Source of the DNA: Alphaproteobacteria bacterium
GTDB taxonomy: Bacteria > Pseudomonadota > Alphaproteobacteria > UBA828
Assembly: GCA_965214705.1 (NCBI GenBank)
Contig: OZ243972.1
Location: forward strand, 1,440,001-1,504,000
DNA: 64,000 bases
Direction: 5' to 3'
The notes beneath the pieces are model-generated. The model was given only the letters and a program-made list of their open reading frames with translations, ran no database searches and was not told the origin of the DNA. Below, piece by piece: positions 1 through 64,000 of the stretch. How positions within the stretch are numbered: the stretch's first letter is position 1; the number at the start of each line of letters is the position of its first letter. Made by a program: the position numbers and the translations under genes.

Positions 1-917
1 TCGTCGGCGCTCACGGTGGCGATGCCGTAGCGCGGCTTTCTCTGCCCCGGCGCCTTGGGCTTTCGGTGGCGGAAGGAGACCGTCTCGCCGTCGAAGGAGA
101 CGATGCGGCTGTCGGAGATGGCGATCCTGTGCGTGTAGTGCGAGAGGTACCGGAAGACCTGCTCAGGCCCGCGGAAGGGCCGCTTGGCGTAGACCACCCA
201 GTCCCTGGCCCGGGCGGCGGCAAGCGTGGCGTGGAACTCGCCGGGATTGGCGAGGTGGGCGAGGGTGCCGTGGAACTCCAGGTCCCCCCGGCCGTGGGCG
301 CGGGCGAGCTCCTCGAGGAAGAGGCGGCGGAACAGGCTGCCGAGGACCTTGACGGGGGCGAGGAAGGTGGTGCTCCCCGTCTTCCACTCGCCACTGTCTA
401 CGTCGAAGCCCGCGTTGGGCACGACCACGTGCAGGTGCGGGTGGAAGCGGAGCTTCTGATCCCAGGTATGGAGGACCGCGGTGCCGCCGATGCGCATGCC
501 GCCGTGGCGGGGATCGGCGGCGATGGTGCGCAGGGTCTCGGCGACGGCCCGGAAGAGGATGTCGAACACCACCCTGCGGTTGCAGAAGGCAATGGCGGCA
601 ACCTCCTTGGGCAGGGTGAAGACCACATGGAAGTAGGGCACCGGCAGGATGTCCCCGGCGCGCTCCTCGCTCCAGAGGTTGGCGGCGAGACCCTGGCAGG
701 TGGGGCAGTGGCGGTTGCGGCAGGAGTTGAAGAGCGGATGCTCGCGCCCGCAGCCCTCGCAGGCGTACATGTGGCCGCCGAGCACGGCGGTGCGGCACGC
801 CTCGATGGCGCCCATGACCTTGAGCCGGGCGGCGTCGATGCGCCCTTTGTGGCGCTCACGGAAAGCGGCGCCGGCGCGGCGGAAGATCTCCGCCACGCCC
901 GCGCGTTCGGCCTCCAC
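1..917 (-). CDS. IS91-family (Y2/HUH rolling-circle) transposase with N-terminal Zn-binding domain; runs off the left edge of the window
   Basis: Not in the ORF track because there is no stop inside the window. Manual translation from GTG at 917 gives VAEIFRRAG...ACRTAVLGGH.YACEGC...FNSCRNRHCPTCQ...YFHVVFTLP...LHTWDQKLRFHPHLHVVVP (HUH)...FRYLSHYTHRIAIS (YxxxY). Confidence 0.92.
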   Translation of the reverse strand, partial: MEAERAGVAEIFRRAGAAFRERHKGRIDAARLKVMGAIEACRTAVLGGHMYACEGCGREHPLFNSCRNRHCPTCQGLAANLWSEERAGDILPVPYFHVVFTLPKEVAAIAFCNRRVVFDILFRAVAETLRTIAADPRHGGMRIGGTAVLHTWDQKLRFHPHLHVVVPNAGFDVDSGEWKTGSTTFLAPVKVLGSLFRRLFLEELARAHGRGDLEFHGTLAHLANPGEFHATLAAARARDWVVYAKRPFRGPEQVFRYLSHYTHRIAISDSRIVSFDGETVSFRHRKPKAPGQRKPRYGIATVSAD

Positions 918-923
918 GCGCCG

Positions 924-1802
924 TCAGTTGCGCAACGCTGCGAAGCCTGAGATCGGGTGGTCGAGGCCCTCGAACATCTTGCCGGTGACGCGGGCGTAGT
1001 GACGGGTCGTGTTCGCGCTTCGATGGCCGAGCATGTCCCGGATCACCTCGATATCGCCGCCGCGCTCGAGGAGATGGGTCGCCGCCGAATGGCGCAGGCA
1101 ATGGAAGGTGTAGCTGCGGTCGAGCTCGGCAATGTCGCGCGCCCTCCTGAAGGCGGCCTGCAAGGTCTCCGTTGCGATGGGCCTGTCGAGCGAGACGCCG
1201 TAGAAGAGCCAGCTCGTCGGACGCGGCCAGATGTTCCTGTAGTAGACGCGCAAGTAGTGGATGACGATGTCCGGCAACGGTGCCATTCTCTCGGTGCCGC
1301 CTTTGCCGGAGGGGATGTGCAGCAGCTTCTTCTCCGACAGGATGTCGCCGACCTTGATGGCCAAGGTCTCGGAGATGCGGAGCCCGCCGCCATAGCCGGT
1401 GACAATGGCAGCACGGTGGCGGAGGTCGGGTGTCGCAAGGATGAGGTGCTCGACCTCCTGCTCCGACATGTAGCGCGGCAGCTTGCCGGGCTTCTTGCGG
1501 GAGCGCAGGCCGGCGACATGGTCAGGCCAGCCGAGTGTGTCGATGTAGAGGAAGTTCAGCGCGGCGAAGGAGACGTTGGTCGTGCCCGGACTGAGCCCCT
1601 TGTCGATCCGCCCCAGGTACCACTGGCGCACCTGCTCGGCGTCGAGCTCGTCCGGCGAGGCGTCGTAGTACCTGGCCAGGTTCTTGATCTCGCAGATGTA
1701 GGCCTTGGACGTGCTCGCGGCCAGATTGGCGATGCGGAGCTGCTCCTCCATGCGCTGGCGAAGAGGGGTGACGGTGTTCGTGTCGCACGCGGTCCCGGTC
1801 AT
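924..1802 (-). CDS. XerD-like tyrosine recombinase partnered with the IS91-like transposase
   Basis: Motifs GLRISE, GKGG, HCLRHSAATHLLE, LGH and TRHY. Probable start MTGTA at 1802. Its stop lies 6 nt from the transposase start. Confidence 0.92.
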   Translation of the reverse strand: MTGTACDTNTVTPLRQRMEEQLRIANLAASTSKAYICEIKNLARYYDASPDELDAEQVRQWYLGRIDKGLSPGTTNVSFAALNFLYIDTLGWPDHVAGLRSRKKPGKLPRYMSEQEVEHLILATPDLRHRAAIVTGYGGGLRISETLAIKVGDILSEKKLLHIPSGKGGTERMAPLPDIVIHYLRVYYRNIWPRPTSWLFYGVSLDRPIATETLQAAFRRARDIAELDRSYTFHCLRHSAATHLLERGGDIEVIRDMLGHRSANTTRHYARVTGKMFEGLDHPISGFAALRN

Positions 1803-2478
1803 TATCGATCTCCCTGGATCGCGACGGCGCGCCGCCGGACCGATCCGGCGACGGTCCGTCGCAGGGGTCGATGCTAACCACTGGTGATCGGGAGGCTGCT
1901 GGGGATCCGCCACCCGACGGGCGGAGCGCCACTGACGCAACCGGGAAGCGAACGCACAGAACAAACGGCACCCGCGACGCCTCGGAAATGAATGAACTCT
2001 ACGCCGCTAACTCCGCGTAGCGGCTTCGTTCAAATGCCCCGGCTGTCGCGACCCGCTTGCTCTCGCACGTCATGACACAACGGTGGCCCGCCCGCCTCGC
2101 CCTGTGCACCGCACCATCGTCAGGTGTGCACTTACAGTAGCGAATTCCTGGCGAGCGCACCGTGACGCAGGGTTGCAGCTTCCTCCTGCATTAGAGTTAT
2201 GCTACAGTGGGTTATGGACGATGTCAAGGGCAAATGGAGCGGGGCTGGAGGACACATTGGCTGATCTTGTGTCTCTAATTAGTTGCATTCAGGGAAGCCG
2301 GGATGTGGAGTTTTCCGTGGAGCGCTGGTACGGTCTTGACATCCAATCTGGCTCGCCATGTTAAGGACATAATAGAGACATAGGAGCGTGTCGGCGATGA
2401 ATACCATAGGAATATCATGACATATTCTACGTCATCATGCAGCTGCGTGTCGCAGTCTCCACAGGCCTTGCCGGACGG

Positions 2479-2850
2479 ATGGCCGCGATGAGGGAGGACG
2501 CCGGCGGACGCCGCCAGCGCGCGGTGATGGCGACCGATGCGGAGTGGGAGCGGCTCGGCCGGGCGGCGGCGGCGAGCGGCATGGACCTGTCGCGCTTCGT
2601 GATCCATCGCGCGCTGGACCGGGACCCTCTGCCGCCGGAGGTTCTGCGCCGGGCGGTGCGCGAGATGCTGGTGATGTCGAGGCTGGAGGAGAGGCGGCTG
2701 CGCGGGGCCGGCGCCGGCGAGGCCTGGGAGGACGCCTGCGACGCGGTGGACGAATGGATCGAGCGGGAGGGCACGCTGGACCGGCTGACCGATCCCGGCG
2801 CGGCGAACCGATGGAAGGCGGCGGGGCCGGCTGAGGAGGACGGGTCGTGA
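2479..2850 (+). CDS. Small ribbon-helix-helix/MobC-like protein
   Basis: AVMATDAEWERLGRAAAASGMDLSRFVIHRAL matches an RHH pattern. Start is uncertain (2437, 2479 or 2488). Confidence 0.55.
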   Translation: MAAMREDAGGRRQRAVMATDAEWERLGRAAAASGMDLSRFVIHRALDRDPLPPEVLRRAVREMLVMSRLEERRLRGAGAGEAWEDACDAVDEWIEREGTLDRLTDPGAANRWKAAGPAEEDGS

Positions 2851-3259
2851 CGGAGGAGGCGGTGCGGCCCGGCAGGCGTCAGCGGAGAAGACCGTGTCGC
2901 GCTATGTGCTGGAGCTCGCGCTCGCCTCGGTACTGGGCGAGGAGCGGGCGGGTATCGCTGCGGCCTCGGTCGCGGTCTCGACCGAGCCGTCGGCAGCGAA
3001 GCAAGCGGTCGCGCCTCAGGCCCGCGAGGGGGAGAGGGACCCCCATAAGCGCTAACTTGTTTGGTGGATCGATGTCACGCACCGTCGAATCCCCCTTGGA
3101 GCCACTCCGGGCGCCCGGCGAGAGGGCCAAAATTCCCGGATTCGTCCACCGAATCGCTCCATCGTTGCCAATTCCGGTTGTCGAAATGCGCAAAGACATG
3201 GCGCGAGCGAACAAGTTAGCGCCTATGAGAGGGACCCCCGCCAGGACCGGCTCTTCTGA
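2847..3259 (+). pseudogene. Degraded second RHH-like gene interrupted by a MITE
   Basis: GTGA overlap with the upstream gene and a frame change to SRYVLELALAS...EGERDP. Removing the MITE and one direct repeat restores ...ERDPRQDRLF*. Confidence 0.4.
3044..3227. mobile_element. MITE (~184 bp, non-coding)
   Basis: 18-bp TIRs CATAAGCGCTAACTTGTT (3044-3061) and AACAAGTTAGCGCCTATG (3210-3227), 1 mismatch. Flanked by direct repeat AGAGGGACCCC (3033-3043, 3228-3238). Confidence 0.8.
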
Positions 3260-3759
3260 GGCGCTCACCGTCTGCGCTGCCGGCATGAACGATGTGCGCG
3301 AGGTCGACCGAACGAGGAGAGGGATGGCGTGACAGCGGAAACAGAACATTTCGATGTGGCACGCCTGTCCGCCAATGTGGCCGATCATGTGTTGGCGTGA
3401 GCGTCTCGGCCACAGAGTGACATGCCATCGCGAACCTTCTATATTGGTCTCGGAGGCACAATGAAGTCAGCCAATTCGTTGAAAGGCTTATCCCGTTGAG
3501 CACGGCTTCTCAATATATGGGATACCGGATCGCCGCCATTCGGCGGGTAAGTACGTGAAACAAGGGAGGAACTGGGACCATGGCGAATGACTTTGCCGAC
3601 GCGGCCGGTACAGCATCTTGGGAAGCCGGAACCAAAGGGATAAGCCTTTTCGTTGAATACATCCGCTAGGCCATTCGCTGGCGCACGCTCACCGAGCGAT
3701 TCCGCGATAATAACCACCTAGAGCCGCTTCACCAGCGCAGTGAGGGCGATGCGCGTCCG

Positions 3760-5481
3760 ATGCAAGAAGAGCCGACACAACCTCCACAGGCCGCAGAAAA
3801 GATGCTGCCATCTTGTGAGCGAGCGGTGCGAAGCCCATGGGCGCGCGCCCGAGCGGCAGCCGTCAACCTCTCTCTGGTGCTTTCGTCGCTCTTGGTGTGC
3901 CTCGCCGCAGGGGAAGGGTATCTGCGGCTTTTTTATCCGAAGTACGAGTACGCCGCCGAGTCCCAATACGATCTCGATAGCCGGCGCATCTGGGTGCGGC
4001 AAGCGCATTCGGTATCGAGCCGGGCACATCCCGACACCGGCGTGAGTCACGCCGTTATCCACAATAACCTGGCCATGAGGCAGCATCGGAATTTCAGTGA
4101 CGGCGACATCGCAGGGGCCGTGAACCTAGGCTTTTTCGGCGACTCCTATACCGAAAACCTGCGCCTGCCCTCCCAATATTCGTTCAACGAAATATTGGAC
4201 TTTCTATTGAATTCCCCCCCCCCCCCCCCCCCCCCCCCCGCGAAACACAGGGATAGATTCAACGTCCTGAATCTCGGCGTGGACGGTTATGGCACCGACC
4301 AGTCGTTTCTCTATTACGAAGACTTCCGGTACTCGGCCGAACTGGACGTAGTGTTCTACGTATTCTGCAGTAACGATCTACGGGACATCTACGAGAAAAG
4401 GCTTTTTCGTCTAAACGAAACTGGCCAGTTGGCGCGGAACCCGGCCATCGAGCCTACACCCTGGGTTTCGCTGTTGTCCCGATTTCATATGACTTACCTC
4501 GTTCTTGATGCGGCGAGTCGACTGCCGCTGCTTACCGGGGCACTTGAAGACGTCGCCGGCAGGTTCTTCGAAGCGGGCGAGCGCATCGATGCCAAGTTGG
4601 CAGAAGAATGGGAGGGCAGACGCAACGGGGCCAAGGCAATGGCCCTGGAAGCCGACGTCAGCGATGGAACGCCGGACAGCGAACGCGCAAAGGACACCGG
4701 CGTCATCTTCCAATCCCTGCTTCGCGCCTGGCAACAAGCGGTGCAAGAGCGGGGCGGACGATTTGTTGTCGTCATCCTGCCGATTCCACGGGAAGACCGG
4801 ATGACCGCGCTGATTCCTTCAGAAATTGAAACTATGAACCTATTCGAGTGCTTCAACGAATACGACGCCGAATACGATTATTACAGAGATGTGCGGTTCG
4901 CGAACGACGGGCACTGGAACGAGCAGGGTAATATGCTCGCCGCCGTCTGCCTGTACAGGTTTCTCGAACGGAAAATGAACTTGTCTGTCCGCTCTGCCAA
5001 CGAACTTCTTGAGGAATTGTACAGATACTACTCAGCCTTTCAGGCGTGGATGCCTACCGAAGAGTGGACAAGGCCGACTTCGGTGCATCCACAAGATTTG
5101 GTTGCTATTCGAAGCAAGTATTTGGCGGAAGGGCTATCGCGACGCGGCAGGTTGATTGTCCGCTCTACCTTCGACCTGTACCTCGACGGACGTCACCTGA
5201 CCTATGCCAAGGCGCCTTGCGTCCCGGCGGACACCGAGGCGAAGTTTTTTTTGCACGTCTATCCTGCGGACACGAATGACCTGCCCCGTACCCGGCAGCA
5301 GCACGGTTTTGACAACCTGGATTTTAGCATCGATTCCACAGACGCGAAGTTTGACGAATCGTGCCTCACGACTGTCCGGCTTCCGCAGTACGGCATCGCC
5401 CGCGTCCATACCGGTCAATTCGTTGCCGAAACGGGACGGATTTGGCAGGAAGAGTTTACGTTCGGGGCTGACCCGACGTAG
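3760..5481 (+). CDS. Membrane-anchored SGNH/GDSL hydrolase-like protein with an extra C-terminal domain
   Basis: N-terminal TM helix; SGNH blocks FFGDSYT, NLGVDGYGTDQ, FCSND and NDGHWN. Confidence 0.8.
   Translation: MQEEPTQPPQAAEKMLPSCERAVRSPWARARAAAVNLSLVLSSLLVCLAAGEGYLRLFYPKYEYAAESQYDLDSRRIWVRQAHSVSSRAHPDTGVSHAVIHNNLAMRQHRNFSDGDIAGAVNLGFFGDSYTENLRLPSQYSFNEILDFLLNSPPPPPPPPAKHRDRFNVLNLGVDGYGTDQSFLYYEDFRYSAELDVVFYVFCSNDLRDIYEKRLFRLNETGQLARNPAIEPTPWVSLLSRFHMTYLVLDAASRLPLLTGALEDVAGRFFEAGERIDAKLAEEWEGRRNGAKAMALEADVSDGTPDSERAKDTGVIFQSLLRAWQQAVQERGGRFVVVILPIPREDRMTALIPSEIETMNLFECFNEYDAEYDYYRDVRFANDGHWNEQGNMLAAVCLYRFLERKMNLSVRSANELLEELYRYYSAFQAWMPTEEWTRPTSVHPQDLVAIRSKYLAEGLSRRGRLIVRSTFDLYLDGRHLTYAKAPCVPADTEAKFFLHVYPADTNDLPRTRQQHGFDNLDFSIDSTDAKFDESCLTTVRLPQYGIARVHTGQFVAETGRIWQEEFTFGADPT
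4214..4239 (+). repeat. 26-nt poly-C tract inside the SGNH gene (encodes poly-Pro)
   Basis: Directly visible; the reading frame is currently maintained. Confidence 0.9.
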
Positions 5482-5527
5482 GACACGAGATCAGGAGTTA
5501 TCGTATGGCTTCAAAGAGTCCTACACC

Positions 5528-5908
5528 ATGAATTCAAATCGCGCCTTCGGCTTCGTCTTCGTCATCGCGTTCGGCGCGATCGCGCTATTTCCGCTGACCG
5601 GTGGCGAGCCACCGCGCTTCTGGGCGCTCGCCGCCATGGCGCTCGTGCTGGCTGCGGCGCTGATCACGCCGGATTGGCTGACACCGTTTAATCGCGCGTG
5701 GCTCCATGTCGGCCAATTCCTGCACCGCATCACCAGCCCACTGGTGATCGCGGTGATCTACTTCGCTGTGGTAACGCCGACCGGCCTCGTCATGCGCGCA
5801 TTGGGCAGGGATCCGTTACGACTGCGCCGCGACCCGCACGCGCCAAGCTACTGGATTCGACGCGATCCCCCCGGGCCCGATCCAGAAACGATGACGAACC
5901 AGTTCTGA
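5528..5908 (+). CDS. SxtJ-family membrane protein
   Basis: SNRAFGFVF...PFNRAW..VG..L..ITSP...YFAVVTP.GLVMR.LGRDPLR...SYWIRR...MTNQF signature. Confidence 0.88.
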   Translation: MNSNRAFGFVFVIAFGAIALFPLTGGEPPRFWALAAMALVLAAALITPDWLTPFNRAWLHVGQFLHRITSPLVIAVIYFAVVTPTGLVMRALGRDPLRLRRDPHAPSYWIRRDPPGPDPETMTNQF

Positions 5909-5918
5909 GGCTTTGCCG

Positions 5919-6065
5919 ATGTCTTTTCTTCGCGAATTTGTGGCCTTTATGCGCGTGCGCAAGAGGTACTGGCTGTTGCCGGTGGTGGTAGCGATGCTGG
6001 TACTGGGCGGGCTGATCGTGCTTAGCCAAAGCGCCGTCGGACCCTTCATCTACGCCATCTTTTAG
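5919..6065 (+). CDS. SxtK-like (DUF5989) 48-aa membrane peptide, below the ORF track size cutoff
   Basis: MSFLREFVAFMRVRKRYWLLPVVVAMLVLGGLIVLSQSAVGPFIYAIF*, located between the sxtJ-like and carbamoyltransferase genes. Confidence 0.88.
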   Translation: MSFLREFVAFMRVRKRYWLLPVVVAMLVLGGLIVLSQSAVGPFIYAIF

Positions 6066-6069
6066 GGTC

Positions 6070-7932
6070 GTGCGCATCCTGGGCGTTTCCGCCTTCTATC
6101 ACGACGCTGCGGCGGCGTTGATCGAAGGTGGCAAGATCGTCGCTGCGGCGCAAGAAGAGCGCTTCACCCGTTGCAAGCACGACGCCGGCTATCCGGCCAA
6201 CGCGATTCGCTACTGTTTGGACGAAGCGGGGCTGCAACCCTCCGAAGTGGACCGGGTGACGTTCTACGACAAGCCCTTCCTCAAGTTCGAGAGGCTTCTC
6301 GAAACCTATATAGCGTTGGCGCCGCGGGGCTTCCGATCTTTTCGCTTGGCGGCACCGGTTTGGATCAAGGAGAAACTGTTCCAGAAAGACCTGTTGCGTC
6401 GCGAGTTGAAGAAACTCGACCCCGAGCTCGATTGGGCGACCAAGCTGCTGTTCGCCGAGCACCACCAGTCACACGCCGCGAGCGCATTCTATCCCTCGCC
6501 TTTCCGCGAGGCGGCGGTGCTGACGATGGACGGTGTGGGCGAGTGGGCCACCACGTCGGCAGCTATCGGCCGCGGTAATGAACTCACGATCGCCAAGGAG
6601 CTGCACTTCCCCCATTCCCTGGGACTGCTTTATTCGGCGTTCACCTACTACGTGGGTTTCAAAGTGAACTCCGGCGAGTACAAGCTGATGGGGCTCGCGC
6701 CGTACGGCGAGCCGAAATACGTGCAGACAATCCTCGACCGCCTGATCGATCTCAAGACCGACGGCACGTTCCGCCTCGCCCTCGATCACTTCGACTACTG
6801 CACCGGCCTTGCGATGACGAACGACCGCTTCGACGCGCTGTTCGGCGGTGCGCCGCGAAAGCCGGAGGAAGCTTTGACCCAACGCCACATGGATGTGGCC
6901 GCTTCGGCGCAGACTGTGATAGAGGAAGCGGTGCTGCGGCTGACCCGATCATTGCGACGCGAGACCGGCATTCGGCAGCTTTGCTTGGCGGGTGGTGTCG
7001 CGCTCAACTGCGTCGCCAACGGCAAGGTGCTGCGCGACGGCCAATTCGACGAAGTTTGGATCCAGCCAGCAGCCGGCGACGCCGGCGGTGCTTTGGGTGC
7101 CGCGCTAATGGCGAGCCACGGCTTGTTCGGCGAGCCGCGCCGCATGTGCGGTTCGGGGGAGATTCGAATGGGAGGAGCCGGCGACGCCATGCGCGGTGCC
7201 TTGCTCGGCCCGGAATTCGGCCTGGACGAGATCCAGCAGGCCCTTGATGCCTTAGGTGCCCATTACGAGACGCTCCCGGACGACGAACTGCTCGACACCA
7301 CCGCTGCGGCGCTGGCCGAGGGTAAAGCCGTGGGCTGGTTCCAGGGCCGAATGGAGTTCGGCCCTCGCGCGCTCGGCAACCGCTCGATCCTCGCGGACGC
7401 CCGTTCGCCCTCCATGCAGAGCACCTTGAACCTCAAGGTTAAGTTCCGCGAATCCTTTCGCCCATTCGCGCCGAGTGTGCTGCGCGAGGACGTCGCCGAG
7501 TGGTTCGACCTCGACGGCGACAGCCCTTACATGCTGCTCGTCGCTAATGTGGCTGGGTCGCGGCGCAAGCGGTCCGTCAAAATGGATCCCGGTCTCGCCG
7601 GCCTCCGTCGGCTGCGCGAGGTGCGCTCGCAGATTCCTGCTGTGACGCACGTCGACGATTCCGCCCGCGTGCAGACCGTGCATCGCGAAACGAACCCCCG
7701 CTACCATGCGCTGCTCACGGCCTTCAAGGCAAAGACCGGCTGTCCGGTGGTCGTGAACACCAGCTTCAATGTCCGTGGCGAGCCCATCGTCTGTACGCCC
7801 GAGGACGCGTTCCGCTGCTTCATAGGCACGGACATCGACTGCCTCGCCATCGGCAACTGCTTCCTGCGCAAGGAGCAACAGGACCCGGCACTCAGAGTCG
7901 GGAATTATGAGAACTCATTCGAGCCGGATTGA
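6070..7932 (+). CDS. O-carbamoyltransferase (NodU/CmcH/SxtI family)
   Basis: ILGVSAFYHDAAA, QEERFTR, EHHQSHAASAFY, GEYKLMGLAPYG, GRMEFGPRALGNRSILAD, KFRESFRPFAP, NTSFNVRGEPIV. Confidence 0.95.
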   Translation: MRILGVSAFYHDAAAALIEGGKIVAAAQEERFTRCKHDAGYPANAIRYCLDEAGLQPSEVDRVTFYDKPFLKFERLLETYIALAPRGFRSFRLAAPVWIKEKLFQKDLLRRELKKLDPELDWATKLLFAEHHQSHAASAFYPSPFREAAVLTMDGVGEWATTSAAIGRGNELTIAKELHFPHSLGLLYSAFTYYVGFKVNSGEYKLMGLAPYGEPKYVQTILDRLIDLKTDGTFRLALDHFDYCTGLAMTNDRFDALFGGAPRKPEEALTQRHMDVAASAQTVIEEAVLRLTRSLRRETGIRQLCLAGGVALNCVANGKVLRDGQFDEVWIQPAAGDAGGALGAALMASHGLFGEPRRMCGSGEIRMGGAGDAMRGALLGPEFGLDEIQQALDALGAHYETLPDDELLDTTAAALAEGKAVGWFQGRMEFGPRALGNRSILADARSPSMQSTLNLKVKFRESFRPFAPSVLREDVAEWFDLDGDSPYMLLVANVAGSRRKRSVKMDPGLAGLRRLREVRSQIPAVTHVDDSARVQTVHRETNPRYHALLTAFKAKTGCPVVVNTSFNVRGEPIVCTPEDAFRCFIGTDIDCLAIGNCFLRKEQQDPALRVGNYENSFEPD

Positions 7933-8089
7933 CGGGCCGGCGCCAGGCAAGGAATCTGGTAGAGTTAGCTGTGGGCTGGCGCGCCAGCATTGGGGTCCGG
8001 TGGCTGTTCCGTCGCTTTAGATGAACATTCTGGCGACAGGCCGATCCCGAACCCGCCTGAATATCAGTCACGTATATAAATCCCAACAG

Positions 8090-8200
8090 ACCGTTTATGC
8101 ACTTGGCTCCGGTGCCACACGATGTTGCCCCCAATGTCGGCTATTTCAGGCCCGCCAGACGCTGCATGTGGGTTTCACCGGAGCATTGTGCATAAGCGGT
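8090..8200. mobile_element. MITE (111 bp, non-coding)
   Basis: 25-bp imperfect TIRs ACCGTTTATGCACTTGGCTCCGGTG (8090-8114) and CACCGGAGCATTGTGCATAAGCGGT (8176-8200), 4 mismatches. 9-bp TSD TCCCAACAG (8081-8089, 8201-8209). Confidence 0.8.
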
Positions 8201-8255
8201 TCCCAACAGAACTGGGTTTCATACTTCCAACCGCGGAAGCCAATACACTAATCGG

Positions 8256-9629
8256 TTATGCAACAACCCCGCGGCCAACAATATCCGGTGCTTCATCATA
8301 GCTGATGCGGCGGTTGTTCAATAGCTGCGTTTGAATCGTCATCGGCGAGACATTGAAATGTTCAGCTGTATCATTCTGTTTTTCCTCCGAATAATCGCCT
8401 CCCAACATTTCGTCCACCGAAGCGAAGGGACTTAGTAACTCTGCAGCGAACGCGCGTTGCATCTTTTGCCGATAACTGTAGCTACGCGTCGCAGGGAAAA
8501 GCGGTTCTGCAGAACAGATCACTTGACTGCCAAACAGACGGTCTCCGACTAGGCGGGCGAGTTCGAACCGCCGTCCAGTCTCCCACTTGGACCTGAGAGA
8601 CACGCGAGCCCCGCCGTCATCCTGGTCAAGCGCGAAAGACATGTGATCCGAGCGTCGAACACTTTCTGTGATAGCGTTCCGCGTCGTACCTGCAAATTCC
8701 GCGAGACGCTCATCCGAAATAGGCTGCCCGTCCAAGTGTTCTTGATCGCGAAGCGCTCGCGCGGCTCGTACCCCCATGCGCCAAGCCTCAACCTCTCCTG
8801 GGCTCGGCACGTCCGTTCGCTCATCTAACCTAATCACATCGTTAGGGTTGGCATCAAAACCGCTCCTATATGCAATAAGAGTAACGTCTTCAGCGGTTAT
8901 CATCCTATCAGGGCTATGGCCTTGAAGAGCTGTGTCGGCGGCCATTTCGCCCAACGCCTCTTCCCCGAGTGTCGCCGCATCTCGGAGATGACGGAGTATC
9001 GAGTCCTCGTTAACCTCGTCAGGATCGCGGCCGAGTTGCGCTTCCAGTCGCCGGAAGCGCGCGAGCTCAGTGTCTTCCCGCTCCGCTTTTAGCTCGCTCC
9101 AAAGACGGTGAAGGTTAGTACCTCGACGATCTCGCCCCTCAAGTCTGGCTATAATATCTTCCACAAAACCATCGACAGCTATTTCCAATTCGATCGCCGG
9201 AACCGTTTCACGCCTAGATGCTCCAAAGTAACGGAACAGGACTTCGTCCGGATTTCGGGAAGGTTTGGAATCAAGAAAAGATCGTACTCCATCCGAAAAA
9301 ATAGCTATATTTGGCCATGCGAACCCATCACCAACGCTTGAAAGCCGATGGGCAAAGTCCCAGCGGTGAGCAGCTTCCTCATTGGACGGATATCCGAGCT
9401 CCCATCTGATTCGCCACCAGTTCCAAGCAAGCCATTCAGCCAAAGGATAGCCGGACACATAAGGGCCATGGCGAAGTTCGTTGTGCTCAGAATCGATTCC
9501 CTCTGTTTGCAACCTGTCGTTCGCTGTAATCGCGAAAAGGCCAAAGGTTGCAGTCTCTTCCACCGAACCGGTGGACAGATACTCAACGGAAAGAGAAATT
9601 GTCAAGCGATGGGGCATCTTAGATTCCAT
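8256..9629 (-). CDS. ImmA/IrrE-like protein with a degenerate metallopeptidase motif
   Basis: C-terminal RRFELARLVGD (cf. RxRFTLAHELGH), QRAFAAELLSP and an HTH-like AEHFNVSPMTI; uncharacterised N-terminal domain. Confidence 0.65.
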   Translation of the reverse strand: MESKMPHRLTISLSVEYLSTGSVEETATFGLFAITANDRLQTEGIDSEHNELRHGPYVSGYPLAEWLAWNWWRIRWELGYPSNEEAAHRWDFAHRLSSVGDGFAWPNIAIFSDGVRSFLDSKPSRNPDEVLFRYFGASRRETVPAIELEIAVDGFVEDIIARLEGRDRRGTNLHRLWSELKAEREDTELARFRRLEAQLGRDPDEVNEDSILRHLRDAATLGEEALGEMAADTALQGHSPDRMITAEDVTLIAYRSGFDANPNDVIRLDERTDVPSPGEVEAWRMGVRAARALRDQEHLDGQPISDERLAEFAGTTRNAITESVRRSDHMSFALDQDDGGARVSLRSKWETGRRFELARLVGDRLFGSQVICSAEPLFPATRSYSYRQKMQRAFAAELLSPFASVDEMLGGDYSEEKQNDTAEHFNVSPMTIQTQLLNNRRISYDEAPDIVGRGVVA

Positions 9630-10039
9630 TCTTTAACAACCAATTGCTGCATAGAATTATCATCGGAGCTCAGTTCGTATCCATGGTAATTCCGAGTGCC
9701 TCGTTCGATCTTTGCCTCGTAAGCGTGTCCTGGAGAATCGACTGCCCATACATACTTCGGCAGATTGCCCTCAAGGGACGTACTGATCATGCCTCGCCTT
9801 ATTCCCTCAAGAAAAAGAGCCGTTGCCTCTTCGAGTGTAATGCATCGGCTACCGTCGCACAGTGACTTACCTGGGCGAGGGTTGGCCGGCGGGTCGAAGC
9901 CATAATCGGCAGGTATTCGCTTGTGATGAGCGCTGCCGGTGTAGTGTGCTTCGTTCATAAGATGTTCCAAATAGGCCGGGTCAAGCTCGTGTATCGGAGC
10001 AATTCTACGCTTCGGGTTGTTGCTCTGGCGTCTAGGCAT
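9602..10039 (-). CDS. Hypothetical 145-aa protein, toxin/nuclease-like
   Basis: Clean ORF overlapping the next gene. Conserved-looking motifs YTGSAHHK, PRPGKSLCD, PKYVWAV, YEAK and YHGYEL. Confidence 0.6.
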   Translation of the reverse strand: MPRRQSNNPKRRIAPIHELDPAYLEHLMNEAHYTGSAHHKRIPADYGFDPPANPRPGKSLCDGSRCITLEEATALFLEGIRRGMISTSLEGNLPKYVWAVDSPGHAYEAKIERGTRNYHGYELSSDDNSMQQLVVKEWNLRCPIA

Positions 10040-10275
10040 TAAAGCACATACGTTCTAGATGTTCTTCAAGATTCGAGATGGTGATCGTCTTATACACTCC
10101 GACACCTACAGACATCCACGTCCGAATGGGTAGACAAGGAGAATTTTGAAACGAGCATATGCCACCGTAACGATCCACTGCCGATGAGTATCAATAACGA
10201 ACCGCCCCAAACTCTGGTCACTTGTTGGGTCAGGTGGCAAATAAGATATCGGCTCGCCCGCTCAGGGTCAATGGC

Positions 10276-10495
10276 TCATCCGGCGACGTTGGCAATCCTG
10301 CTGGCGATACGATTGGCAGCCGACTTGACGGGATCGTTTGCAAGGTGGGCGTAGCGGGCCGGGGTCTGTACCTGGGTGTGTGTCCAAGAAGCTTGCCGAT
10401 CATGGGCAGGCCTTCGCCGAGTAGCAGTCCGCCGCTCGCATACGGATGGCGGAGGTCGTGAAGGCGCACATCTTCGATCCCGGCGTATGCGCAGC
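10276..10495 (-). pseudogene. C-terminal remnant of a phage-type tyrosine integrase (frameshifted)
   Basis: AGIEDVRLHDLRHPYAS...LPMIGKLLGHT / QVQTPARYAHLANDPVKSAANRIA, split over two frames. Confidence 0.8.
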
Positions 10496-11457
10496 AGTGG
10501 CCGGCACCGACCATGGTGCCGCCACCGCTCGTTCCCGTGCCCTGAAGCCCCTGAGCGTCGCGGGCAGCCTCGTCCCAACCAGCAGGACCAACCATCCGTT
10601 TGCCCCTCAAGGGGCGAACGGATATGCGTCGTCGCAGCTTGCTCATCGATCCGGAAAAGCCGGATCTATCCGAGAAATCCGCGCCTCTGGCGCTCAAATC
10701 AATCCGGCAAAGCCGTCGTCATATTGCGTGCGAAACAACAGCGTGGACACAGGCCGCGGGCGGTGCGTTCTGCAGTGAGCCGCCGGTGCCGTTCGCGGTC
10801 GAGCCCTTTCGCCACTTCGGAGTTTCGGTATGCCATGATCGCCTTTCTGGAATCGGGTGGTGCGGAGGACGGAGGCGGAGCGCTCCGGTCGTGCGCCCCG
10901 CCGGCGCGAGGCCGGCAGGGCGCCGCGGGAGGTCACCGGCACCGCGCCATGTGGCCCCAGACGGCGAGCGCCCCCCAGTACTGGACGCCGGCAGAGGCAC
11001 GGTTGACGCCCGTGCAGACGATGATCTCGTCGCGCTCGGGCCGCAACTACTTGACGGTGCGCAGCGAGACGGTCTCGCGGACCGTGCGGCCCTTCTTCGC
11101 GGTCTTGCCGTCATGCCTAGGCGTGATCTGGCCGTCGGCGTGGGACTTGTATCTCTCGACCCTGTAGCGGTCCTCGCCGAGGCCACCGCCGAACAGGTGG
11201 ATCAAGAAGGTGCAGGCGTCGCTGCGTGGTGTCCTGATCGAACTCATCGTGCCGTCTCCCGTGGTTGCCGATTGCGAGAACGGCGGGGGACGCCCTCTCC
11301 CCGGACGAGACCCGCCGCCCCGGTCCCGGCCAACCTCTCCCTCTCGGTGACGTGAGGGCACGGCGGGGGAGCGCTGCGATATCGGGGCGAGCGTAACCGG
11401 CCGGGACTGTCGCGGTGCTCCAGAATCATCGCGAAGGTCGGCCAGCCTATTCAAGAA

Positions 11458-12482
11458 GGCTCAATTAGCGAATCGTATGCTCTATCTCGTCACGGCGGCG
11501 GCGAGGCAGGCTCGATCATTGGCGCCGGGGGCGATGCCGACGAGGTGGAACCAGCTCAGATAGTTGTCCAGATAGCGGGTGGCGACGCCCCGGCGGGGTC
11601 GCAGGAAGTCCTTCCAGCGGCTGTGGCGGCTGTTCACCGTCTGCACATGCAGATCGCCCCGAACCCGTTCCCCCATCGACCGGTTGAGGCTCTCGTGGCT
11701 CACGCCGAGCGCGGCGGCGCACGGCGGGTAGCTCGCGCCGCCGTCGGAGACCAGCAGGGCGTCCCTGGCGACCACCGGATCGAGGGCGGCCGTGAGCACC
11801 ATCGCATCGACCCTGGGCAGCACCGCGCTGAACGTCGTCCCGCCACGGTCCACCGCCATGAGAACCGGCACCTGCTCGCGCGAGAGACCGCGCTTCTTCG
11901 CCTTGCCGCCGCGACGGCGCGCCTTGCGCCCCAGCTTGCGCGTGCCCTTCCGGCTCTCCAGCATGTACGTCTCGTCCGCCTCCACAATGCCCTTGAGCAC
12001 CCCCGAACCACCCCGCGCCGCCGCTAGAAAGCGGTGACGCCAGCGGAACGCCGTGCTCACCGCCACATCGCAGCGCTCCGCCGACGCCTTCACCGTCTCG
12101 CCTTGTGCAAGCGAGGCCCCGAACGACAGCCAGCGCTCCTTGTGGTGCAGGCCCGACAGCGGGGTGCCGGTCAGCGCGTTGAAGGTCTTGCCGCAGCCCT
12201 TGCATTGGTAGCGCCGCAGGCCCCGCGCCATGCCGCGCGAAACCGCCCCCTCGCGCGCGCAATGCGGGCAACGCCGGGCCTCGTCCACAGCGAGCTCGAT
12301 CGCCGCCTTCGACGCCTCGCCTGCGCTCCGGCCGGACAGCACCGCCAGCGCCTCGCGCCGCTGTGCCCGCGTCAGCCCGCCCGCCGCCGAAAGCCAGACC
12401 TGAAAGTCCTGACTGTCCATGACCCAACCTCCTGTGATTCGGGCCATTCTACCAACAATGCATACGATTCGCTAATTGAGCC
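11458..12482 (-). mobile_element. Complete IS1595-family insertion sequence (1025 bp)
   Basis: Perfect 23-bp TIRs GGCTCAATTAGCGAATCGTATGC (11458-11480, 12460-12482). 8-bp TSD TTCAAGAA (11450-11457, 12483-12490). Confidence 0.95.
11482..12447 (-). CDS. IS1595-family transposase
   Basis: Zn ribbon CPHC...CKGC, HTH, VEADETY, LVSDG, HVQTVNSRHSRWK, GVATRYLDNYL. Start may be 12420. Confidence 0.93.
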   Translation of the reverse strand: MARITGGWVMDSQDFQVWLSAAGGLTRAQRREALAVLSGRSAGEASKAAIELAVDEARRCPHCAREGAVSRGMARGLRRYQCKGCGKTFNALTGTPLSGLHHKERWLSFGASLAQGETVKASAERCDVAVSTAFRWRHRFLAAARGGSGVLKGIVEADETYMLESRKGTRKLGRKARRRGGKAKKRGLSREQVPVLMAVDRGGTTFSAVLPRVDAMVLTAALDPVVARDALLVSDGGASYPPCAAALGVSHESLNRSMGERVRGDLHVQTVNSRHSRWKDFLRPRRGVATRYLDNYLSWFHLVGIAPGANDRACLAAAVTR

Positions 12483-12641
12483 TTCAAGAAGACACGCCGA
12501 GGCTGCTCTCGGCATCAGCCAGATAGAGCTAAGTCCCTGTCCACGTAGGGTTCGGCGGCGCTCTTGATATGGACGACCCTAATAGAGCAGGGCGGAGACA
12601 GCCAAGGGAGGAGCTAAGTTGGTCCACTGTCGAAAGCGCTC

Positions 12642-13004
12642 ATGGTCGCCGCGGTGCTGAGCCACCCCGTAGCCCATCTCGTGCTCGACAACTACAGCAC
12701 CCACAAGACCGCCATGCTCCACCAATGGCTGGCCCGCCATCCCCGCTTCCATCTCCACTTCCACTTCCACTTCACGCCAACCAGCGCCGCCTGGCTCAAC
12801 TTGGTGGAGCGCTGGTTCGCCCTTCTCACCGAGAAGCAGATCCGGCGCGCCACCCACCGCAGCACCGCACAACTCGAGAAAGCGATCACAGACTACCTCG
12901 ACACCTACAACCAGAACCCCAAACCGTTCACATGGACCAAGACCGCCGATCAAATCCCCGAGGCGCTCATCATACTGTAAAGTCATTTCCGATACAGAAC
13001 ACTG
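12642..13004 (+). pseudogene. IS630-family transposase C-terminal fragment with right end
   Basis: HLVLDNYSTHK...HFTPTSAAWLNLVERWF...PKPFTWTKTAD; end-like TTTCCGATACAGAACACT; slipped CACTTC duplication (HFHFHF). Confidence 0.85.
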
Positions 13005-13034
13005 GGCGTCGGCGAACCTGAGGGAGGTGCTGGC

Positions 13035-13355
13035 ATGGCGACGCTGAAGCGGGCCGACTTGAGAGACGCGGTCCACCACGAGATCGGGCTGCCGCGCAAC
13101 GAGGCGGCGGCGCTTGTCGATACCGTCATCGAGGCCGTCGCCGAGCGGCTGTCCGCCGGGAAGCCGGTGAAGATCTCCGGCTTCGGCAGCTTCGCCGTGC
13201 GGGCCAAGAAGGCGCGCATGGGCCGCAACCCGAAGACCGGTGAACCGGCTGCGATATCGCCGCGCCGGGTCGTGGTGTTCCGCGCGTCGCAGAAGCTGAA
13301 GAAGTCGATCGGCAACGGGCCGGCCGGGCTCATGCCCGGGCCGTCTCTGCGGTGA
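13035..13355 (+). CDS. ihfA: Integration host factor subunit alpha
   Basis: TLKRADL...VKISGFGSF.VR.K.ARMGRNPKTGE...ISPRRVVVFRASQKLK; GGAGG RBS upstream. Confidence 0.9.
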   Translation: MATLKRADLRDAVHHEIGLPRNEAAALVDTVIEAVAERLSAGKPVKISGFGSFAVRAKKARMGRNPKTGEPAAISPRRVVVFRASQKLKKSIGNGPAGLMPGPSLR

Positions 13356-13735
13356 AGCGGCGCCCGCGGTCTGCGAACCCCCGTGTCGGGCATCGCGGAT
13401 GCCCAATGACGGGATCCCGAACCAGCCGGCGGGCGGCGGCCGAAGGAGGGGGCGTCGGCGCAGCCGATCACCAGGAGCCAAGGGACGTGCATTCGGAGAC
13501 GTCCTGGACGATCTTCACCCGGTCGGGCGCCAGCCGCGCGAGCGCCAGGCAGGTGAGAACCTCGGCCTCGGTCTCGTAGGCGCAGGTGCCGTGATCGATC
13601 CCGGTGTCAATTTCGATCACGGTGAAGCTCCGGTGTCTTCCTCTATCTGCGCATGCGCTAACGCGGCCGACGTATGCACGGTCGGCGCGGCCGGTCGCGC
13701 GGCGAGTGGAACGCGAAGGGACTTTCGCCTCGCGG

Positions 13736-14896
13736 CTACCGAGCCTGCATGCCCATGGTGTCCGCGATGGCCTTTCCGACCCTCTCGGCGGCGGCTTCGA
13801 TGTCGCGGTCGCCGAGGTGGGCGTAGCGGAGCGTCATGCGCGAATTGGAGTGGCCAAGCAGCCGGGAGACGACAGGGACCGCCACGCCGTTCATCACGGC
13901 GTGGCTCGCCACGGTATGGCGCAGGTCATGAAGGCGCGCGTCCTCGATGCCGGCCTTGCGGCGGACCCGGTACCAGAGAGAGAGTTCGGACCCGCGCGGC
14001 CGCGACGGATCGCGCGGCGAAGGGAACACGAACCGGCTTTCTCCCCGCTTCTGGCGGTCCAGGATGCTCCTGGCCTGGGCGTTGAGGGGAACCTTTCTCG
14101 GCCCGGTCTTGCTGTCGGCAAGCATCAGCGCGCCGCCCTGGACCTCGGACCAGCGGAGCCCGGCGATTTCTCCCCTGCGGCATCCGGTGAGAAGCAGCAG
14201 GCGGACGATGTCGGCCTGCGGCCTGAAGCGCTCTCCCCGCTTGGCCTCTTCGTCGAGGACGGCGTGAAGACGCGCGATCTCCTCGCGCGACAGGAAGCGC
14301 GTCATCGGCGGCCGGCGGTTGGGCGCGATGCCCTGCGCGGGGTTGCTGTCGAGGAGGCTGCGGGCGATGGCGAAGTTGAAGATCGAGCGAAGCAGCTTGA
14401 GCGCGTTGTTGGCGTTGCCGGGCGCGGCGCAGCTGAATGCGTCGAACCAGCGCCTGACCTGCGCAGGCGTTATGCGCTCGAGCGGGGTCGCGCCGAAGGC
14501 GGGGAGGAGGCGGGTATCGAGCAGGCAGGCATAGGACTTCCTGGTCGCGGGCTTGCAGCGCCCGAAAATCGCCTCCTTCCATGGACCCTCCACGAACTCG
14601 CGGAACAGGGGGGCGGCGGGCGCCGGACGGACGGGCTTGTCCGTCTCCGGGCTTGCCCGGCGCTCATGGCACTCCCGCCGCGCCTGCTCCACGGTCCTCG
14701 TCGAGACCGGGCCGAGGGAGACGCGCCTGGAGCGCCCCCCGGCGTGCTCCAGCAGAACCCAGGTCTTTCCGCCGCTCGGACGGACCCGGACCCCGAGGCC
14801 GGGCGCGCTCTTGTCCCAGACGGCATACTCCCGCGCGCGGGGGCGGAGACCGGCGACGGCGTCGTCGGTGAGCTTCCTGCGTTCCCTTGCCGGCAC
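13736..14896 (-). CDS. Phage-type tyrosine integrase with arm-binding N-terminal domain (second of a tandem pair)
   Basis: LGVRVRPSGGKTW, TGCRRGE, DSKTG, LHDLRH, LLGH, TLRY. Confidence 0.92.
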   Translation of the reverse strand: MPARERRKLTDDAVAGLRPRAREYAVWDKSAPGLGVRVRPSGGKTWVLLEHAGGRSRRVSLGPVSTRTVEQARRECHERRASPETDKPVRPAPAAPLFREFVEGPWKEAIFGRCKPATRKSYACLLDTRLLPAFGATPLERITPAQVRRWFDAFSCAAPGNANNALKLLRSIFNFAIARSLLDSNPAQGIAPNRRPPMTRFLSREEIARLHAVLDEEAKRGERFRPQADIVRLLLLTGCRRGEIAGLRWSEVQGGALMLADSKTGPRKVPLNAQARSILDRQKRGESRFVFPSPRDPSRPRGSELSLWYRVRRKAGIEDARLHDLRHTVASHAVMNGVAVPVVSRLLGHSNSRMTLRYAHLGDRDIEAAAERVGKAIADTMGMQAR

Positions 14897-14899
14897 GGC

Positions 14900-16021
14900 T
14901 CAGCTCCCCAGCAGGGCGCCGATGGTCTCGGCGGCCTGCCGCGTCATCGCGTCGGCCGGGTGGGCATACTTGAGGGTGGTCCCCGGATCGGCATGTCCGA
15001 GCAGTCTGCCGATGGCGAGCACGGTCTCGCCCTCGCGCAGCGCGATGCTGGCATGGGTATGGCGGAGATCGTGAAGACGGGCGTCGCCGAGGTCGGCCTC
15101 CGCCCGGATGCGCCACCAGAAGCTGTCCAGCCAGTGTTCGCAGTACGCGCGTCCGGTATGGGGCGACGGAAAGACCCAACGGCCGGCCCGCGCGATGCCG
15201 TCGAGGACGGCCCGCGCGGGCGCGGACAGCCATACGGTCCTCGGTCCGGTCTTGGAGTCGCGCAGGAACAGGCGGCCCTCGCGGTAGTCGGACCAGCGGA
15301 GCGTCAGGATCTCGCTCTTGCGGCATCCGGTCAAAAGGAGCAGGCGGATCGCGGCGACCTGCCCCGGACACGCCTCGGCGTGCGCCGACAGCACCCGGGA
15401 GAGCCTCCGGATCTCGTCGTCCGACAGGACCCGCTCGCGCCCCTTGCGGCGGTATCGCCGGATGCCCCGGCAGGGGTTGGAGCCCTCGGGCCGCAGCCCC
15501 ATCCGTTCCGCCTCCTTCATGACGACGGAGAGGATCGGCATGGACCTGTCGGCGGCGGCCGGCGTGGCGGCCAGCGAGGCGAACCAGTCGCGCACCGCGC
15601 GCCGGTCGATATCGGCGACATTGCGCCCCGCGAAATGGGGCATGATCTGGTTGCGGAGGTAGCCCCGGTTGACACCGAGCGTGCGCGGCTTCCATGTCCG
15701 CTCGTACTGCCGGAATACGGTCTCCGCGACGGCCTCGAAGAGCGCCTCCTCGGGACGGGGCGGCGCGGTGTCGCCCCGCCTGATCGCGGCCAGCATCCCG
15801 CTCGCGCGCGAGCGCGCCTCGATCACGCCGACCGCCTCGGCGTCTCCGACGATCTTCCACACCCGCTTGCCGCGATGCTGGCAGTGGACGAAGAAGCGCT
15901 TGCCGCCCGAGGGCAGCACCCGGACGCCGAAGCCCTTGAGCTTGCCGTCGCGGACGTCGTAGGCGGCCTTGCGGGGCTTGAGCGCCCCGATGCGGGCGTC
16001 GGTGAGGTTGTTTTTGGGCAT
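14900..16021 (-). CDS. Phage-type tyrosine integrase with arm-binding N-terminal domain (first of a tandem pair)
   Basis: FGVRVLPSGGKRF, TGCRKSE, DSKTG, LHDLRH, LLGH, TLKY; GAGG-containing RBS. Confidence 0.92.
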   Translation of the reverse strand: MPKNNLTDARIGALKPRKAAYDVRDGKLKGFGVRVLPSGGKRFFVHCQHRGKRVWKIVGDAEAVGVIEARSRASGMLAAIRRGDTAPPRPEEALFEAVAETVFRQYERTWKPRTLGVNRGYLRNQIMPHFAGRNVADIDRRAVRDWFASLAATPAAADRSMPILSVVMKEAERMGLRPEGSNPCRGIRRYRRKGRERVLSDDEIRRLSRVLSAHAEACPGQVAAIRLLLLTGCRKSEILTLRWSDYREGRLFLRDSKTGPRTVWLSAPARAVLDGIARAGRWVFPSPHTGRAYCEHWLDSFWWRIRAEADLGDARLHDLRHTHASIALREGETVLAIGRLLGHADPGTTLKYAHPADAMTRQAAETIGALLGS

Positions 16022-16151
16022 ATCCTCTCTCCCGGTTGCGATTGCAGCCGGGGAACCGGGCGTTGACCGATCCGTCCGGATGCAACAAGATGCGGGAGAA
16101 AAAGCGACCCTTTGTCAGACAGTTAGCACCGCAGGTGCGCCGTCCGGTGTG

Positions 16152-17576
16152 CTACTCCGCAGGGCGCACGCGGGCGATCCTGAGCGCGTTGGTGGTGCCA
16201 GGCGTTCCGAAAGGCACGCCGGCTGTAATGACGATGCGCTCGCCCGGCGCCGCGTGGCCGGCGGCGAGCGCCTGGGCGCAGGCCTTCTCCACCATGTCGG
16301 TGAAGCCCGTGGCGTCGTCGGTGTGAACGCAGTGAACGCCCCAGAGGAGCGCAAGCCGGCGCGCGGTGCCGCGATCCGGCGTCAGCACGAGAATCGGCAC
16401 CGGCGGGCGCTCACGCGCGGCCCGAAGCGCGGTCGAGCCCGAGGTGGTGTAGGTCGCGATGGCGGCGGCATCCAGGGTCTCCGCCACCTGGCGCGCCGCC
16501 GCGGTGATCGCATCGGCCGTGGTCGCCTCCGGGTCCTGCCGCTGCCAGTGGACGTGGCGCCGGTAGGACGGATCGCTCTCCACGCGCTCGACGATGCGGT
16601 TCATCATCGCCACGGCCTCGATCGGATAGCGCCCGGTGGCGGATTCGCCCGAGAGCATGAGCGCATCGGCCCCGTCGTAGACCGCCGTCGCCACGTCCGA
16701 GGCTTCGGCGCGGGTCGGCGACGGCGCGTTCATCATCGAATCCAGCATCTGGGTCGCGACCACCACCGGTTTGCCCGCCTCCCGTGCCGCGCGGACGATG
16801 CGCTTCTGCGCTGCTGGCACCTCCTCGGGCGCGAGCTCCACGCCGAGATCGCCGCGTGCCACCATGATCGCGTCGGAGAGCGCGACAACCTCCTCCAGGC
16901 AGTCGAGCGCCGCGGGCTTCTCCAGCTTGGCGACGATGGAGACACGATCCGGCACCAAGCGGCGGGCGGTCCTGACGTCCTCCGGCCCCTGGACGAAGGA
17001 GAGCGCCACCCAGTCGACCCCGAGCTCCAGGGCGAAGGCGAGGTCCTCGCGATCCTTCGGCGTGACCGCATCGATGGGCAGCGTCACGCCCGGCAGGTTG
17101 AGGCCCTTGCGGTCGGAGAGGACGCCAGCCGTTACCACCACGGTCTCGGCATGATCCGGCCCGCAGGCGGCGACGCGGAGCCGCACCCTGCCGTCATCGA
17201 GCAGGACCTCCGCGCCGGGCGCGAGCGCCGCAAAGATCTCCGGGTGCGGTACAGGCGCGCGGGTCTCGTCCCCCGGCTCTTGGCCGAGGGTGAGGGTGAA
17301 GCGCTGGCCCTGCACGAGCGCCACCTCGCCCTTCCCGAACGTGCCGATCCTGAGCTTCGGTCCCTGAAGGTCGGCGAGGATGCCGATGGGCCTGCCGACC
17401 GCATCCTCGACCGCGCGGACGAGGGCGTGGCGGGCCCGATGTTCGGCGTGGCTCGCGTGGCTGAAGTTGAGGCGGAATACGTCCACGCCGGTCTCGAACA
17501 GCGCGCGGACCGTCGCCTCGTCGGCGCTCGATGGCCCGAGGGTCGCGACGATCTTGGCGCTGCGGTGGCGTCGCAC
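16152..17576 (-). CDS. pyk: Pyruvate kinase (ttuE-type)
   Basis: KIVATLGP, FRLNFSH, ADLQGPKLR, IMVARGDLGVE, ATQMLDSM, PTRAEASDVA. Confidence 0.97.
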   Translation of the reverse strand: MRRHRSAKIVATLGPSSADEATVRALFETGVDVFRLNFSHASHAEHRARHALVRAVEDAVGRPIGILADLQGPKLRIGTFGKGEVALVQGQRFTLTLGQEPGDETRAPVPHPEIFAALAPGAEVLLDDGRVRLRVAACGPDHAETVVVTAGVLSDRKGLNLPGVTLPIDAVTPKDREDLAFALELGVDWVALSFVQGPEDVRTARRLVPDRVSIVAKLEKPAALDCLEEVVALSDAIMVARGDLGVELAPEEVPAAQKRIVRAAREAGKPVVVATQMLDSMMNAPSPTRAEASDVATAVYDGADALMLSGESATGRYPIEAVAMMNRIVERVESDPSYRRHVHWQRQDPEATTADAITAAARQVAETLDAAAIATYTTSGSTALRAARERPPVPILVLTPDRGTARRLALLWGVHCVHTDDATGFTDMVEKACAQALAAGHAAPGERIVITAGVPFGTPGTTNALRIARVRPAE

Positions 17577-17630
17577 GACTCGTGCCCCTGCGGTCTACCC
17601 GCTCCTATATCGGCACGGCGCCGTCAGCGG

Positions 17631-18875
17631 TCAACGGCTGACGAGAATGGCGCGGAAGTCGTTCACGTTGGTGAGCGTCGGCCCGGTCATCACCAGATCG
17701 CCGATCCCGGCGAAGAAACCGTAGGCGTCGTTGGCAGCGAGCCGCGCGGCGGCATCCTCCCCGGCGGCGCGGGCACGCGCGAGCGTGTCGGGAGTCACCA
17801 GGGCGCCGGCGTTGTCCTCGGTGCCGTCGATCCCGTCGGTATCGCAGGCGGTGGCGAAGACACCGGGCGCACCGTCGAGGGCCGATGCCAGCGCCAGCGC
17901 GTACTCGGCGTTGGGGCCGCCGCGGCCTGCGCCGGTCACGGTCACCGTGGCCTCGCCGCCGGAGAGCAGCACCGTGCCTGGGGCCGCATCGCGGGCAAGC
18001 TGGGCGTGCTCGCTTGCCATTGCGCGCGCCTCGCCCTCCAGCGCATCGCCCAGGATCACGGGCTCGTAGCCGGCCTCGCGCGCTTCCTCGGCGGCGGCGG
18101 CAAGCGCCATCGCCGGCGTCGCCACGATCCGGGTCTCGGCGCCTGCCAGCCGGGGGTCGCCTTCCTTCGGCGTCTCGTCTGCACCGCGCTCCAGGTGCCG
18201 GATCACGGCGGCGGGTTCCGCGATCCCGTACTTCTGCAGCACGGCGAGCGCGTCCGCGAAGGTGGTGGGGTCGGGCACGGTCGGGCCCGAGCCGATCACG
18301 GCGGGATCGTCGCCCGGCACGTCGGAGATCAGGAGGCTCACGACCCGCGCGGGATGGTAGGCTGCGCCCAGGCGCCCGCCCTTGATGGCGGAGAGATGCT
18401 TGCGCACGCAGTTGATCTCGCCGATGGCCGCGCCCGAGCGCAGCAGCGCCCCGGTCATCGCCTGCTTGTCGGCGAGCGCGACCCCCGGCGCCGGCAGGGT
18501 GAGCAGCGCCGAGCCGCCGCCGGAGATCAGGCAGAGCGCGAGATCGTCCGCGCCCAGGCCCTCGGCCAGGGCGAGGATGCGGGCCGCGGCCTCGCGCCCG
18601 CCCGCGTCCGGCACCGGGTGCGCCGCCTCCACCACCTCGATCTTTGCCGTCGGCACGCGATGGCCGTAGCGCGTGACGACGAGGCCCTCCAGCGGGCCAT
18701 CCCAATGGTCTTCCACGGCCCGCGCCATGGTCGCGGCGGCCTTGCCGGCACCGATGACCACGGTGCGGCCGGCGGGCGGCTCAGGCAGGTGCGGAGGCAC
18801 GCACTGGGCCGGCTGGGCGCTCGCTAGCGCCGCATCCAGCAGGCGCCGAAGCACGAGCCTCGGGTCGTCGCTCAT
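17631..18875 (-). CDS. ttuD: Glycerate kinase type 2 / hydroxypyruvate reductase (MOFRL domain)
   Basis: GAGKAA, EAAHPVPD, ISGGGSALL, RKHLSAIKGGRL, DTDGIDG, TGPTLTNVNDFRA; adjacent to pyk as in ttuDE. Confidence 0.93.
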   Translation of the reverse strand: MSDDPRLVLRRLLDAALASAQPAQCVPPHLPEPPAGRTVVIGAGKAAATMARAVEDHWDGPLEGLVVTRYGHRVPTAKIEVVEAAHPVPDAGGREAAARILALAEGLGADDLALCLISGGGSALLTLPAPGVALADKQAMTGALLRSGAAIGEINCVRKHLSAIKGGRLGAAYHPARVVSLLISDVPGDDPAVIGSGPTVPDPTTFADALAVLQKYGIAEPAAVIRHLERGADETPKEGDPRLAGAETRIVATPAMALAAAAEEAREAGYEPVILGDALEGEARAMASEHAQLARDAAPGTVLLSGGEATVTVTGAGRGGPNAEYALALASALDGAPGVFATACDTDGIDGTEDNAGALVTPDTLARARAAGEDAAARLAANDAYGFFAGIGDLVMTGPTLTNVNDFRAILVSR

Positions 18876-19004
18876 GCCTCACCATGCCAGAGCCGCCGGC
18901 AAGCGTCATCCGCCGCCCGGCAAGCGCTGCACGGCGCGACGCGCTACCATGCCGGCGCACGTCGCCCGGCAACGGCATGGTTCGGGTGATACGGGAGCCC
19001 GCCC

Positions 19005-19883
19005 ATGACCCCTGCCCGCCGCGGCCTGCTCCTCGGCGCGGTCCTCGCGACCATCTCCGGCCTCTGCTTCAGCACCGGCGGATTCTTCGTCCGCTCGGTG
19101 TCAGTCGATCCCTGGGAGATCATCTCGGTCCGCTGCTTCTTCGCCGGGCTCGGCGTGCTCCTGATCCTCTTCGTGACCGAGCGGGGGCGGGTGTGGCCGG
19201 TGCTGCGCGCCTCGGGCTGGCCGGTGGTCGCGGTGGGCGTTGCCACCGCCTGGGGGATCATCGCCTACGTGCTCTCGATGCAGTACACGCTCGTCGCCAA
19301 CGTGATCGCGATCATGACGACGTCGACCGTCATGGTGGCCCTGCTGGCGAAGCCGGTGCTGGGCGAGCCGGTGGCACTCAGGACCTGGCTCGCGCTGCTG
19401 GGCAGCCTCTGCGGCGTCGGTGTCATGTTCTGGAGCGACGTGGGCAGCGGCGGCATCATCGGCAACCTGCTGGCGCTCTCCATCGCCGCCGCCATCGCGC
19501 TCCAGACCCTGATCGCGCGGCGCTTCCGCACCGGGCGGATGGAGCCGGCGGTGCTGATGGCGGCGGTGATCGCCGGCCTCGCCTCGCTGCCGCTGGCGCT
19601 GCCGTTCGAAGCGACGGCGCGGGAAGTGGGGTTCATGGCCGCGCTCGGCCTGGTGCAGCTCGCCTCGGCGCTCACCCTGTATTTCTACGCCGCGCGCTAC
19701 CTGCCCGCGCCGATCCTGATCTTCGTCGTGCTGATCGACGCGGTCTTCGCGCCGATCTGGGTCTGGCTCGGTTTCGGCGAGGTGCCCGGCACGCTGGTCT
19801 TCATCGGTGCCGTGGTGATCCTGGCCTCGGTGGCGGGCAACGCGCTCTTCGGGGTGTTCACCGCGCGCCGGGACCCGGACTAA
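19005..19883 (+). CDS. DMT/EamA family transporter
   Basis: About 10 hydrophobic segments; LGEPV and PIWVWLGFGEVP motifs. Confidence 0.88.
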   Translation: MTPARRGLLLGAVLATISGLCFSTGGFFVRSVSVDPWEIISVRCFFAGLGVLLILFVTERGRVWPVLRASGWPVVAVGVATAWGIIAYVLSMQYTLVANVIAIMTTSTVMVALLAKPVLGEPVALRTWLALLGSLCGVGVMFWSDVGSGGIIGNLLALSIAAAIALQTLIARRFRTGRMEPAVLMAAVIAGLASLPLALPFEATAREVGFMAALGLVQLASALTLYFYAARYLPAPILIFVVLIDAVFAPIWVWLGFGEVPGTLVFIGAVVILASVAGNALFGVFTARRDPD

Positions 19884-20752
19884 CCAGCGCGGCGTCCGTG
19901 CGTGATGGTGCCGAAGGTCACGCCCCTGAGCAGCTGATTCTGCAGCACGAACGTCACCACCACCACCGGGATCAGGAACAGCGTCTCGATCGCGGCCAGC
20001 CGGCCCCAGTCCACGCCGATGCCGCTGCCGAGGCTCCCCCCTATGCCCACCGGTACGGTCCGCGTCTCTGGCCCTGTGAGCAGCAACGCCATCAGGAACT
20101 CGTTCCAGGTAAGGATCAGGCCGAGCGTCGCGGTCGCGGCGATGCCGGCCTTTACCTGCGGCAGGCAGACGCGGAAGAAGACCCGCCACTCCGAGCTTCC
20201 TTCGGTGCGTGCGGCGTCTTCCACCGCGCGCGGCAGGTCGTCGAAGAAGCTCTTCATCATCCAGATGGCGAACGGCAGGTTGAAGGCGGTGTAGAGCAGG
20301 ATGATGCCGAGGTAGCTGCCGGCCAGCCCGGTCATGCGGAAGATCACGAAGAGCGGGATGATGAGGACGATGGGCGGCAGCATTCGCGTGGTCAGGATGA
20401 CGAGCAGATAGGTGTCGTTGCCGCGTAGGGGCCAGCGCGAGAAGCCGTAGGCCGCGCCGGCGCCGAGGATCAGCGCAAGCCCCACGCTCGCGCCCGAGAT
20501 CACGATGCTGTTGACGAAGTAGAGCTCGAACCCCGTCTCGACCAGCGCGCCGCCCTCGTAGTGCACGCGGGCGAAGATGTTGGCGAAGTTGTCGAGGGTC
20601 GGCGTGAAGGCCAGCGTCGAGGTGAGGATATCGCGCGGGCTCTTGAACGCCGTCAGCACGATCCAAAGCACCGGCAGAAAGTAGACGAAGCCCACGACCG
20701 CGCAGAGCGCGGTGCGCCCCCAACCGGCTCTATCGATTGCGCGCCGCCTCAT
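19880..20752 (-). CDS. Carbohydrate ABC transporter permease (MalG-like)
   Basis: NLPFAIWMMKSFFDDLPRAVEDAARTEG (EAA loop), WNEFLMAL; ATGA overlap with the mug stop. Confidence 0.9.
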   Translation of the reverse strand: MRRRAIDRAGWGRTALCAVVGFVYFLPVLWIVLTAFKSPRDILTSTLAFTPTLDNFANIFARVHYEGGALVETGFELYFVNSIVISGASVGLALILGAGAAYGFSRWPLRGNDTYLLVILTTRMLPPIVLIIPLFVIFRMTGLAGSYLGIILLYTAFNLPFAIWMMKSFFDDLPRAVEDAARTEGSSEWRVFFRVCLPQVKAGIAATATLGLILTWNEFLMALLLTGPETRTVPVGIGGSLGSGIGVDWGRLAAIETLFLIPVVVVTFVLQNQLLRGVTFGTITHGRRAG

Positions 20753-21291
20753 CCTCTTGCCGCCTCGCGTGCTCCGCATGCGGCGTCCGCCACTCTGCGC
20801 CAGAACGTCTCATCCCACCAGCGCCGCGCGGCGCCCGAGGTGGAGGGCAGCACGTGGATCGCGGTGTTACCGATGCGTTGCGGTTGCTCGCCGTAGTCGA
20901 AGGTCTCGGCACCGAGGAAGACGCGCGCCGCCCGCTTGCCGTTGAAGGCCAGGATGGCAGGCCGGTGTTGCGCAATCTTCGCCGCAAGCGCCGCCGCGTC
21001 GTCGGCCTCGCGGGAGAGATCGGTGTCCGCGCCCGATTCCGTCTTGCAGAGGTCGGTCAAGCCAACGCCGTAGCGCAGCACGGTGCGGAAGTCGGCCGGC
21101 GCGAGCAGGCGGGGCGTCAGCCCCACGCGGTGGAGCGTTGGCCAGAAGCGGTTGCCGGGGCCGGCATAGTAGGCGCCGACGCGGGCCGAGACCGCCCCTG
21201 CCGCGGAGCCGCAGAAGACGACTCGCAAGCCGGGGCCCAACACGTCGGGCAGAACATCCGGTGGGGTCGGGGCAGCCATGGGCCTGGCCAT
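20749..21291 (-). CDS. mug: Mismatch-specific uracil/thymine DNA glycosylase
   Basis: LPDVLGPGLRVVFCG, YAGPGNRFWPTLH, GLTDL, LPSTSGAA. Confidence 0.9.
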   Translation of the reverse strand: MARPMAAPTPPDVLPDVLGPGLRVVFCGSAAGAVSARVGAYYAGPGNRFWPTLHRVGLTPRLLAPADFRTVLRYGVGLTDLCKTESGADTDLSREADDAAALAAKIAQHRPAILAFNGKRAARVFLGAETFDYGEQPQRIGNTAIHVLPSTSGAARRWWDETFWRRVADAACGAREAARG

Positions 21292-21363
21292 ACCTCCTCT
21301 TGCGCTCGCCAGCGCGCTCTATCATAGACAGCTTGCGTTAGACGACAGCGACGGAGCGGCACG

Positions 21364-22623
21364 GTGCGGAACTTCAAGGTGGATGGCGATCGCCTGTGGG
21401 CGAGCCTCATGGAGATGGCGAAGATCGGCGCGACGGAGAAGGGCGGCGTCTGCCGCCTTGCGCTCACCGATGTGGACAAGGCGGCGCGCGACCTCTTCGT
21501 CCAGTGGTGCGAGGACGCCGGGTGCACCGTCAGCGTCGACAAGATGGGCAACATCTTTGCCCGCCGGGCGGGCAAGGACGACTCGCTCCCGCCGGTGATG
21601 ACCGGCAGCCATATCGACAGCCAGCCCACGGGCGGCAAGTTCGACGGCATCTACGGCGTGCTCGCGGGCCTCGAAGTGATCCGCAGCCTCAACGACCTCG
21701 GCTACGAGACCGACGCACCCATCGAGGTCTCGGCCTGGACCAACGAGGAGGGCTCGCGCTTCGCGCCCGCGATGGTGGCCTCCGGCGTCTTCGGCGGCGT
21801 CTTCACGCTGGAGGAAGGCCTCGCCTGCGCCGATGTCGACGGCAAGACCATCGGCGAGGAGCTGGAGCGCATCGGCTACGCCGGGGAGATGGAATGCGGC
21901 GGGCGCGAGGTCGGCGCCTTCTTCGAAGCCCACATCGAGCAGGGGCCGATCCTCGAAGCGGAGGAGAAGACCATCGGCATCGTGCAGGGGGTGCAGGGCA
22001 TCAGCTGGTTCGACGTGACCGTGACTGGTATGGAATCCCACGCCGGCACCACGCCGATGGAGCGCCGCAAGGACTCGATGGTGGGCGCCGCGAAGCTGGT
22101 CGCGGCGATCGATCAGCTCGCGCTGGACAACGCGCCCGACGCCCGTTCCACCATCGGCGTGATGCGGGTGAGCCCCAACTCCCGCAACGTGATTCCCGGC
22201 TCGGTCTACTTCTCGGTGGACCTGCGCCACCCCGACCCCGACACGCTGGCGGCGATGACCGCCGAGGCCCGGCGCCAGGCCGAGGTGCTTGCCGCCGAGC
22301 GCGGGCTAGAAATCACCTTCGAGGAGATCTGGCACTCGCCGCCCATCAAGTTCGCCGCCGATTGCGTCGGCGCCGTGCAGAACGCAGCGGAAGCCCTCGG
22401 CTATGCCAGCCAGCCGATCACCTCTGGCGCCGGCCACGACGCGGTCTACGTCTCGCGCGTCGCCCCCACCGGCATGATCTTCATCCCCTGCGAGGACGGG
22501 ATCAGCCACAACGAGATCGAGGCCGCGACCCAGTCCGACATCGCTGCTGGCTGCGACGTGCTGCTCAATGCGATGGTCGCGCTCGCCACCCGCGACGAGG
22601 ACGAGCCACGCGCGGACGCGTGA
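21364..22623 (+). CDS. Zn-dependent M20 amidohydrolase (N-carbamoyl-amino acid/beta-ureidopropionase type)
   Basis: GSHIDSQPTGGKFDG, WTNEEGSRF, EAHIEQGPILE, HAGTTPM, SGAGHDA, GISHNEIE. Confidence 0.93.
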   Translation: MRNFKVDGDRLWASLMEMAKIGATEKGGVCRLALTDVDKAARDLFVQWCEDAGCTVSVDKMGNIFARRAGKDDSLPPVMTGSHIDSQPTGGKFDGIYGVLAGLEVIRSLNDLGYETDAPIEVSAWTNEEGSRFAPAMVASGVFGGVFTLEEGLACADVDGKTIGEELERIGYAGEMECGGREVGAFFEAHIEQGPILEAEEKTIGIVQGVQGISWFDVTVTGMESHAGTTPMERRKDSMVGAAKLVAAIDQLALDNAPDARSTIGVMRVSPNSRNVIPGSVYFSVDLRHPDPDTLAAMTAEARRQAEVLAAERGLEITFEEIWHSPPIKFAADCVGAVQNAAEALGYASQPITSGAGHDAVYVSRVAPTGMIFIPCEDGISHNEIEAATQSDIAAGCDVLLNAMVALATRDEDEPRADA

Positions 22624-22632
22624 TCCCGCTCT

Positions 22633-23670
22633 CTATCCGGCAACCTCGCGGCGGACGATGGCGGCGCCCTCCACCATCGCCTTGAGCTTGCCGAACGCCG
22701 TCTCCCGCGTGAGGTACTTCATGCCGCAGTCGGGCGCGGCGACGAGACGATCCGCCGACACCACCTTGAGCGCCTCGCGCAGCCGGGCCGCCACGGTCTC
22801 CGGTCGCTCGATGGCCGGATCGTTCATGTCGATCACGCCGTAGAGGATTTCCTTCGACGGCAGGTGGGCGAGGATCGCCGGATCGAGGCCCGGTTGGGCC
22901 GCCTCTATCGAAATCTGATCGACCTCTGCCGCCTCCAGCTCCGGCAGGAAGGAATAGCCGGTGGGCTTTTGCGTCTTTATCACGGCCGCGTAGCCGAAGC
23001 AGAGGTGCAGCGCGGTCTTGCCCGTGACGCCCTCCAGCGCCCGGTTGATCGCCTTCACCGCGTAGCCGCGCGCGGCCTCGGGCCGGGCCTGCACATAGGG
23101 CTCGTCGAGCTGCACGATGTCGGCGCCGGCGGCGAAGAGGTCCTTGATCTCCTCGTTCACAGCCTCGGCGTAGTCCATGGCGAGGCTCTCGTCGTCCGGG
23201 TAGTGGGCGTTCTCCGCCTGCTGGGTCATGGTGAAGGGGCCGGGCAGCGTGATCTTGATCGCGCGCTCCGTGTTGGCGCGCAGGAACTTGACGTCGTCCA
23301 CCTCGATGGGGCGCTCGCGCCGGATCGGCCCTGAGACGAGGGGGACCGGCGCGGGATTGCCGGTGCGATCCATGTGCGTGCCGCTCCGCTCCCTGTCGAT
23401 ACCGCCGAGCGCGGTTGCGACCCGATTGGAGTAGCTCTCGCGCCTGATCTCGCCGTCGCTGATGACATCGACTCCCGCACGCTCCTGATCCCGGATCGCG
23501 GCCAGCGTCGCCGCCTCTTGCGCCTCTTCCAGATGCTCGGGCGGGATGCGCCAGATCTCGTGCGCGCGCACCCTGGGCGGCAGCCGGTTCACCAGGTTGT
23601 CCCGGTCGATAAGCCACTCCGGCTGCGGATAGCTGCCGACGACGGCGGTGGTCAGCACGGTCTCGCTCAT
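22633..23670 (-). CDS. Cobalamin-independent methionine synthase II-like protein (catalytic domain only)
   Basis: VGSYPQP, SDGE.RR, QLDEP; Zn ligands HLC, E and PDCG. Confidence 0.88.
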   Translation of the reverse strand: MSETVLTTAVVGSYPQPEWLIDRDNLVNRLPPRVRAHEIWRIPPEHLEEAQEAATLAAIRDQERAGVDVISDGEIRRESYSNRVATALGGIDRERSGTHMDRTGNPAPVPLVSGPIRRERPIEVDDVKFLRANTERAIKITLPGPFTMTQQAENAHYPDDESLAMDYAEAVNEEIKDLFAAGADIVQLDEPYVQARPEAARGYAVKAINRALEGVTGKTALHLCFGYAAVIKTQKPTGYSFLPELEAAEVDQISIEAAQPGLDPAILAHLPSKEILYGVIDMNDPAIERPETVAARLREALKVVSADRLVAAPDCGMKYLTRETAFGKLKAMVEGAAIVRREVAG

Positions 23671-23837
23671 GGCATCCGTCCCGGTCGTTGCTCAAGATCA
23701 GGCCGCCCCGGCGGCCTCGGCCACCACAGCCTACCGCTTGGGCACAGTATTGCCACATTGATCCTCTACCCCGAGGCTTGGGAATCCCGTTAGTCTGGGG
23801 CGGCGCCTGTGCGCGGCACAGCACGGAGTGAGGGGCG

Positions 23838-24668
23838 ATGAAACTCTGCCTGATCCAGATGAACAGCACACCCGACCATGGGGAGAACGTGGCCCGCGCC
23901 GCCGGTTACATCGACCGGGCGGTCGCGGCCCAAAAGCCCGATCTCGTGGTCGTGCCGGAATTCTTCAACCACCCCTACGTCTTCCAGTACCGCGACTACG
24001 CGCACATCGACGAGGCGGAGGGCGAGGACGGCATCGCCATCTCGACCATGCGTGAGAAGGCTCACGAGCACGGCATCCACGTCATCGCCACCATCTTCGA
24101 GTCCGTGTCCGCCGGCGTCTGCTACGACAGCGCCATCGTGACCGATCCCTCGGGCGCGATCCTCGGGCGTTACCGCAAGGCGCATCCGGCGGCAGTGCGC
24201 AGCCTGGAGAAAATCTACTTCCGCTACGGCTCGCACTTCCCCGTGTTCCGCATCGGCGAATGGCGTGTCGGCATAAACATCTGCTACGACACGTTCTTTC
24301 CCGAATCCGCACGCTGCGCCGCGGTCAACGGTGCGGAGCTGATCGTGGTTCCCTTCGCTGCTCCTGCGGTCGCCTGCTGGCGCGAGACCATGCAGACCCG
24401 CGCCTTCGAGAACGGAGTCTACTTCGCGCCCTGCAACAAGGTGGGGCTGGAAGGAGAGTGGACCTTCGGCGGGCGCAGCATGATCGTCGCCCCGGATTCC
24501 GAGGTGCTGGCGGAGGCGGGCGACGACGGCGACGAGACGATATTCGCCACCCTCGACCGCGCCCGCGTCTTCGAGGCCCGGCGTGCCTGGCCCATGTTTC
24601 GGGACCGCCGTCCCGATCTCTACACCTCGATCACGACACCGACGGAAGACATTCCGCGTATCGACTGA
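23838..24668 (+). CDS. Carbon-nitrogen hydrolase (nitrilase superfamily)
   Basis: Catalytic triad motifs VPEFF, YRKAH and ICYD; C-terminal FRDRRPDLY. Confidence 0.92.
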   Translation: MKLCLIQMNSTPDHGENVARAAGYIDRAVAAQKPDLVVVPEFFNHPYVFQYRDYAHIDEAEGEDGIAISTMREKAHEHGIHVIATIFESVSAGVCYDSAIVTDPSGAILGRYRKAHPAAVRSLEKIYFRYGSHFPVFRIGEWRVGINICYDTFFPESARCAAVNGAELIVVPFAAPAVACWRETMQTRAFENGVYFAPCNKVGLEGEWTFGGRSMIVAPDSEVLAEAGDDGDETIFATLDRARVFEARRAWPMFRDRRPDLYTSITTPTEDIPRID

Positions 24669-24685
24669 TCGTCGTGGCTTTGGTA

Positions 24686-26215
24686 ATGAGAACCGGCAAG
24701 CGGCTTCTGGCGAGCGCCGTCCTCGCCTGTGCTCTGGCGTTTACCGCTGCGGTGCAGCCGGCCGCTGCCTCCCTCGACCCGGTGGAGGATGGCGCGCCCG
24801 CGCCCGCCGCGCGCGCCATCCCCGTCGCGCCGGTCGATCCCGGCAGCACCGCCGGGCGCATCGTCCTCGGCGTCGCCGACTGGCTGGAGCAGCGCTTAGG
24901 CTCAGGGTCGGAGGGCGCGCGGCTCGCGCTCGACGCCCCGATGTGGGCGGAGGAACGCGGCGACGCCGTCACCCTCCACCTCCCCGGCGCACGTCTCGTG
25001 GAGCCCTCCGTGCCCCTGGCGCAGTGGGAACTCGGCGACCTCGCCATCGTGGTGACGCCGCAGAGTGAGACCGCCTACGACTTCGAGACCGCCTTGCCGC
25101 CTGCGATCGACAAGGGTCCGGACCGGCTCGCCATCGGCCAAGGCACGGTCTCCGGCACTTGGCGATCGGATCTGGAGATCACGACCCGGCTGGAAGCCAA
25201 CGCCGCCGACATCCGATTCCTGGAAGGCAAGGGCTCTCAAGCGGTGGAGACGGTGTCGCTCGGAACGCTTTCCGTCGCGGACGAGCTGGTCGAGGGCGAT
25301 GACGGGCTGTGGGACGGCCGCTCCACCCTCACTCTTTCTGAGCTCGAGGCCGAGGGGTTCAGCCTGGGCCGGCTCGACGTCGCCGGCAGCTTCGAGGATT
25401 TCGACAGCGATCTGATCCTGCAGATGCGCGGAGACTTCGGCGCGTTCGCAGGCGGTGCGAGCAGCCCGACGGCGCTCGGCGACCTTCTGATGCCTCTCGT
25501 GGAGGGCCGCTGGGGGCGATCGGAGATGACCATCACCCTGCACGATTTGACGGCGACCGGCGACGACGCGGACCTGGGCGGCGGCGAACTCTCGCTCGGT
25601 CGGCTGGAATGGCGCGTCGGCGCCGACGGTCGAGGGGACTTCGCGGACCTCTCCACGCGGATTTCGGCCGCCGACGTGGTGCTCGGCGGGGCCGCCGCCT
25701 CCGAGATCCCGCCTGCGCTCTTGCCCCACGCCGCGACCGTCGATATCGCGCTGAGCCGGTTGCCCTTGCGGAGAATTGCCGACTCCCTCTCCGGACTCGC
25801 GAAGCGGGGAGAGATGGGCGGGCCCGGCGAAGAGTCGATGATGGAGGTCATTCTGGACCACCTGGATGCGGCGGACTCGTCGTTGGAGATTCGGGACATC
25901 CACGTCGTCACGCCCTCGTGCGAGCTCCGTGCCGAGGGCCGGCTCCAGGTCGAGCCGGCGAGCGTCTTCGGCATCATCGGGCGCATGGATGCCCGCGTTC
26001 GGGGGCTGAGCGCGCTCATGGCGCTGGCAGCGGAGGAGGGCGAGGAAGACATGGTGGCCCTGCTGATCGTGCTTCAGGGTCTCGGCAGGCCGGTCTTCGA
26101 CGAGGGCGCCGACGAGCCCTTCTACGCCTACGAGATCGACCTGCGCCGCGACGGGGCCGTCACCGTCAACGGCATTCCCTTCGACATGCTCCTCGGCGAC
26201 CTTTCGCTCCGATGA
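24686..26215 (+). CDS. Exported hypothetical protein (beta-rich, DUF2125/YdgA-like C-terminus)
   Basis: Signal peptide MRTGKRLLASAVLACALAFTAAVQPAAA; C-terminal YEIDL...GAVTVNGIP. Confidence 0.65.
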   Translation: MRTGKRLLASAVLACALAFTAAVQPAAASLDPVEDGAPAPAARAIPVAPVDPGSTAGRIVLGVADWLEQRLGSGSEGARLALDAPMWAEERGDAVTLHLPGARLVEPSVPLAQWELGDLAIVVTPQSETAYDFETALPPAIDKGPDRLAIGQGTVSGTWRSDLEITTRLEANAADIRFLEGKGSQAVETVSLGTLSVADELVEGDDGLWDGRSTLTLSELEAEGFSLGRLDVAGSFEDFDSDLILQMRGDFGAFAGGASSPTALGDLLMPLVEGRWGRSEMTITLHDLTATGDDADLGGGELSLGRLEWRVGADGRGDFADLSTRISAADVVLGGAAASEIPPALLPHAATVDIALSRLPLRRIADSLSGLAKRGEMGGPGEESMMEVILDHLDAADSSLEIRDIHVVTPSCELRAEGRLQVEPASVFGIIGRMDARVRGLSALMALAAEEGEEDMVALLIVLQGLGRPVFDEGADEPFYAYEIDLRRDGAVTVNGIPFDMLLGDLSLR

Positions 26216-26246
26216 GCAGCCGCCCGGCTCAAGTTAATCGGCAAGG

Positions 26247-26933
26247 ATGACGGAACGCGTGGCACAGCGCCCGCTGACGCTGAGCCGCGAGGCGCTCGCC
26301 TCGGGCGCGATCCGTCGCTTCGTCGAAGCGCATTCGCACATCGAGACACGCAGCCCGGCGGAGCTCGCGGCCTCCCTTCGTTCGGCGCTCGCCGGCCGTG
26401 ATCTCTCCGGCGGCGTCTGGCTCTTCGCCTACGGCTCGCTGATCTGGAACCCGCTCATCGAAGTCGCCGAGAGGCGGCTCGGCACGGCCTACGGCTATCA
26501 CCGGCGCTTCTGCATCTGGTCGGAGCTCGGCCGTGGCAGCCCGGAACGGCCCGGCCTGGTGCTCGCCCTCGACCACGGCGGCGCCTGCCGTGGCGTGCTG
26601 TTACGCGTCGCGCCGGAGCGGGTCGAAAGCGAACTGGACGTAATCTGGCAGCGGGAGATGCTCACCTCGGTCTATCGCGCGCGCTGGCTTCGGGTGCGGA
26701 GCGCGGCGGGCCCCGTCGAGGCGCTCGCCTTCACCGTCAACCGCGCCCATTCGCGCTATGCGGGGCGACTCTCGGAAGAGCGCATTCTAGACGCGATCGC
26801 CGCCGCCGAAGGGCCGATCGGGCGCTGCGCTGATTACCTAATCGAGACCGTAGCCTCCCTGCGCGCCCTTGGCATCTGCGAGGCAGGCCTGGCCGCACTT
26901 AATGATCGGCTGGCAGCGCGCGGGGGCGCATAG
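26247..26933 (+). CDS. chaC: Glutathione-specific gamma-glutamylcyclotransferase
   Basis: WLFAYGSLIWNP, GYHRRFC, RGSPERPGLVLALD, QREM, GRCADYL. Confidence 0.92.
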   Translation: MTERVAQRPLTLSREALASGAIRRFVEAHSHIETRSPAELAASLRSALAGRDLSGGVWLFAYGSLIWNPLIEVAERRLGTAYGYHRRFCIWSELGRGSPERPGLVLALDHGGACRGVLLRVAPERVESELDVIWQREMLTSVYRARWLRVRSAAGPVEALAFTVNRAHSRYAGRLSEERILDAIAAAEGPIGRCADYLIETVASLRALGICEAGLAALNDRLAARGGA

Positions 26934-27015
26934 CCGCCGGAAGCGATCCACGCCGCCCCTTGCCAGGGTGCGACGGGAGCGGGATAGTCTTGCGGAAAAG
27001 GCCGGAGGCAACGGC

Positions 27016-27996
27016 ATGAGTGAAGAGTTCGACTGGGAGATCCCGCTCTCGGCGCAGCCGAAACCGGAGCAGGTGTCCTTCGACCTCGACCGCGCGCTTG
27101 GCGCCGTCGTGGGCTTGCGCGCAACCATTCCGGAAGACGCGTTCACAGCCGGGATCCTGGGAACCGAGAGGACCGGCAACGGGGTCCTGATCGGCGCAAG
27201 CGGCCTCGTGCTCACCATCGGCTACCTGGTCGCCGAGGCGGAATCGGTCTGGTTGACGGCGAGCGACGGCAGCGTGCTCGCGGGTCACGCGCTGGGCTAC
27301 GACTTCGAATCGGGGTTCGGTCTGGTGCAGGCGCTCGGCCGCTTCAACGTGCCGGCGCTCGATGTCGGCTCCTCGGCCGCCCTTGAGGTCGGTGATTTCG
27401 TCATCGTGGCTGGCGAAGGCGGCAGGCGGCGCTCGCTGAACGCCCGCGTCACCGCCAAGCGCGAATTCGCGGGCTATTGGGAATACGTGCTGGACGAGGC
27501 CGTCTTCACCGCGCCGCCGCATCCCAATTGGGGCGGGTGCGGGCTGATCGATCGCCACGGCCAGCTCGTCGGCATCGGCTCGCTGCTGGTGCGCCAGGCC
27601 GGCGCTGGCGGGGACGACACGCTCGACGGCAACATGATCGTCCCGATCGACCTGCTGAAGCCGATTCTCGACGACATGCAGACGCTTGGCCGCACTCAGC
27701 GCCCGCCCAGGCCCTGGCTCGGCGCCTACGTCACCGAGGTCGACGAGGCGCTCGTCGTCGCCGGGCTTGCGCCGGAGGGGCCGGCCGAGCAGGCGGAACT
27801 GCAGGTCGGCGATCAGGTGCTCGCGGTCAACCGGCAGCCGGTCGGCAGTCTCGTCGAGCTCTTCCGCAGCGTTTGGGCGGTGGGTGAGGCGGGCGTCGCC
27901 GTGCCGCTCACCGTGATGCGAAACGGCGAGCCCCACGAAGTCCGGGTGCTGAGCGCGACCCGCGACGAGTTCATGAAGGCCCCGCAACTGCACTGA
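27016..27996 (+). CDS. S1C (trypsin-like) protease-family protein with PDZ domain
   Basis: LVLTIGYLV, GYDFESGFGLVQ, FAGYWEY, GQLVGIGSL, RPWLG and GPAEQAELQVGD (PDZ). Confidence 0.85.
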   Translation: MSEEFDWEIPLSAQPKPEQVSFDLDRALGAVVGLRATIPEDAFTAGILGTERTGNGVLIGASGLVLTIGYLVAEAESVWLTASDGSVLAGHALGYDFESGFGLVQALGRFNVPALDVGSSAALEVGDFVIVAGEGGRRRSLNARVTAKREFAGYWEYVLDEAVFTAPPHPNWGGCGLIDRHGQLVGIGSLLVRQAGAGGDDTLDGNMIVPIDLLKPILDDMQTLGRTQRPPRPWLGAYVTEVDEALVVAGLAPEGPAEQAELQVGDQVLAVNRQPVGSLVELFRSVWAVGEAGVAVPLTVMRNGEPHEVRVLSATRDEFMKAPQLH

Positions 27997-28888
27997 CGAT
28001 GCCTGGCGTGAGCCAAGCCGCGCCGCGTAGGCCGCTCTCCGGCCCGTAGCGCGCGCGAACCAGCCGGGTGGCGGGCCGGGCCACGTTCGCGTGAGCGCCC
28101 CAGGCACCAGGCACCAGACGGTAAAGCGCGTCGATCTCCGAGAGGCCGCCGCCCAGCACGATCACGTCGGGGTCGAGCAGGTTGATAACGCTGGCGAGCG
28201 CCTGGGCCAGACGTTCGGCATAGCGGACGACGGTGTTCGCCGCGAGCGCCTCTCCCGCCGCCGCCCGCGCGCCGATCTCTGCGGCCGTGGTCTGGTCGCC
28301 CCCGAGCGCCGCATAGTCGCGCGCTAGCGCCGCACCGTTGAGCCAGGTCTCGACGCAGCCCTGGGCGAAGCGCCCGCAGGCGCAGGGCACGCCGGCATCC
28401 CCCGGCGTGGGCCAGGGGTTGTGGCCCCACTCGCCGGCGCTGGCGTTGGCGCCCACCAGGGCCTCGCCCCGCACCACCAGACCGCCGCCCACGCCGGTGC
28501 CGAGGATGACTCCGAACACCACCTCGGCCCCCGCACCGGCGCCGTCGGTGGCTTCGGAGAGGGCGAAGCAGTTGGCGTCGTTGGCGAGCGCCACCGGGCA
28601 GCCGAGCCGGGTCTCCAGGGCTTGGCGGAAGGGCCGCCCTTCGAGCCAGGGCAGGTTGACGATCATGCTGATCTCGCCGTCCCGCGTGATCACGCCGGGG
28701 AGGCTCACGCCCACGCCGGGTGCGTGCACGCCCGCGCTCGCGAGCTCCGCCACCATTTCGACCACCGCATCGACCACGCCGTCGAAGCTCCCCGGCACCG
28801 GCCGGCGCAGGCGCGCGCGCTCTGCCCCGCCGTCGTCGAGCCCGATGGCAGCGAGCTTGGTGCCGCCGATGTCGAAGCCGATGCGCAT
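27971..28888 (-). CDS. ROK family sugar kinase (fructokinase/GlcNAc kinase type)
   Basis: GFDIGGTK, NDANCFALSE, ILGTGVGGG, GEWGH...CACG..GCVE. Confidence 0.92.
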   Translation of the reverse strand: MRIGFDIGGTKLAAIGLDDGGAERARLRRPVPGSFDGVVDAVVEMVAELASAGVHAPGVGVSLPGVITRDGEISMIVNLPWLEGRPFRQALETRLGCPVALANDANCFALSEATDGAGAGAEVVFGVILGTGVGGGLVVRGEALVGANASAGEWGHNPWPTPGDAGVPCACGRFAQGCVETWLNGAALARDYAALGGDQTTAAEIGARAAAGEALAANTVVRYAERLAQALASVINLLDPDVIVLGGGLSEIDALYRLVPGAWGAHANVARPATRLVRARYGPESGLRGAAWLTPGIVSAVAGPS

Positions 28889-28894
28889 CGCTTT

Positions 28895-30046
28895 CTATCG
28901 AGCCTCCGGTGCGTCGCTGCGCTCCCCGCCGATCCAGGTGGCGCGGACGCCCAGCTTGTCGTCGAGCCAGACCAGATCGGCGCGGAGCCCCGGCGCGAGT
29001 CGCCCCCGGTTCTCGGCGAGCCCGAGGAAATCCGCCGGATAGGCGGCAGCCATGGCGAGTGCCTCTTCGAGCGGAATGCCGGCGTGGGCGACGCAGTTCC
29101 TCACCGCCTGCCCCATGTCGAGCAGCGAGCCCGCGAGCCTGCCGTCGGCCGTGCGCAGGCAGCCGTCCACCACACGCACGCGCTCGTCGCCCAGGCTGAA
29201 CTCATCGAGGGCGGGCGCGCCCGCCGGGGCCATCGCGTCGGTGACCAGAAACAACTTGCCGCAGGGTTTGGCGCGCCAGGCGAGGCGAACCACGTCCCAG
29301 TGCACGTGGATGCCGTCGGCGATGATGCTGCAGGCGAGGTGGTCGCGGGTGAGCGCAGCCCCGATGGCGCCCAACTCCCGGTGGCCGAGCGGGCCCATGG
29401 CGTTGAACAGGTGGGTCACGCCCGTCAGTTCTGGCGCCGCCATATCGAAGGTAACGGCGTCGGCCTCGGTGTGGCCGGCGGCGACGATGACACCGCGCGC
29501 TGTGAGTCTCCCGATATTGTTCGACTCCACACTTTCGGGCGCCAGCGTCACGAGGGTGCGGCCCGCGCCGAGTGAGGCGAGCAGGTCGATGTCATCGTCG
29601 CCCAACGGGCCGATTTCGCGCGCATCATGGGCCCCGCGCCGCGCCAGGTTGATGTGGGGACCTTCGAAGTGGATGCCGAGGACCCCCGGCATCCCCTGAT
29701 CGAGCGCCTCCCGCACCGCCTCAACCGCCCGCGCCATGTCGGCGCGCGGGCCGGAGATGAAGGTCGGCAGAAAACCCGTGGTGCCGAAGGCGCGGTGGGC
29801 ACGACCGATCGTCCCGATGGTCGCCGCCGTCGGCGCATCGTTGAACATCACGCCGCCACCGCCGTTGACCTGGACGTCGATGAAGCCGGCGGCGAGCGTG
29901 CCTCCCGCGAGCCGCGTGACTTGCGCTCCGGCGGGTATCGCGTCCTCCGCCACGATGTCGCGGATAACGCCGTCTGCGAACAGCAGGGCGCGGCCGGAGA
30001 GAATCCCCTCCGGCGTGTGCAGCCGGGCGCCGGCTAGGACTTCCAT
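28895..30046 (-). CDS. nagA: N-acetylglucosamine-6-phosphate deacetylase
   Basis: GFIDVQVNGGGG, GIHFEGP, AGHT, THLFNAM, IADGIHV, VTDAM, LAGS. Confidence 0.95.
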   Translation of the reverse strand: MEVLAGARLHTPEGILSGRALLFADGVIRDIVAEDAIPAGAQVTRLAGGTLAAGFIDVQVNGGGGVMFNDAPTAATIGTIGRAHRAFGTTGFLPTFISGPRADMARAVEAVREALDQGMPGVLGIHFEGPHINLARRGAHDAREIGPLGDDDIDLLASLGAGRTLVTLAPESVESNNIGRLTARGVIVAAGHTEADAVTFDMAAPELTGVTHLFNAMGPLGHRELGAIGAALTRDHLACSIIADGIHVHWDVVRLAWRAKPCGKLFLVTDAMAPAGAPALDEFSLGDERVRVVDGCLRTADGRLAGSLLDMGQAVRNCVAHAGIPLEEALAMAAAYPADFLGLAENRGRLAPGLRADLVWLDDKLGVRATWIGGERSDAPEAR

Positions 30047-30139
30047 CGTCGCCCTAGCGGCTCGCGCCGGGAAACGGGTTCGCCGGCGCGAGGCGGAATG
30101 TTAGTGTCGGTGCAAAGGTCACGAAACCGGGTGTAAGCC

Positions 30140-31132
30140 ATGCTGCGCGCTGCCTCAATCGGGATGGGCTGGTGGTCCGACGAGCTAGCGGACGCCGCAC
30201 AGGGTAAGTCGGACGTGATCCGCATCGTGACCTGCTTCACCCGGTCAAAAGAAAAGCGCGCGGCCTTCGCCGAAAAATACGGCACGGCCCAGCACGACTC
30301 CTACGAAGCGGTGCTTGCTGACGACGGCGTCGACGCGGTCATCCTGACCACGCCGCACTCGACCCATGCCGAGCAGGTGATCGCGGCGGCGGCGGCCGGC
30401 AAGCACGTCTTCTGCGAGAAGCCGTTCACGCTGACCCGCGCAAGCGCGCAGGCCGCTGTGGATGCGTGTGCCGAGGCGGGCGTGGTGCTCGCGATCGGTC
30501 AGAACCGGCGCTGGCACAGCGCGACCCGCGCGCTCAAACGCATGGTGGAGGGCGGTGACTTCGGCACGATCCTCCACGCCGAGGCGAATTTCTCCGTGCC
30601 GAGCGCCCTCAGCTACCCGCCGGAACTCTGGCGCTCCAACCGTGTCGAGAGCCCGGCCGGTTCGATCACCGGGCTCGGCATCCACATGATCGATGCGCTC
30701 GTCTATCTGCTGGGTCCCATCACGCGGGTGGCGGCGCAGGCCCACCGGCGCGCGGTGCCGGTAGATATCGACGACACGACCTCGGTGCTGTTCCTCTTCG
30801 AGTCGGGGGTCTCGGGTTACCTCGGCACGATGTTCGCCTGCCCCCACACCTCCTACATCAACGTCTACGGCACTGGCGGCAACGCCTTCGCCCAGATCGA
30901 TAACAGCCAGCTCATCCTCCAATCTGCGGACGGGGTCAGGCGGGAGGAGCCCATCCAGCCGAACGACACGCTCAGGCTGGAGCTCGACGAGTTCGCCGCC
31001 ACCTGCGCTGGCGAGGTCGAGTACACGGTGACGACCGAGGAGGCCGTGCACGGCATCGCCGTGATGGAAGCGCTGGTCGAGGCCACGACCACCGGCCAGT
31101 GGGTGGAGGTCGCTGGCGGGGGCGAGGCATGA
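30140..31132 (+). CDS. Gfo/Idh/MocA oxidoreductase
   Basis: IGMGWW, TPHSTH, GKHVFCEKP, GIHMID. Confidence 0.92.
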   Translation: MLRAASIGMGWWSDELADAAQGKSDVIRIVTCFTRSKEKRAAFAEKYGTAQHDSYEAVLADDGVDAVILTTPHSTHAEQVIAAAAAGKHVFCEKPFTLTRASAQAAVDACAEAGVVLAIGQNRRWHSATRALKRMVEGGDFGTILHAEANFSVPSALSYPPELWRSNRVESPAGSITGLGIHMIDALVYLLGPITRVAAQAHRRAVPVDIDDTTSVLFLFESGVSGYLGTMFACPHTSYINVYGTGGNAFAQIDNSQLILQSADGVRREEPIQPNDTLRLELDEFAATCAGEVEYTVTTEEAVHGIAVMEALVEATTTGQWVEVAGGGEA

Positions 31133-32133
31133 GCGCGCGCCACACCTTCTTCTGCATCGACGGCCACACCTGCGGCAATCCCGTGCGTGTGGTGGCGGGC
31201 GGCGGGCCGACGCTCGCAGGTGCCACCATGAGCGAGCGGCGCCAGCACTTCCTCCGCGACCACGACTGGATCCGCCGGGCGCTCATGTTCGAGCCCCGCG
31301 GCCACGACCTGATGTCGGGCGCCGTGCTCTACCCGCCGCTCTCGCCCGACGCTGACATTGCGCTGCTCTTCGTCGAGACCTCCGGATGCTTGCCGATGTG
31401 CGGCCACGGCACCATCGGGACCGTGACCATCGCCTTGGAGCACGGCCTCGTCTCCCCCCGTAACGAGGGCACGTTGGTGCTGGACACGCCGGCGGGCCGG
31501 GTCGAAGCGCGCTACCGGCAGAACGGCGCGCGTGTCGAGGCCGTGCGCATCACCAACGTGCCGAGCTTCCTGGCGGAGACAGGTGTTGCCGTGGAATGCC
31601 CCGGCCTCGGCCCGCTCACGGTGGACATCGCCTACGGCGGCAACTTCTACGCGATCGTCGATCCACAGCCGGGCTATGCGGGGATGGAGGCGTTCTCGGC
31701 GGCCGAGCTGCTGGCGATGAGCCCTGGCCTGCGCGAGGCCTGCAACCGGGTGGTTGAATGCGTCCACCCCGATGACTCTTCCATCGCCGGCGTCAGCCAC
31801 GTGATGTGGACCGGCGCGCCGCAGGACCCCGGCGCTCACGGGCGGAACGCCGTCTTCTACGGCTCCGGCGCGCTCGATCGCTCCCCCTGCGGCACCGGCA
31901 GCTCCGCGCGCATGGCGCAGTGGGCGGCCACGGGAAAGCTGGCGCCCGGCGATGACTTCGTGCACGAGAGCATCATCGGCAGCCTGTTTCGCTGCCGTGT
32001 CGAGAGCGCGACGAAGGTGGGCAATCACGACGCGATCGTGCCGAGCATCGAGGGGTGGGCGCGAGTCACCGGGCTCAACACCATCTTCGTGGACGAAGCC
32101 GATCCCTTCGCCCACGGTTTCCAGGTGACCTAG
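31129..32133 (+). CDS. 4-hydroxyproline 2-epimerase (proline racemase family)
   Basis: DGHTCGNPVR, EPRGH, LPMCGHGTIG, DRSPCGTG; ATGA overlap with the upstream gene. Confidence 0.93.
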   Translation: MSARHTFFCIDGHTCGNPVRVVAGGGPTLAGATMSERRQHFLRDHDWIRRALMFEPRGHDLMSGAVLYPPLSPDADIALLFVETSGCLPMCGHGTIGTVTIALEHGLVSPRNEGTLVLDTPAGRVEARYRQNGARVEAVRITNVPSFLAETGVAVECPGLGPLTVDIAYGGNFYAIVDPQPGYAGMEAFSAAELLAMSPGLREACNRVVECVHPDDSSIAGVSHVMWTGAPQDPGAHGRNAVFYGSGALDRSPCGTGSSARMAQWAATGKLAPGDDFVHESIIGSLFRCRVESATKVGNHDAIVPSIEGWARVTGLNTIFVDEADPFAHGFQVT

Positions 32134-32317
32134 ACCGGTTCGGCCAAAACATAAGGAAAAGTTATATCAATATAAGCAATCAATATTGGGCGGTATACGC
32201 CCAGCCGGGCAGTGTCGGGCCGTTTGGCTGGGTGCCGCAATGGAATGCAGCCCGGCCTTGGCAGATGGAGCATGTCGGTAGAGCGTGGACGACGCGCGTT
32301 CGGGGAGACAAGAAAAC

Positions 32318-33103
32318 ATGACCAGTTCCGCCATTCACAAGCCGTATCCCGCTCTTCGCGCGCGCGCGCATCGCGCGTCCACGCGCGCGGTCAGGCGTTG
32401 CCTCGCTCCGGTCTTCGCCGTCCTTCTCATGGGCACCCTCGGACTGGGGTGTGCGGCTTATGGCGATGCGTCGGACGACGTGTCGTCCGACCCGCAGGCA
32501 AGCGATCCCGCCGCCGGCGCCTCGGCGACCTATACCGTCACGTACACGGGCACGTGGACCGCGGCTGCCACCCCTGGTGGTCTTCCCGACGGTGCGCACT
32601 TCTCGCCGCTGATCGGCGGCGTTCACAATGCCGCCGTGGCGTTCCTGGAGGCTGGCGGCGTCGCCACGCCGGGCATTGAATCCATGGCGGAACGCGGGCG
32701 CACCGCCACCTTGACGAAGGAAATCGAAGCAGCCGGGGCGAATGCGCGGAGTGTGCTGCGCAAGGACTCGGGCTCCGGCGCAACGGAGTCCTCGACATTC
32801 GAGTCCGTCGTGCTCACCGCCGACCATCCCCGTATCACCCTGCTCTCGATGATCGCGCCGAGCCCGGATTGGTTCGTCGGCGTCTTCGGTCTCTCCCTGC
32901 TCGATGCCGAGGGCGGCTGGGTCGAGGCGCTGACGGTGGACCTCCACCCGTACGATGCCGGGACCGAGGAGGGGGAGGAGTTCTCGTTCGACAACCCGGC
33001 CACCGTGCCACAGGGCACCATCGCCAGCCTCCAGGGCACAGGTAGGTTCTCGTCGGACGCGCCGATGGCGACGCTGACCTTCACTCTCCAGTCGGCCGAA
33101 TAG
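32318..33103 (+). CDS. Spondin_N domain exported protein
   Basis: YTVTYTGTW, HFSPLIG.VH, GIESMAERG, LLSMIAPSPDWFVG, YDAGTE; hydrophobic N-terminal segment. Confidence 0.88.
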   Translation: MTSSAIHKPYPALRARAHRASTRAVRRCLAPVFAVLLMGTLGLGCAAYGDASDDVSSDPQASDPAAGASATYTVTYTGTWTAAATPGGLPDGAHFSPLIGGVHNAAVAFLEAGGVATPGIESMAERGRTATLTKEIEAAGANARSVLRKDSGSGATESSTFESVVLTADHPRITLLSMIAPSPDWFVGVFGLSLLDAEGGWVEALTVDLHPYDAGTEEGEEFSFDNPATVPQGTIASLQGTGRFSSDAPMATLTFTLQSAE

Positions 33104-33104
33104 G

Positions 33105-33563
33105 GTGAGCGGAACCCCCGCAGCGGCAGTCCAGCATAGCGGCGCGACCGCCGCCGAGAATGCGCACAAGCACACCCTAAAGCGCCGCACGCCGCCGCTC
33201 GCCGCCCTGTTGTTCGCGATGGTTCTCGTCGCGGCGACGCTCGTGCAGGGTCCGCGCGCGGCTGCGGAGGAATACAGCGATGCCATGCTCGAAGCCTTCG
33301 CTTCCGCCGCCATCGAGGTCAGCAGAAGGATCGAGGCCTGGCGGCCACTCATCGAAAGCACGGCCGACGAAGACGAGCGCGCAGCCCTGATCGAAGACGC
33401 ACAGGCGGACCTCGCGCGCGCCATCGAAGAAACGGAAGGCATCGACGAGGACGAGTACTACGCCATCTACGAAGCCGCGCGGGAGGACCAGGCGCTGCGC
33501 AATCGAATAAACGAGATCTTCTCCGCCCTCCTGCAGCGCCCGCAAGTCCCTCGCGCCGAGTGA
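33105..33563 (+). CDS. DUF4168-like exported protein
   Basis: Signal peptide, then YSDAMLEAFASA...AIEETEGIDEDEYYAI..AA..D..LR.RI. Start uncertain. Confidence 0.7.
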   Translation: MSGTPAAAVQHSGATAAENAHKHTLKRRTPPLAALLFAMVLVAATLVQGPRAAAEEYSDAMLEAFASAAIEVSRRIEAWRPLIESTADEDERAALIEDAQADLARAIEETEGIDEDEYYAIYEAAREDQALRNRINEIFSALLQRPQVPRAE

Positions 33564-33588
33564 CCGCCTATCGAGGAACAGAAGGCCG

Positions 33589-34755
33589 ATGAAGATCAGG
33601 AGCATCACGGCACGCTGGGTGCATGTGCCGATCCCCAAGGCGCAGCAGCACAAGAGCGACCTCGGCGTCGCCAACTTCTTCGATGCCACGATCGCGCGGG
33701 TCGAGACCGAGTGCGGCCTCGTGGGCTGGGGCGAGGCGAAGGCGTCGGTCGGCAGCATGGGCAACAACGCGGCGATGGCTGCGCTCATCAACCGCGACCT
33801 GGGCCCGGCGCTGATCGGCGAGGACCCGCGCAACCCGCGTCGGCTGTGGGAGATCGGCTACAACGGCAGCCGTGCCCACTTTGCGCTGACACGCGGCCAG
33901 GCCTTCCCTGCGCTGGACCGCCGTGGCAGCCGGATCAGCGCCATCGGCGCCATTGACATGGCCTGCTGGGATATCCTGGGCCGTTCCCTGGATGTGCCGG
34001 TTTGGCAGCTGCTCGGCGGCAAGTGCCGGGATGCCATGCCGGCCTACGCCTCCGGTGGCTGGGCGCCCGCCGAGGCCATCGGCGCACAACTGGAAGGCTA
34101 CATCGTGCGCGGCGGCTTCGGCGCGGTGAAGATGCGGGTCGGCGCCGGCGACGGCGACGTCATCACCTCCGTGCGCCGGGTTCGGGCCGCGCGCGCCCAT
34201 CTGGGCTGCGATATCCAGATCATGGTGGACTCCCACGGCACGTTTTCGGTCAAGGAGGCGCTCCGCTTTGTGCGGCTCGTCGAGGGCTGCGGCCTCGCCT
34301 GGTTCGAGGAGCCGGTGAATGTCGATGACCGGACCGGCATAGCAACCGTGCGGGCCGCGAGCGACATCCCCATCGCGGCCGGCGAGAGCGAGTTCACCCG
34401 CTTCGATTTCCGCGAACTGCTGGAGCATAAGGCCGTGGACTACTTCCAGCCCGACCTCGCCATCGCGGGCGGCATCACCGAGGCCATGCGGATCGCGGCT
34501 CTGGCCGAGAGCCACGGCGTCAAGCTCGCGCCCCACCTCTGGGGCGGCGCGCTCAACTTCGCCGCCGGGCTTCAGGTGATGGCCGCCTCGCCTGCGGCGG
34601 TCATCGCCGAATATTCTCTCGGCGCCAATCCGCTGCTCCACGATCTCGCCGAGGAGAGTTTTGAGGTGGTGGACGGCATGATCGCCATTCCCGACCGCCC
34701 CGGTCTCGGGGTGACCATCGACGAAGAGTTTCTCGCCGCCCACACGGTCGAATAG
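33589..34755 (+). CDS. Mandelate racemase/muconate lactonizing enzyme family protein
   Basis: GWGEA, AIDMACWDILG, KMR, MVD, WFEEP, AGESE, QPD, APH, PGLGV. Confidence 0.93.
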   Translation: MKIRSITARWVHVPIPKAQQHKSDLGVANFFDATIARVETECGLVGWGEAKASVGSMGNNAAMAALINRDLGPALIGEDPRNPRRLWEIGYNGSRAHFALTRGQAFPALDRRGSRISAIGAIDMACWDILGRSLDVPVWQLLGGKCRDAMPAYASGGWAPAEAIGAQLEGYIVRGGFGAVKMRVGAGDGDVITSVRRVRAARAHLGCDIQIMVDSHGTFSVKEALRFVRLVEGCGLAWFEEPVNVDDRTGIATVRAASDIPIAAGESEFTRFDFRELLEHKAVDYFQPDLAIAGGITEAMRIAALAESHGVKLAPHLWGGALNFAAGLQVMAASPAAVIAEYSLGANPLLHDLAEESFEVVDGMIAIPDRPGLGVTIDEEFLAAHTVE

Positions 34756-34860
34756 TCTGCGCGACATCGTCGTCTTCTGGGATTCGGCGGCCGGGCGGCT
34801 ATGATGCGCGGCCGGCCGCGCCGGGCGCGGTCCCACCCGCCATTCAGGAGAGACGCCGCC

Positions 34861-35250
34861 ATGCCCAACGAGATGTACGAGAAAGGCCTGCAAATCCGGC
34901 GCGAGGTGCTGGGCTCGGAGTACGTGGACCGCGCCATCGGCAGCGCCGACGACTTCAACAAGGAATTCCAGGAGATCCTGACCGAGTACTGCTGGGGCGC
35001 GGTGTGGGGCCGGCCGGGGCTGAGCCGCAAGCAGCGCAGCCTCAACAACATCTGCATGCTCTCTGCGCTGGGCCGCAGTCACGAGCTGGAGCTGCACCTC
35101 AAGGGGGCGCTCACCAACGGTGTGACCGTCGACGAGATCAAGGAGACGCTGATCCAGGTCGCCGTCTACTGCGGCGCGCCGGCGGCAGTCGAGGGCTTCC
35201 GCATCGCGCGTCGCGTCGTCGACGAGCACCGCAAGGCGGAGGCGGGCTGA
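34861..35250 (+). CDS. Carboxymuconolactone decarboxylase family protein
   Basis: GLQIRREVLG..YVD, EYCWGAVWGRPGL, ELELH.KGA..NG, QVAVYCGAPAA. Confidence 0.92.
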   Translation: MPNEMYEKGLQIRREVLGSEYVDRAIGSADDFNKEFQEILTEYCWGAVWGRPGLSRKQRSLNNICMLSALGRSHELELHLKGALTNGVTVDEIKETLIQVAVYCGAPAAVEGFRIARRVVDEHRKAEAG

Positions 35251-36110
35251 TGCCGACTTTAGGTTTCATCGGTCTCGGCAACATGGGCGGCCCCATGGCG
35301 CACAATCTGGCGGCCGCCGGCCATGAGGTGGTGTGCTTCGACACTGCGGGCACGGAAGCGCTGGCACCGCCGGGCGCGCCCACGGCCGCATCCGCGGCGG
35401 AGGTCGCGCAGCGGGCCCGTATCGTCTTCCTCTGCCTGCCCGACGGGCCCGTGGTGCTGCACGTGGCGCGGGAGATCGCCGACTGCCCCGACCGTGCGGT
35501 CAAGATCGTGGTGGACAGCACCACCGCCGGCATGCCGGACGCCCGGGCGGCCCACGACGTGCTGGCCGAGGCCGGCATCCGCTACGCCGATGCGCCGGTG
35601 AGCGGCGGCACGAAGGGCTCCAAGGCCGGCACGCTCGCCATGATGGTCGCCGCACCGGACGATCTCTACGCCGAAATCGAGCCCTACATCCGCCCGATGG
35701 CGGCGAACGCCCGCCATGTCGGCACCGAGCCCGGCCAGGGCATGGCGATGAAGCTGCTCAACAACTTTCTGTCGGCGACGGCGATGGCGGCGACCAGCGA
35801 GGCGGTGGCCTTCGGCGTCTCCCAGGGCCTCGACATGATGACGATTCTGGAGACGGTCAACGTCTCCACCGGGCGCAATACCGCGACCGAGGACAAGTTC
35901 CCCAACCGCATCGCCACCGGCGCCTTCGACGCCGGCTTCGCCACCAAGCTCATGGCCAAGGATCTCCGGCTCTACGAGGCGAGCGTCACGGCCACCGGCT
36001 CGCCGCGCCGCCTTGCCGGGCAGCTCCGCAAAATCTGGGACGGTCTGGAGGCCGCCCGCCCGGATTCCGACTTCACAGAGATCTACCAGTACGTGCGGGA
36101 CGGCCAGTAA
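35250..36110 (+). CDS. 3-hydroxyisobutyrate dehydrogenase family NAD(P)-dependent oxidoreductase
   Basis: GFIGLGNMGGPMA, DAPVSGG, KLLNN, MAKDL. Confidence 0.92.
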   Translation: MPTLGFIGLGNMGGPMAHNLAAAGHEVVCFDTAGTEALAPPGAPTAASAAEVAQRARIVFLCLPDGPVVLHVAREIADCPDRAVKIVVDSTTAGMPDARAAHDVLAEAGIRYADAPVSGGTKGSKAGTLAMMVAAPDDLYAEIEPYIRPMAANARHVGTEPGQGMAMKLLNNFLSATAMAATSEAVAFGVSQGLDMMTILETVNVSTGRNTATEDKFPNRIATGAFDAGFATKLMAKDLRLYEASVTATGSPRRLAGQLRKIWDGLEAARPDSDFTEIYQYVRDGQ

Positions 36111-36131
36111 CCGCACCGGCCGACCGAACAA

Positions 36132-36246
36132 CCCCCACCTCACCCTGACCCTCTCCGCCCCCAGGGGCGGAGAGGGAACGCAGGCCGCGCCGCCTTCTCT
36201 CCCTCTCCTCCCCGCCGGGGAGGAGAGGGCTGGGGAGAGGAGGGGG
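36132..36246. repeat. REP-like palindromic element (paired CCCTCTCC...GGAGAGGG hairpins)
   Basis: CCCTCTCCGCCCC-CA-GGGGCGGAGAGGG (36149-36176) and CCCTCTCCTCCCC-GCC-GGGGAGGAGAGGG (36201-36229), with CCCCACCTCACCC/GGGGAGAGGAGGGG outer arms, lying after the operon end. Confidence 0.75.
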
Positions 36247-36317
36247 ACTGCTTCCGTCCTTCATGTTGGTGGACGGACGACTTGCCGCACTCCGTCGGGG
36301 TGATTAGCCTCAAGCCT

Positions 36318-36611
36318 ATGGAAGACGGGGCGCCGACCCACTACGTGGTTGTCGAAGGGCTGGCGGGCGAGGACTCGACTTGGCGCGTCGTCCGGGCCGA
36401 GGAGCACGCGCGAGGACGCAGGCTCTATGCCTTCGTCGGGACGTGTCAGACCCGCCGCGCGGCGCTTTCCCTTGCTCGTGCGCTCAACGAGAAGCGTGCC
36501 GTCGACGAGGAAACGCTACGGGCCGCGGCCCTGCGAGGACAGGCTCTCGCTCCCGGCCGCGCCGACATCACGCCCGCACCCGACCCCTACAGGCTGAGGC
36601 CTTCCTGCTGA
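36318..36611 (+). CDS. Hypothetical protein
   Basis: Short ORF with plausible codon usage; no recognisable motif. Confidence 0.4.
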   Translation: MEDGAPTHYVVVEGLAGEDSTWRVVRAEEHARGRRLYAFVGTCQTRRAALSLARALNEKRAVDEETLRAAALRGQALAPGRADITPAPDPYRLRPSC

Positions 36612-36744
36612 GACTCTTTGTCGCTCTCGGCAGCCGGCCTACGGCCGGCGCCTCCGCGCAGGCGCCGCATAAGCGGCGGGCCGCGGTCGCGGCCTGTCGC
36701 GGGTCCGTCAGAGACGGACTCGCTCAAAGGTCATCTACTCTTAA

Positions 36745-38838
36745 ACCGAACTTCCGTTAGCATCTGATTGCCGATCTGGCCGGATTTTGCCTGTTTCCGC
36801 CCTTTCTGCGCAGTTTAGCGCCCGGTTTGGCGCGAAATTCCCGAAATGATCGCCGAAACCGCCGCGATTCGGCGCTCCAGCGCTGGATCACGCCGTCCCG
36901 GCGCATCCACCAAAACCTGAATACTAGTCAGTAGATAGTTTTCTCGTTACGATAATTGCTCCGCATTCCCAAGCCTTTCCGATATGATTGCCGCGATTCG
37001 CTAGGCAGATCGATATGCACATCGAAACCACCCGGTCCGGAAACTCCCGCTGCCACCTCCTCAGACAGTCCTACTGGCAGGACGGAAAACCCAAGAAGCG
37101 CACCCTGTGCAACCTCTCCGCCCTCCCGGAACACGCCATCGAAGCCCTCAAACGCGCCCTCAAGCGCGGACCCGCCCTCAATCCCGACAGCGCCGACGTC
37201 GAACTGCGCGCCAGCCGGGCGCACGGCGCCGTCAGCGCCGTTCTCGGCACCCTTCGCGACATCGGCCTCGACCGCGTCATCTTCCACCGGCCCGATCGCC
37301 GCAGGGCCCTCGTCATCGCCATGATCGTCGCCCGCCTGATCCGGCCCGGCGCCAAGCTGCGCGTCGAGCGCGAACTGGGAGCGGCCGGCACAACCACCCT
37401 CGCCGCCCTGCTCGGCGTCGAAGGCGTCAGCGTCGACGAACTCTACGCCGCCATGGACTGGCTGGGCGCGCGACAGGGCGCGATCGAGCGCAAGCTCGCC
37501 CGGCGCCATCTCGGAGAGGACGATCTCGTCCTCTACGACGTGTCCTCGAGCTACATGGAGGGCAACGCCTGCCCCATGGCGAAGCGCGGCTATTCGAGGG
37601 ATCGCCGGGGCGACCGCCCGCAGATCGTCTACGGCCTCCTCTGCACCCGCGATGGCTGTCCGGTCTCGATCGAGGCCTTCGCCGGCAACACCGGCGACCC
37701 GATGACTCTGGCCAGCCAGGTGCGCAAGGTCCGCGACAGCTTCGGCATCCGGCGGGTGGTGTTGGTGGGGGACCGCGGCATGATCGCGCAGACCCGCATC
37801 GACCGCGACCTCGCGCCCAACGGCATCGACTGGATCACGGCGCTGCGCGCATCCTCGATCCGCAAGCTCGTCGACCGGGGGCATGTCACGCCCGGCCTGT
37901 TCGACACCTGGGGCCTCGCGCGGGTGACCACGCCGGACTATCCCGGCGAGAGGCTGATCGTCTGCTACAACCCGGTTCTGGCGGCCGAGCGCAAGCGCAA
38001 CCGCGACGGGCTGCTCAATGCGACCGAGACGGACGCGCGCGATTTCGCCGCGCGCCACGCCGCCGGCGACATCGACCGCGACGAGTTGAACCGTCGGCTG
38101 GGAACCTTGCGCCGCCGCAAGATGGCCAAGCACTTCCGCTTCGAATTCGACGAGGGCAGCGGCACCTTCAGTTGCGAACGCGACCGGGCGTCGATCGACG
38201 CCGAGGCCGCCCTCGACGGTCTCTACGTCATACGCACCAACGTGGACGAGGACGAGATCGAGGACGTCGAGGCGGTCCGCGTCTACAAGAGCCTGTCACG
38301 CGTCGAGCGCGCCTTCCGCTCGCTCAAGACGGTGTCGTTGCGGATCCGCCCGATCTTCCACTGGCGCGACGACCGAGTACGGGCGCATCTTCTGATCTGC
38401 ATGCTGGCTTGGTATGTCGAGTGGCACATGCGCCGCAGGCTGGCGCCGCTGCTGTTCGCCGAGGAGGACGGAGCGCCGCTGTCCGCGAACCCGGTGGCGC
38501 CGCCGGAACGCTCGGAAAAGGCCCGGCGCAAGGACAAGCGCCGAAAGACGGATGATGGACTTGCGGTGTGCGACTTCCGCGATCTCCTCGGCCATCTCGG
38601 CACGCTTGCTGCCACTGAGATCGCCACCGGAACCGACTTCGCCGTGCCCGCCCTGACCAAGCCGACCGAACTGCAGGAAAGGGCGTTCGCATTGCTCGGG
38701 CTGCGGCCCCATCCTGCGCCCGCGCTCACCGAAAAGGGGATGACCACCGCCAAACCTGTCCAGTAATCGTCGCTTCGAAACTCGCCGAAACCCCTGCCGC
38801 ACAACGGTTCTTTGACTATCCCACACTGGAAGTTCGGC
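36745..38838 (+). mobile_element. IS1634-family insertion sequence
   Basis: Ends ACCGAACTTCC and GGAAGTTCGGC, flanked by TTAA (36741-36744, 38839-38842). Confidence 0.85.
37015..38766 (+). CDS. IS1634-family transposase
   Basis: LLRQSYW.DGKPKKRTLCNL, LYDVSSSYMEG, RGYSRD, VLVGDRGM, DGLYVIRT, VERAFRSLK, IRPIFH. Confidence 0.93.
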   Translation: MHIETTRSGNSRCHLLRQSYWQDGKPKKRTLCNLSALPEHAIEALKRALKRGPALNPDSADVELRASRAHGAVSAVLGTLRDIGLDRVIFHRPDRRRALVIAMIVARLIRPGAKLRVERELGAAGTTTLAALLGVEGVSVDELYAAMDWLGARQGAIERKLARRHLGEDDLVLYDVSSSYMEGNACPMAKRGYSRDRRGDRPQIVYGLLCTRDGCPVSIEAFAGNTGDPMTLASQVRKVRDSFGIRRVVLVGDRGMIAQTRIDRDLAPNGIDWITALRASSIRKLVDRGHVTPGLFDTWGLARVTTPDYPGERLIVCYNPVLAAERKRNRDGLLNATETDARDFAARHAAGDIDRDELNRRLGTLRRRKMAKHFRFEFDEGSGTFSCERDRASIDAEAALDGLYVIRTNVDEDEIEDVEAVRVYKSLSRVERAFRSLKTVSLRIRPIFHWRDDRVRAHLLICMLAWYVEWHMRRRLAPLLFAEEDGAPLSANPVAPPERSEKARRKDKRRKTDDGLAVCDFRDLLGHLGTLAATEIATGTDFAVPALTKPTELQERAFALLGLRPHPAPALTEKGMTTAKPVQ

Positions 38839-39474
38839 TTAAACGTTACGTTTCCTGATCTCGTCCAGATAGTCGAGCACCCGCTCGGACGAGACGATGT
38901 CGGCGTAGCGGCGTCCGACATCGCGCAGATTGTCCCGGTGCGGCCGCTCGTCGGCGTCGCCGACGCAGTCCTCCGGTACCATGGTGCGGTAGCCGTAAGA
39001 GAAGGAATCGATCACCGACGCACGGATGCAGCCGCTGGTCATGCAGCCCATGACGATGGTCGTGTCCACGCCGTGCTTGGTGAGGAAGGCGGTCACCGGG
39101 GTCTGGAAGAAGATCGAGGGGCCCGACTTGCGCAGGATGTAGTCGTAGTGGGCATCGGAGGTGCGGGGTTCCATCTCGGCGCAGGGGTCGCCCTCGAAAA
39201 AGCTCTCGCGCACGGGCGCGATCTTCCAGTAGGGCATGTCGCCCTCGGAGTGATAGGCGGTGTAGCAGTTGGCGACCGGCACCCGCGCCGCGCGCGCGGC
39301 CTCCAGCACCCGCGCGGTGTTCTCCACGGCGCGATGCACCAGCGGGCAGTTGCCGAGAGGAAATTCCGGCTGGGTGAAGCCGGTCTGGAAATCGACGACG
39401 AGGATACCCGGCCGCTCGCCGAAGCCGATCTCCATCGCGCCGTAGCCGATGTCCTGATAGGTGTCGTCGCTCAT
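38839..39474 (-). CDS. Isochorismatase-family amidohydrolase (N-carbamoylsarcosine/maleamate amidase-like)
   Basis: VVDFQ, RKSGPSIF, GCMTSGCIRAS, EDCVGD. Confidence 0.9.
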   Translation of the reverse strand: MSDDTYQDIGYGAMEIGFGERPGILVVDFQTGFTQPEFPLGNCPLVHRAVENTARVLEAARAARVPVANCYTAYHSEGDMPYWKIAPVRESFFEGDPCAEMEPRTSDAHYDYILRKSGPSIFFQTPVTAFLTKHGVDTTIVMGCMTSGCIRASVIDSFSYGYRTMVPEDCVGDADERPHRDNLRDVGRRYADIVSSERVLDYLDEIRKRNV

Positions 39475-39500
39475 CGCCTTCCCCTCGCTCCTGCGGCCGC

Positions 39501-40301
39501 TCAGGCGATCGAACCGGCACCGATGCCGTAGGGTGCGGCCCAGTCCAGGCCCTCCAGCGTGCCGTCCTTGGGCCGGTATTCGCAGCCGATCCAGCCGTCG
39601 TATCCCGCCGCATCGAGCATCTCGAATAGGTAGGGATAGTTGATCTCGCCGACGTCGGGCTCGTGGCGGCCGGGCACGCCGGAGACCTGAATGTGAGAGA
39701 TGATCGCGCGATGCTGCGCGAAGCCCGCGGCCAAGCTGCCCTCCATGATCTGGCGGTGATAGAAGTCGTACTGGAGGAGGAGGTACTTGCTCCCCACCGT
39801 CTCGATCACCCGCTGCGCGTGGCCAGCGGTCGACAGCAGATAGCCCGGATTGTCGAACGTGTTCAGCGGCTCGATCAGCGCGCGGATGCCCTCGCGGCCG
39901 AACGCGTCCGCCGCATGGGCGAGGTTCCCGATATAGGTGTCCTCGTAAGCGCGCGCGTCGGCACCTTCCGGCACGATAGCGGCCAGCACATGAACCTGGC
40001 GGCAGCCTAGCGCATCAGCATAGCGGAGCGCGTTGTCGACCGAACGGCGGAAGTCGTCCTGCCTGCCCGGCAACGCGGTAATGCCCCGCTCCCCGGCCTC
40101 CCAGCTCCCCGGCGAGAGATTGAAGAGCGCTTGGCTCAGCCCGTTGTCGTTAAGTCGGGCCGCGATCTCCGCCGGCGGCGCCAAATCGTAGGGAAACAGG
40201 AATTCGACCGCCTGGAAGCCCGCACGCCGCGCCGCCTCGAAGCGGTCGAGAAAGTCGTGCTCCTGGAAGAGGAAGCTGAGATTGGCGGCGAACTTCGGCA
40301 T
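39501..40301 (-). CDS. hyi: Hydroxypyruvate isomerase family (Hyi/OtnI)
   Basis: FAANLSFLF, AVEFLFPY, LIEPLN, DFYH.QIMEG, HIQ..VPGRHEP, GCEYRP. Confidence 0.9.
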   Translation of the reverse strand: MPKFAANLSFLFQEHDFLDRFEAARRAGFQAVEFLFPYDLAPPAEIAARLNDNGLSQALFNLSPGSWEAGERGITALPGRQDDFRRSVDNALRYADALGCRQVHVLAAIVPEGADARAYEDTYIGNLAHAADAFGREGIRALIEPLNTFDNPGYLLSTAGHAQRVIETVGSKYLLLQYDFYHRQIMEGSLAAGFAQHRAIISHIQVSGVPGRHEPDVGEINYPYLFEMLDAAGYDGWIGCEYRPKDGTLEGLDWAAPYGIGAGSIA

Positions 40302-40340
40302 GGTCCATCCGGCGCCCGACGGCCCCGGCGAGGCTGAGCG

Positions 40341-40553
40341 TCAGAAGCAACCGAGCGCGGCGCCCGCACGCTCGATCCACATGACGAGATAGGAGTCGGT
40401 GACGCTTTGGTAGGCATCGGTGGCGAGCGCGTAGCAGGTGTCCGCGTGCGCTGCGACGAGGCCTGCGCCGAGTACTGCCGCCACCCCGATCAGGAGCCTG
40501 CGGCGTGCGCCACCCCGAAGTCTGCGTCGTTCGACCGTCACTGCCGACATCAC
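40341..40553 (-). CDS. Small hypothetical membrane protein
   Basis: 70-aa ORF with a hydrophobic segment, co-oriented with hyi. Confidence 0.4.
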   Translation of the reverse strand: MMSAVTVERRRLRGGARRRLLIGVAAVLGAGLVAAHADTCYALATDAYQSVTDSYLVMWIERAGAALGCF

Positions 40554-40690
40554 GACGCCATTATGCGTCCCCGCGGCGGCGAATCCTATCCCTCACGCGC
40601 CGGGCAGGGAGCAGCCGTGGTGGGAACTCCGGGTTGATGGGATGATGCGGCGGATGAGTGTCGAACCAGCGCCACGGAAGGGAGCAACGC

Positions 40691-41191
40691 ATGGGCACAC
40701 GCGAGTGGTTGATGAGCGAGCGCAATCTGGCCGACGAGCCGGTCGAGAACCTCGGCGACATGAGCGAGAGCGAGCGGGCCAATCTCGCGCTCCTGGTCAG
40801 ACAATGCCGGGGCTGGTCGAGCCAGAACATCGACGAGGTGGTGGCGGTCATGGCCGAGGACGGGGTCTATCACGACATCACCCTGCCGCCTGCGGTGGGC
40901 CATGACGCGATCCGCAAGTTCGGCGCCGGCTGGCTCGACGCGGTGCCCGACCTCTCGCTCTACATCGAGGCGTTCTGCGTCCAGGGCAATGTTGTCTGCG
41001 ATATGGGCTGGATGAGCGGCACCATCACGAAGGACTACTTCGGCCTGGCGGGCACCGGCCAGCGCTTCGACTGCCAGTTCTCCCAGATCTGCTTCGTCGA
41101 GGACGGCAGGATCAAGTACCTGCGCGGCCTCTGGAACGCGCCCGACATGTACAACCAGGTGGGGTGGGACTTGGCCGGCCTGAAACGCTAG
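40691..41191 (+). CDS. SnoaL-like / NTF2-fold protein (ester cyclase family)
   Basis: AEDGVYHD...GHDAIR..AVPDL...DGRIKY..GLWN. Confidence 0.82.
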   Translation: MGTREWLMSERNLADEPVENLGDMSESERANLALLVRQCRGWSSQNIDEVVAVMAEDGVYHDITLPPAVGHDAIRKFGAGWLDAVPDLSLYIEAFCVQGNVVCDMGWMSGTITKDYFGLAGTGQRFDCQFSQICFVEDGRIKYLRGLWNAPDMYNQVGWDLAGLKR

Positions 41192-42168
41192 GCGGTTTCT
41201 CCGGTCTGCGCCGCGTCATCCGAGCTGAAGGCGGGGTCCCAGCGGGAGAAATACCAGGAGCCGTCGATCGCGGGATCGAGCGGGTCGCCGTCGCCGCGAT
41301 TGACCCAGGCGTCGTATTTCTCCCGCTCCTCCCGTGCCCACGCCATCATGTCGGGGCGGAAGGCGGGGTCGTCGCCCTTTCGCATCCTGGGCCCGCGGAT
41401 CAGCACGCCCTCGAGCCCCGTGGGATCGCTCGGGCGCTGCCAGCGCACGTCGATTGCCCAGCGCACCTGGTTCGAGCGGTTCCAGAGCCCGCGGTGCGGC
41501 ATGTTCTCGTGGATGAACAGCACCGAGCCCTTGCGCATGGTGCAGGTCACCAGATCGCCGGGCGGCAGGTCGTCTTCGTCGATGTAGAGATACCAGGAGC
41601 GCGGATCGCCGATCACCTTCTCGACCTTGTGGCGGGCGTTGCCGCCAGGCCTGTGGCCGCCGCGCACCACCTGCAGGCAGCCGTTCTCCTCGCCCACGTC
41701 GAGCAGTGGGATCCAGCAGGCGGGCTGCACCGTGCCCTGCCCGTTCGCCGCGAGATAGCCGGAATCCTGGTGCCACGGCACCGTCATCAGCACGTTTTCC
41801 GGCACCTTGGGGCGCACGTTCCAGATCGCCCCGCCCTCGATGTCGGGGCCGATGATCGCGGCCACGATGTCGAGCAGGCGGTCCGACGACCAGAGCGCCG
41901 CGAGCGCCGGCCCCATGGGCGTCGAGATCTGCATGAGACCGGGCGCTTCGTCGTACTCGGCCGCGACCTTGGCCATGCGGGTGAAGAAGCTCTCGTCCGC
42001 ATAGGCGCTCGTGATCCGGCCCGCTTCGAACAGGCGCCCGGCGAGAGAGTCGACGGCCGCGGCGATCTCGTCAATCACCGGCTGGAGGTCGTCGTCCGAC
42101 AACAATCCCTCGACCAAGAGGAACCCGTCGCGCTGGTATAGCGCCAACTGTTCAGCACTGATCGTCAC
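41188..42168 (-). CDS. Phytanoyl-CoA dioxygenase (PhyH) family Fe(II)/2OG enzyme
   Basis: YQRDGFL, PWHQD, WIPLLD..EENGCL.VV.GGH, H.G..NRS..VRW. Confidence 0.9.
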   Translation of the reverse strand: MTISAEQLALYQRDGFLLVEGLLSDDDLQPVIDEIAAAVDSLAGRLFEAGRITSAYADESFFTRMAKVAAEYDEAPGLMQISTPMGPALAALWSSDRLLDIVAAIIGPDIEGGAIWNVRPKVPENVLMTVPWHQDSGYLAANGQGTVQPACWIPLLDVGEENGCLQVVRGGHRPGGNARHKVEKVIGDPRSWYLYIDEDDLPPGDLVTCTMRKGSVLFIHENMPHRGLWNRSNQVRWAIDVRWQRPSDPTGLEGVLIRGPRMRKGDDPAFRPDMMAWAREEREKYDAWVNRGDGDPLDPAIDGSWYFSRWDPAFSSDDAAQTGETA

Positions 42169-42202
42169 TTCGCTCCCTCCCGCTCGGCGACGGGCGCCGG
42201 CA

Positions 42203-42952
42203 TCAGCGAACGCCCATCATGAGCTTGATGATCTCGTCCTGATCGGTCTCTCCGGTCTGCCGGATGCCCGCGAGCTGCCCCCGGTGCAGCACCATGATGC
42301 GGTCAGCCGTCGAGAAAATCTCCTGCAGATTATGACTCACGAATACCACGGCGACGCCGGTCTCGCGCAGGCGGCCGATCAGCTCCAGCACCTTGCCGAT
42401 CTCGACCACCGCGAGCGCAGCGGTCGGCTCGTCCATGAAGATGAGCCGCGCGTCCCAATAGAGCGCGCGGCTGATGGCGACCGCCTTCTTCTGCCCGCCC
42501 GAGAGATAGCCCACCTGCGCGGTCGGCGACAGCGAGCCGAGGCCGAGGCTCTCCAGCAACTCCGCCGCCTCGGCGATCATGCGCCGCCGGTCGATGGTCT
42601 TGACCCGTGTACGCAGCAGCCGGCCGAGGAAGACGTTCTCCCAAACCTCCAGCTCGTCCACCAGCGCCATGTCCTGGTAGATGACCTCGATGCCGCGCTC
42701 GCGCGAATCCCGCGGCGTCGCAAAGGCCACCTCCTGGTCGGCGAAGACGATCTCGCCTGCGTTGGGGCGGTGGACTCCCGAGACCAGCTTGATCAGCGTC
42801 GACTTGCCCGCTCCGTTGTCGCCGACGAGGCCCAGCACTTCGTTGCCGTGCGCCTCGAAGCTCACGCCATCCAGCGCCACGACATGGTCGAAGCGCTTGG
42901 AGAGCCCGCGCACCTTCAGGAGGGCTCCGTCGGCGCCGACGGCAGGCGTCAT
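42203..42952 (-). CDS. Sugar ABC transporter ATP-binding protein (single domain)
   Basis: GDNGAGKST, LSGGQ, MDEPTAAL, VSHN; ATGA overlap with the permease stop. Confidence 0.92.
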   Translation of the reverse strand: MTPAVGADGALLKVRGLSKRFDHVVALDGVSFEAHGNEVLGLVGDNGAGKSTLIKLVSGVHRPNAGEIVFADQEVAFATPRDSRERGIEVIYQDMALVDELEVWENVFLGRLLRTRVKTIDRRRMIAEAAELLESLGLGSLSPTAQVGYLSGGQKKAVAISRALYWDARLIFMDEPTAALAVVEIGKVLELIGRLRETGVAVVFVSHNLQEIFSTADRIMVLHRGQLAGIRQTGETDQDEIIKLMMGVR

Positions 42953-43926
42953 GGTGTGCCGGTCCGCCATCGTTCCTCGAAAATCTCGGTGACGCGCCAT
43001 AGCACGACGGCGGCGAGGATCAGCACCCCGCGCACGGCATCGACCCAGAAGCTGGAGATCGGCATGACGCTGAGCCCCGTCGTGATCACGCCCAAGAGCA
43101 GCACCCCGCCGAGCGGCCCCATCATGGTGCCCTTGCCGCCGGCGAGGCTCACCCCGCCGATCACCGCGGCGGCGAAGACCTCGAACACCATGCCCTGCCC
43201 GAGGTTGATGGTCACCGCCTGCAGCCGGCCGGCCAGCACCCAGGCCGCCAGCGCGCCCAGCATACCGGAAAGGATGAAGGCGGTGAGCGTGCGCCGGTCG
43301 ACCCGGATGCCGGCAGCGAATGCCGCTTCGCGGTTGCCGCCGATCGCGTAGAGGTCGCGGCCGAAGCTTGTGTAGCTGAGAACGAACTGGCTGACCACGA
43401 ACAGGCTGAGGAACAAGATCACCGACACCGGCAGGAGACCGCCGATGCTGTAGCCGCCAAGCGCGGCGAACGAGGGCGGCAGGTCGTACATCGTGTTGGC
43501 GTTGGTGAAGACGTAGGTGAAGCCCCGGAGCGCCAGCAGCATGGCGAGCGTCACGATGAAGGCGTTCACGCGGAGCTTGATGATGAAGAAGCTGTTGAGG
43601 CACCCGACCCCCGCCCCCATCCCCAGCATGAGGACGATGACCAGGGCCGGCGGTAGCTGCCAGCCCGAGCCGAAGAACGGGTTGGTGGACACCATCCATG
43701 CGCCGACGAGCGCGGTAAAACCCAGCGTCGATTCCGAGGACAGATCGAAGCGGCCGGCGAGCAGGCAGAAGATCATGCCGATCACCAGAATGCCGAGGAT
43801 CGACGAGTGCTCCAGCACGTTGATGAAGATCCGCACCGAAAGCAGGCGCGGCTCGACCGCGACGAACGCGATTGTCGTGAACAGGAGCACGATCCAGACC
43901 GCGTTCCTGAGGAGGAACCTGGTCAA
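42949..43926 (-). CDS. Sugar ABC transporter permease (RbsC-like)
   Basis: FDLS, AFIVTLAM, FGRDLYAIGGN, AAAVIGGVSLAGGKG. Confidence 0.92.
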   Translation of the reverse strand: MTRFLLRNAVWIVLLFTTIAFVAVEPRLLSVRIFINVLEHSSILGILVIGMIFCLLAGRFDLSSESTLGFTALVGAWMVSTNPFFGSGWQLPPALVIVLMLGMGAGVGCLNSFFIIKLRVNAFIVTLAMLLALRGFTYVFTNANTMYDLPPSFAALGGYSIGGLLPVSVILFLSLFVVSQFVLSYTSFGRDLYAIGGNREAAFAAGIRVDRRTLTAFILSGMLGALAAWVLAGRLQAVTINLGQGMVFEVFAAAVIGGVSLAGGKGTMMGPLGGVLLLGVITTGLSVMPISSFWVDAVRGVLILAAVVLWRVTEIFEERWRTGTP

Positions 43927-44012
43927 TCCCGGTCGCCTCGCCGTGTGAAGCCGATAAGGGTCACAAGAGGCCGCGGCGTCTCGCCGTCAAGCCGCCGCGG
44001 CTCATCGCCGAC

Positions 44013-44045
44013 TGCAGGAATCGGGCGGCGCACCCGATTCCTGCA
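44013..44045. other. Intercistronic stem-loop between the binding-protein and permease genes (mRNA stabiliser or attenuator)
   Basis: Perfect 13-bp stem TGCAGGAATCGGG / CCCGATTCCTGCA with a 7-nt loop. Confidence 0.6.
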
Positions 44046-44061
44046 TGTTCGTCTCGCGGGT

Positions 44062-45123
44062 CTACTGGTACTTCTTGATCGCGTTACCCCAGAGGGTGGG
44101 GTCGGTGTAGTTCGATTTGTCCACCGGGCGGCTCGGCGTCTCGATTTGCCAACCCTCGGTGGCCTCGGACCAGCGCGCCTCGATTCCGTGATACGGCGCG
44201 CCCGGATTGTCGATGGGCCCGGCAGCGGTGATCCTGAAGCTGCCGTCGAGGTAGTGCTTGATGTAGTGGGCGAGGATCGTGCCGTAGCCCACCATGTCCT
44301 GCAGGGCGGAGGCATCCCACAGGTCGTTGCCGATCAGGTCGAGGATGCGCGGGTCGGCATCGATCCCGGTCACCACGATGTGGCCGGGCTCGCCGATCTT
44401 CTTGAGCTGACCGAGCGAATCCAGCGCGGCATCGACGCCCGGAATCACGTCGCTGCCCATGGTGATGCCGACCAGCTCGTTGGCGCTGGCGACCGACTTG
44501 GTGATGTCGAAGAACTCCTCCGGCGTCCAGTGCTGCAGCTTGCGGATCAGCTCGATCTTCGGGTGCTTCGCCAGCACCGCCTGGATCGCCTCCGACCGCT
44601 GGCGCGCGTTGACCTGGTCCATGGGGCCGTGCAGCTCGAGCACCTTGCCTGCGATCTCGCCACGCTGCTCCTCGATGCGCCTGACCAGCTCCTCGGCAGC
44701 GATCGTGCCGAGCGAGATGTTGTCGGCCCGCGCGATCAGCTCGACCTTGCCGCCCGCCGAGGTGCGGCCCAGCATGAAGACCGGAATGCCGGCCTCGTTG
44801 GCCTTCTTGACCGAAATCGTGGCGGCCAGGCTGTCCACCGGGCCGCCGACGATGGCGTCATAGCCAAGCGCGATCGCGGTCGCCCATTCGTCGGCCTCCC
44901 GCTTGGCGGAGATCTCCGCGTTCTTGATGACCGCATCCATGCCGAGGCTCTCGGAGACGTCCTGCCAGTTCCTGGCGATGACGATGTCGGCGGCGTTGTT
45001 GAGCTGTGGCGCGATGTAGATGACCTTGTAGCCCTCCGCACTCGCGCTCTGGCCGCCGACCGCGATGCCGAGCGCAAGCACTGCGGCGATCGCCGCGTGT
45101 CTCAGGATTCTCCCCGCCTGCAT
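44062..45123 (-). CDS. Sugar ABC transporter substrate-binding protein (RbsB-like)
   Basis: Signal peptide; KANEAGIPV, ADN..LG, LELHG, VTGIDA, ALQD. Confidence 0.9.
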   Translation of the reverse strand: MQAGRILRHAAIAAVLALGIAVGGQSASAEGYKVIYIAPQLNNAADIVIARNWQDVSESLGMDAVIKNAEISAKREADEWATAIALGYDAIVGGPVDSLAATISVKKANEAGIPVFMLGRTSAGGKVELIARADNISLGTIAAEELVRRIEEQRGEIAGKVLELHGPMDQVNARQRSEAIQAVLAKHPKIELIRKLQHWTPEEFFDITKSVASANELVGITMGSDVIPGVDAALDSLGQLKKIGEPGHIVVTGIDADPRILDLIGNDLWDASALQDMVGYGTILAHYIKHYLDGSFRITAAGPIDNPGAPYHGIEARWSEATEGWQIETPSRPVDKSNYTDPTLWGNAIKKYQ

Positions 45124-45326
45124 GACTTCCTCTCCCTTGTGTCTCCCGGCGGCCGCCCCGGTTGCACTGGTTTGACGTGGTTGAAGGCGACCGTGAGCAC
45201 AGAATAGCGCGGCGCGGCCTGCCTCTGTCAAACAAGGCGGGCTGCGCGCCCCACGTCTGCTCCGCTGCGCGGCGATCCGGGGTAGGATGGGGCGGTCGGT
45301 GGACGAGTTCGGGAGCGGGACACGAC

Positions 45327-46559
45327 ATGGTGGCGGCCGAAGCTGGGGAACGGATCGAGGTCGATGTCGTCATCGCCGGCGGCGGTCTGGTCGGGCTTAC
45401 CCTCGGTGTCGCGCTCGCCGGCGCCGGCATCGAGACGGCGGTGGTCGACGGCACGCCGCCGGCTGCGATGAAGGATGCTACGTTCGACGGTAGGGTCTCG
45501 TCCATCGCGCTCGGCTCCAGGCGGGTGCTGGACGGCATCGGGCTCTGGCCCGCGCTCGCGGCCAATGCCCAGCCGATCCTGGAGATCCGCGTCTCCGACG
45601 GCGATGTGCCCCTCTTCCTGCACTACGACCACAAGGCCGTGGGTGACGACCCGCTCGGCTACATCGTCGAGAACCGAAACATCCGCGCTGCGTTGCTGGA
45701 GCGGGCGGGGCGGCTCGCCGCGCTCCGTCACCTCGCGCCGGCCTCGGTGGAGGCACTTGAGCCCGCCGCCGGCGGCATCGACGCCCGGCTTGCGGACGGC
45801 CGCTGCGTGCGCGCCCGCCTCGCGGTCGCCGCCGACGGCGCTAACTCGGTCCTGCGCGCAGCCGCCGGGATCGAGACCGTGCGCTGGTCCTACGAGCAGA
45901 CCGGGATCGTCTGCACGGTGCTGCACGAGCGCCCGCACCGGGGTATCGCACACGAGCGCTTCCTGCCGGCCGGGCCCTTCGCGATCCTGCCCATGACCGG
46001 CGACCGCTCCTCCCTGGTCTGGACCGAGCGGGCGGCGCTGGCGCCTGCTCTGATGGACGCGTCACCCGAGGTCTTCGCCAGGGAGCTTGGCGCGCGCTTC
46101 GGCGATTTCCTCGGCGCGCTGGAGCCGATCGGCCCGCGCTGGAGCTATCCGCTGCGGCTCACCCATGCGAAGCGCTATGTCGCGCCCCGCCTCGCGCTCG
46201 CGGGCGACGCGGCGCATGCGATCCATCCGCTGGCGGGCCAGGGCTTCAACCTCGGCATCCGCGACGCCGCGGTGCTGGCGGAGCTTGTGGTGGATCGTGC
46301 GCGCCTCGGCCTCGATATCGGGGGCGACGACGTGCTCGCGCATTATCAGCGCCGGCGGCGCTTCGACTCAGTGGTCCTGATCGGCGTGACCGACGGGCTC
46401 AACCGCCTCTTCTCGAACGACAATCAGGGCCTGCGTCTGGTCCGCGATGTCGGCCTCGCGGCGGTCAACGAAATGCCGCCGGTCAAGCGCTTCTTCATGC
46501 GCCACGCCATGGGGCTCGCCGGCGACCTGCCCCGCCTCGCCCGCGGCGAGCCACTCTAA
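45327..46559 (+). CDS. UbiH/UbiF/VisC/COQ6 FAD-dependent ubiquinone biosynthesis hydroxylase
   Basis: GGGLVG, AADGANS, ERFLPAGPFAILP, GDAAHAIHPLAGQGFNLG, DGLNRLFSN. Confidence 0.93.
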   Translation: MVAAEAGERIEVDVVIAGGGLVGLTLGVALAGAGIETAVVDGTPPAAMKDATFDGRVSSIALGSRRVLDGIGLWPALAANAQPILEIRVSDGDVPLFLHYDHKAVGDDPLGYIVENRNIRAALLERAGRLAALRHLAPASVEALEPAAGGIDARLADGRCVRARLAVAADGANSVLRAAAGIETVRWSYEQTGIVCTVLHERPHRGIAHERFLPAGPFAILPMTGDRSSLVWTERAALAPALMDASPEVFARELGARFGDFLGALEPIGPRWSYPLRLTHAKRYVAPRLALAGDAAHAIHPLAGQGFNLGIRDAAVLAELVVDRARLGLDIGGDDVLAHYQRRRRFDSVVLIGVTDGLNRLFSNDNQGLRLVRDVGLAAVNEMPPVKRFFMRHAMGLAGDLPRLARGEPL

Positions 46560-47902
46560 AGCCACTCCACGTAGCGCGCGCGCTCGGTTTCCGGCACCTG
46601 GCGGCGGAATTCGTCGTACTCGTAGCGCTTGATCAGGGCGTAGTTGCGGCAGAATTCCTCGCCAAACCAGTCCTTGGCCCAATCGGATGCCTCGAACCTC
46701 GCAAGCGCTTCGCCCCAGTCGTCGGGCAGCCGGGTCACGTCCTGCTCGTCGAGATCGCCCTCCGCCGGCGGGCCCGGATCGGTCTTGTTGGCGACACCGT
46801 CGAGGCCTGCTGCGAGATAGGCGGCCAAGGCGAGGTAGACGTTGACGTCGCCGCCGCAGACCCGGAGCTCCGGTCGTGTTGCGGCGGGAGCCTCGTTGAT
46901 CAGGCGGATCGCGGCGGTGCGGTTGTCCACGCCCCAGGCGAGCGAGATCGGGGCGAAGGCGCCGGGTACCAGCCTGCGGTAAGAATTGGAGTTGGGGAAG
47001 AAGACGGCGGTGAGCTCGGTCAAGCGGGCAAGCACACCGCCCATGAAGTGCCGGCAGGTGTCGTTGATGTGCTGCGGCTCGTCCGGCGCCGCGAAGGCGT
47101 TGTTGCCGTCGCCATCCACCAGCGACATGTGGATGTGGCAGGAGTTGCCGGTCATCTTGTCGAACGGCTTGGCCATGAAGGTGACGCGGCGGCCCATCTG
47201 CATCGCCGCCTCCTTCATGGTGGCGCGGAAAAGGTGCCCGTCGTCGCCCATTTCGCGCACCGGGCGGTGGCGAATGCTGACCTCGTACTGGCCGGGCCCC
47301 CACTCATAGTGGCTGCATTCGAGCTCGCCGTGGGCGGCGACCGCGTCGAGCAGCGAGTATTCCTCGGCGAGGAACTGGGTGCGCTTCTGCATCGAGTAGC
47401 ACTGCAGCCCGGAATCGAGCCTCTCGTGCTCTTCATCGAGGAGGAAGAACTCGAACTCGGGCGCGCAGCGGGCGCCGTAGCCCATTGCCTCCATGCGATC
47501 GGCGACGCGGTGCAGCACGTTGCGGGGCTCGCCTTCCACCAGCCGCCCGTCAGGCCACACCATCTTGCCCATCACCAGCGCCGTGTCAGGCTCATGACGC
47601 AGAATGCGCATGCTGGAGAGGTCGGGCACGGCGATGAAATCGGCGTAGCCGATGTTCTCGCCGTAGTCGGTGCCGAGGACCACGTTGGCGCCGATGTCGA
47701 AGGCCATGACCGTGGCACAGAAGGCGATGCCGTGGTGCATCGTGCGCTCGAAGTGGGCGATGTCCATCGCCTTGCCGCGGGAAACGCCGCCATAGTCGCA
47801 ATACTCGACGCGGACGCGCTGGACGCCGTTGGCGCGCAGCCAGTCGATGACCTGATCGCTCGTGCCCGTGAAGCGCACAGGGCCCGTTGCCGCCTCGCTC
47901 AT
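46556..47902 (-). CDS. Glutamine synthetase family protein (gamma-glutamyl-amine ligase type)
   Basis: APEFEFF, EWGPGQYE, TFMAKP, GNSCHIHMSL, NSYRRL, WGVDNRTAAIR, ELR. Confidence 0.92.
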   Translation of the reverse strand: MSEAATGPVRFTGTSDQVIDWLRANGVQRVRVEYCDYGGVSRGKAMDIAHFERTMHHGIAFCATVMAFDIGANVVLGTDYGENIGYADFIAVPDLSSMRILRHEPDTALVMGKMVWPDGRLVEGEPRNVLHRVADRMEAMGYGARCAPEFEFFLLDEEHERLDSGLQCYSMQKRTQFLAEEYSLLDAVAAHGELECSHYEWGPGQYEVSIRHRPVREMGDDGHLFRATMKEAAMQMGRRVTFMAKPFDKMTGNSCHIHMSLVDGDGNNAFAAPDEPQHINDTCRHFMGGVLARLTELTAVFFPNSNSYRRLVPGAFAPISLAWGVDNRTAAIRLINEAPAATRPELRVCGGDVNVYLALAAYLAAGLDGVANKTDPGPPAEGDLDEQDVTRLPDDWGEALARFEASDWAKDWFGEEFCRNYALIKRYEYDEFRRQVPETERARYVEWL

Positions 47903-48206
47903 TCCTCGACGCTCCCGTTGGTCGGCTCGCGGGGCCGTACCATACCGGCAGAGCTGCGGGCGCTCAAAGCGGGGGCTCGTTATCATCTCCCTCAAGCGCC
48001 GGGCGCTCGCTCCGCTCGCTTGGCTACGCGCCTATCGGTGCTATTCTTGAGCTTGGTTTATGATATGGCATTAGTCAGTAAAGTCATTACATTACAGATT
48101 ATAGCCTCTCCACATGTAGCATTTTACACTACATTGCAAACACCGAGTCAACACATGCGTCGGACTCTGTGCGGCCGGGTGTGAGAAGGGTCGTGGCCGG
48201 GTAGGA

Positions 48207-48703
48207 GTAACCGTTCCGCCGCCTAGGGATTGCAGCGCCGGCAGCGGTTTTGACCTTCCCAGAGTAGCCTACGGCGGCGCGATGCGCTGGTAACTGTTCC
48301 GAGCATGCGCTAGCGTCGGGCGCATGTCGATGCGCGACGAGGATTTAGGCACGGCCCTGACGCTGGCCGAGGACGAGGCCGGGATTTGGTCGCCGTCGCA
48401 GACGCCGCCGGCGCGTGCGCCTCGCGACCATCGATCACCATATGAGCAGGAGCGCGCTCGGGCCGATGCGGCCGAAGCGCGTTGCGAGGAGTTGCGCCGG
48501 TCGGAGATGGCCTCTCGCTCCCGGGCGGGGTCTCTGAAGTCGCAGCTCGACGCCAGCCGGACCAAGCTGAAGGCGGCAGAGGACGAGATCGAGGAAGTCC
48601 GCCGCGCGTCGAAGAACGCCCTCGCCTTGCAGGCCGAAGTGACGCGGCTGGAGAGGCTGCTTTCGGGAGCCGGCGTTGAGTCGAGCAAGCGCAGCACGGT
48701 CAT
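48207..48703 (+). pseudogene. Left end and N-terminal coiled-coil part of a probable IS66-family element, cut by IS1634
   Basis: GTAACCGTTC terminus-like sequence at 48207. ORF from 48324 (EQERARADAAEARCEELR...) is cut at the IS1634 TIR. Confidence 0.5.
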
Positions 48704-50863
48704 CCCAAGTTGGCACTTTTTCCGACCAGCCGAGCCTGTTCGAGCTAGTTTTGCGGCGCTGAACCACTAGATGTTGGGGTTGGAGGACACCTGAGACCCA
48801 CATTTGCCATTCGTGGTCCTGGAAGCCAATTGTGGGGCCAGGACTTTGGAGTTGAGTCGATATCCCTCTTGCCAGATGCCGCGAACGCCGTGTATGCGAA
48901 ACAGGCATCGCAGAAACGGCGCCGCCATGTACATCAAGGCAACCAGGACACACACCGACAAGGCCGGCCAGCCGGTCCGAAGCCATCGCCTCGTGCTCGC
49001 CCAGCGCGTCGGCGACAAGGTGCGCCACAGGACGCTGCTCAATCTCGGCACCGACTATCCGGTGCCGCGCGAGAAGTGGAAGGCCGTCACCGAACTCGCC
49101 GAGGCGCTGCTTCACGGCAAGCCGCCGCTGTTCGAGGGCGAGGCGGATGTGCGGGCCGCAGCCGAGGACATCGTCGCCAAGCTCAGGGCCAGGGGGTTCC
49201 GCGTCGAGGCGATGCAGGAAGAGGCGCGCAAGCCCGACATCGCCACCGTCGACCTCGATACCCTGGAGCACGAGAACCCGCGCACGGTCGGCTGCGAGCG
49301 CCTGTGCCTCAAGGCCCTCGACGCCCTCGGCTTCGCCGAAATCCTCCACGGCCTCGACATCAAGGGCCGCGACGGGCGCATCGCCAGCGCGCTGATCGTC
49401 GCCAGGATGGTCCATCCCGCCAGCGAGCGTGATACCAGCCGCTGGCTCCGCCACGACAGCGCGGCCGCCGAGCTCCTGGGCCTGGAGGGCGACCGCAAGG
49501 CGCTGCGGCGCAAGACGCTCTACCGCATCGGCGACCTGCTCTGGCGCCACCGCGCCGCCATCCAGCGGGAGCTGTTCAACCGTGAGCGCGCACTGCTCGA
49601 CCTGCCCGAGACGATCGCCTTCTACGATCTCACCAACGTCCACTACCACGGCCACACGGGCGGCGAGCTTCCCAGGTTCGGGCGCTCCAAGCAGAAGCGC
49701 GACGACTGTCCCCTCATCACGCTGGCGCTGGCGCTCGACGGCGCGGGCTTCCCGCGCAGTTGCGAGATCCTGCCGGGCAACGTGAGCGAGCCGGGCACGC
49801 TGCACGAGGCGCTGGCGCGGCTCGAGGCGGTGTGCGGCGGCACGGCGCCGAAGCCCACGGTGGTCATGGACGCGGGCATCGCCACCGAGGAGAACATCGT
49901 CTGGCTGGGCGAGCAGGGCTACGACTGGATCGCGGTCAGCCGCGGTGCCAGGCCTGCGCCGCCCGAGGGCGGACCCGAGGCCCTGCTGATCACCAGCGCG
50001 CGCCACGAGGTGCGGGCCTGGCGGCTTGCCAGCGAGGACGGCGAGGCGCGGCTCTACGTCGTCAGCGAGGGCAAGAAGAAGGCCGAGAACGCGATCATCG
50101 GCCTGAGGCGGAACCGCTTCGAGGCGGCGCTGGAAAGGCTCCACGGCGGCCTCCCGGTCAAGGGCCGCCTCAAGCGCTACGACAAGGTGCTGGAGAGCAT
50201 AGGCCGCCTCAAGCAGCGCTTCTCCGCCGTCGCCAGGCACTACGAGATCACGGTCGAGAGGGCGAAAACCGGCCCCAATGCCACCGCCGTGCGCTTCAAG
50301 CGCAGGCCGCGATACGACGAGGCCGATGAGGGCGCCGGTGCCTATGTGCTGCGCACCAGCCACGTCGACTGGGACATCGAGACGGTCCTGCGGACGTACT
50401 GGCGGATCACGGATATCGAGGCGACATTCCGGAGCCTGAAATCCGAGCTCGGCCTTCGCCCGATCTGGCACCAGCTCGACCGGCGCATCGCGGCCCACCT
50501 GCTGATCGCCGTGCTGGCCTACCACGCCGTGCATCTGATCCGTACCCGGCTGGCCGCGCGCGGCATCCACAAGTGCTGGGCGTCGATCCGCGAGAGCATG
50601 CGGACCTGGGTGCGGATCACCACGCGCCTGCGCCAGACCGACGGCACCTTGATCGTCAACCGCCAGGACACGCGCCCGGCCGCCGAGGTTGCCGCAATCT
50701 CCTCGGCGGCGGGCGTGGACCCCGCCATCCACCGCACGAGGACCCGTCTGATGAGCTGACAGAATCTCACAAAATGTGGGGCCATGTTGGAATCGACCGA
50801 GAAAAATATCGCGTTGAATCAAACCAATAGGGAACACAGGCAGCGGAAAAGTGCCAACTTGGG
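48704..50863 (+). mobile_element. IS1634-family insertion sequence (second, divergent)
   Basis: TIRs CCCAAGTTGGCACTTTTTCCG (48704-48724) and CGGAAAAGTGCCAACTTGGG (50844-50863); no matching TSD. Confidence 0.88.
48927..50759 (+). CDS. IS1634-family transposase
   Basis: KVRHRTLLNLG, FYDLTNVHYHG, FGRSKQKRDDCP, VVMDAGI, IEATFRSLKSELGLRPIWHQ. Confidence 0.92.
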   Translation: MYIKATRTHTDKAGQPVRSHRLVLAQRVGDKVRHRTLLNLGTDYPVPREKWKAVTELAEALLHGKPPLFEGEADVRAAAEDIVAKLRARGFRVEAMQEEARKPDIATVDLDTLEHENPRTVGCERLCLKALDALGFAEILHGLDIKGRDGRIASALIVARMVHPASERDTSRWLRHDSAAAELLGLEGDRKALRRKTLYRIGDLLWRHRAAIQRELFNRERALLDLPETIAFYDLTNVHYHGHTGGELPRFGRSKQKRDDCPLITLALALDGAGFPRSCEILPGNVSEPGTLHEALARLEAVCGGTAPKPTVVMDAGIATEENIVWLGEQGYDWIAVSRGARPAPPEGGPEALLITSARHEVRAWRLASEDGEARLYVVSEGKKKAENAIIGLRRNRFEAALERLHGGLPVKGRLKRYDKVLESIGRLKQRFSAVARHYEITVERAKTGPNATAVRFKRRPRYDEADEGAGAYVLRTSHVDWDIETVLRTYWRITDIEATFRSLKSELGLRPIWHQLDRRIAAHLLIAVLAYHAVHLIRTRLAARGIHKCWASIRESMRTWVRITTRLRQTDGTLIVNRQDTRPAAEVAAISSAAGVDPAIHRTRTRLMS

Positions 50864-51474
50864 TCAAGGGTTTCGGCGTAAGGGTCCTGCCCTCGGGCGC
50901 CAGGCGCTACTTCATCCACAGCCAGCACAACGGGCGCCGGTTCTGGAAGATCGTCGGCCAGGCCGGGGACATCGGCCTGGACGAAGCACGCAGCCGGGCC
51001 AGGACCCTGCTGGCCGCGATCCGCAACGGAAGCGGCGACGAGACCGCAGCACCCGCGGACGCCGCCTTCGAGACGGTCGCCGAAGAAGTCTTCCGCCGCT
51101 ACGCCCGGAACTGGAAGCCGTCCACGCTCAAGGTCAACCGGGGCTACTACAAGAACCAGATCCTGCCCTGGTTCGAGGGGCGTCCCATCGCAGACATCGC
51201 CGCGAGCGACGTCAGGCAATGGTTCGCCTCCCTGCACGAGACCCCGGTGGCGGCCGACCGCTCGGCTCCGGTCCTCTCGGTCATCTTGAGCCAGGCCGAG
51301 GTCTACGGCTACCGGCCCGAGGGCACCAACCCGTGCGCCGGCATCAAGCGCTACCGCCGCCAGAGCCGCGAGCGCTTCCTGTCTACCGCCGACATGCGCC
51401 GGCTGGGCGAAGTGCTGACGCGCCATGAGGCCGATAATCCGCAGGCCGTAGCGATCATACGGCTGCTGCTGCTC
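50864..51474 (+). pseudogene. Truncated tyrosine integrase, paralog of 14900-16021
   Basis: KGFGVRVLPSG...FETVAEEVFRRY..WKP.TL.VNRGY..NQI...AIIRLLLL aligns with the 14900-16021 protein; the catalytic half is missing. Confidence 0.88.
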
Positions 51475-52120
51475 AGCACCTGCGCCAGCGACCGCAACGA
51501 GTTGGTGGCGGACATCGCGGCGATCGCGGCCGAGGTGGGCCGGCCCGAGACGGTGCTGGCGGACAACGGCTATGCCAACGGAGCGGAGGTGGCGGCGCTT
51601 GAAGCGCGCGGCATCGAGGCTCTGGTGGCGACGGCTTCGGAAGACCGGCGGCGGCGCCACGACTTCCGCCCGGCCGGGGCCGGGACGGCGGTGAAGGAAG
51701 CCAAGGCCGCCTGGCTGCGGGAGATGGCGATCAAGCTCGACAGCGAGGAGGGCCGGGCGCTATACAGGCTGCGTCGGCAAACCGTCGAGCCGGTGTTCGG
51801 CGTCATCAAGGCGGTCCTCGGCTTCACCCGCTTCTCGCTGCGCGGCCTCGACAAGGTGGCCGGCGAGTGGGACCTGGTGGCGCTGGCCCACAACTGCAAG
51901 CGCCTGCACAAGCTGACGCTGTCCATGGCGTCGTGACGGCGTTCCTGGCCCGACTCCTCGACGCAACCAAGTCGACACAGCCCAGCAGTACCCGAAATCG
52001 ACGTTCCGGCGATCGCCCCAACCCCATCTCCGTCGTCTCATCCAACCTCGATCGTACCGCCGGCAGACAACGGCCAGATCACTCATAATCGCAAGCCCAC
52101 CCCAAAGTCCGACAGACTGC
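51475..52120 (+). pseudogene. IS1182-family transposase C-terminal fragment and right end
   Basis: VLADNGY...YRLRRQTVEPVFGVIK..LGFTRFSLRGL.KV.GEW.LV.LAHNCKRL (stop at 51936); end-like AAGTCCGACAGACTGC at about 52105-52120. Confidence 0.85.
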
Positions 52121-52450
52121 CAGGGCGCGAGCAGCACCAGCACCTCTTCGTCCGCCTCGGTGAACCCGCCCGCCTTGGTGCCAAGGAAGAAGCTGCCCAC
52201 GTGGACGCCCCGGTGGCGCATCGGCGTGCCTTGGAACGCGCCGCAGTCGATCGGGCAGGGCGTAGGGATCAGCGCGTTCACGAAGTCCGCGAGAATCACC
52301 AGCCGGAGCGGTGCGGCGAGGCCGGCGAGATGAGCGAACAGGCCCGGCCCGTCGGACCAGCCCTCCAGCGCCCGGTGCTCGTCCTCCGTCAATCCGGAGG
52401 TGACGAAGTCGCCGGGGCGTCCGGCGGCATCGACTGCGGATGTGGGTCAT
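52121..52450 (-). pseudogene. GAF-domain regulator fragment
   Basis: FQGTPMRHRGVHVGSFFLGTKAGGFTEADEEVLVLLA, cut by the IS1182 end. Confidence 0.6.
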
Positions 52451-52732
52451 AAGTTACTATCAGGATACTTTAAGACGTAATTTAGCGATACACAAGAGAT
52501 GTTATTCTACACTTGTCGGCTTTAATATCTCCCTGACTCATCCTTTGCGCAACGTCTTCCGCGACGGTCTTGTCATGCGTTACTATGCGAGTATGATGCG
52601 CGGCTTAGATTAAGGAAGAGAACAAGTTCACGGGGGGTTGGGCGATGCGAACGAGTTGGCCTGGACTACTGGGCGAGGCGCGGGCGGCCGGTGCGGACAG
52701 TGAGCGGTTGCCCCTGCAGGACTTCGTGATTC

Positions 52733-53608
52733 GTGAGTGCAATGAAGCGCCAATGCGCCATACTTGCGTGTTCAGCCATGAGGGCGCTCCGTCGGGCCGC
52801 GGCGGCGCCCTCATTCTCCGGCCGCTCCCGTTTCCCACGCCGGGACCGCGCCTCTGAGCCAAGCCCTTCCGGTTCGCGCCGCCCACCGCGCGGCGAGGCC
52901 GCTTCCCGCTCTTCCTCCCGTGCCGTCCCTGGACGCCGGTCCGGCTCCGCGCGCGTCCTTGCCGGAGCGTTCGTGCTGCTCGCCCTCGGCGTGCTCGCCG
53001 CTCCCCTGGCCGAGGCGCAGACTCTGCCTGACGTCGTCGTTCCTAAGGGGTCCCCGTACCCTGCCACGGAGGGGACCACAGTGGTGTACACCGTGGCGCT
53101 GTCTCCCGCCGGTACTCTGGCGCCCGCAGGCGGGGCAACGGTCAACCTGACCGTGTCCGACGCGACGACCGGCGGCGATTTCCTGGCGTCGGCGACCGAG
53201 GGCGCGAAGACGGTGACCATCGCCGCGGGTCAGACGTCCACCACGTACAGCGTCCCCACCGTCGACGATAATCAGGACGAGCCGGGCGGCAGTATCGCCC
53301 TAAAGATCGAGCCTGGCACGGGTTACAACAAGACGACCTTTGCGCACGAAAATTTGGTACTTGTGCGCGACAACGACCACCCGCCCGCGTCGCAGAGGCC
53401 TCGCGCGAAGGTCAAGGCGGGAACCTCGCCGGTGACGGAGGGAACGGCGGCGACCTTCACGGTGACGCTGACGCAAGCGGCGCCCACGGAAGGATTGCGC
53501 ATAGGTTTGCTTGTTCGCGAAGCCGAGGGCACCGATTTCGTGGCGGAGAAAAACCAGGGCGCCGGCAAGTCGGAGACGGTTGCGGCAGGGCAGAAGACCG
53601 CTCACTGA
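52733..53608 (+). pseudogene. Secreted Calx-beta-repeat adhesin-like protein, truncated in the second repeat
   Basis: Signal-like segment ...LAAPLAEAQ; TEGT..YTV.LS...VTIAAGQTS.TYSVPTVDD.QDEP.GSI, then VTEGTAATFTVTL...AAGQKTA followed by an abrupt stop. Start uncertain. Confidence 0.7.
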
Positions 53609-53852
53609 ATTGCGGCCCGTCTTTTGCCACCTTTCAGCGGGTCGCGAGGCCGGCGGGGAGTGCGAGAGCCCCCGCCGGCCGAACTCGCAGTGCGGTAAAC
53701 GACAAAGTGTGTCGCAAGCCGAGGGGCGTATATACAGTTGGCAAACGATGCGACGTATATGCACGCCCCTGAATAGAATTCTGTCGCCATTCTCCGCTCT
53801 TGTCCTCACAACAGCGACAAGCGGGTGCGGGAACGATCCGAGGGCCGAAGCC

Positions 53853-54245
53853 ATGGACTTCGATCAGTCAGATTTGTTGCGGGTTCTGGCCTTCATCGTC
53901 GTGGGCGGAGTTATCTATCTCGTGTTGCGGGCAGTCCCCAACGTCGCAAAGGAGATAGAAACCCCGGCACCCGTTCCGGGAGAAACAGCGCGGCAGCGCG
54001 ATCCACCGCCGTCAAATCACGTCGGATTCGCCGTCAAATGTCGCCAGAATCTCCGTCAAGTACGCCAGAATAAGCAGTGGGGAGAACGGCTCGGTCCTGC
54101 CGCAATTGAACACCTTAAGGAAGTCGTCCAGTCGAATAAGGTCTTCTCTGACCAAGGTCAGGCGGTCAGACCGCACGCAGAGCCAAGTGCAATGCCGCAG
54201 CGACGCCGATCTGCAAGGATGGTGCTGCGTCCCATGATCCACTAA
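53853..54245 (+). CDS. Hypothetical membrane-anchored protein
   Basis: N-terminal TM LLRVLAFIVVGGVIYLVL. Confidence 0.4.
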   Translation: MDFDQSDLLRVLAFIVVGGVIYLVLRAVPNVAKEIETPAPVPGETARQRDPPPSNHVGFAVKCRQNLRQVRQNKQWGERLGPAAIEHLKEVVQSNKVFSDQGQAVRPHAEPSAMPQRRRSARMVLRPMIH

Positions 54246-54265
54246 GCATCGAGGAACCGTAATTC

Positions 54266-54616
54266 ATGACCAGAGACAGCATGGAGCGCAACCCGGCTGC
54301 ACTCACGGCCGCCCGTCACCTTAGGGAGTTCGGATACACGGGCTGGCACCTGAGGCGGCGCAAGCATGATCCCAAGCCTCCCAGCGAGGTCGTGGACGGA
54401 ACAGATCGTGTAGAGCGACAGTTAGTCCAGGCCGATCATCACGCTGCCGAGCAGTTCCCGGAGCGGGATGGCTCCGCAGTGTTCCTCATGATGGGCCGCC
54501 CGCGTCCTGAAGCCGGTGACGGGCTGATCGCACTCACGCGCTACTGGCTCATCGAGGAGGTCAACGTCATGCACGATGACAAGCACGCTCCAATCTACGC
54601 CGTGCTCTGCGCATGA
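54266..54616 (+). CDS. Hypothetical protein (weakly phage-like)
   Basis: Clean 116-aa ORF with an upstream GAGG; no firm motif. Confidence 0.45.
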   Translation: MTRDSMERNPAALTAARHLREFGYTGWHLRRRKHDPKPPSEVVDGTDRVERQLVQADHHAAEQFPERDGSAVFLMMGRPRPEAGDGLIALTRYWLIEEVNVMHDDKHAPIYAVLCA

Positions 54617-55783
54617 GTCGACGGCAATGAAGGGATAGCCCGAGTGAGCCAAGAAGGGACTCTTCTCAGGCAGGATTTTCCCATCAGGGAGGCAATGAAC
54701 GGAGCTACTCATTTGCACATCGGGCGCTTTCCGCAATTCAGTACTCAATGTTGGAGAGCGTTTCCAAGACACCTGGCTAAAGCTATTCCTCTGTCGCATT
54801 TGCAAATACAGCAACTCCATTGTCCTATCGAGTCCGACGACGTTGAAGTCGGGGTCACCCATTGATTGAACTTGAACTGAAAGTAGGAAGTCTTGTCCCG
54901 CTGACTCGCGAGAGATATGCGTTCGAGCAGGATGATGACGCGCGGTGCAGCGTGGCCGTGCAGCGCCGCTATAGCAGGCGTCGCTATGTGTGTCTGCGTG
55001 CTTACCATGTAGGCTGCAGCTTCCCCCGCACTTGACCGCCCAATCCGATTCCAATTGATCGCGATCTCTCTCAGTCTCAGTTTCCATTTTCTCATGCTAT
55101 CGATCCGTTTGATTATCCATTGAGGGCTTTCTACTCGATTTATGAGAAATAATCGCTTGCCTTACGAACTTAAATCTCCTATTGATTGCTCAAATCAATA
55201 AACAAATGAAATGGGAGGATAGCGTGCTGGTTATAACAATCGGCAATGGCAAGCGGGAATCGCAATTCACGCACTGCCAGTCCGTCTCGGGCAGCTCACA
55301 CAATGATGCCAGCCTCGCCAGACTCCACACGGTCGCTGCGGCAGGCCACTTACCCACAGCTACCACCGGAAGCTTCAGCTCCTACACCACGCGTGGGAAC
55401 ACAACCCCTGTTGCCGGCAACAAATATCCGGTGCTTGCCGGCGTTGACCGTGGCACCGTCGGCAATCGTCGCCGGTGACGGTCGGCTGCAATAGCTTGTC
55501 GGGTATCTCGCTAGCCGGAGACGCACACACCTGATGTTGATGACAGGATTTCCCGAGAGAGCAGGAAAAGTAACTTCCGGCTGAGCGTCTGCGCTTAGGA
55601 TCGGTGGTGGCACTGACACCGAGCGGGACGTGCGCCGGTTATGCTGAGCGGTTACGCCCGCTGGACTGCGTGGTACGGCTGCTCGAAAGCGGACGACTTA
55701 GCGAGTGAACTCTCTAGTATCTAGAATCATTCTGGCAAGTTAGAAACAGAGACTTTCCTTGCAATAGAAACAGGCCATTAGAA

Positions 55784-56689
55784 GTGAATTACACCCCATC
55801 TCTCAACGCCCTCCGCGCCTTTGAAGTCGTTGTGCGTAGGGGCTCCATGTCAGCCGCGGCCGCAGAACTATGCATCACAGTTAGCGCGATAAGCCGCCAT
55901 GTCAGAATTCTCGAAAAGCACCTCGGCACGGAACTTCTCTTGCGTGATCGCCGCGGCATACGTCCAACAGAGACGGGTTGCCGACTCCAACAAGGCCTGG
56001 AGGCGGCCTTTACCGACATCACGACTTGCGTGGAGATTGCAACCCTCCAGCGGTTGAGAAATCAGATCAACATTTTCGCTCCTCCGATGTTCGCAGCCTA
56101 TTGGTTGATCCCGCGTCTAGACCGTTTCGAACAACTGTGTCCGGAGACCAGCATCTCCATTGAAGATAAGTGGACTTGTTCTCATGTAATTCCACCTGGT
56201 GCCGACTTGATTATCGAATACGGACGTCGGCCCGGCGATCGCGAGGATCATATTTCTGAGAGACTGACCGTCGAGGAGATCTTTCCCGTGTGTGACGTTG
56301 CTATGGGCCGGCGGGTTGCGGAGAACAGTGGTCTGTCGGGGATCACGTTGTTGCACCGCAGGGGCATCCCTCGTTCTGCCAACTGGCCAAGCTGGGTTGG
56401 TTTCGCCAAGGCCACTGGTCTCAACGGCATCGATGGCAGCCGGAGTTCTCGCTATTCTACGGCGCTGATTATGGAGGCCACTCGCGCGGGTCGGGGCCTG
56501 CTACTCACTAACACTACCGTGGCCCATGACGATCTCGCGGCCGGACGTCTGGTTCGCCCCATTGCCCAGAGCATGAGCAATGATTGTGGTTACTGGTTGC
56601 TGGCGGCGAGGGCCCAACTGAACATGCCAAGAGTTGTCTCATTCCGTGCTTGGCTGCTAGATGAACTTGCGGCTTGTTCTAGAGAATGA
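55784..56689 (+). CDS. LysR-family transcriptional regulator (GcvA-like)
   Basis: PSLNALRAFE...SMSAAAAELCIT.SAISRHVRILE..LG; WLIPRL..F; GRLVRP; FRAWL. Confidence 0.9.
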   Translation: MNYTPSLNALRAFEVVVRRGSMSAAAAELCITVSAISRHVRILEKHLGTELLLRDRRGIRPTETGCRLQQGLEAAFTDITTCVEIATLQRLRNQINIFAPPMFAAYWLIPRLDRFEQLCPETSISIEDKWTCSHVIPPGADLIIEYGRRPGDREDHISERLTVEEIFPVCDVAMGRRVAENSGLSGITLLHRRGIPRSANWPSWVGFAKATGLNGIDGSRSSRYSTALIMEATRAGRGLLLTNTTVAHDDLAAGRLVRPIAQSMSNDCGYWLLAARAQLNMPRVVSFRAWLLDELAACSRE

Positions 56690-57269
56690 GGTGACCACCA
56701 GCGATCCACGATGAGACGTTTCATCTCGTCGTCCTTTCCCACAACGGGCGTCTCCGTACGGGAAAGCCACTTGGGCGAGGGTAGCATCAAGTAGCTGTAG
56801 AATATACGTGATAGATTTCAACCTACATGTACAGGAGTTTTGTGAGTTCGCTTAGCGAGTTCAGTGGAGACAGCCTGCCCTTCTGATTGACTCGACTTGA
56901 ACGGCGAATTTGGATGGAACGAGCGGGCTTTCGAAAAACCCCTTGTGCGGATTCCTACGGACTTGCCGGCGGATCGGCCGAGTCGCCAAAAGCCCGCTAT
57001 CTTCTGCAGCTGATCGCTCCGGCCTGAGCAAGACATCAGCGCACATTACACATACCCCGATGCCCGTACTCGTGGCCCGCACCTTCGTTCAAACCAGATT
57101 GACCAGGCTCTCGCGAGCCCGCTCAATCCTTAAGATTTCCTATTTTATTTGACCGCGAATCCTGGCGATTTGACCGCCGGGGCGGTGCCGGTTGTCAGTC
57201 TCTCCCGGGTGTTGCCGTAGGGTTTCTCCGTTGCTGGTTGGGGGCCGGCCGGAGGCCAGCCCGGTGCCA

Positions 57270-58427
57270 TCAGTCCTGAGGAAGGGCCGCAGTGTCGAGG
57301 ACACGATCGAGCACTTGCCGCACGGCGTTGCGGTAAGCTCGGCTCGGCGATCTCGATTTTCCCTCAGTGGCGGACGCATGAATGGCGGAATCAAAGGGAA
57401 CTGCGACGTCGGGCTTCCGATCGCCGAGCGCATAGCGGATATGGGCCGACGTCAGTGCGCTTCGGGGCGTTCTAGGCAGACACTGCACCAGCGTCGCGGG
57501 GCGGTTTGTGCCCAGTAGCGCTAGACAGCGCACCGCCGCGCTCAGACTGGAGAGAGTGGGCTCATAGAGCAGCACACGGGCGTCAGTGTGTTGCATGACT
57601 TCCAGTTGCATCACAGGATCCGGAAAACCCGTCACCAGCACCAGATGCGTTCGGTTGGCGAGTTGCTCGAGTAGGCTGAGCACGGTAGTCGACGATGGCG
57701 ATGCCGAAAGCGAAAGCGCGGCCTGGGGGGTGTAGGCGATCAGCGTTACATGCGTACCGGCCGGAGTGCATATGCCGTCGATCTGATCGGTGGCAGCGCT
57801 TCTCTCGGGATTGATAGACTCACCGGCGCCGAGGGCGGCAAGAAACGCGGGAAGACCGTCGGCGGGCTCGACGCCGAACAACCCCGGGAGGCGTCCTGCG
57901 ACCGGATCCAGATCGACGACCGATATCGTGCGTCCGTCGGCCGCAATGGCGCGGGCTACCGCGGCGAGGAGGGTGGAGGTGCCGCTTCCGGCGCTGCCCG
58001 CGAACGCGATCACCCGTCCCGCGTAGGACCGCTCGGTCTGGTCGTCGGTTAGCGCTGCGCATGCCTCTCGGACTAGAGAGGCTGATATGGGTTTGAGCAG
58101 ATAGTCGGATATGCCGTGCTGAAAAAGATTCCGCGTGCACTGCGCCGTGTCGGTCGAGCCGATGGCGATCACGTCGGTCTCAAAGGCGCACACCGCAGTC
58201 AGCTCCCTAGCCGCCCGGCCCGGCTCAGCGACGCCATCGAGGTCGACGAACAGGACTCTGGAAGCTGGTTCGCTTGCCAGGGTTCGCAGCGCCGCTTTGA
58301 AGCGCCCTCGCTGTATCCTGACCTTGCGGCCCGCAAGCCCCGCGCGAAGGGCGCGTAGGGTCCTGGCGTCGGCGGCGAACGCACGGGCGTAAAGGCTGTC
58401 GGGTGTCAGAGCCATGGTGGCGCTCAT
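57270..58427 (-). CDS. CpaE/TadZ-like pilus assembly protein (receiver-like + MinD-like ATPase)
   Basis: VLFVDLD...VIAIG...GISDYLLKPIS; GRVIAFAGSAGSGTSTL; VVDLD; VPFD. Confidence 0.8.
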   Translation of the reverse strand: MSATMALTPDSLYARAFAADARTLRALRAGLAGRKVRIQRGRFKAALRTLASEPASRVLFVDLDGVAEPGRAARELTAVCAFETDVIAIGSTDTAQCTRNLFQHGISDYLLKPISASLVREACAALTDDQTERSYAGRVIAFAGSAGSGTSTLLAAVARAIAADGRTISVVDLDPVAGRLPGLFGVEPADGLPAFLAALGAGESINPERSAATDQIDGICTPAGTHVTLIAYTPQAALSLSASPSSTTVLSLLEQLANRTHLVLVTGFPDPVMQLEVMQHTDARVLLYEPTLSSLSAAVRCLALLGTNRPATLVQCLPRTPRSALTSAHIRYALGDRKPDVAVPFDSAIHASATEGKSRSPSRAYRNAVRQVLDRVLDTAALPQD

Positions 58428-58461
58428 GGACGGCTAAGGGGCCCAATCCCACTTGCCGGGA

Positions 58462-59001
58462 TCATGAGCCGCCACCGATCGAGGAGGCGGTCTCGGACGG
58501 TTTCGGCAGGGGGCGAACCCGGTCTTCGACCCATCGCCGGTAGCTGTTCAATGGGCCGCCATGCGCAGCGTGCGTTACTGTCGACGAGGTGCACAATTGC
58601 GATTGCGCTTCCTGACCCTGGGTCAATGCCGGCCTAGCGGTGTTCAAAGTGATGTCGCTCGGGGATGCGACATCCTGGGTTCTCTCGGTGCATCGAAGTC
58701 GAGCGGCCTGCAGGGCGCGGTGATAGCTCACCAAGTACTCCGCTTCCGAATCGGGGGAAGCACTCGAGCCACGCAGGGGCACAAAGTAGGCGTCTCTCTG
58801 AGCAAGTCGTTCTTGGCACCCGGCGGCTGCAAGCATAACGACCAGCATACCTACGACGATCCGAAAAAGGGAGGGCAGGAATTCCGTGTTTGTCACAGCT
58901 TGATCCCGTGCATCAAACATCGCACCATGGCTTGCTCCTTGCAGAGAGTGGGTGACTCGAGTTTTGCGAGACTGCGTCTGCCAAACGGACTTAGCGCTCA
59001 T
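58462..59001 (-). CDS. Putative lipoprotein
   Basis: Lipobox-like LVVMLAAAGC; start uncertain. Confidence 0.45.
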   Translation of the reverse strand: MSAKSVWQTQSRKTRVTHSLQGASHGAMFDARDQAVTNTEFLPSLFRIVVGMLVVMLAAAGCQERLAQRDAYFVPLRGSSASPDSEAEYLVSYHRALQAARLRCTERTQDVASPSDITLNTARPALTQGQEAQSQLCTSSTVTHAAHGGPLNSYRRWVEDRVRPLPKPSETASSIGGGS

Positions 59002-59091
59002 GACATAACTACTCCAATTCTAGATCAGCAAGATTTTGACTGAACTCTGAGACCAGGCCTACGCAGAATTCCCCAAGCGGAATTCATCGCG

Positions 59092-60354
59092 CTAGCTCGC
59101 GTCTTCTGCAGCCTTGCTCATGATATCCAGATTCCTGATGATCAGAAGAACCCGCGCAAACACATCCGCTGCTGACTTGTCTTTGGCTTGGCGTGACCCG
59201 CTGGCTGACAACTGAACATCGAGATGAACCTTGATTCTCGCGATTTCCCCAAGCAGGAAGTTCGTTGCATCGAGTACATCCGCCGGTGTTACCCCTTCAA
59301 GTGAAAAACTCGGTGCTCTGGATGCATCCATGCCCAATTTTGATTGCAGATTGATTACCTTGTTTGCCGCCCTCACGACTTGTTGCGCCACTGCCACGGA
59401 CTCTTTCCCGCTTCCCAAAGCTGGAAGATCAAGGTCCAGCGAAACTCCGAGCGCTTCTGCAACCAGCAGCATTTCATCGTGAACCCGCAGCATGTGAAGA
59501 TAGAGGTCGTTGGGAGTAGCAGGACGGCCCACGAGACCGTCCAGCAGAAGAGAGGCATGGGCAAGATTGTGGTACGTGAACGTTGATGTTTTTCCGCCGA
59601 TAAAGGGAGCAGGTTCGATTGTCTCATTGACGACTACTTGCCGCTTGACCCTGCGTAGCTCCTCGATAATGATCTGGATTCTTTGAAGTAGGTCGTCCTG
59701 AGAGACGAAGTCAACTGGGATGTGACCAACCTCTACAGGAATCATGCCAAGCCGCTTCTGGAAACGGGCCGTTTTCTCCATAACTTCTAAAGACTTGGCA
59801 AAGACATGAATCGGGTCTCTATGTTTCAGAAGTGGGGCCTTACCCGGACTATCGTTGACGTGCATGGCCTTCCGCAAAATATCGATTTCCGAAACGAGAT
59901 CCGCCGTCACTTGATATACGTGGCTGGGCGTAATGTAACCCCTATCAGCTTGGTCTCGCGGAAGATTGCGGCGCCCGAGTGGTTTTTTCGATGCGACATC
60001 GGCCCTGCTGGCCGCCAATTCCCGGATCTGTGCGTCTTCTGCGGCTGTATCCTGTGCCCGATCATGCCTCTCGGAGACACCTATCTCCTCTTTTTCCTTC
60101 GAGTCCCGACCTTCGTCCGTCTCGGTTTCCGCGGAATCGCCTCCAAAGAAGCCCACTATGGATGACACGAGACCGCCCCAGAAGCCCTCCTCATCGTCAT
60201 GTGCATGGTGCTGGGTTGCGTTCCGGAAGACACGCCGACATGGTGCACGCTTCCGGGTCGGACACGCCGGAAGGCGACCGAGCTGATGGTCCGGCTTCCC
60301 TGCGCGCCTTCGCGCATCAGCCTCGGTGCAGAACGCGCACCCAACCGAAGGCAC
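59092..60354 (-). CDS. Hypothetical protein with eight helical repeats, mostly 38 aa
   Basis: Long ORF with a repeat periodicity visible in the C-terminal 280 aa; the true start is uncertain. Confidence 0.6.
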   Translation of the reverse strand: MPSVGCAFCTEADARRRAGKPDHQLGRLPACPTRKRAPCRRVFRNATQHHAHDDEEGFWGGLVSSIVGFFGGDSAETETDEGRDSKEKEEIGVSERHDRAQDTAAEDAQIRELAASRADVASKKPLGRRNLPRDQADRGYITPSHVYQVTADLVSEIDILRKAMHVNDSPGKAPLLKHRDPIHVFAKSLEVMEKTARFQKRLGMIPVEVGHIPVDFVSQDDLLQRIQIIIEELRRVKRQVVVNETIEPAPFIGGKTSTFTYHNLAHASLLLDGLVGRPATPNDLYLHMLRVHDEMLLVAEALGVSLDLDLPALGSGKESVAVAQQVVRAANKVINLQSKLGMDASRAPSFSLEGVTPADVLDATNFLLGEIARIKVHLDVQLSASGSRQAKDKSAADVFARVLLIIRNLDIMSKAAEDAS

Positions 60355-60356
60355 AC

Positions 60357-61613
60357 TTAGTCCGATTGACGCACAGCGGGAAGTGTCACCGTCATCTCGG
60401 CGTACTCGCGTGGTACGGATTCGGAGGTGATCGTTCCTCCGTGTCCGCGAACGATATCGTGAGAGAGGCTCATTCCCAGTCCGGTTCCCTGATCGGCTGC
60501 CTTGGTGCTGAAGAACGGCGTAAACATCTTCGCCATCACGTCCGGGGTCATGCCGATTCCGTTGTCCCGAATGCTGATCTCGACGGCGTCATCCGTCCGC
60601 GCGGTCTTCAGGCGCAGGGCGGGCGCGAAGCCTTCGCCCTGCTTTCTCTTCTCCTCGATCGCCTGGCAGGCATTGCTCACCAAGTTGATGAAAACCCGCC
60701 CTAGGTCCTCAGGCACGGCGCTGATGTCGCCCGCGTCCGGGTCGAGCTCCTTCTGGATCTTCATGTTGAAGCCCGGGTTCTGGGCACGGACGGCGTGGAA
60801 GGCCAGCATGGTCTACTCGACTAGCAGTTGGTTGATATCCACCGGTCGGAATTCTCGCTGACCGTCGCCGCGCCTGAAGTCCAGCATGTCGGTCACGATG
60901 CGATTGGCACGCCCGCTGTGGTGGGTGATGCGGGTCATGTTTTCGGTCAGGTCGGCGGCGAGATCCGCAACTTCCGCCTGGATTTCCTCGCTGTTCAGCT
61001 TGTCAGTCTTGCCGGAGATCTCGGCCAGTTCTTCTACAATCATTACAGACGACTCAGCGAAGTTCTTGATGAATTGAAGTGGGTTGCGAATCTCGTGTGC
61101 GACCCCGGCCGACACCTCTCCCAGTTCGGCCAGCTTTTGCTGGCTGATGATCTGGTCCTGTGTCGTCCTGAGCTGATCCAGCGTGGACTTCAGGGTCTCG
61201 TTGCCCTTTCGAAGCTCCTCCGATAGTTCCTTCTGCGCGGTCTCGAGCTGCCGCGATCGGATTAATGCTTGGCGCAGCGCTTCGAGGACTCGCCCATACA
61301 TCGAAATTTCGTCGCTGCCGGGCGTGTCTACGTGGAAATCCAGATCACCGGCGACCACCGCTTCACCCACTGTTGGAGAAACAATCCCCGTACCTGGATG
61401 ACGGCCTGCAGGAGCGTGTGAGCGAGATCGATGACCAGTGCCGCGAGCGCGAGCGCCAGCAGCGTCGTGCTGCCGTAAAAGCCCGCGTAAACGGACAGCG
61501 CGATTAGCAAGCCGGATCGGCCCACGAGGAAGAAGACACTCTTTCCGCTGTAGGTGCGAAGGCTCAGCATGTTGGGCCATGCACGCGCTCACGACCGAAA
61601 ACATCTTGCAATC
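60357..61613 (-). pseudogene. HAMP-domain sensor histidine kinase, inactivated
   Basis: AGVAHEIRNPL (H box), FINLVSNA, DNGIG, PFFSTK, GTGLG. In-frame TAG at 60813-60815, a frameshift between the TM and HAMP parts, and an IS66 directly upstream. Confidence 0.85.
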
Positions 61614-61633
61614 GTAAGAGGGGCAAATCCTGG

Positions 61634-61925
61634 GAGCGCCAGCCTAACTTTGTCGTGGACAGCCGGTGAAAGTCCGGTGAAGGGAAGGACTGACGCCCCA
61701 TCCTTGCCTTGAGCCGTGCGTCGGCCTTCGCGAGGAGGCAGGCGAAGCGTCGGTAGAGGTGCGCGTGGGCAGGACATCGAGCACCGAAAATGCCGTCATT
61801 CGGAGTGCCGAGGCCATCCAGAAGGTCGAAGGCAACACCGGCCGCCCGTTTTCGTGAGGGCGGCGGGGCTCCGCGGTGTCCGAGACCCCAGGCACGCGCG
61901 TACGTCCACACAGGGGACCTGGTGA
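61634..61925 (+). ncRNA. Group II intron domain I-like structured RNA in the IS66 5' leader
   Basis: Ordered motifs GAGCGCCAG (cf. GUGCG 5' end), CCGG-TGAAAGT-CCGG, GAAGGAC, GAGCCGTGCG...CGCGAGG...GAAGCGT, TCGAGCACCGAAA, GTGCCGAGG...GAAGGCAACAC, CGCGGTGTCCGAGACCCC and GGGACCTGG. Confidence 0.7.
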
Positions 61926-62169
61926 GCGCGCGCAGCTGGTGTGATGTCGCTTGGGGGTCCCTGTTACGCCCGGCGCTGACGGTAGTCCTTGGTGATAGGC
62001 ATCGGGCCACCTTCGGCGTTTCCTGGCCATCGCGCTTCCAGTTCCGGGTGCAGCGGCCATGGGCCCGGCCATGTGACGCGACCGCGTTGCCGATCCGGAT
62101 CAGGGGGTTGAGCGCGCATTTTTCGCTGGACTTCGCGCGCTTTACGGACAGCCTGCGCGCGGAGGGTCC

Positions 62170-63837
62170 ATGGTCGATTCGCTTCAAACCCAAGCTCGGT
62201 TGATCGAGGAACTGCGGGCGACGAACGCCGCGCAGGCGGAAACGATCCTTGAGTTGCGTGCCGAGAACGAGCGTCTCAAGGAGACGGTCGCAGTGCACAC
62301 CGAGACAATCGAGATGCTCAAGGCCGAGATCCGCCAACTCAAGAGGTTGCCCGGCAAGCCGGATATCAAACCGGGCGCGGGCGACGGAGACGGCAAGGGC
62401 TCGGGCGGCAAGGGCCTGGAGGGAGGCCGGCGCTCTTCGGGCGCCTCGAAGAAGCGGCGAGGCCCCAAGCAGGGCCGCAAGGACGCGAAGCGCGTGGTCG
62501 TCTGCGTAGAGGACGCGCCCGAGGGCTCGGTCCACAAAGATTACCAGGACTATCACGCCCAACTGCTGGAACTCGAAGTCCACAACGTCGTCTTTCAGCG
62601 CGAGCGCGTGGTGACGCCGGATGGGCGCATCATCGTCGCTGAGCTGCCCGACGGCGTGATCGGCGGCTTCAACCTTGAGCTGCATCGCTTCGTGCTGATG
62701 CTCTACCACCAGGGCCAGAGCACGATCCCGCGCATCACTGCCCTGCTCGATGGGATCGGCCTCGACATCTCGGAGCGTCAGGTGCGGCGCCTGCTGACCG
62801 GGAACAGGGAACCGTTCGTCGGCGAGGCGGCGGAGATACTGAAGGCGGGTCTTGAAGGGGCGGCCTGGATCTCGGTCGACGACACTGGCGCGCGCCATCA
62901 AGGGCGCAACGGCTATTGCATCTCGATCGGCAACGATTGCTTCGGCTGGTTCGGAACGACGGGGTCGAAGAGCCGGCTGAGCTTCCTCGACACGATGTGC
63001 GGCGCCCTCGACGAGTACGTGCTGAACGATGAAGCGTTCCGGCACATGGAGAGCCACAGCATGCCGCGTCGGGCGCTTGACGCGTTGAGGGGGCATGCCG
63101 GTGGTCGGTTTGACGGGCCTGACCTGTGGATGGCGTTCCTCGACGGGCTCGGGATCGACGCCCCCAGGGCCCGGCTCCTCGCCACCGAGGGCGCCCGGCT
63201 CGGCTGTCTGTTCGCCCATGGCCTGCTGCGCGAGGACAGCGCCATCCTGAGCGACGACGCCGGCCAGTTCGACCTCGGCCTGCACCAGTTCCTGTGCTGG
63301 ATCCATGCCGAGAGGCTCTATCGCACGTTGCCGGTCTGGAGCGACGCCAGCCGTGCGGCCGTCGATGAGGTGCGCGGCGGCATCTGGCGGACGTACCGGC
63401 TGCTTGGCGCCTATTGCCGCCAGCCAAGTCCGCGCAGACGCGCCGTCGTCGAGCGCAGCTTCGCGCGCACCTTCCGGACCGGCACCGGCTACCGCCTGCT
63501 CGACGAGCAGATCGGGCGCACCCTAGCCAACCGCGACAAGCTGCTCGCCGTGCTCGACCGTCCCGACGTGCCGGCCCACACCAACGGTACCGAGAACGAC
63601 CTTCGCGTCTGTGTCGTCCGCCGCAAGGTCTCGGGCGGAACCCGCTCGGATAAAGGCCGTGCCTGCCGCGACGCCTTCCTCACCCACATGAAGACCTGTG
63701 CCCGCCACGGCATCTCATTCTGGAACTACCTCGGTGACCGCCTGGGCATCCCAGGTGCCGAAAGTGTCCCCTGGCTCCCCGACCTCGCGCGCCAGCGACC
63801 GACCGCTGGTCCAGTGCTCGCTCCGCAGGCCATCTGA
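62170..63837 (+). CDS. IS66-family transposase (TnpC-like, no TnpA/TnpB)
   Basis: N-terminal coiled coil, ISVDDTGARH, ILSDDAGQF, LCWIHAER, HTNGTENDLR..V.RRKVSGGTRS; GGAGG RBS. Confidence 0.92.
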   Translation: MVDSLQTQARLIEELRATNAAQAETILELRAENERLKETVAVHTETIEMLKAEIRQLKRLPGKPDIKPGAGDGDGKGSGGKGLEGGRRSSGASKKRRGPKQGRKDAKRVVVCVEDAPEGSVHKDYQDYHAQLLELEVHNVVFQRERVVTPDGRIIVAELPDGVIGGFNLELHRFVLMLYHQGQSTIPRITALLDGIGLDISERQVRRLLTGNREPFVGEAAEILKAGLEGAAWISVDDTGARHQGRNGYCISIGNDCFGWFGTTGSKSRLSFLDTMCGALDEYVLNDEAFRHMESHSMPRRALDALRGHAGGRFDGPDLWMAFLDGLGIDAPRARLLATEGARLGCLFAHGLLREDSAILSDDAGQFDLGLHQFLCWIHAERLYRTLPVWSDASRAAVDEVRGGIWRTYRLLGAYCRQPSPRRRAVVERSFARTFRTGTGYRLLDEQIGRTLANRDKLLAVLDRPDVPAHTNGTENDLRVCVVRRKVSGGTRSDKGRACRDAFLTHMKTCARHGISFWNYLGDRLGIPGAESVPWLPDLARQRPTAGPVLAPQAI

Positions 63838-64000
63838 GGTCCTGCCCAAACCGGACCTCAAAGCCGGAATCACGCCGCTTCATCCCAGGATTTGCCCCTC
63901 TTACTTGCAATCTCCCCCTTTATCCAAATTCGGAATGCCACCACCTCCGGCCGGTTGAGTTCAGTTCTGGGTATCAACAACCAAAAGGAGTCATCGACCG

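Follow-up and report, generated by a model that had tools for sequence, protein, structure and literature searches.

A group II intron domain I remnant at the left terminal repeat of an IS66-family element

An IS66-family element with a long leader

The window, i.e., the whole stretch of 64,000 nucleotides that was analysed, carries an intact and recently mobile insertion sequence (IS) of the IS66 family at positions 61614-63904. The element is bordered by two terminal inverted repeats (TIRs) of 22 nt that are 100% complementary to each other, the left one, GTAAGAGGGGCAAATCCTGGGA, at 61614-61635 on the forward strand and the right one at 63883-63904 on the reverse strand. The same octamer, TTGCAATC, lies directly outside both ends, at 61606-61613 and at 63905-63912, and constitutes the 8-bp target site duplication (TSD). 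Elements of the IS66 family are characterized by TIRs that begin with GTAAG and by a TSD of 8 bp, and both hallmarks are present here. A single open reading frame (ORF) on the forward strand, at 62170-63837, encodes an IS66-family DDE transposase of 555 amino acids without an internal stop. An earlier sequence-only reading of this locus had listed perfect 22-bp repeats, an 8-bp TSD and an intact transposase, all of which were confirmed.

The transposase matches the Pfam model DDE_Tnp_IS66 (PF03050) with 41.5 bits against a cutoff of 23.1, the match being confined to profile positions 147-281 and thus to the C-terminal half of the profile, and it matches the NCBIfam IS66 model (NF033517) with 81.5 bits, under the cutoff of 180 of that model. 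Judged by these profile matches, it is a divergent IS66 member at the family level. In a protein search, transposase matches at E ≤ 1e-20 were obtained in five of 401 genomes of the class, the genome of origin included, and by this measure the IS represents a divergent and rare IS66 lineage. Because of this rarity, the survey of homologues described below is based on few, mostly close relatives.

The leader between the left TIR and the transposase ORF spans 61636-62169 and measures about 534 nt, which agrees with the unusual length of about 535 nt noticed before. The accessory genes tnpA and tnpB, which mark the canonical three-ORF type of IS66, had already been noted as absent in the sequence-only reading, and the two leader ORFs, at 61716-61922 and 61790-62200, indeed have no Pfam match. 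As the leader is taken up by the intron remnant described in the next section and its ORFs lack Pfam matches, the element seems to belong to the single-ORF subgroup of IS66, which we take to be the ISBst12-like group in the naming of ISfinder. A scan of both strands of 61500-62300 for sigma-70-like promoters and terminators, which is poorly suited to a high-GC organism, yielded none.

A complete domain I in the leader

The Rfam model group-II-D1D4-6 (RF02005) matches the forward strand at 61669-61888 over the full model (positions 1-225), with a score of 155.4 bits and an E-value of 4.7e-46. This match is far beyond chance, and the group II domain I that had been suspected right after the left TIR is thereby corroborated by a covariance model. 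The first bases of the intron-like sequence are GAGCG at 61634, so that it shares the two final bases of the TIR (GA), and its 5′ end was placed there by alignment with introns of this genome that start with the canonical GUGCG. From this point up to 61922, the forward strand corresponds to positions 1-290 of an ORF-less group II intron of 671 nt, with 12 differences and 95.9% identity to the full intron copies of this genome (95.86% by blast).

Homology to the full intron ends at position 290. In the full intron, positions 6-10 pair with positions 286-290 in the closing helix of domain I, which covaries between intron families, so that the remnant comprises the complete domain I and nothing beyond it. 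One of the 12 differences, G10C, breaks this helix. Intron positions 291-671, containing domains II to VI, have been deleted from this end, together with approximately 18-23 nt of the native leader that adjoined the insertion site. The remaining native leader occupies 61923-62169 on the forward strand, its homology to intron-free relatives restarting at about 61935. In accordance with the earlier statement that the element holds neither domains V and VI nor a reverse transcriptase (RT), the Rfam model for these two domains (RF00029) has no match in 61000-64000, even at E ≤ 10. Compared with a complete ribozyme, the element of the window thus retains domain I with its exon-binding (EBS) loops and lacks both the catalytic domain V and the branch-point A of domain VI; the remnant is a catalytically dead fragment.

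Domain I might also be one half of a split intron that is spliced in trans with a domain II-VI RNA transcribed elsewhere. The presence of a complete domain I is the sole point in favor of this scenario, which is barely credible, since no orphan domains II-VI were found in the genome: all matches to positions 291-671 belong either to full intron copies or to domains V-VI of other full-length introns. Moreover, the downstream 'exon' would be a non-coding IS leader that is short of about 20 nt.

The 671-nt parent intron and its homing sites

Five full copies of the parent intron are present in the same genome, each 671 nt long and 100% identical to the others. They begin with GAGCG, contain a domain V as well as a domain VI with a bulged A and are of the Rfam D1D4-6 type. 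Each copy matches RF02005 with 168.1 bits, and RF00029 with 32.8 bits (E = 1.8e-4), the latter being under the gathering score of 40 and ending at the mapped 3′ end, i.e., the splice site. Domain IV does not encode an RT/maturase, 671 nt being too short for an RT. As illustrated by its five identical copies, the intron is a live retroelement that has been active recently. Proteins with RVT_1 and GIIM domains are encoded in this genome by related full-length introns and only there, and it is presumably the RT/maturase of these relatives that mobilises the 671-nt intron in trans. In domain I, no full-length parent in this genome is closer than about 72%. Group II introns that lack an ORF and are mobilised in trans have reportedly been described from bacteria and archaea by Dai and Zimmerly in 2003, by Simon and coworkers in 2008 and by Mohr and coworkers in 2010. 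The present intron resembles those introns in being short and devoid of an RT and in occurring as several identical copies beside RT-encoding relatives. To our knowledge, homing into the terminal repeats of an IS is not the pattern described for them.

Four of the five full copies are located at the inner edge of IS TIRs, after ...GGGGCAAAT(C/T)(C/T)TGG. Two of these occupy the right ends of the IS copies L002 and L003, which have the same truncated left end as the window element, and the other two form a head-to-tail tandem at the left end of L004, a 95% variant of the IS. The fifth copy interrupts a transposase gene of the IS91 family at a look-alike site, after GGGGCAGAATCTGG. Alignment of the insertion sites gives GGGGCA..(A)T(C/T)(C/T)TGG|G as the target shared by the full copies, and bases 1-20 of the left TIR make up the 5′ exon of such a homing site, with GGCA as IBS2 and TCCTGG as IBS1. 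Because the target coincides with the inner part of the TIRs, an IS has two homing sites, at its left and at its right end, both directed inward. The site at the right TIR of the window element is empty (…CCTGG|GATGAAG, read inward); in L002 and L003 it holds a full intron. Insertion is thus site-specific, with EBS-IBS complementarity at independent sites for all five full copies.

The sequence-only reading had pointed to EBS-like loops that might be compared with the target flanks, and this comparison was productive for EBS1. The hairpin loop CCAGAA at 61818-61823 (forward strand) would pair with TTCTGG, or with one mismatch with TCCTGG, at the end of the TIR. In each of the five intron families of this genome, the corresponding hairpin matches the 5′ exon of its own family over six uninterrupted base pairs, so the predicted pairing of EBS1 with the TIR is shown comparatively. 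The probable EBS2 is UGCC at 61791-61794 (forward strand; intron positions 158-161), in an internal loop that follows CGAAAA. Its complement is GGCA at positions -12 to -9 of the TIR, a putative pairing of only 4 bp. In families A, B1, and C, the homologous loop pairs with positions -8 to -14 upstream of the intron, over 7 bp in family C, and such a pairing is unsupported in family D and at site B2, family E having been left out of the scoring. Three other candidates were rejected. CCAGG at intron positions 256-260 was discarded as EBS1 because the covariation with the 5′ exon, seen in every one of the five families, falls on the hairpin at about 183-190, and CCAGG at positions 6-10 because these positions form the closing helix of domain I. 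UGCCUC at positions 310-315, considered as EBS2, is situated outside domain I.

The homing of an intron into the end repeats of an IS is of a kind already known from rhizobia. According to the description of RmInt2, this intron resides in both inverted repeats of ISRm17 in Sinorhizobium meliloti GR4, and its head-to-tail tandems arise because the first base of the intron mimics the 3′ exon (Martinez-Rodriguez et al., 2014, PMC4615759). As far as that description goes, the likeness extends to the tandem insertions, found here at L004, to a protein without an endonuclease domain, as only RVT_1 and GIIM were detected here, and to a relaxed target specificity, with EBS2 and IBS2 pairing over 4 bp. 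However, RmInt2 has a class D protein of its own, while the present intron is ORF-less and would need help in trans, and the C-terminal class D motif quoted in that article (PMC4615759) is absent from all six RT ORFs checked. The host differs as well, being here an IS66-family element with a GTAAG...GGGGCAAAT TIR, ISRm17 being compared by its description. A plasmid of S. meliloti GR4 encodes a homologue of the transposase (41% amino acid identity), whose element may be ISRm17; its TIR is GTACGTGGGGCAAATCGGGTGGC, and there is no intron next to it.

A remnant that fills the left homing site might confer immunity, in that fewer introns would insert at the end proximal to the transposase, or, in copies with an intron at the right end as well, the resulting inverted repeats of about 310 bp might alter recombination. 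None of the three truncated left ends carries a second intron, as opposed to a full intron at the right end in two of these three copies. The left remnant and the right intron of L002 and of L003 form inverted repeats of 290 bp with approximately 96% identity. Nevertheless, a role of this type is very improbable. The numbers are tiny, and the occupied 5′ junction, CTGG|GAG, mimics the target and has been re-used in the tandem pair of L004, which implies that occupancy does not block homing in principle.

Origin and fate of the remnant

The remnant in the leader is very probably a scar, i.e., the domain I left behind by a small mobile intron that homed into the TIRs of the IS and was later truncated, rather than a purpose-built regulatory RNA. 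An old intron insertion that was truncated afterwards had been named before as the alternative explanation, and it is this alternative that has gained support, as the intron is still live and its homing site is the TIR of the same IS. In this process, the 671-nt ORF-less intron would retrohome with an RT/maturase supplied in trans, using GGGGCA-A-AT-YYTGG|G in the TIR as its target. Firstly, one intron would have inserted at the left TIR. Secondly, a deletion would have taken out positions 291-671 of the intron along with about 20 nt of the adjoining IS leader, leaving exactly domain I. Thirdly, the IS, with its terminal 22 bp intact, would have copied itself with the scar included. We infer this order of events, and the scar would be neutral for the IS.

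The sequence-only reading had instead favored a domain I that is kept as a regulatory leader, guide-like RNA or decoy. This claim did not hold at the homologous loci, where the absence of the leader had been fixed in advance as speaking against it. The search for related loci in genome contigs gave eight loci, one of which, L046, is only a fragment of 32 residues; the scan covered L039-L045 and additionally L021, the last being the same place as L039. At none of the eight IS loci scanned in other genomes was there any Rfam match at the gathering score, the closest homologue included. The latter, found in a genome of the same genus (G004) and 87% identical at the nucleotide level, has an uninterrupted TIR, a leader of 289 nt and its own TSD. 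Within the genus, six of nine TIR ends are occupied in the source genome, compared to none of three in the two other genomes that bear the TIR. The metagenome contigs scanned contained neither the TIR-intron junction nor the bare TIR (0 matches each).

It is therefore unlikely that the IS has domesticated the domain I RNA, either as a 5′-UTR structure that tunes the translation or stability of the transposase, as a maturase decoy or as an EBS RNA that pairs with the TIR of its own element. Several features do fit such a role. The remnant amounts to one complete folding domain, no more and no less, it has kept EBS1 and EBS2, both complementary to the element's own TIR, and at 155 bits against the covariance model it has no visible decay, which counts against a scar. 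The deletion stops within about 3 nt of the end of domain I, as a random deletion would only rarely do by chance, which again counts against a scar; a CTGG repeat was considered as the microhomology behind the deletion and no fit was found. In addition, at least two further transpositions in this genome have carried the remnant along, as evidenced by three copies with TSDs of their own, and other left flanks occur in other sequencing runs. Against domestication, besides the eight loci without a remnant, stand the G10C change in the closing helix and the fact that homing and deletion offer a full explanation, a live intron being present at the equivalent site in sister copies. When the window copy is compared with L003, furthermore, 7 of 289 positions differ in domain I (2.4%), 9 of 247 in the native leader (3.6%) and 17 of 1668 in the ORF (1.0%), the last with three amino acid changes. 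This is a weak indication, from 7, 9, and 17 substitutions between two copies, that the remnant diverges like other non-coding DNA and is under no extra constraint.

A related possibility is that the IS has co-opted domain I of its parasite as an anti-parasite or regulatory RNA. Such an RNA, whether separate or within the 5′ UTR of the transposase, would titrate the intron ribonucleoprotein or its protein, or mask the DNA or RNA of the TIR. The remnant may retain maturase contacts, and if the co-option were true, the left end would be shielded from fresh intron invasion or transposition would be tuned. We consider it quite unlikely.

The reading as a scar is consistent with the decay of other introns. 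RmInt1-type introns are described as decaying by loss of their 3′ terminus (Toro et al., 2014, PMC4181065), and FRE652 is an intergenic fragment made up of domains I-III and part of domain IV (Toro et al., 2018, PMC5894124). As in these fragments, insofar as they are described there, the 3′ part has been lost here, and 5′ ribozyme domains persist and are carried along in the genome. In the present case, however, domain I alone remains, and the IS around it continues to transpose. For some persistent fragments such as FRE652, Toro and colleagues raise, without proof, a possible role as cis elements, and this suggestion lends some plausibility to a domesticated leader (PMC5894124). The IStrons, which combine a group I intron with IS605 or IS607, similarly unite ribozyme sequence and a DNA transposon in one mobile unit (PMC4227781). 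The intron of an IStron is complete, self-splicing and an integral, conserved part of the element, and makes insertions harmless. Here, by contrast, the ribozyme fragment is dead, without domains II-VI, and absent from relatives (none of eight loci), and the mobility of the intact intron does not depend on the IS.

If the remnant is such a scar, the group II leader can be put down to the usual homing of an intron and its subsequent 3′ truncation. The locus would then provide a second clean example of the RmInt2/ISRm17 strategy, in which the TIRs of an IS serve as paired homing sites, and it would come from another bacterial lineage and another IS family. To this it adds an ORF-less and recently active intron, a natural head-to-tail tandem, and an IS that remains competent for transposition with a dead domain I, illustrating the hitch-hiking that occurs among nested mobile elements. 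As this competence persists with domain I inserted between TIR and leader, the transposase appears to need little of the IS end, 20-22 bp being enough. For annotators, an RF02005 match directly inside GTAAG...GGGGCAAAT repeats points to an intron insertion or its scar.

The scarred IS still moves; with its terminal 22 bp intact, it has been able to transpose. The truncation is identical in three IS copies of the genome, which have separate 8-bp TSDs (ttgcaatc, gagagatg, and agtagttg), and their transposases are at most three amino acids apart. Among the full-length left ends of this IS lineage, the genome showed the scarred form alone, and it recurs in four other sequencing runs, from four studies, whose contigs bridge the same junction between domain I and the leader. 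In three of these runs the left flank is a different one, and in the fourth (X8) it is that of the L003 copy. The scarred form may bring some benefit to the IS. Finally, the only hints at a co-option of domain I are that the deletion ends where domain I ends and that the scarred form has been successful across several samples.

An IS66-family element with an intron remnant in its leader

The IS66-family element at 61614-63904 is bounded by perfect 22-nt terminal inverted repeats (TIRs; GTAAGAGGGGCAAATCCTGGGA) and flanked by an 8-bp direct repeat (TTGCAATC) as target-site duplication (TSD). Its sole long ORF (62170-63837) encodes a transposase of 555 aa, which matches only the C-terminal half of the Pfam profile DDE_Tnp_IS66 (41.5 bits, cutoff 23.1) and scores 81.5 bits against the NCBIfam IS66 model, under the model cutoff of 180. 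The leader (534 nt) contains two small ORFs, neither with a match in a Pfam search, so that tnpA and tnpB are absent from the element. In the leader, Rfam places the whole model of RF02005 (group-II-D1D4-6) at 61669-61888 on the plus strand (155.4 bits, E 4.7e-46), and the D5/D6 model RF00029 gives no match in 61000-64000, even at E<=10. The sequence-only reading had described the repeats, the TSD, the single IS66-family ORF without tnpA/tnpB, a group II intron domain I in the leader and the lack of domains V and VI, and it was correct in all these particulars. Next to the IS, at 60357-61604 on the minus strand, is an ORF pair whose translation resembles a sensor histidine kinase, by eye only; the IS was inserted a few bases upstream of its start and may have affected the promoter of this putative gene.

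A search of the 7.92-Mb genome (three contigs) with the window element returned two more full-length copies of the IS (L002 and L003, both matching query positions 1-2271), as well as a 95% variant (L004) and a 5′-truncated copy (L005). Separate, inverted matches to query positions 1-309 only lie just past the right end in both L002 and L003, where a 671-nt element (GAGCGCCAGG...CCCTACCGCGAA) could be read. According to blast, the genome holds five copies of this element without a single difference across the 671 nt. Positions 1-290 alone are present three times more, at 94-96% identity, once each at the left end of the window copy, of L002 and of L003. Against Rfam, a full copy matches RF02005 at 168.1 bits and the full RF00029 (D5-D6) model at 32.8 bits (E 1.8e-4), below the gathering score of 40; the final aligned base of the latter match coincides exactly with the mapped 3′ end, and D6 has, by eye, a bulged A seven nucleotides from the end. 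Since 671 nt is too short for a reverse transcriptase (RT), the element is an ORF-less group II intron, the intact parent of the window remnant.

Insertion sites and base pairing with the TIR

Comparison of the flanks shows that, for four of the five full introns, bases 1-20 of a TIR from this IS directly precede the intron. Two of the four occupy right ends, with GTAAGAGGGGCAAATCCTGG/intron/GATGAAG in L002 and ...AAATCTTGG/intron/GATGAAG in L003, and the left end of L004 carries two copies head to tail (...GTAAGTGGGGCAAATTCTGG/intron/intron/GGACGG). The uninterrupted site, ...CCTGG/GATGAAG, is seen at the intron-free right end of three copies (window, L004 and L005). The fifth copy is inserted on the sense strand of an IS91-family transposase gene (...GGGGCAGAATCTGG/intron/GACAGC), with Zn_Tnp_IS91 in the upstream and Y2_Tnp in the downstream exon. 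The 5′ end of the intron was set at GAGCG because of the L004 tandem pair and the alignment with sister families starting with the canonical GTGCG. At every independent site the 3′ exon starts with G, as does the intron itself, which accounts for the head-to-tail tandem.

Among 21 genomes surveyed in the genus, there are nine TIR ends in the window's genome, six of them occupied, and three in two other genomes, all empty; the end in G012, a genome of the same genus, was scored empty from a continuous match. The nearest homolog of the IS (87% nucleotide identity) is found in G004, also of this genus; its TIRs read GTAAGTGGGGCAAATTCTGG/GGGCGCC, it is flanked by a separate TSD (TGGCCATG), and its leader of 289 nt is free of the intron.

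At least five RF02005-type intron families (A to E, with the 671-nt intron as A) are present in the window's genome. In all five, the loop of a hairpin after the conserved GCCGAG (intron positions about 183-192) forms six contiguous Watson-Crick/G-U pairs with the final six bases of its cognate 5′ exon, i.e., CCAGAA with TTCTGG (A), CTCATC with GATGAG (B), CAGATT with AGTCTG (C), TTCGTT with AGCGGA (D) and TGAGCA with TGCTCA (E). Non-cognate exons mostly give fewer pairs, with few exceptions due to G-U tolerance, and therefore the hairpin is assigned as EBS1. Judging from these pairings, the family A intron appears to recognise the TIR through EBS1. Its best partner, TTCTGG, occurs in the TIR of L004 and in those of the intron-free relatives from other genomes; the window TIR (TCCTGG) has one mismatch. 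Additionally, the internal loop that follows CGAAAA contains a probable EBS2, UGCC, which pairs with GGCA at -12 to -9. The corresponding loop gives 4 bp with the 5′ exon at site B1 and 7 bp in family C, and no such pairing is found at site B2 or in family D.

Several further features of these ends were observed. L004 (G000:C1:1859825-1863187) is without TSD (ctttaacg versus gctccaag), which suggests rearrangement or recombination between copies. L002 (C1:2635785-2638746) and L003 (C1:421541-424505) combine the left domain I scar with a full intron in the right TIR, so that their inverted repeats span about 310 bp instead of 22 bp (about 96% identity) and could serve as substrate for inverting the IS interior. 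Just past the homing site at the left end of the G004 homolog (L021 1404-1440 / L039 2212-2250, one and the same place), 12 of 16 positions agree, by eye, between GGGCGCCCAGGCTGGCC of the intron-free relatives and GAGCGCCAGGCTAACT, the 5′ end of the intron; this could be chance, the vestige of an older insertion or mimicry favouring tandem insertion.

Origin, spread and divergence of the remnant

The remnant (61634-61922) aligns with intron positions 1-290 with 12 differences. The domain I closing helix is formed by positions 6-10 with 286-290 and covaries: four families have CCAGG/CCUGG, and family B has CCGAG/CUCGG. As the homology extends to position 290, the remnant comprises the entire domain I, and D2-D6 are gone; one of the differences, G10C, disrupts the closing helix. 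From about 61935 on, the sequence is again homologous to the native leaders found in L004 and in the intron-free relatives, and compared to these leaders about 18-23 nt beside the point of insertion have been lost or do not align. This joint loss points to a single deletion that took intron positions 291-671 plus a little adjoining IS leader. Abortive target-primed reverse transcription yields copies truncated at the 5′ end, not at the 3′ end, and the scar is therefore attributed to a deletion after insertion. An old intron insertion that was later truncated had been offered as the alternative in the sequence-only reading, and is borne out by the intact 671-nt parent at the same TIR site and the 1-290 extent of the remnant.

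The deletion endpoint lies within about 3 nt of the domain I boundary, a coincidence that a random deletion would rarely produce, and the scarred form has spread. The identical truncation is shared by the window copy, L002 and L003, each with a separate 8-bp TSD; L002 shows no differences from the window copy across 2271 nt, and L003 differs at 34 positions. Contigs of four further public sequencing runs, from four studies, bridge the junction between domain I and leader. The left flanks in X2, X3 and X6 are absent from the window's genome, those of X3 and X6 being identical, and the flank in X8 is that of L003. The full intron running beyond position 290 was seen in three runs. The scarred IS is alive, and its copies show a 20-22 bp terminus followed by 290 nt of a foreign RNA gene to be compatible with transposition.

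The neat boundary and this spread are the two points in favor of a domain I co-opted as decoy or regulator, which we regard as very improbable. No Rfam family is found at gathering score in any of the eight related loci scanned, i.e., seven from the related-locus search plus L021, which duplicates the place of L039. Between the window copy and L003, 7 of 289 positions differ in the remnant (2.4%), 9 of 247 in the native leader (3.6%) and 17 of 1668 in the ORF (1.0%, three amino-acid changes). The remnant thus seems to evolve like other non-coding DNA, in small counts from one copy pair, and the domesticated leader proposed from the sequence finds no backing in either comparison. Later truncation of an inserted intron is the reading retained.

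Putative helper introns and related systems

Related full-length introns of the window's genome encode RVT_1+GIIM proteins, in which no endonuclease domain was detected. In domain I, none of the RT-encoding introns exceeds about 72% identity to family A; over D5-D6, one family reaches 91.6%. Mobilisation of the ORF-less intron in trans by related introns is plausible, and partial cross-complementation between related introns has been demonstrated in experiments on the RmInt1 group (PMC4615759).

The full-length RF02005-type introns each contain two consecutive RT ORFs, of about 436 aa (RVT_1+GIIM) and then about 513 aa (RVT_1, with GIIM in some), as in L055 (G000:C3:92254-96388; 1115-2425 and 2422-3963), L056 and L057 (3021-4112 and 4109-5650). 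The 436-aa ORF is found again across different families, and the Rfam match covers the outer D1 only. The arrangement resembles an intron inserted within the ORF region of a second intron (twintron or intron-in-intron homing). The family E locus L059 (G000:C1:2612624-2616800) has a DDE_Tnp_1/DUF772 transposase ORF (518-1513) between D1 and the RT ORF, and is another case of an IS nested in an intron.

Precedents exist for every ingredient, i.e., TIR homing, tandem insertion and a 3′-truncated remnant. All genomic copies of RmInt2 are described as lying inside ISRm17 inverted repeats (Martinez-Rodriguez et al., 2014; PMC4615759), with two sites per IS on opposite strands and a head-to-tail double insertion ascribed to the fit of the intron's first base to EBS3 (PMC4615759). 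The present tandem is explained in the same way, the intron's first base matching the 3′ exon. RmInt1-type introns have been described to decay through loss of their 3′ terminus (Toro et al., 2014; PMC4181065). A 2018 review mentions the fragment FRE652 and speculates upon cis-regulatory roles (PMC5894124). In contrast to these cases, the intron here is without ORF, the host IS belongs to another family (IS66-type, with a single ORF) and the remnant travels within a still-transposing IS. A limited literature search found no description of this intron-IS combination. Lastly, a transposase homolog (41% identical) on S. meliloti GR4 pRmeGR4b (NC_019847.2) has perfect 23-bp TIRs (3292-3314 and 5508-5530 of locus L061; GTACGTGGGGCAAATCGGGTGGC) that have the core GGGGCAAATC in common with the window TIR, and adjoins a retron Ec67-type RT gene.
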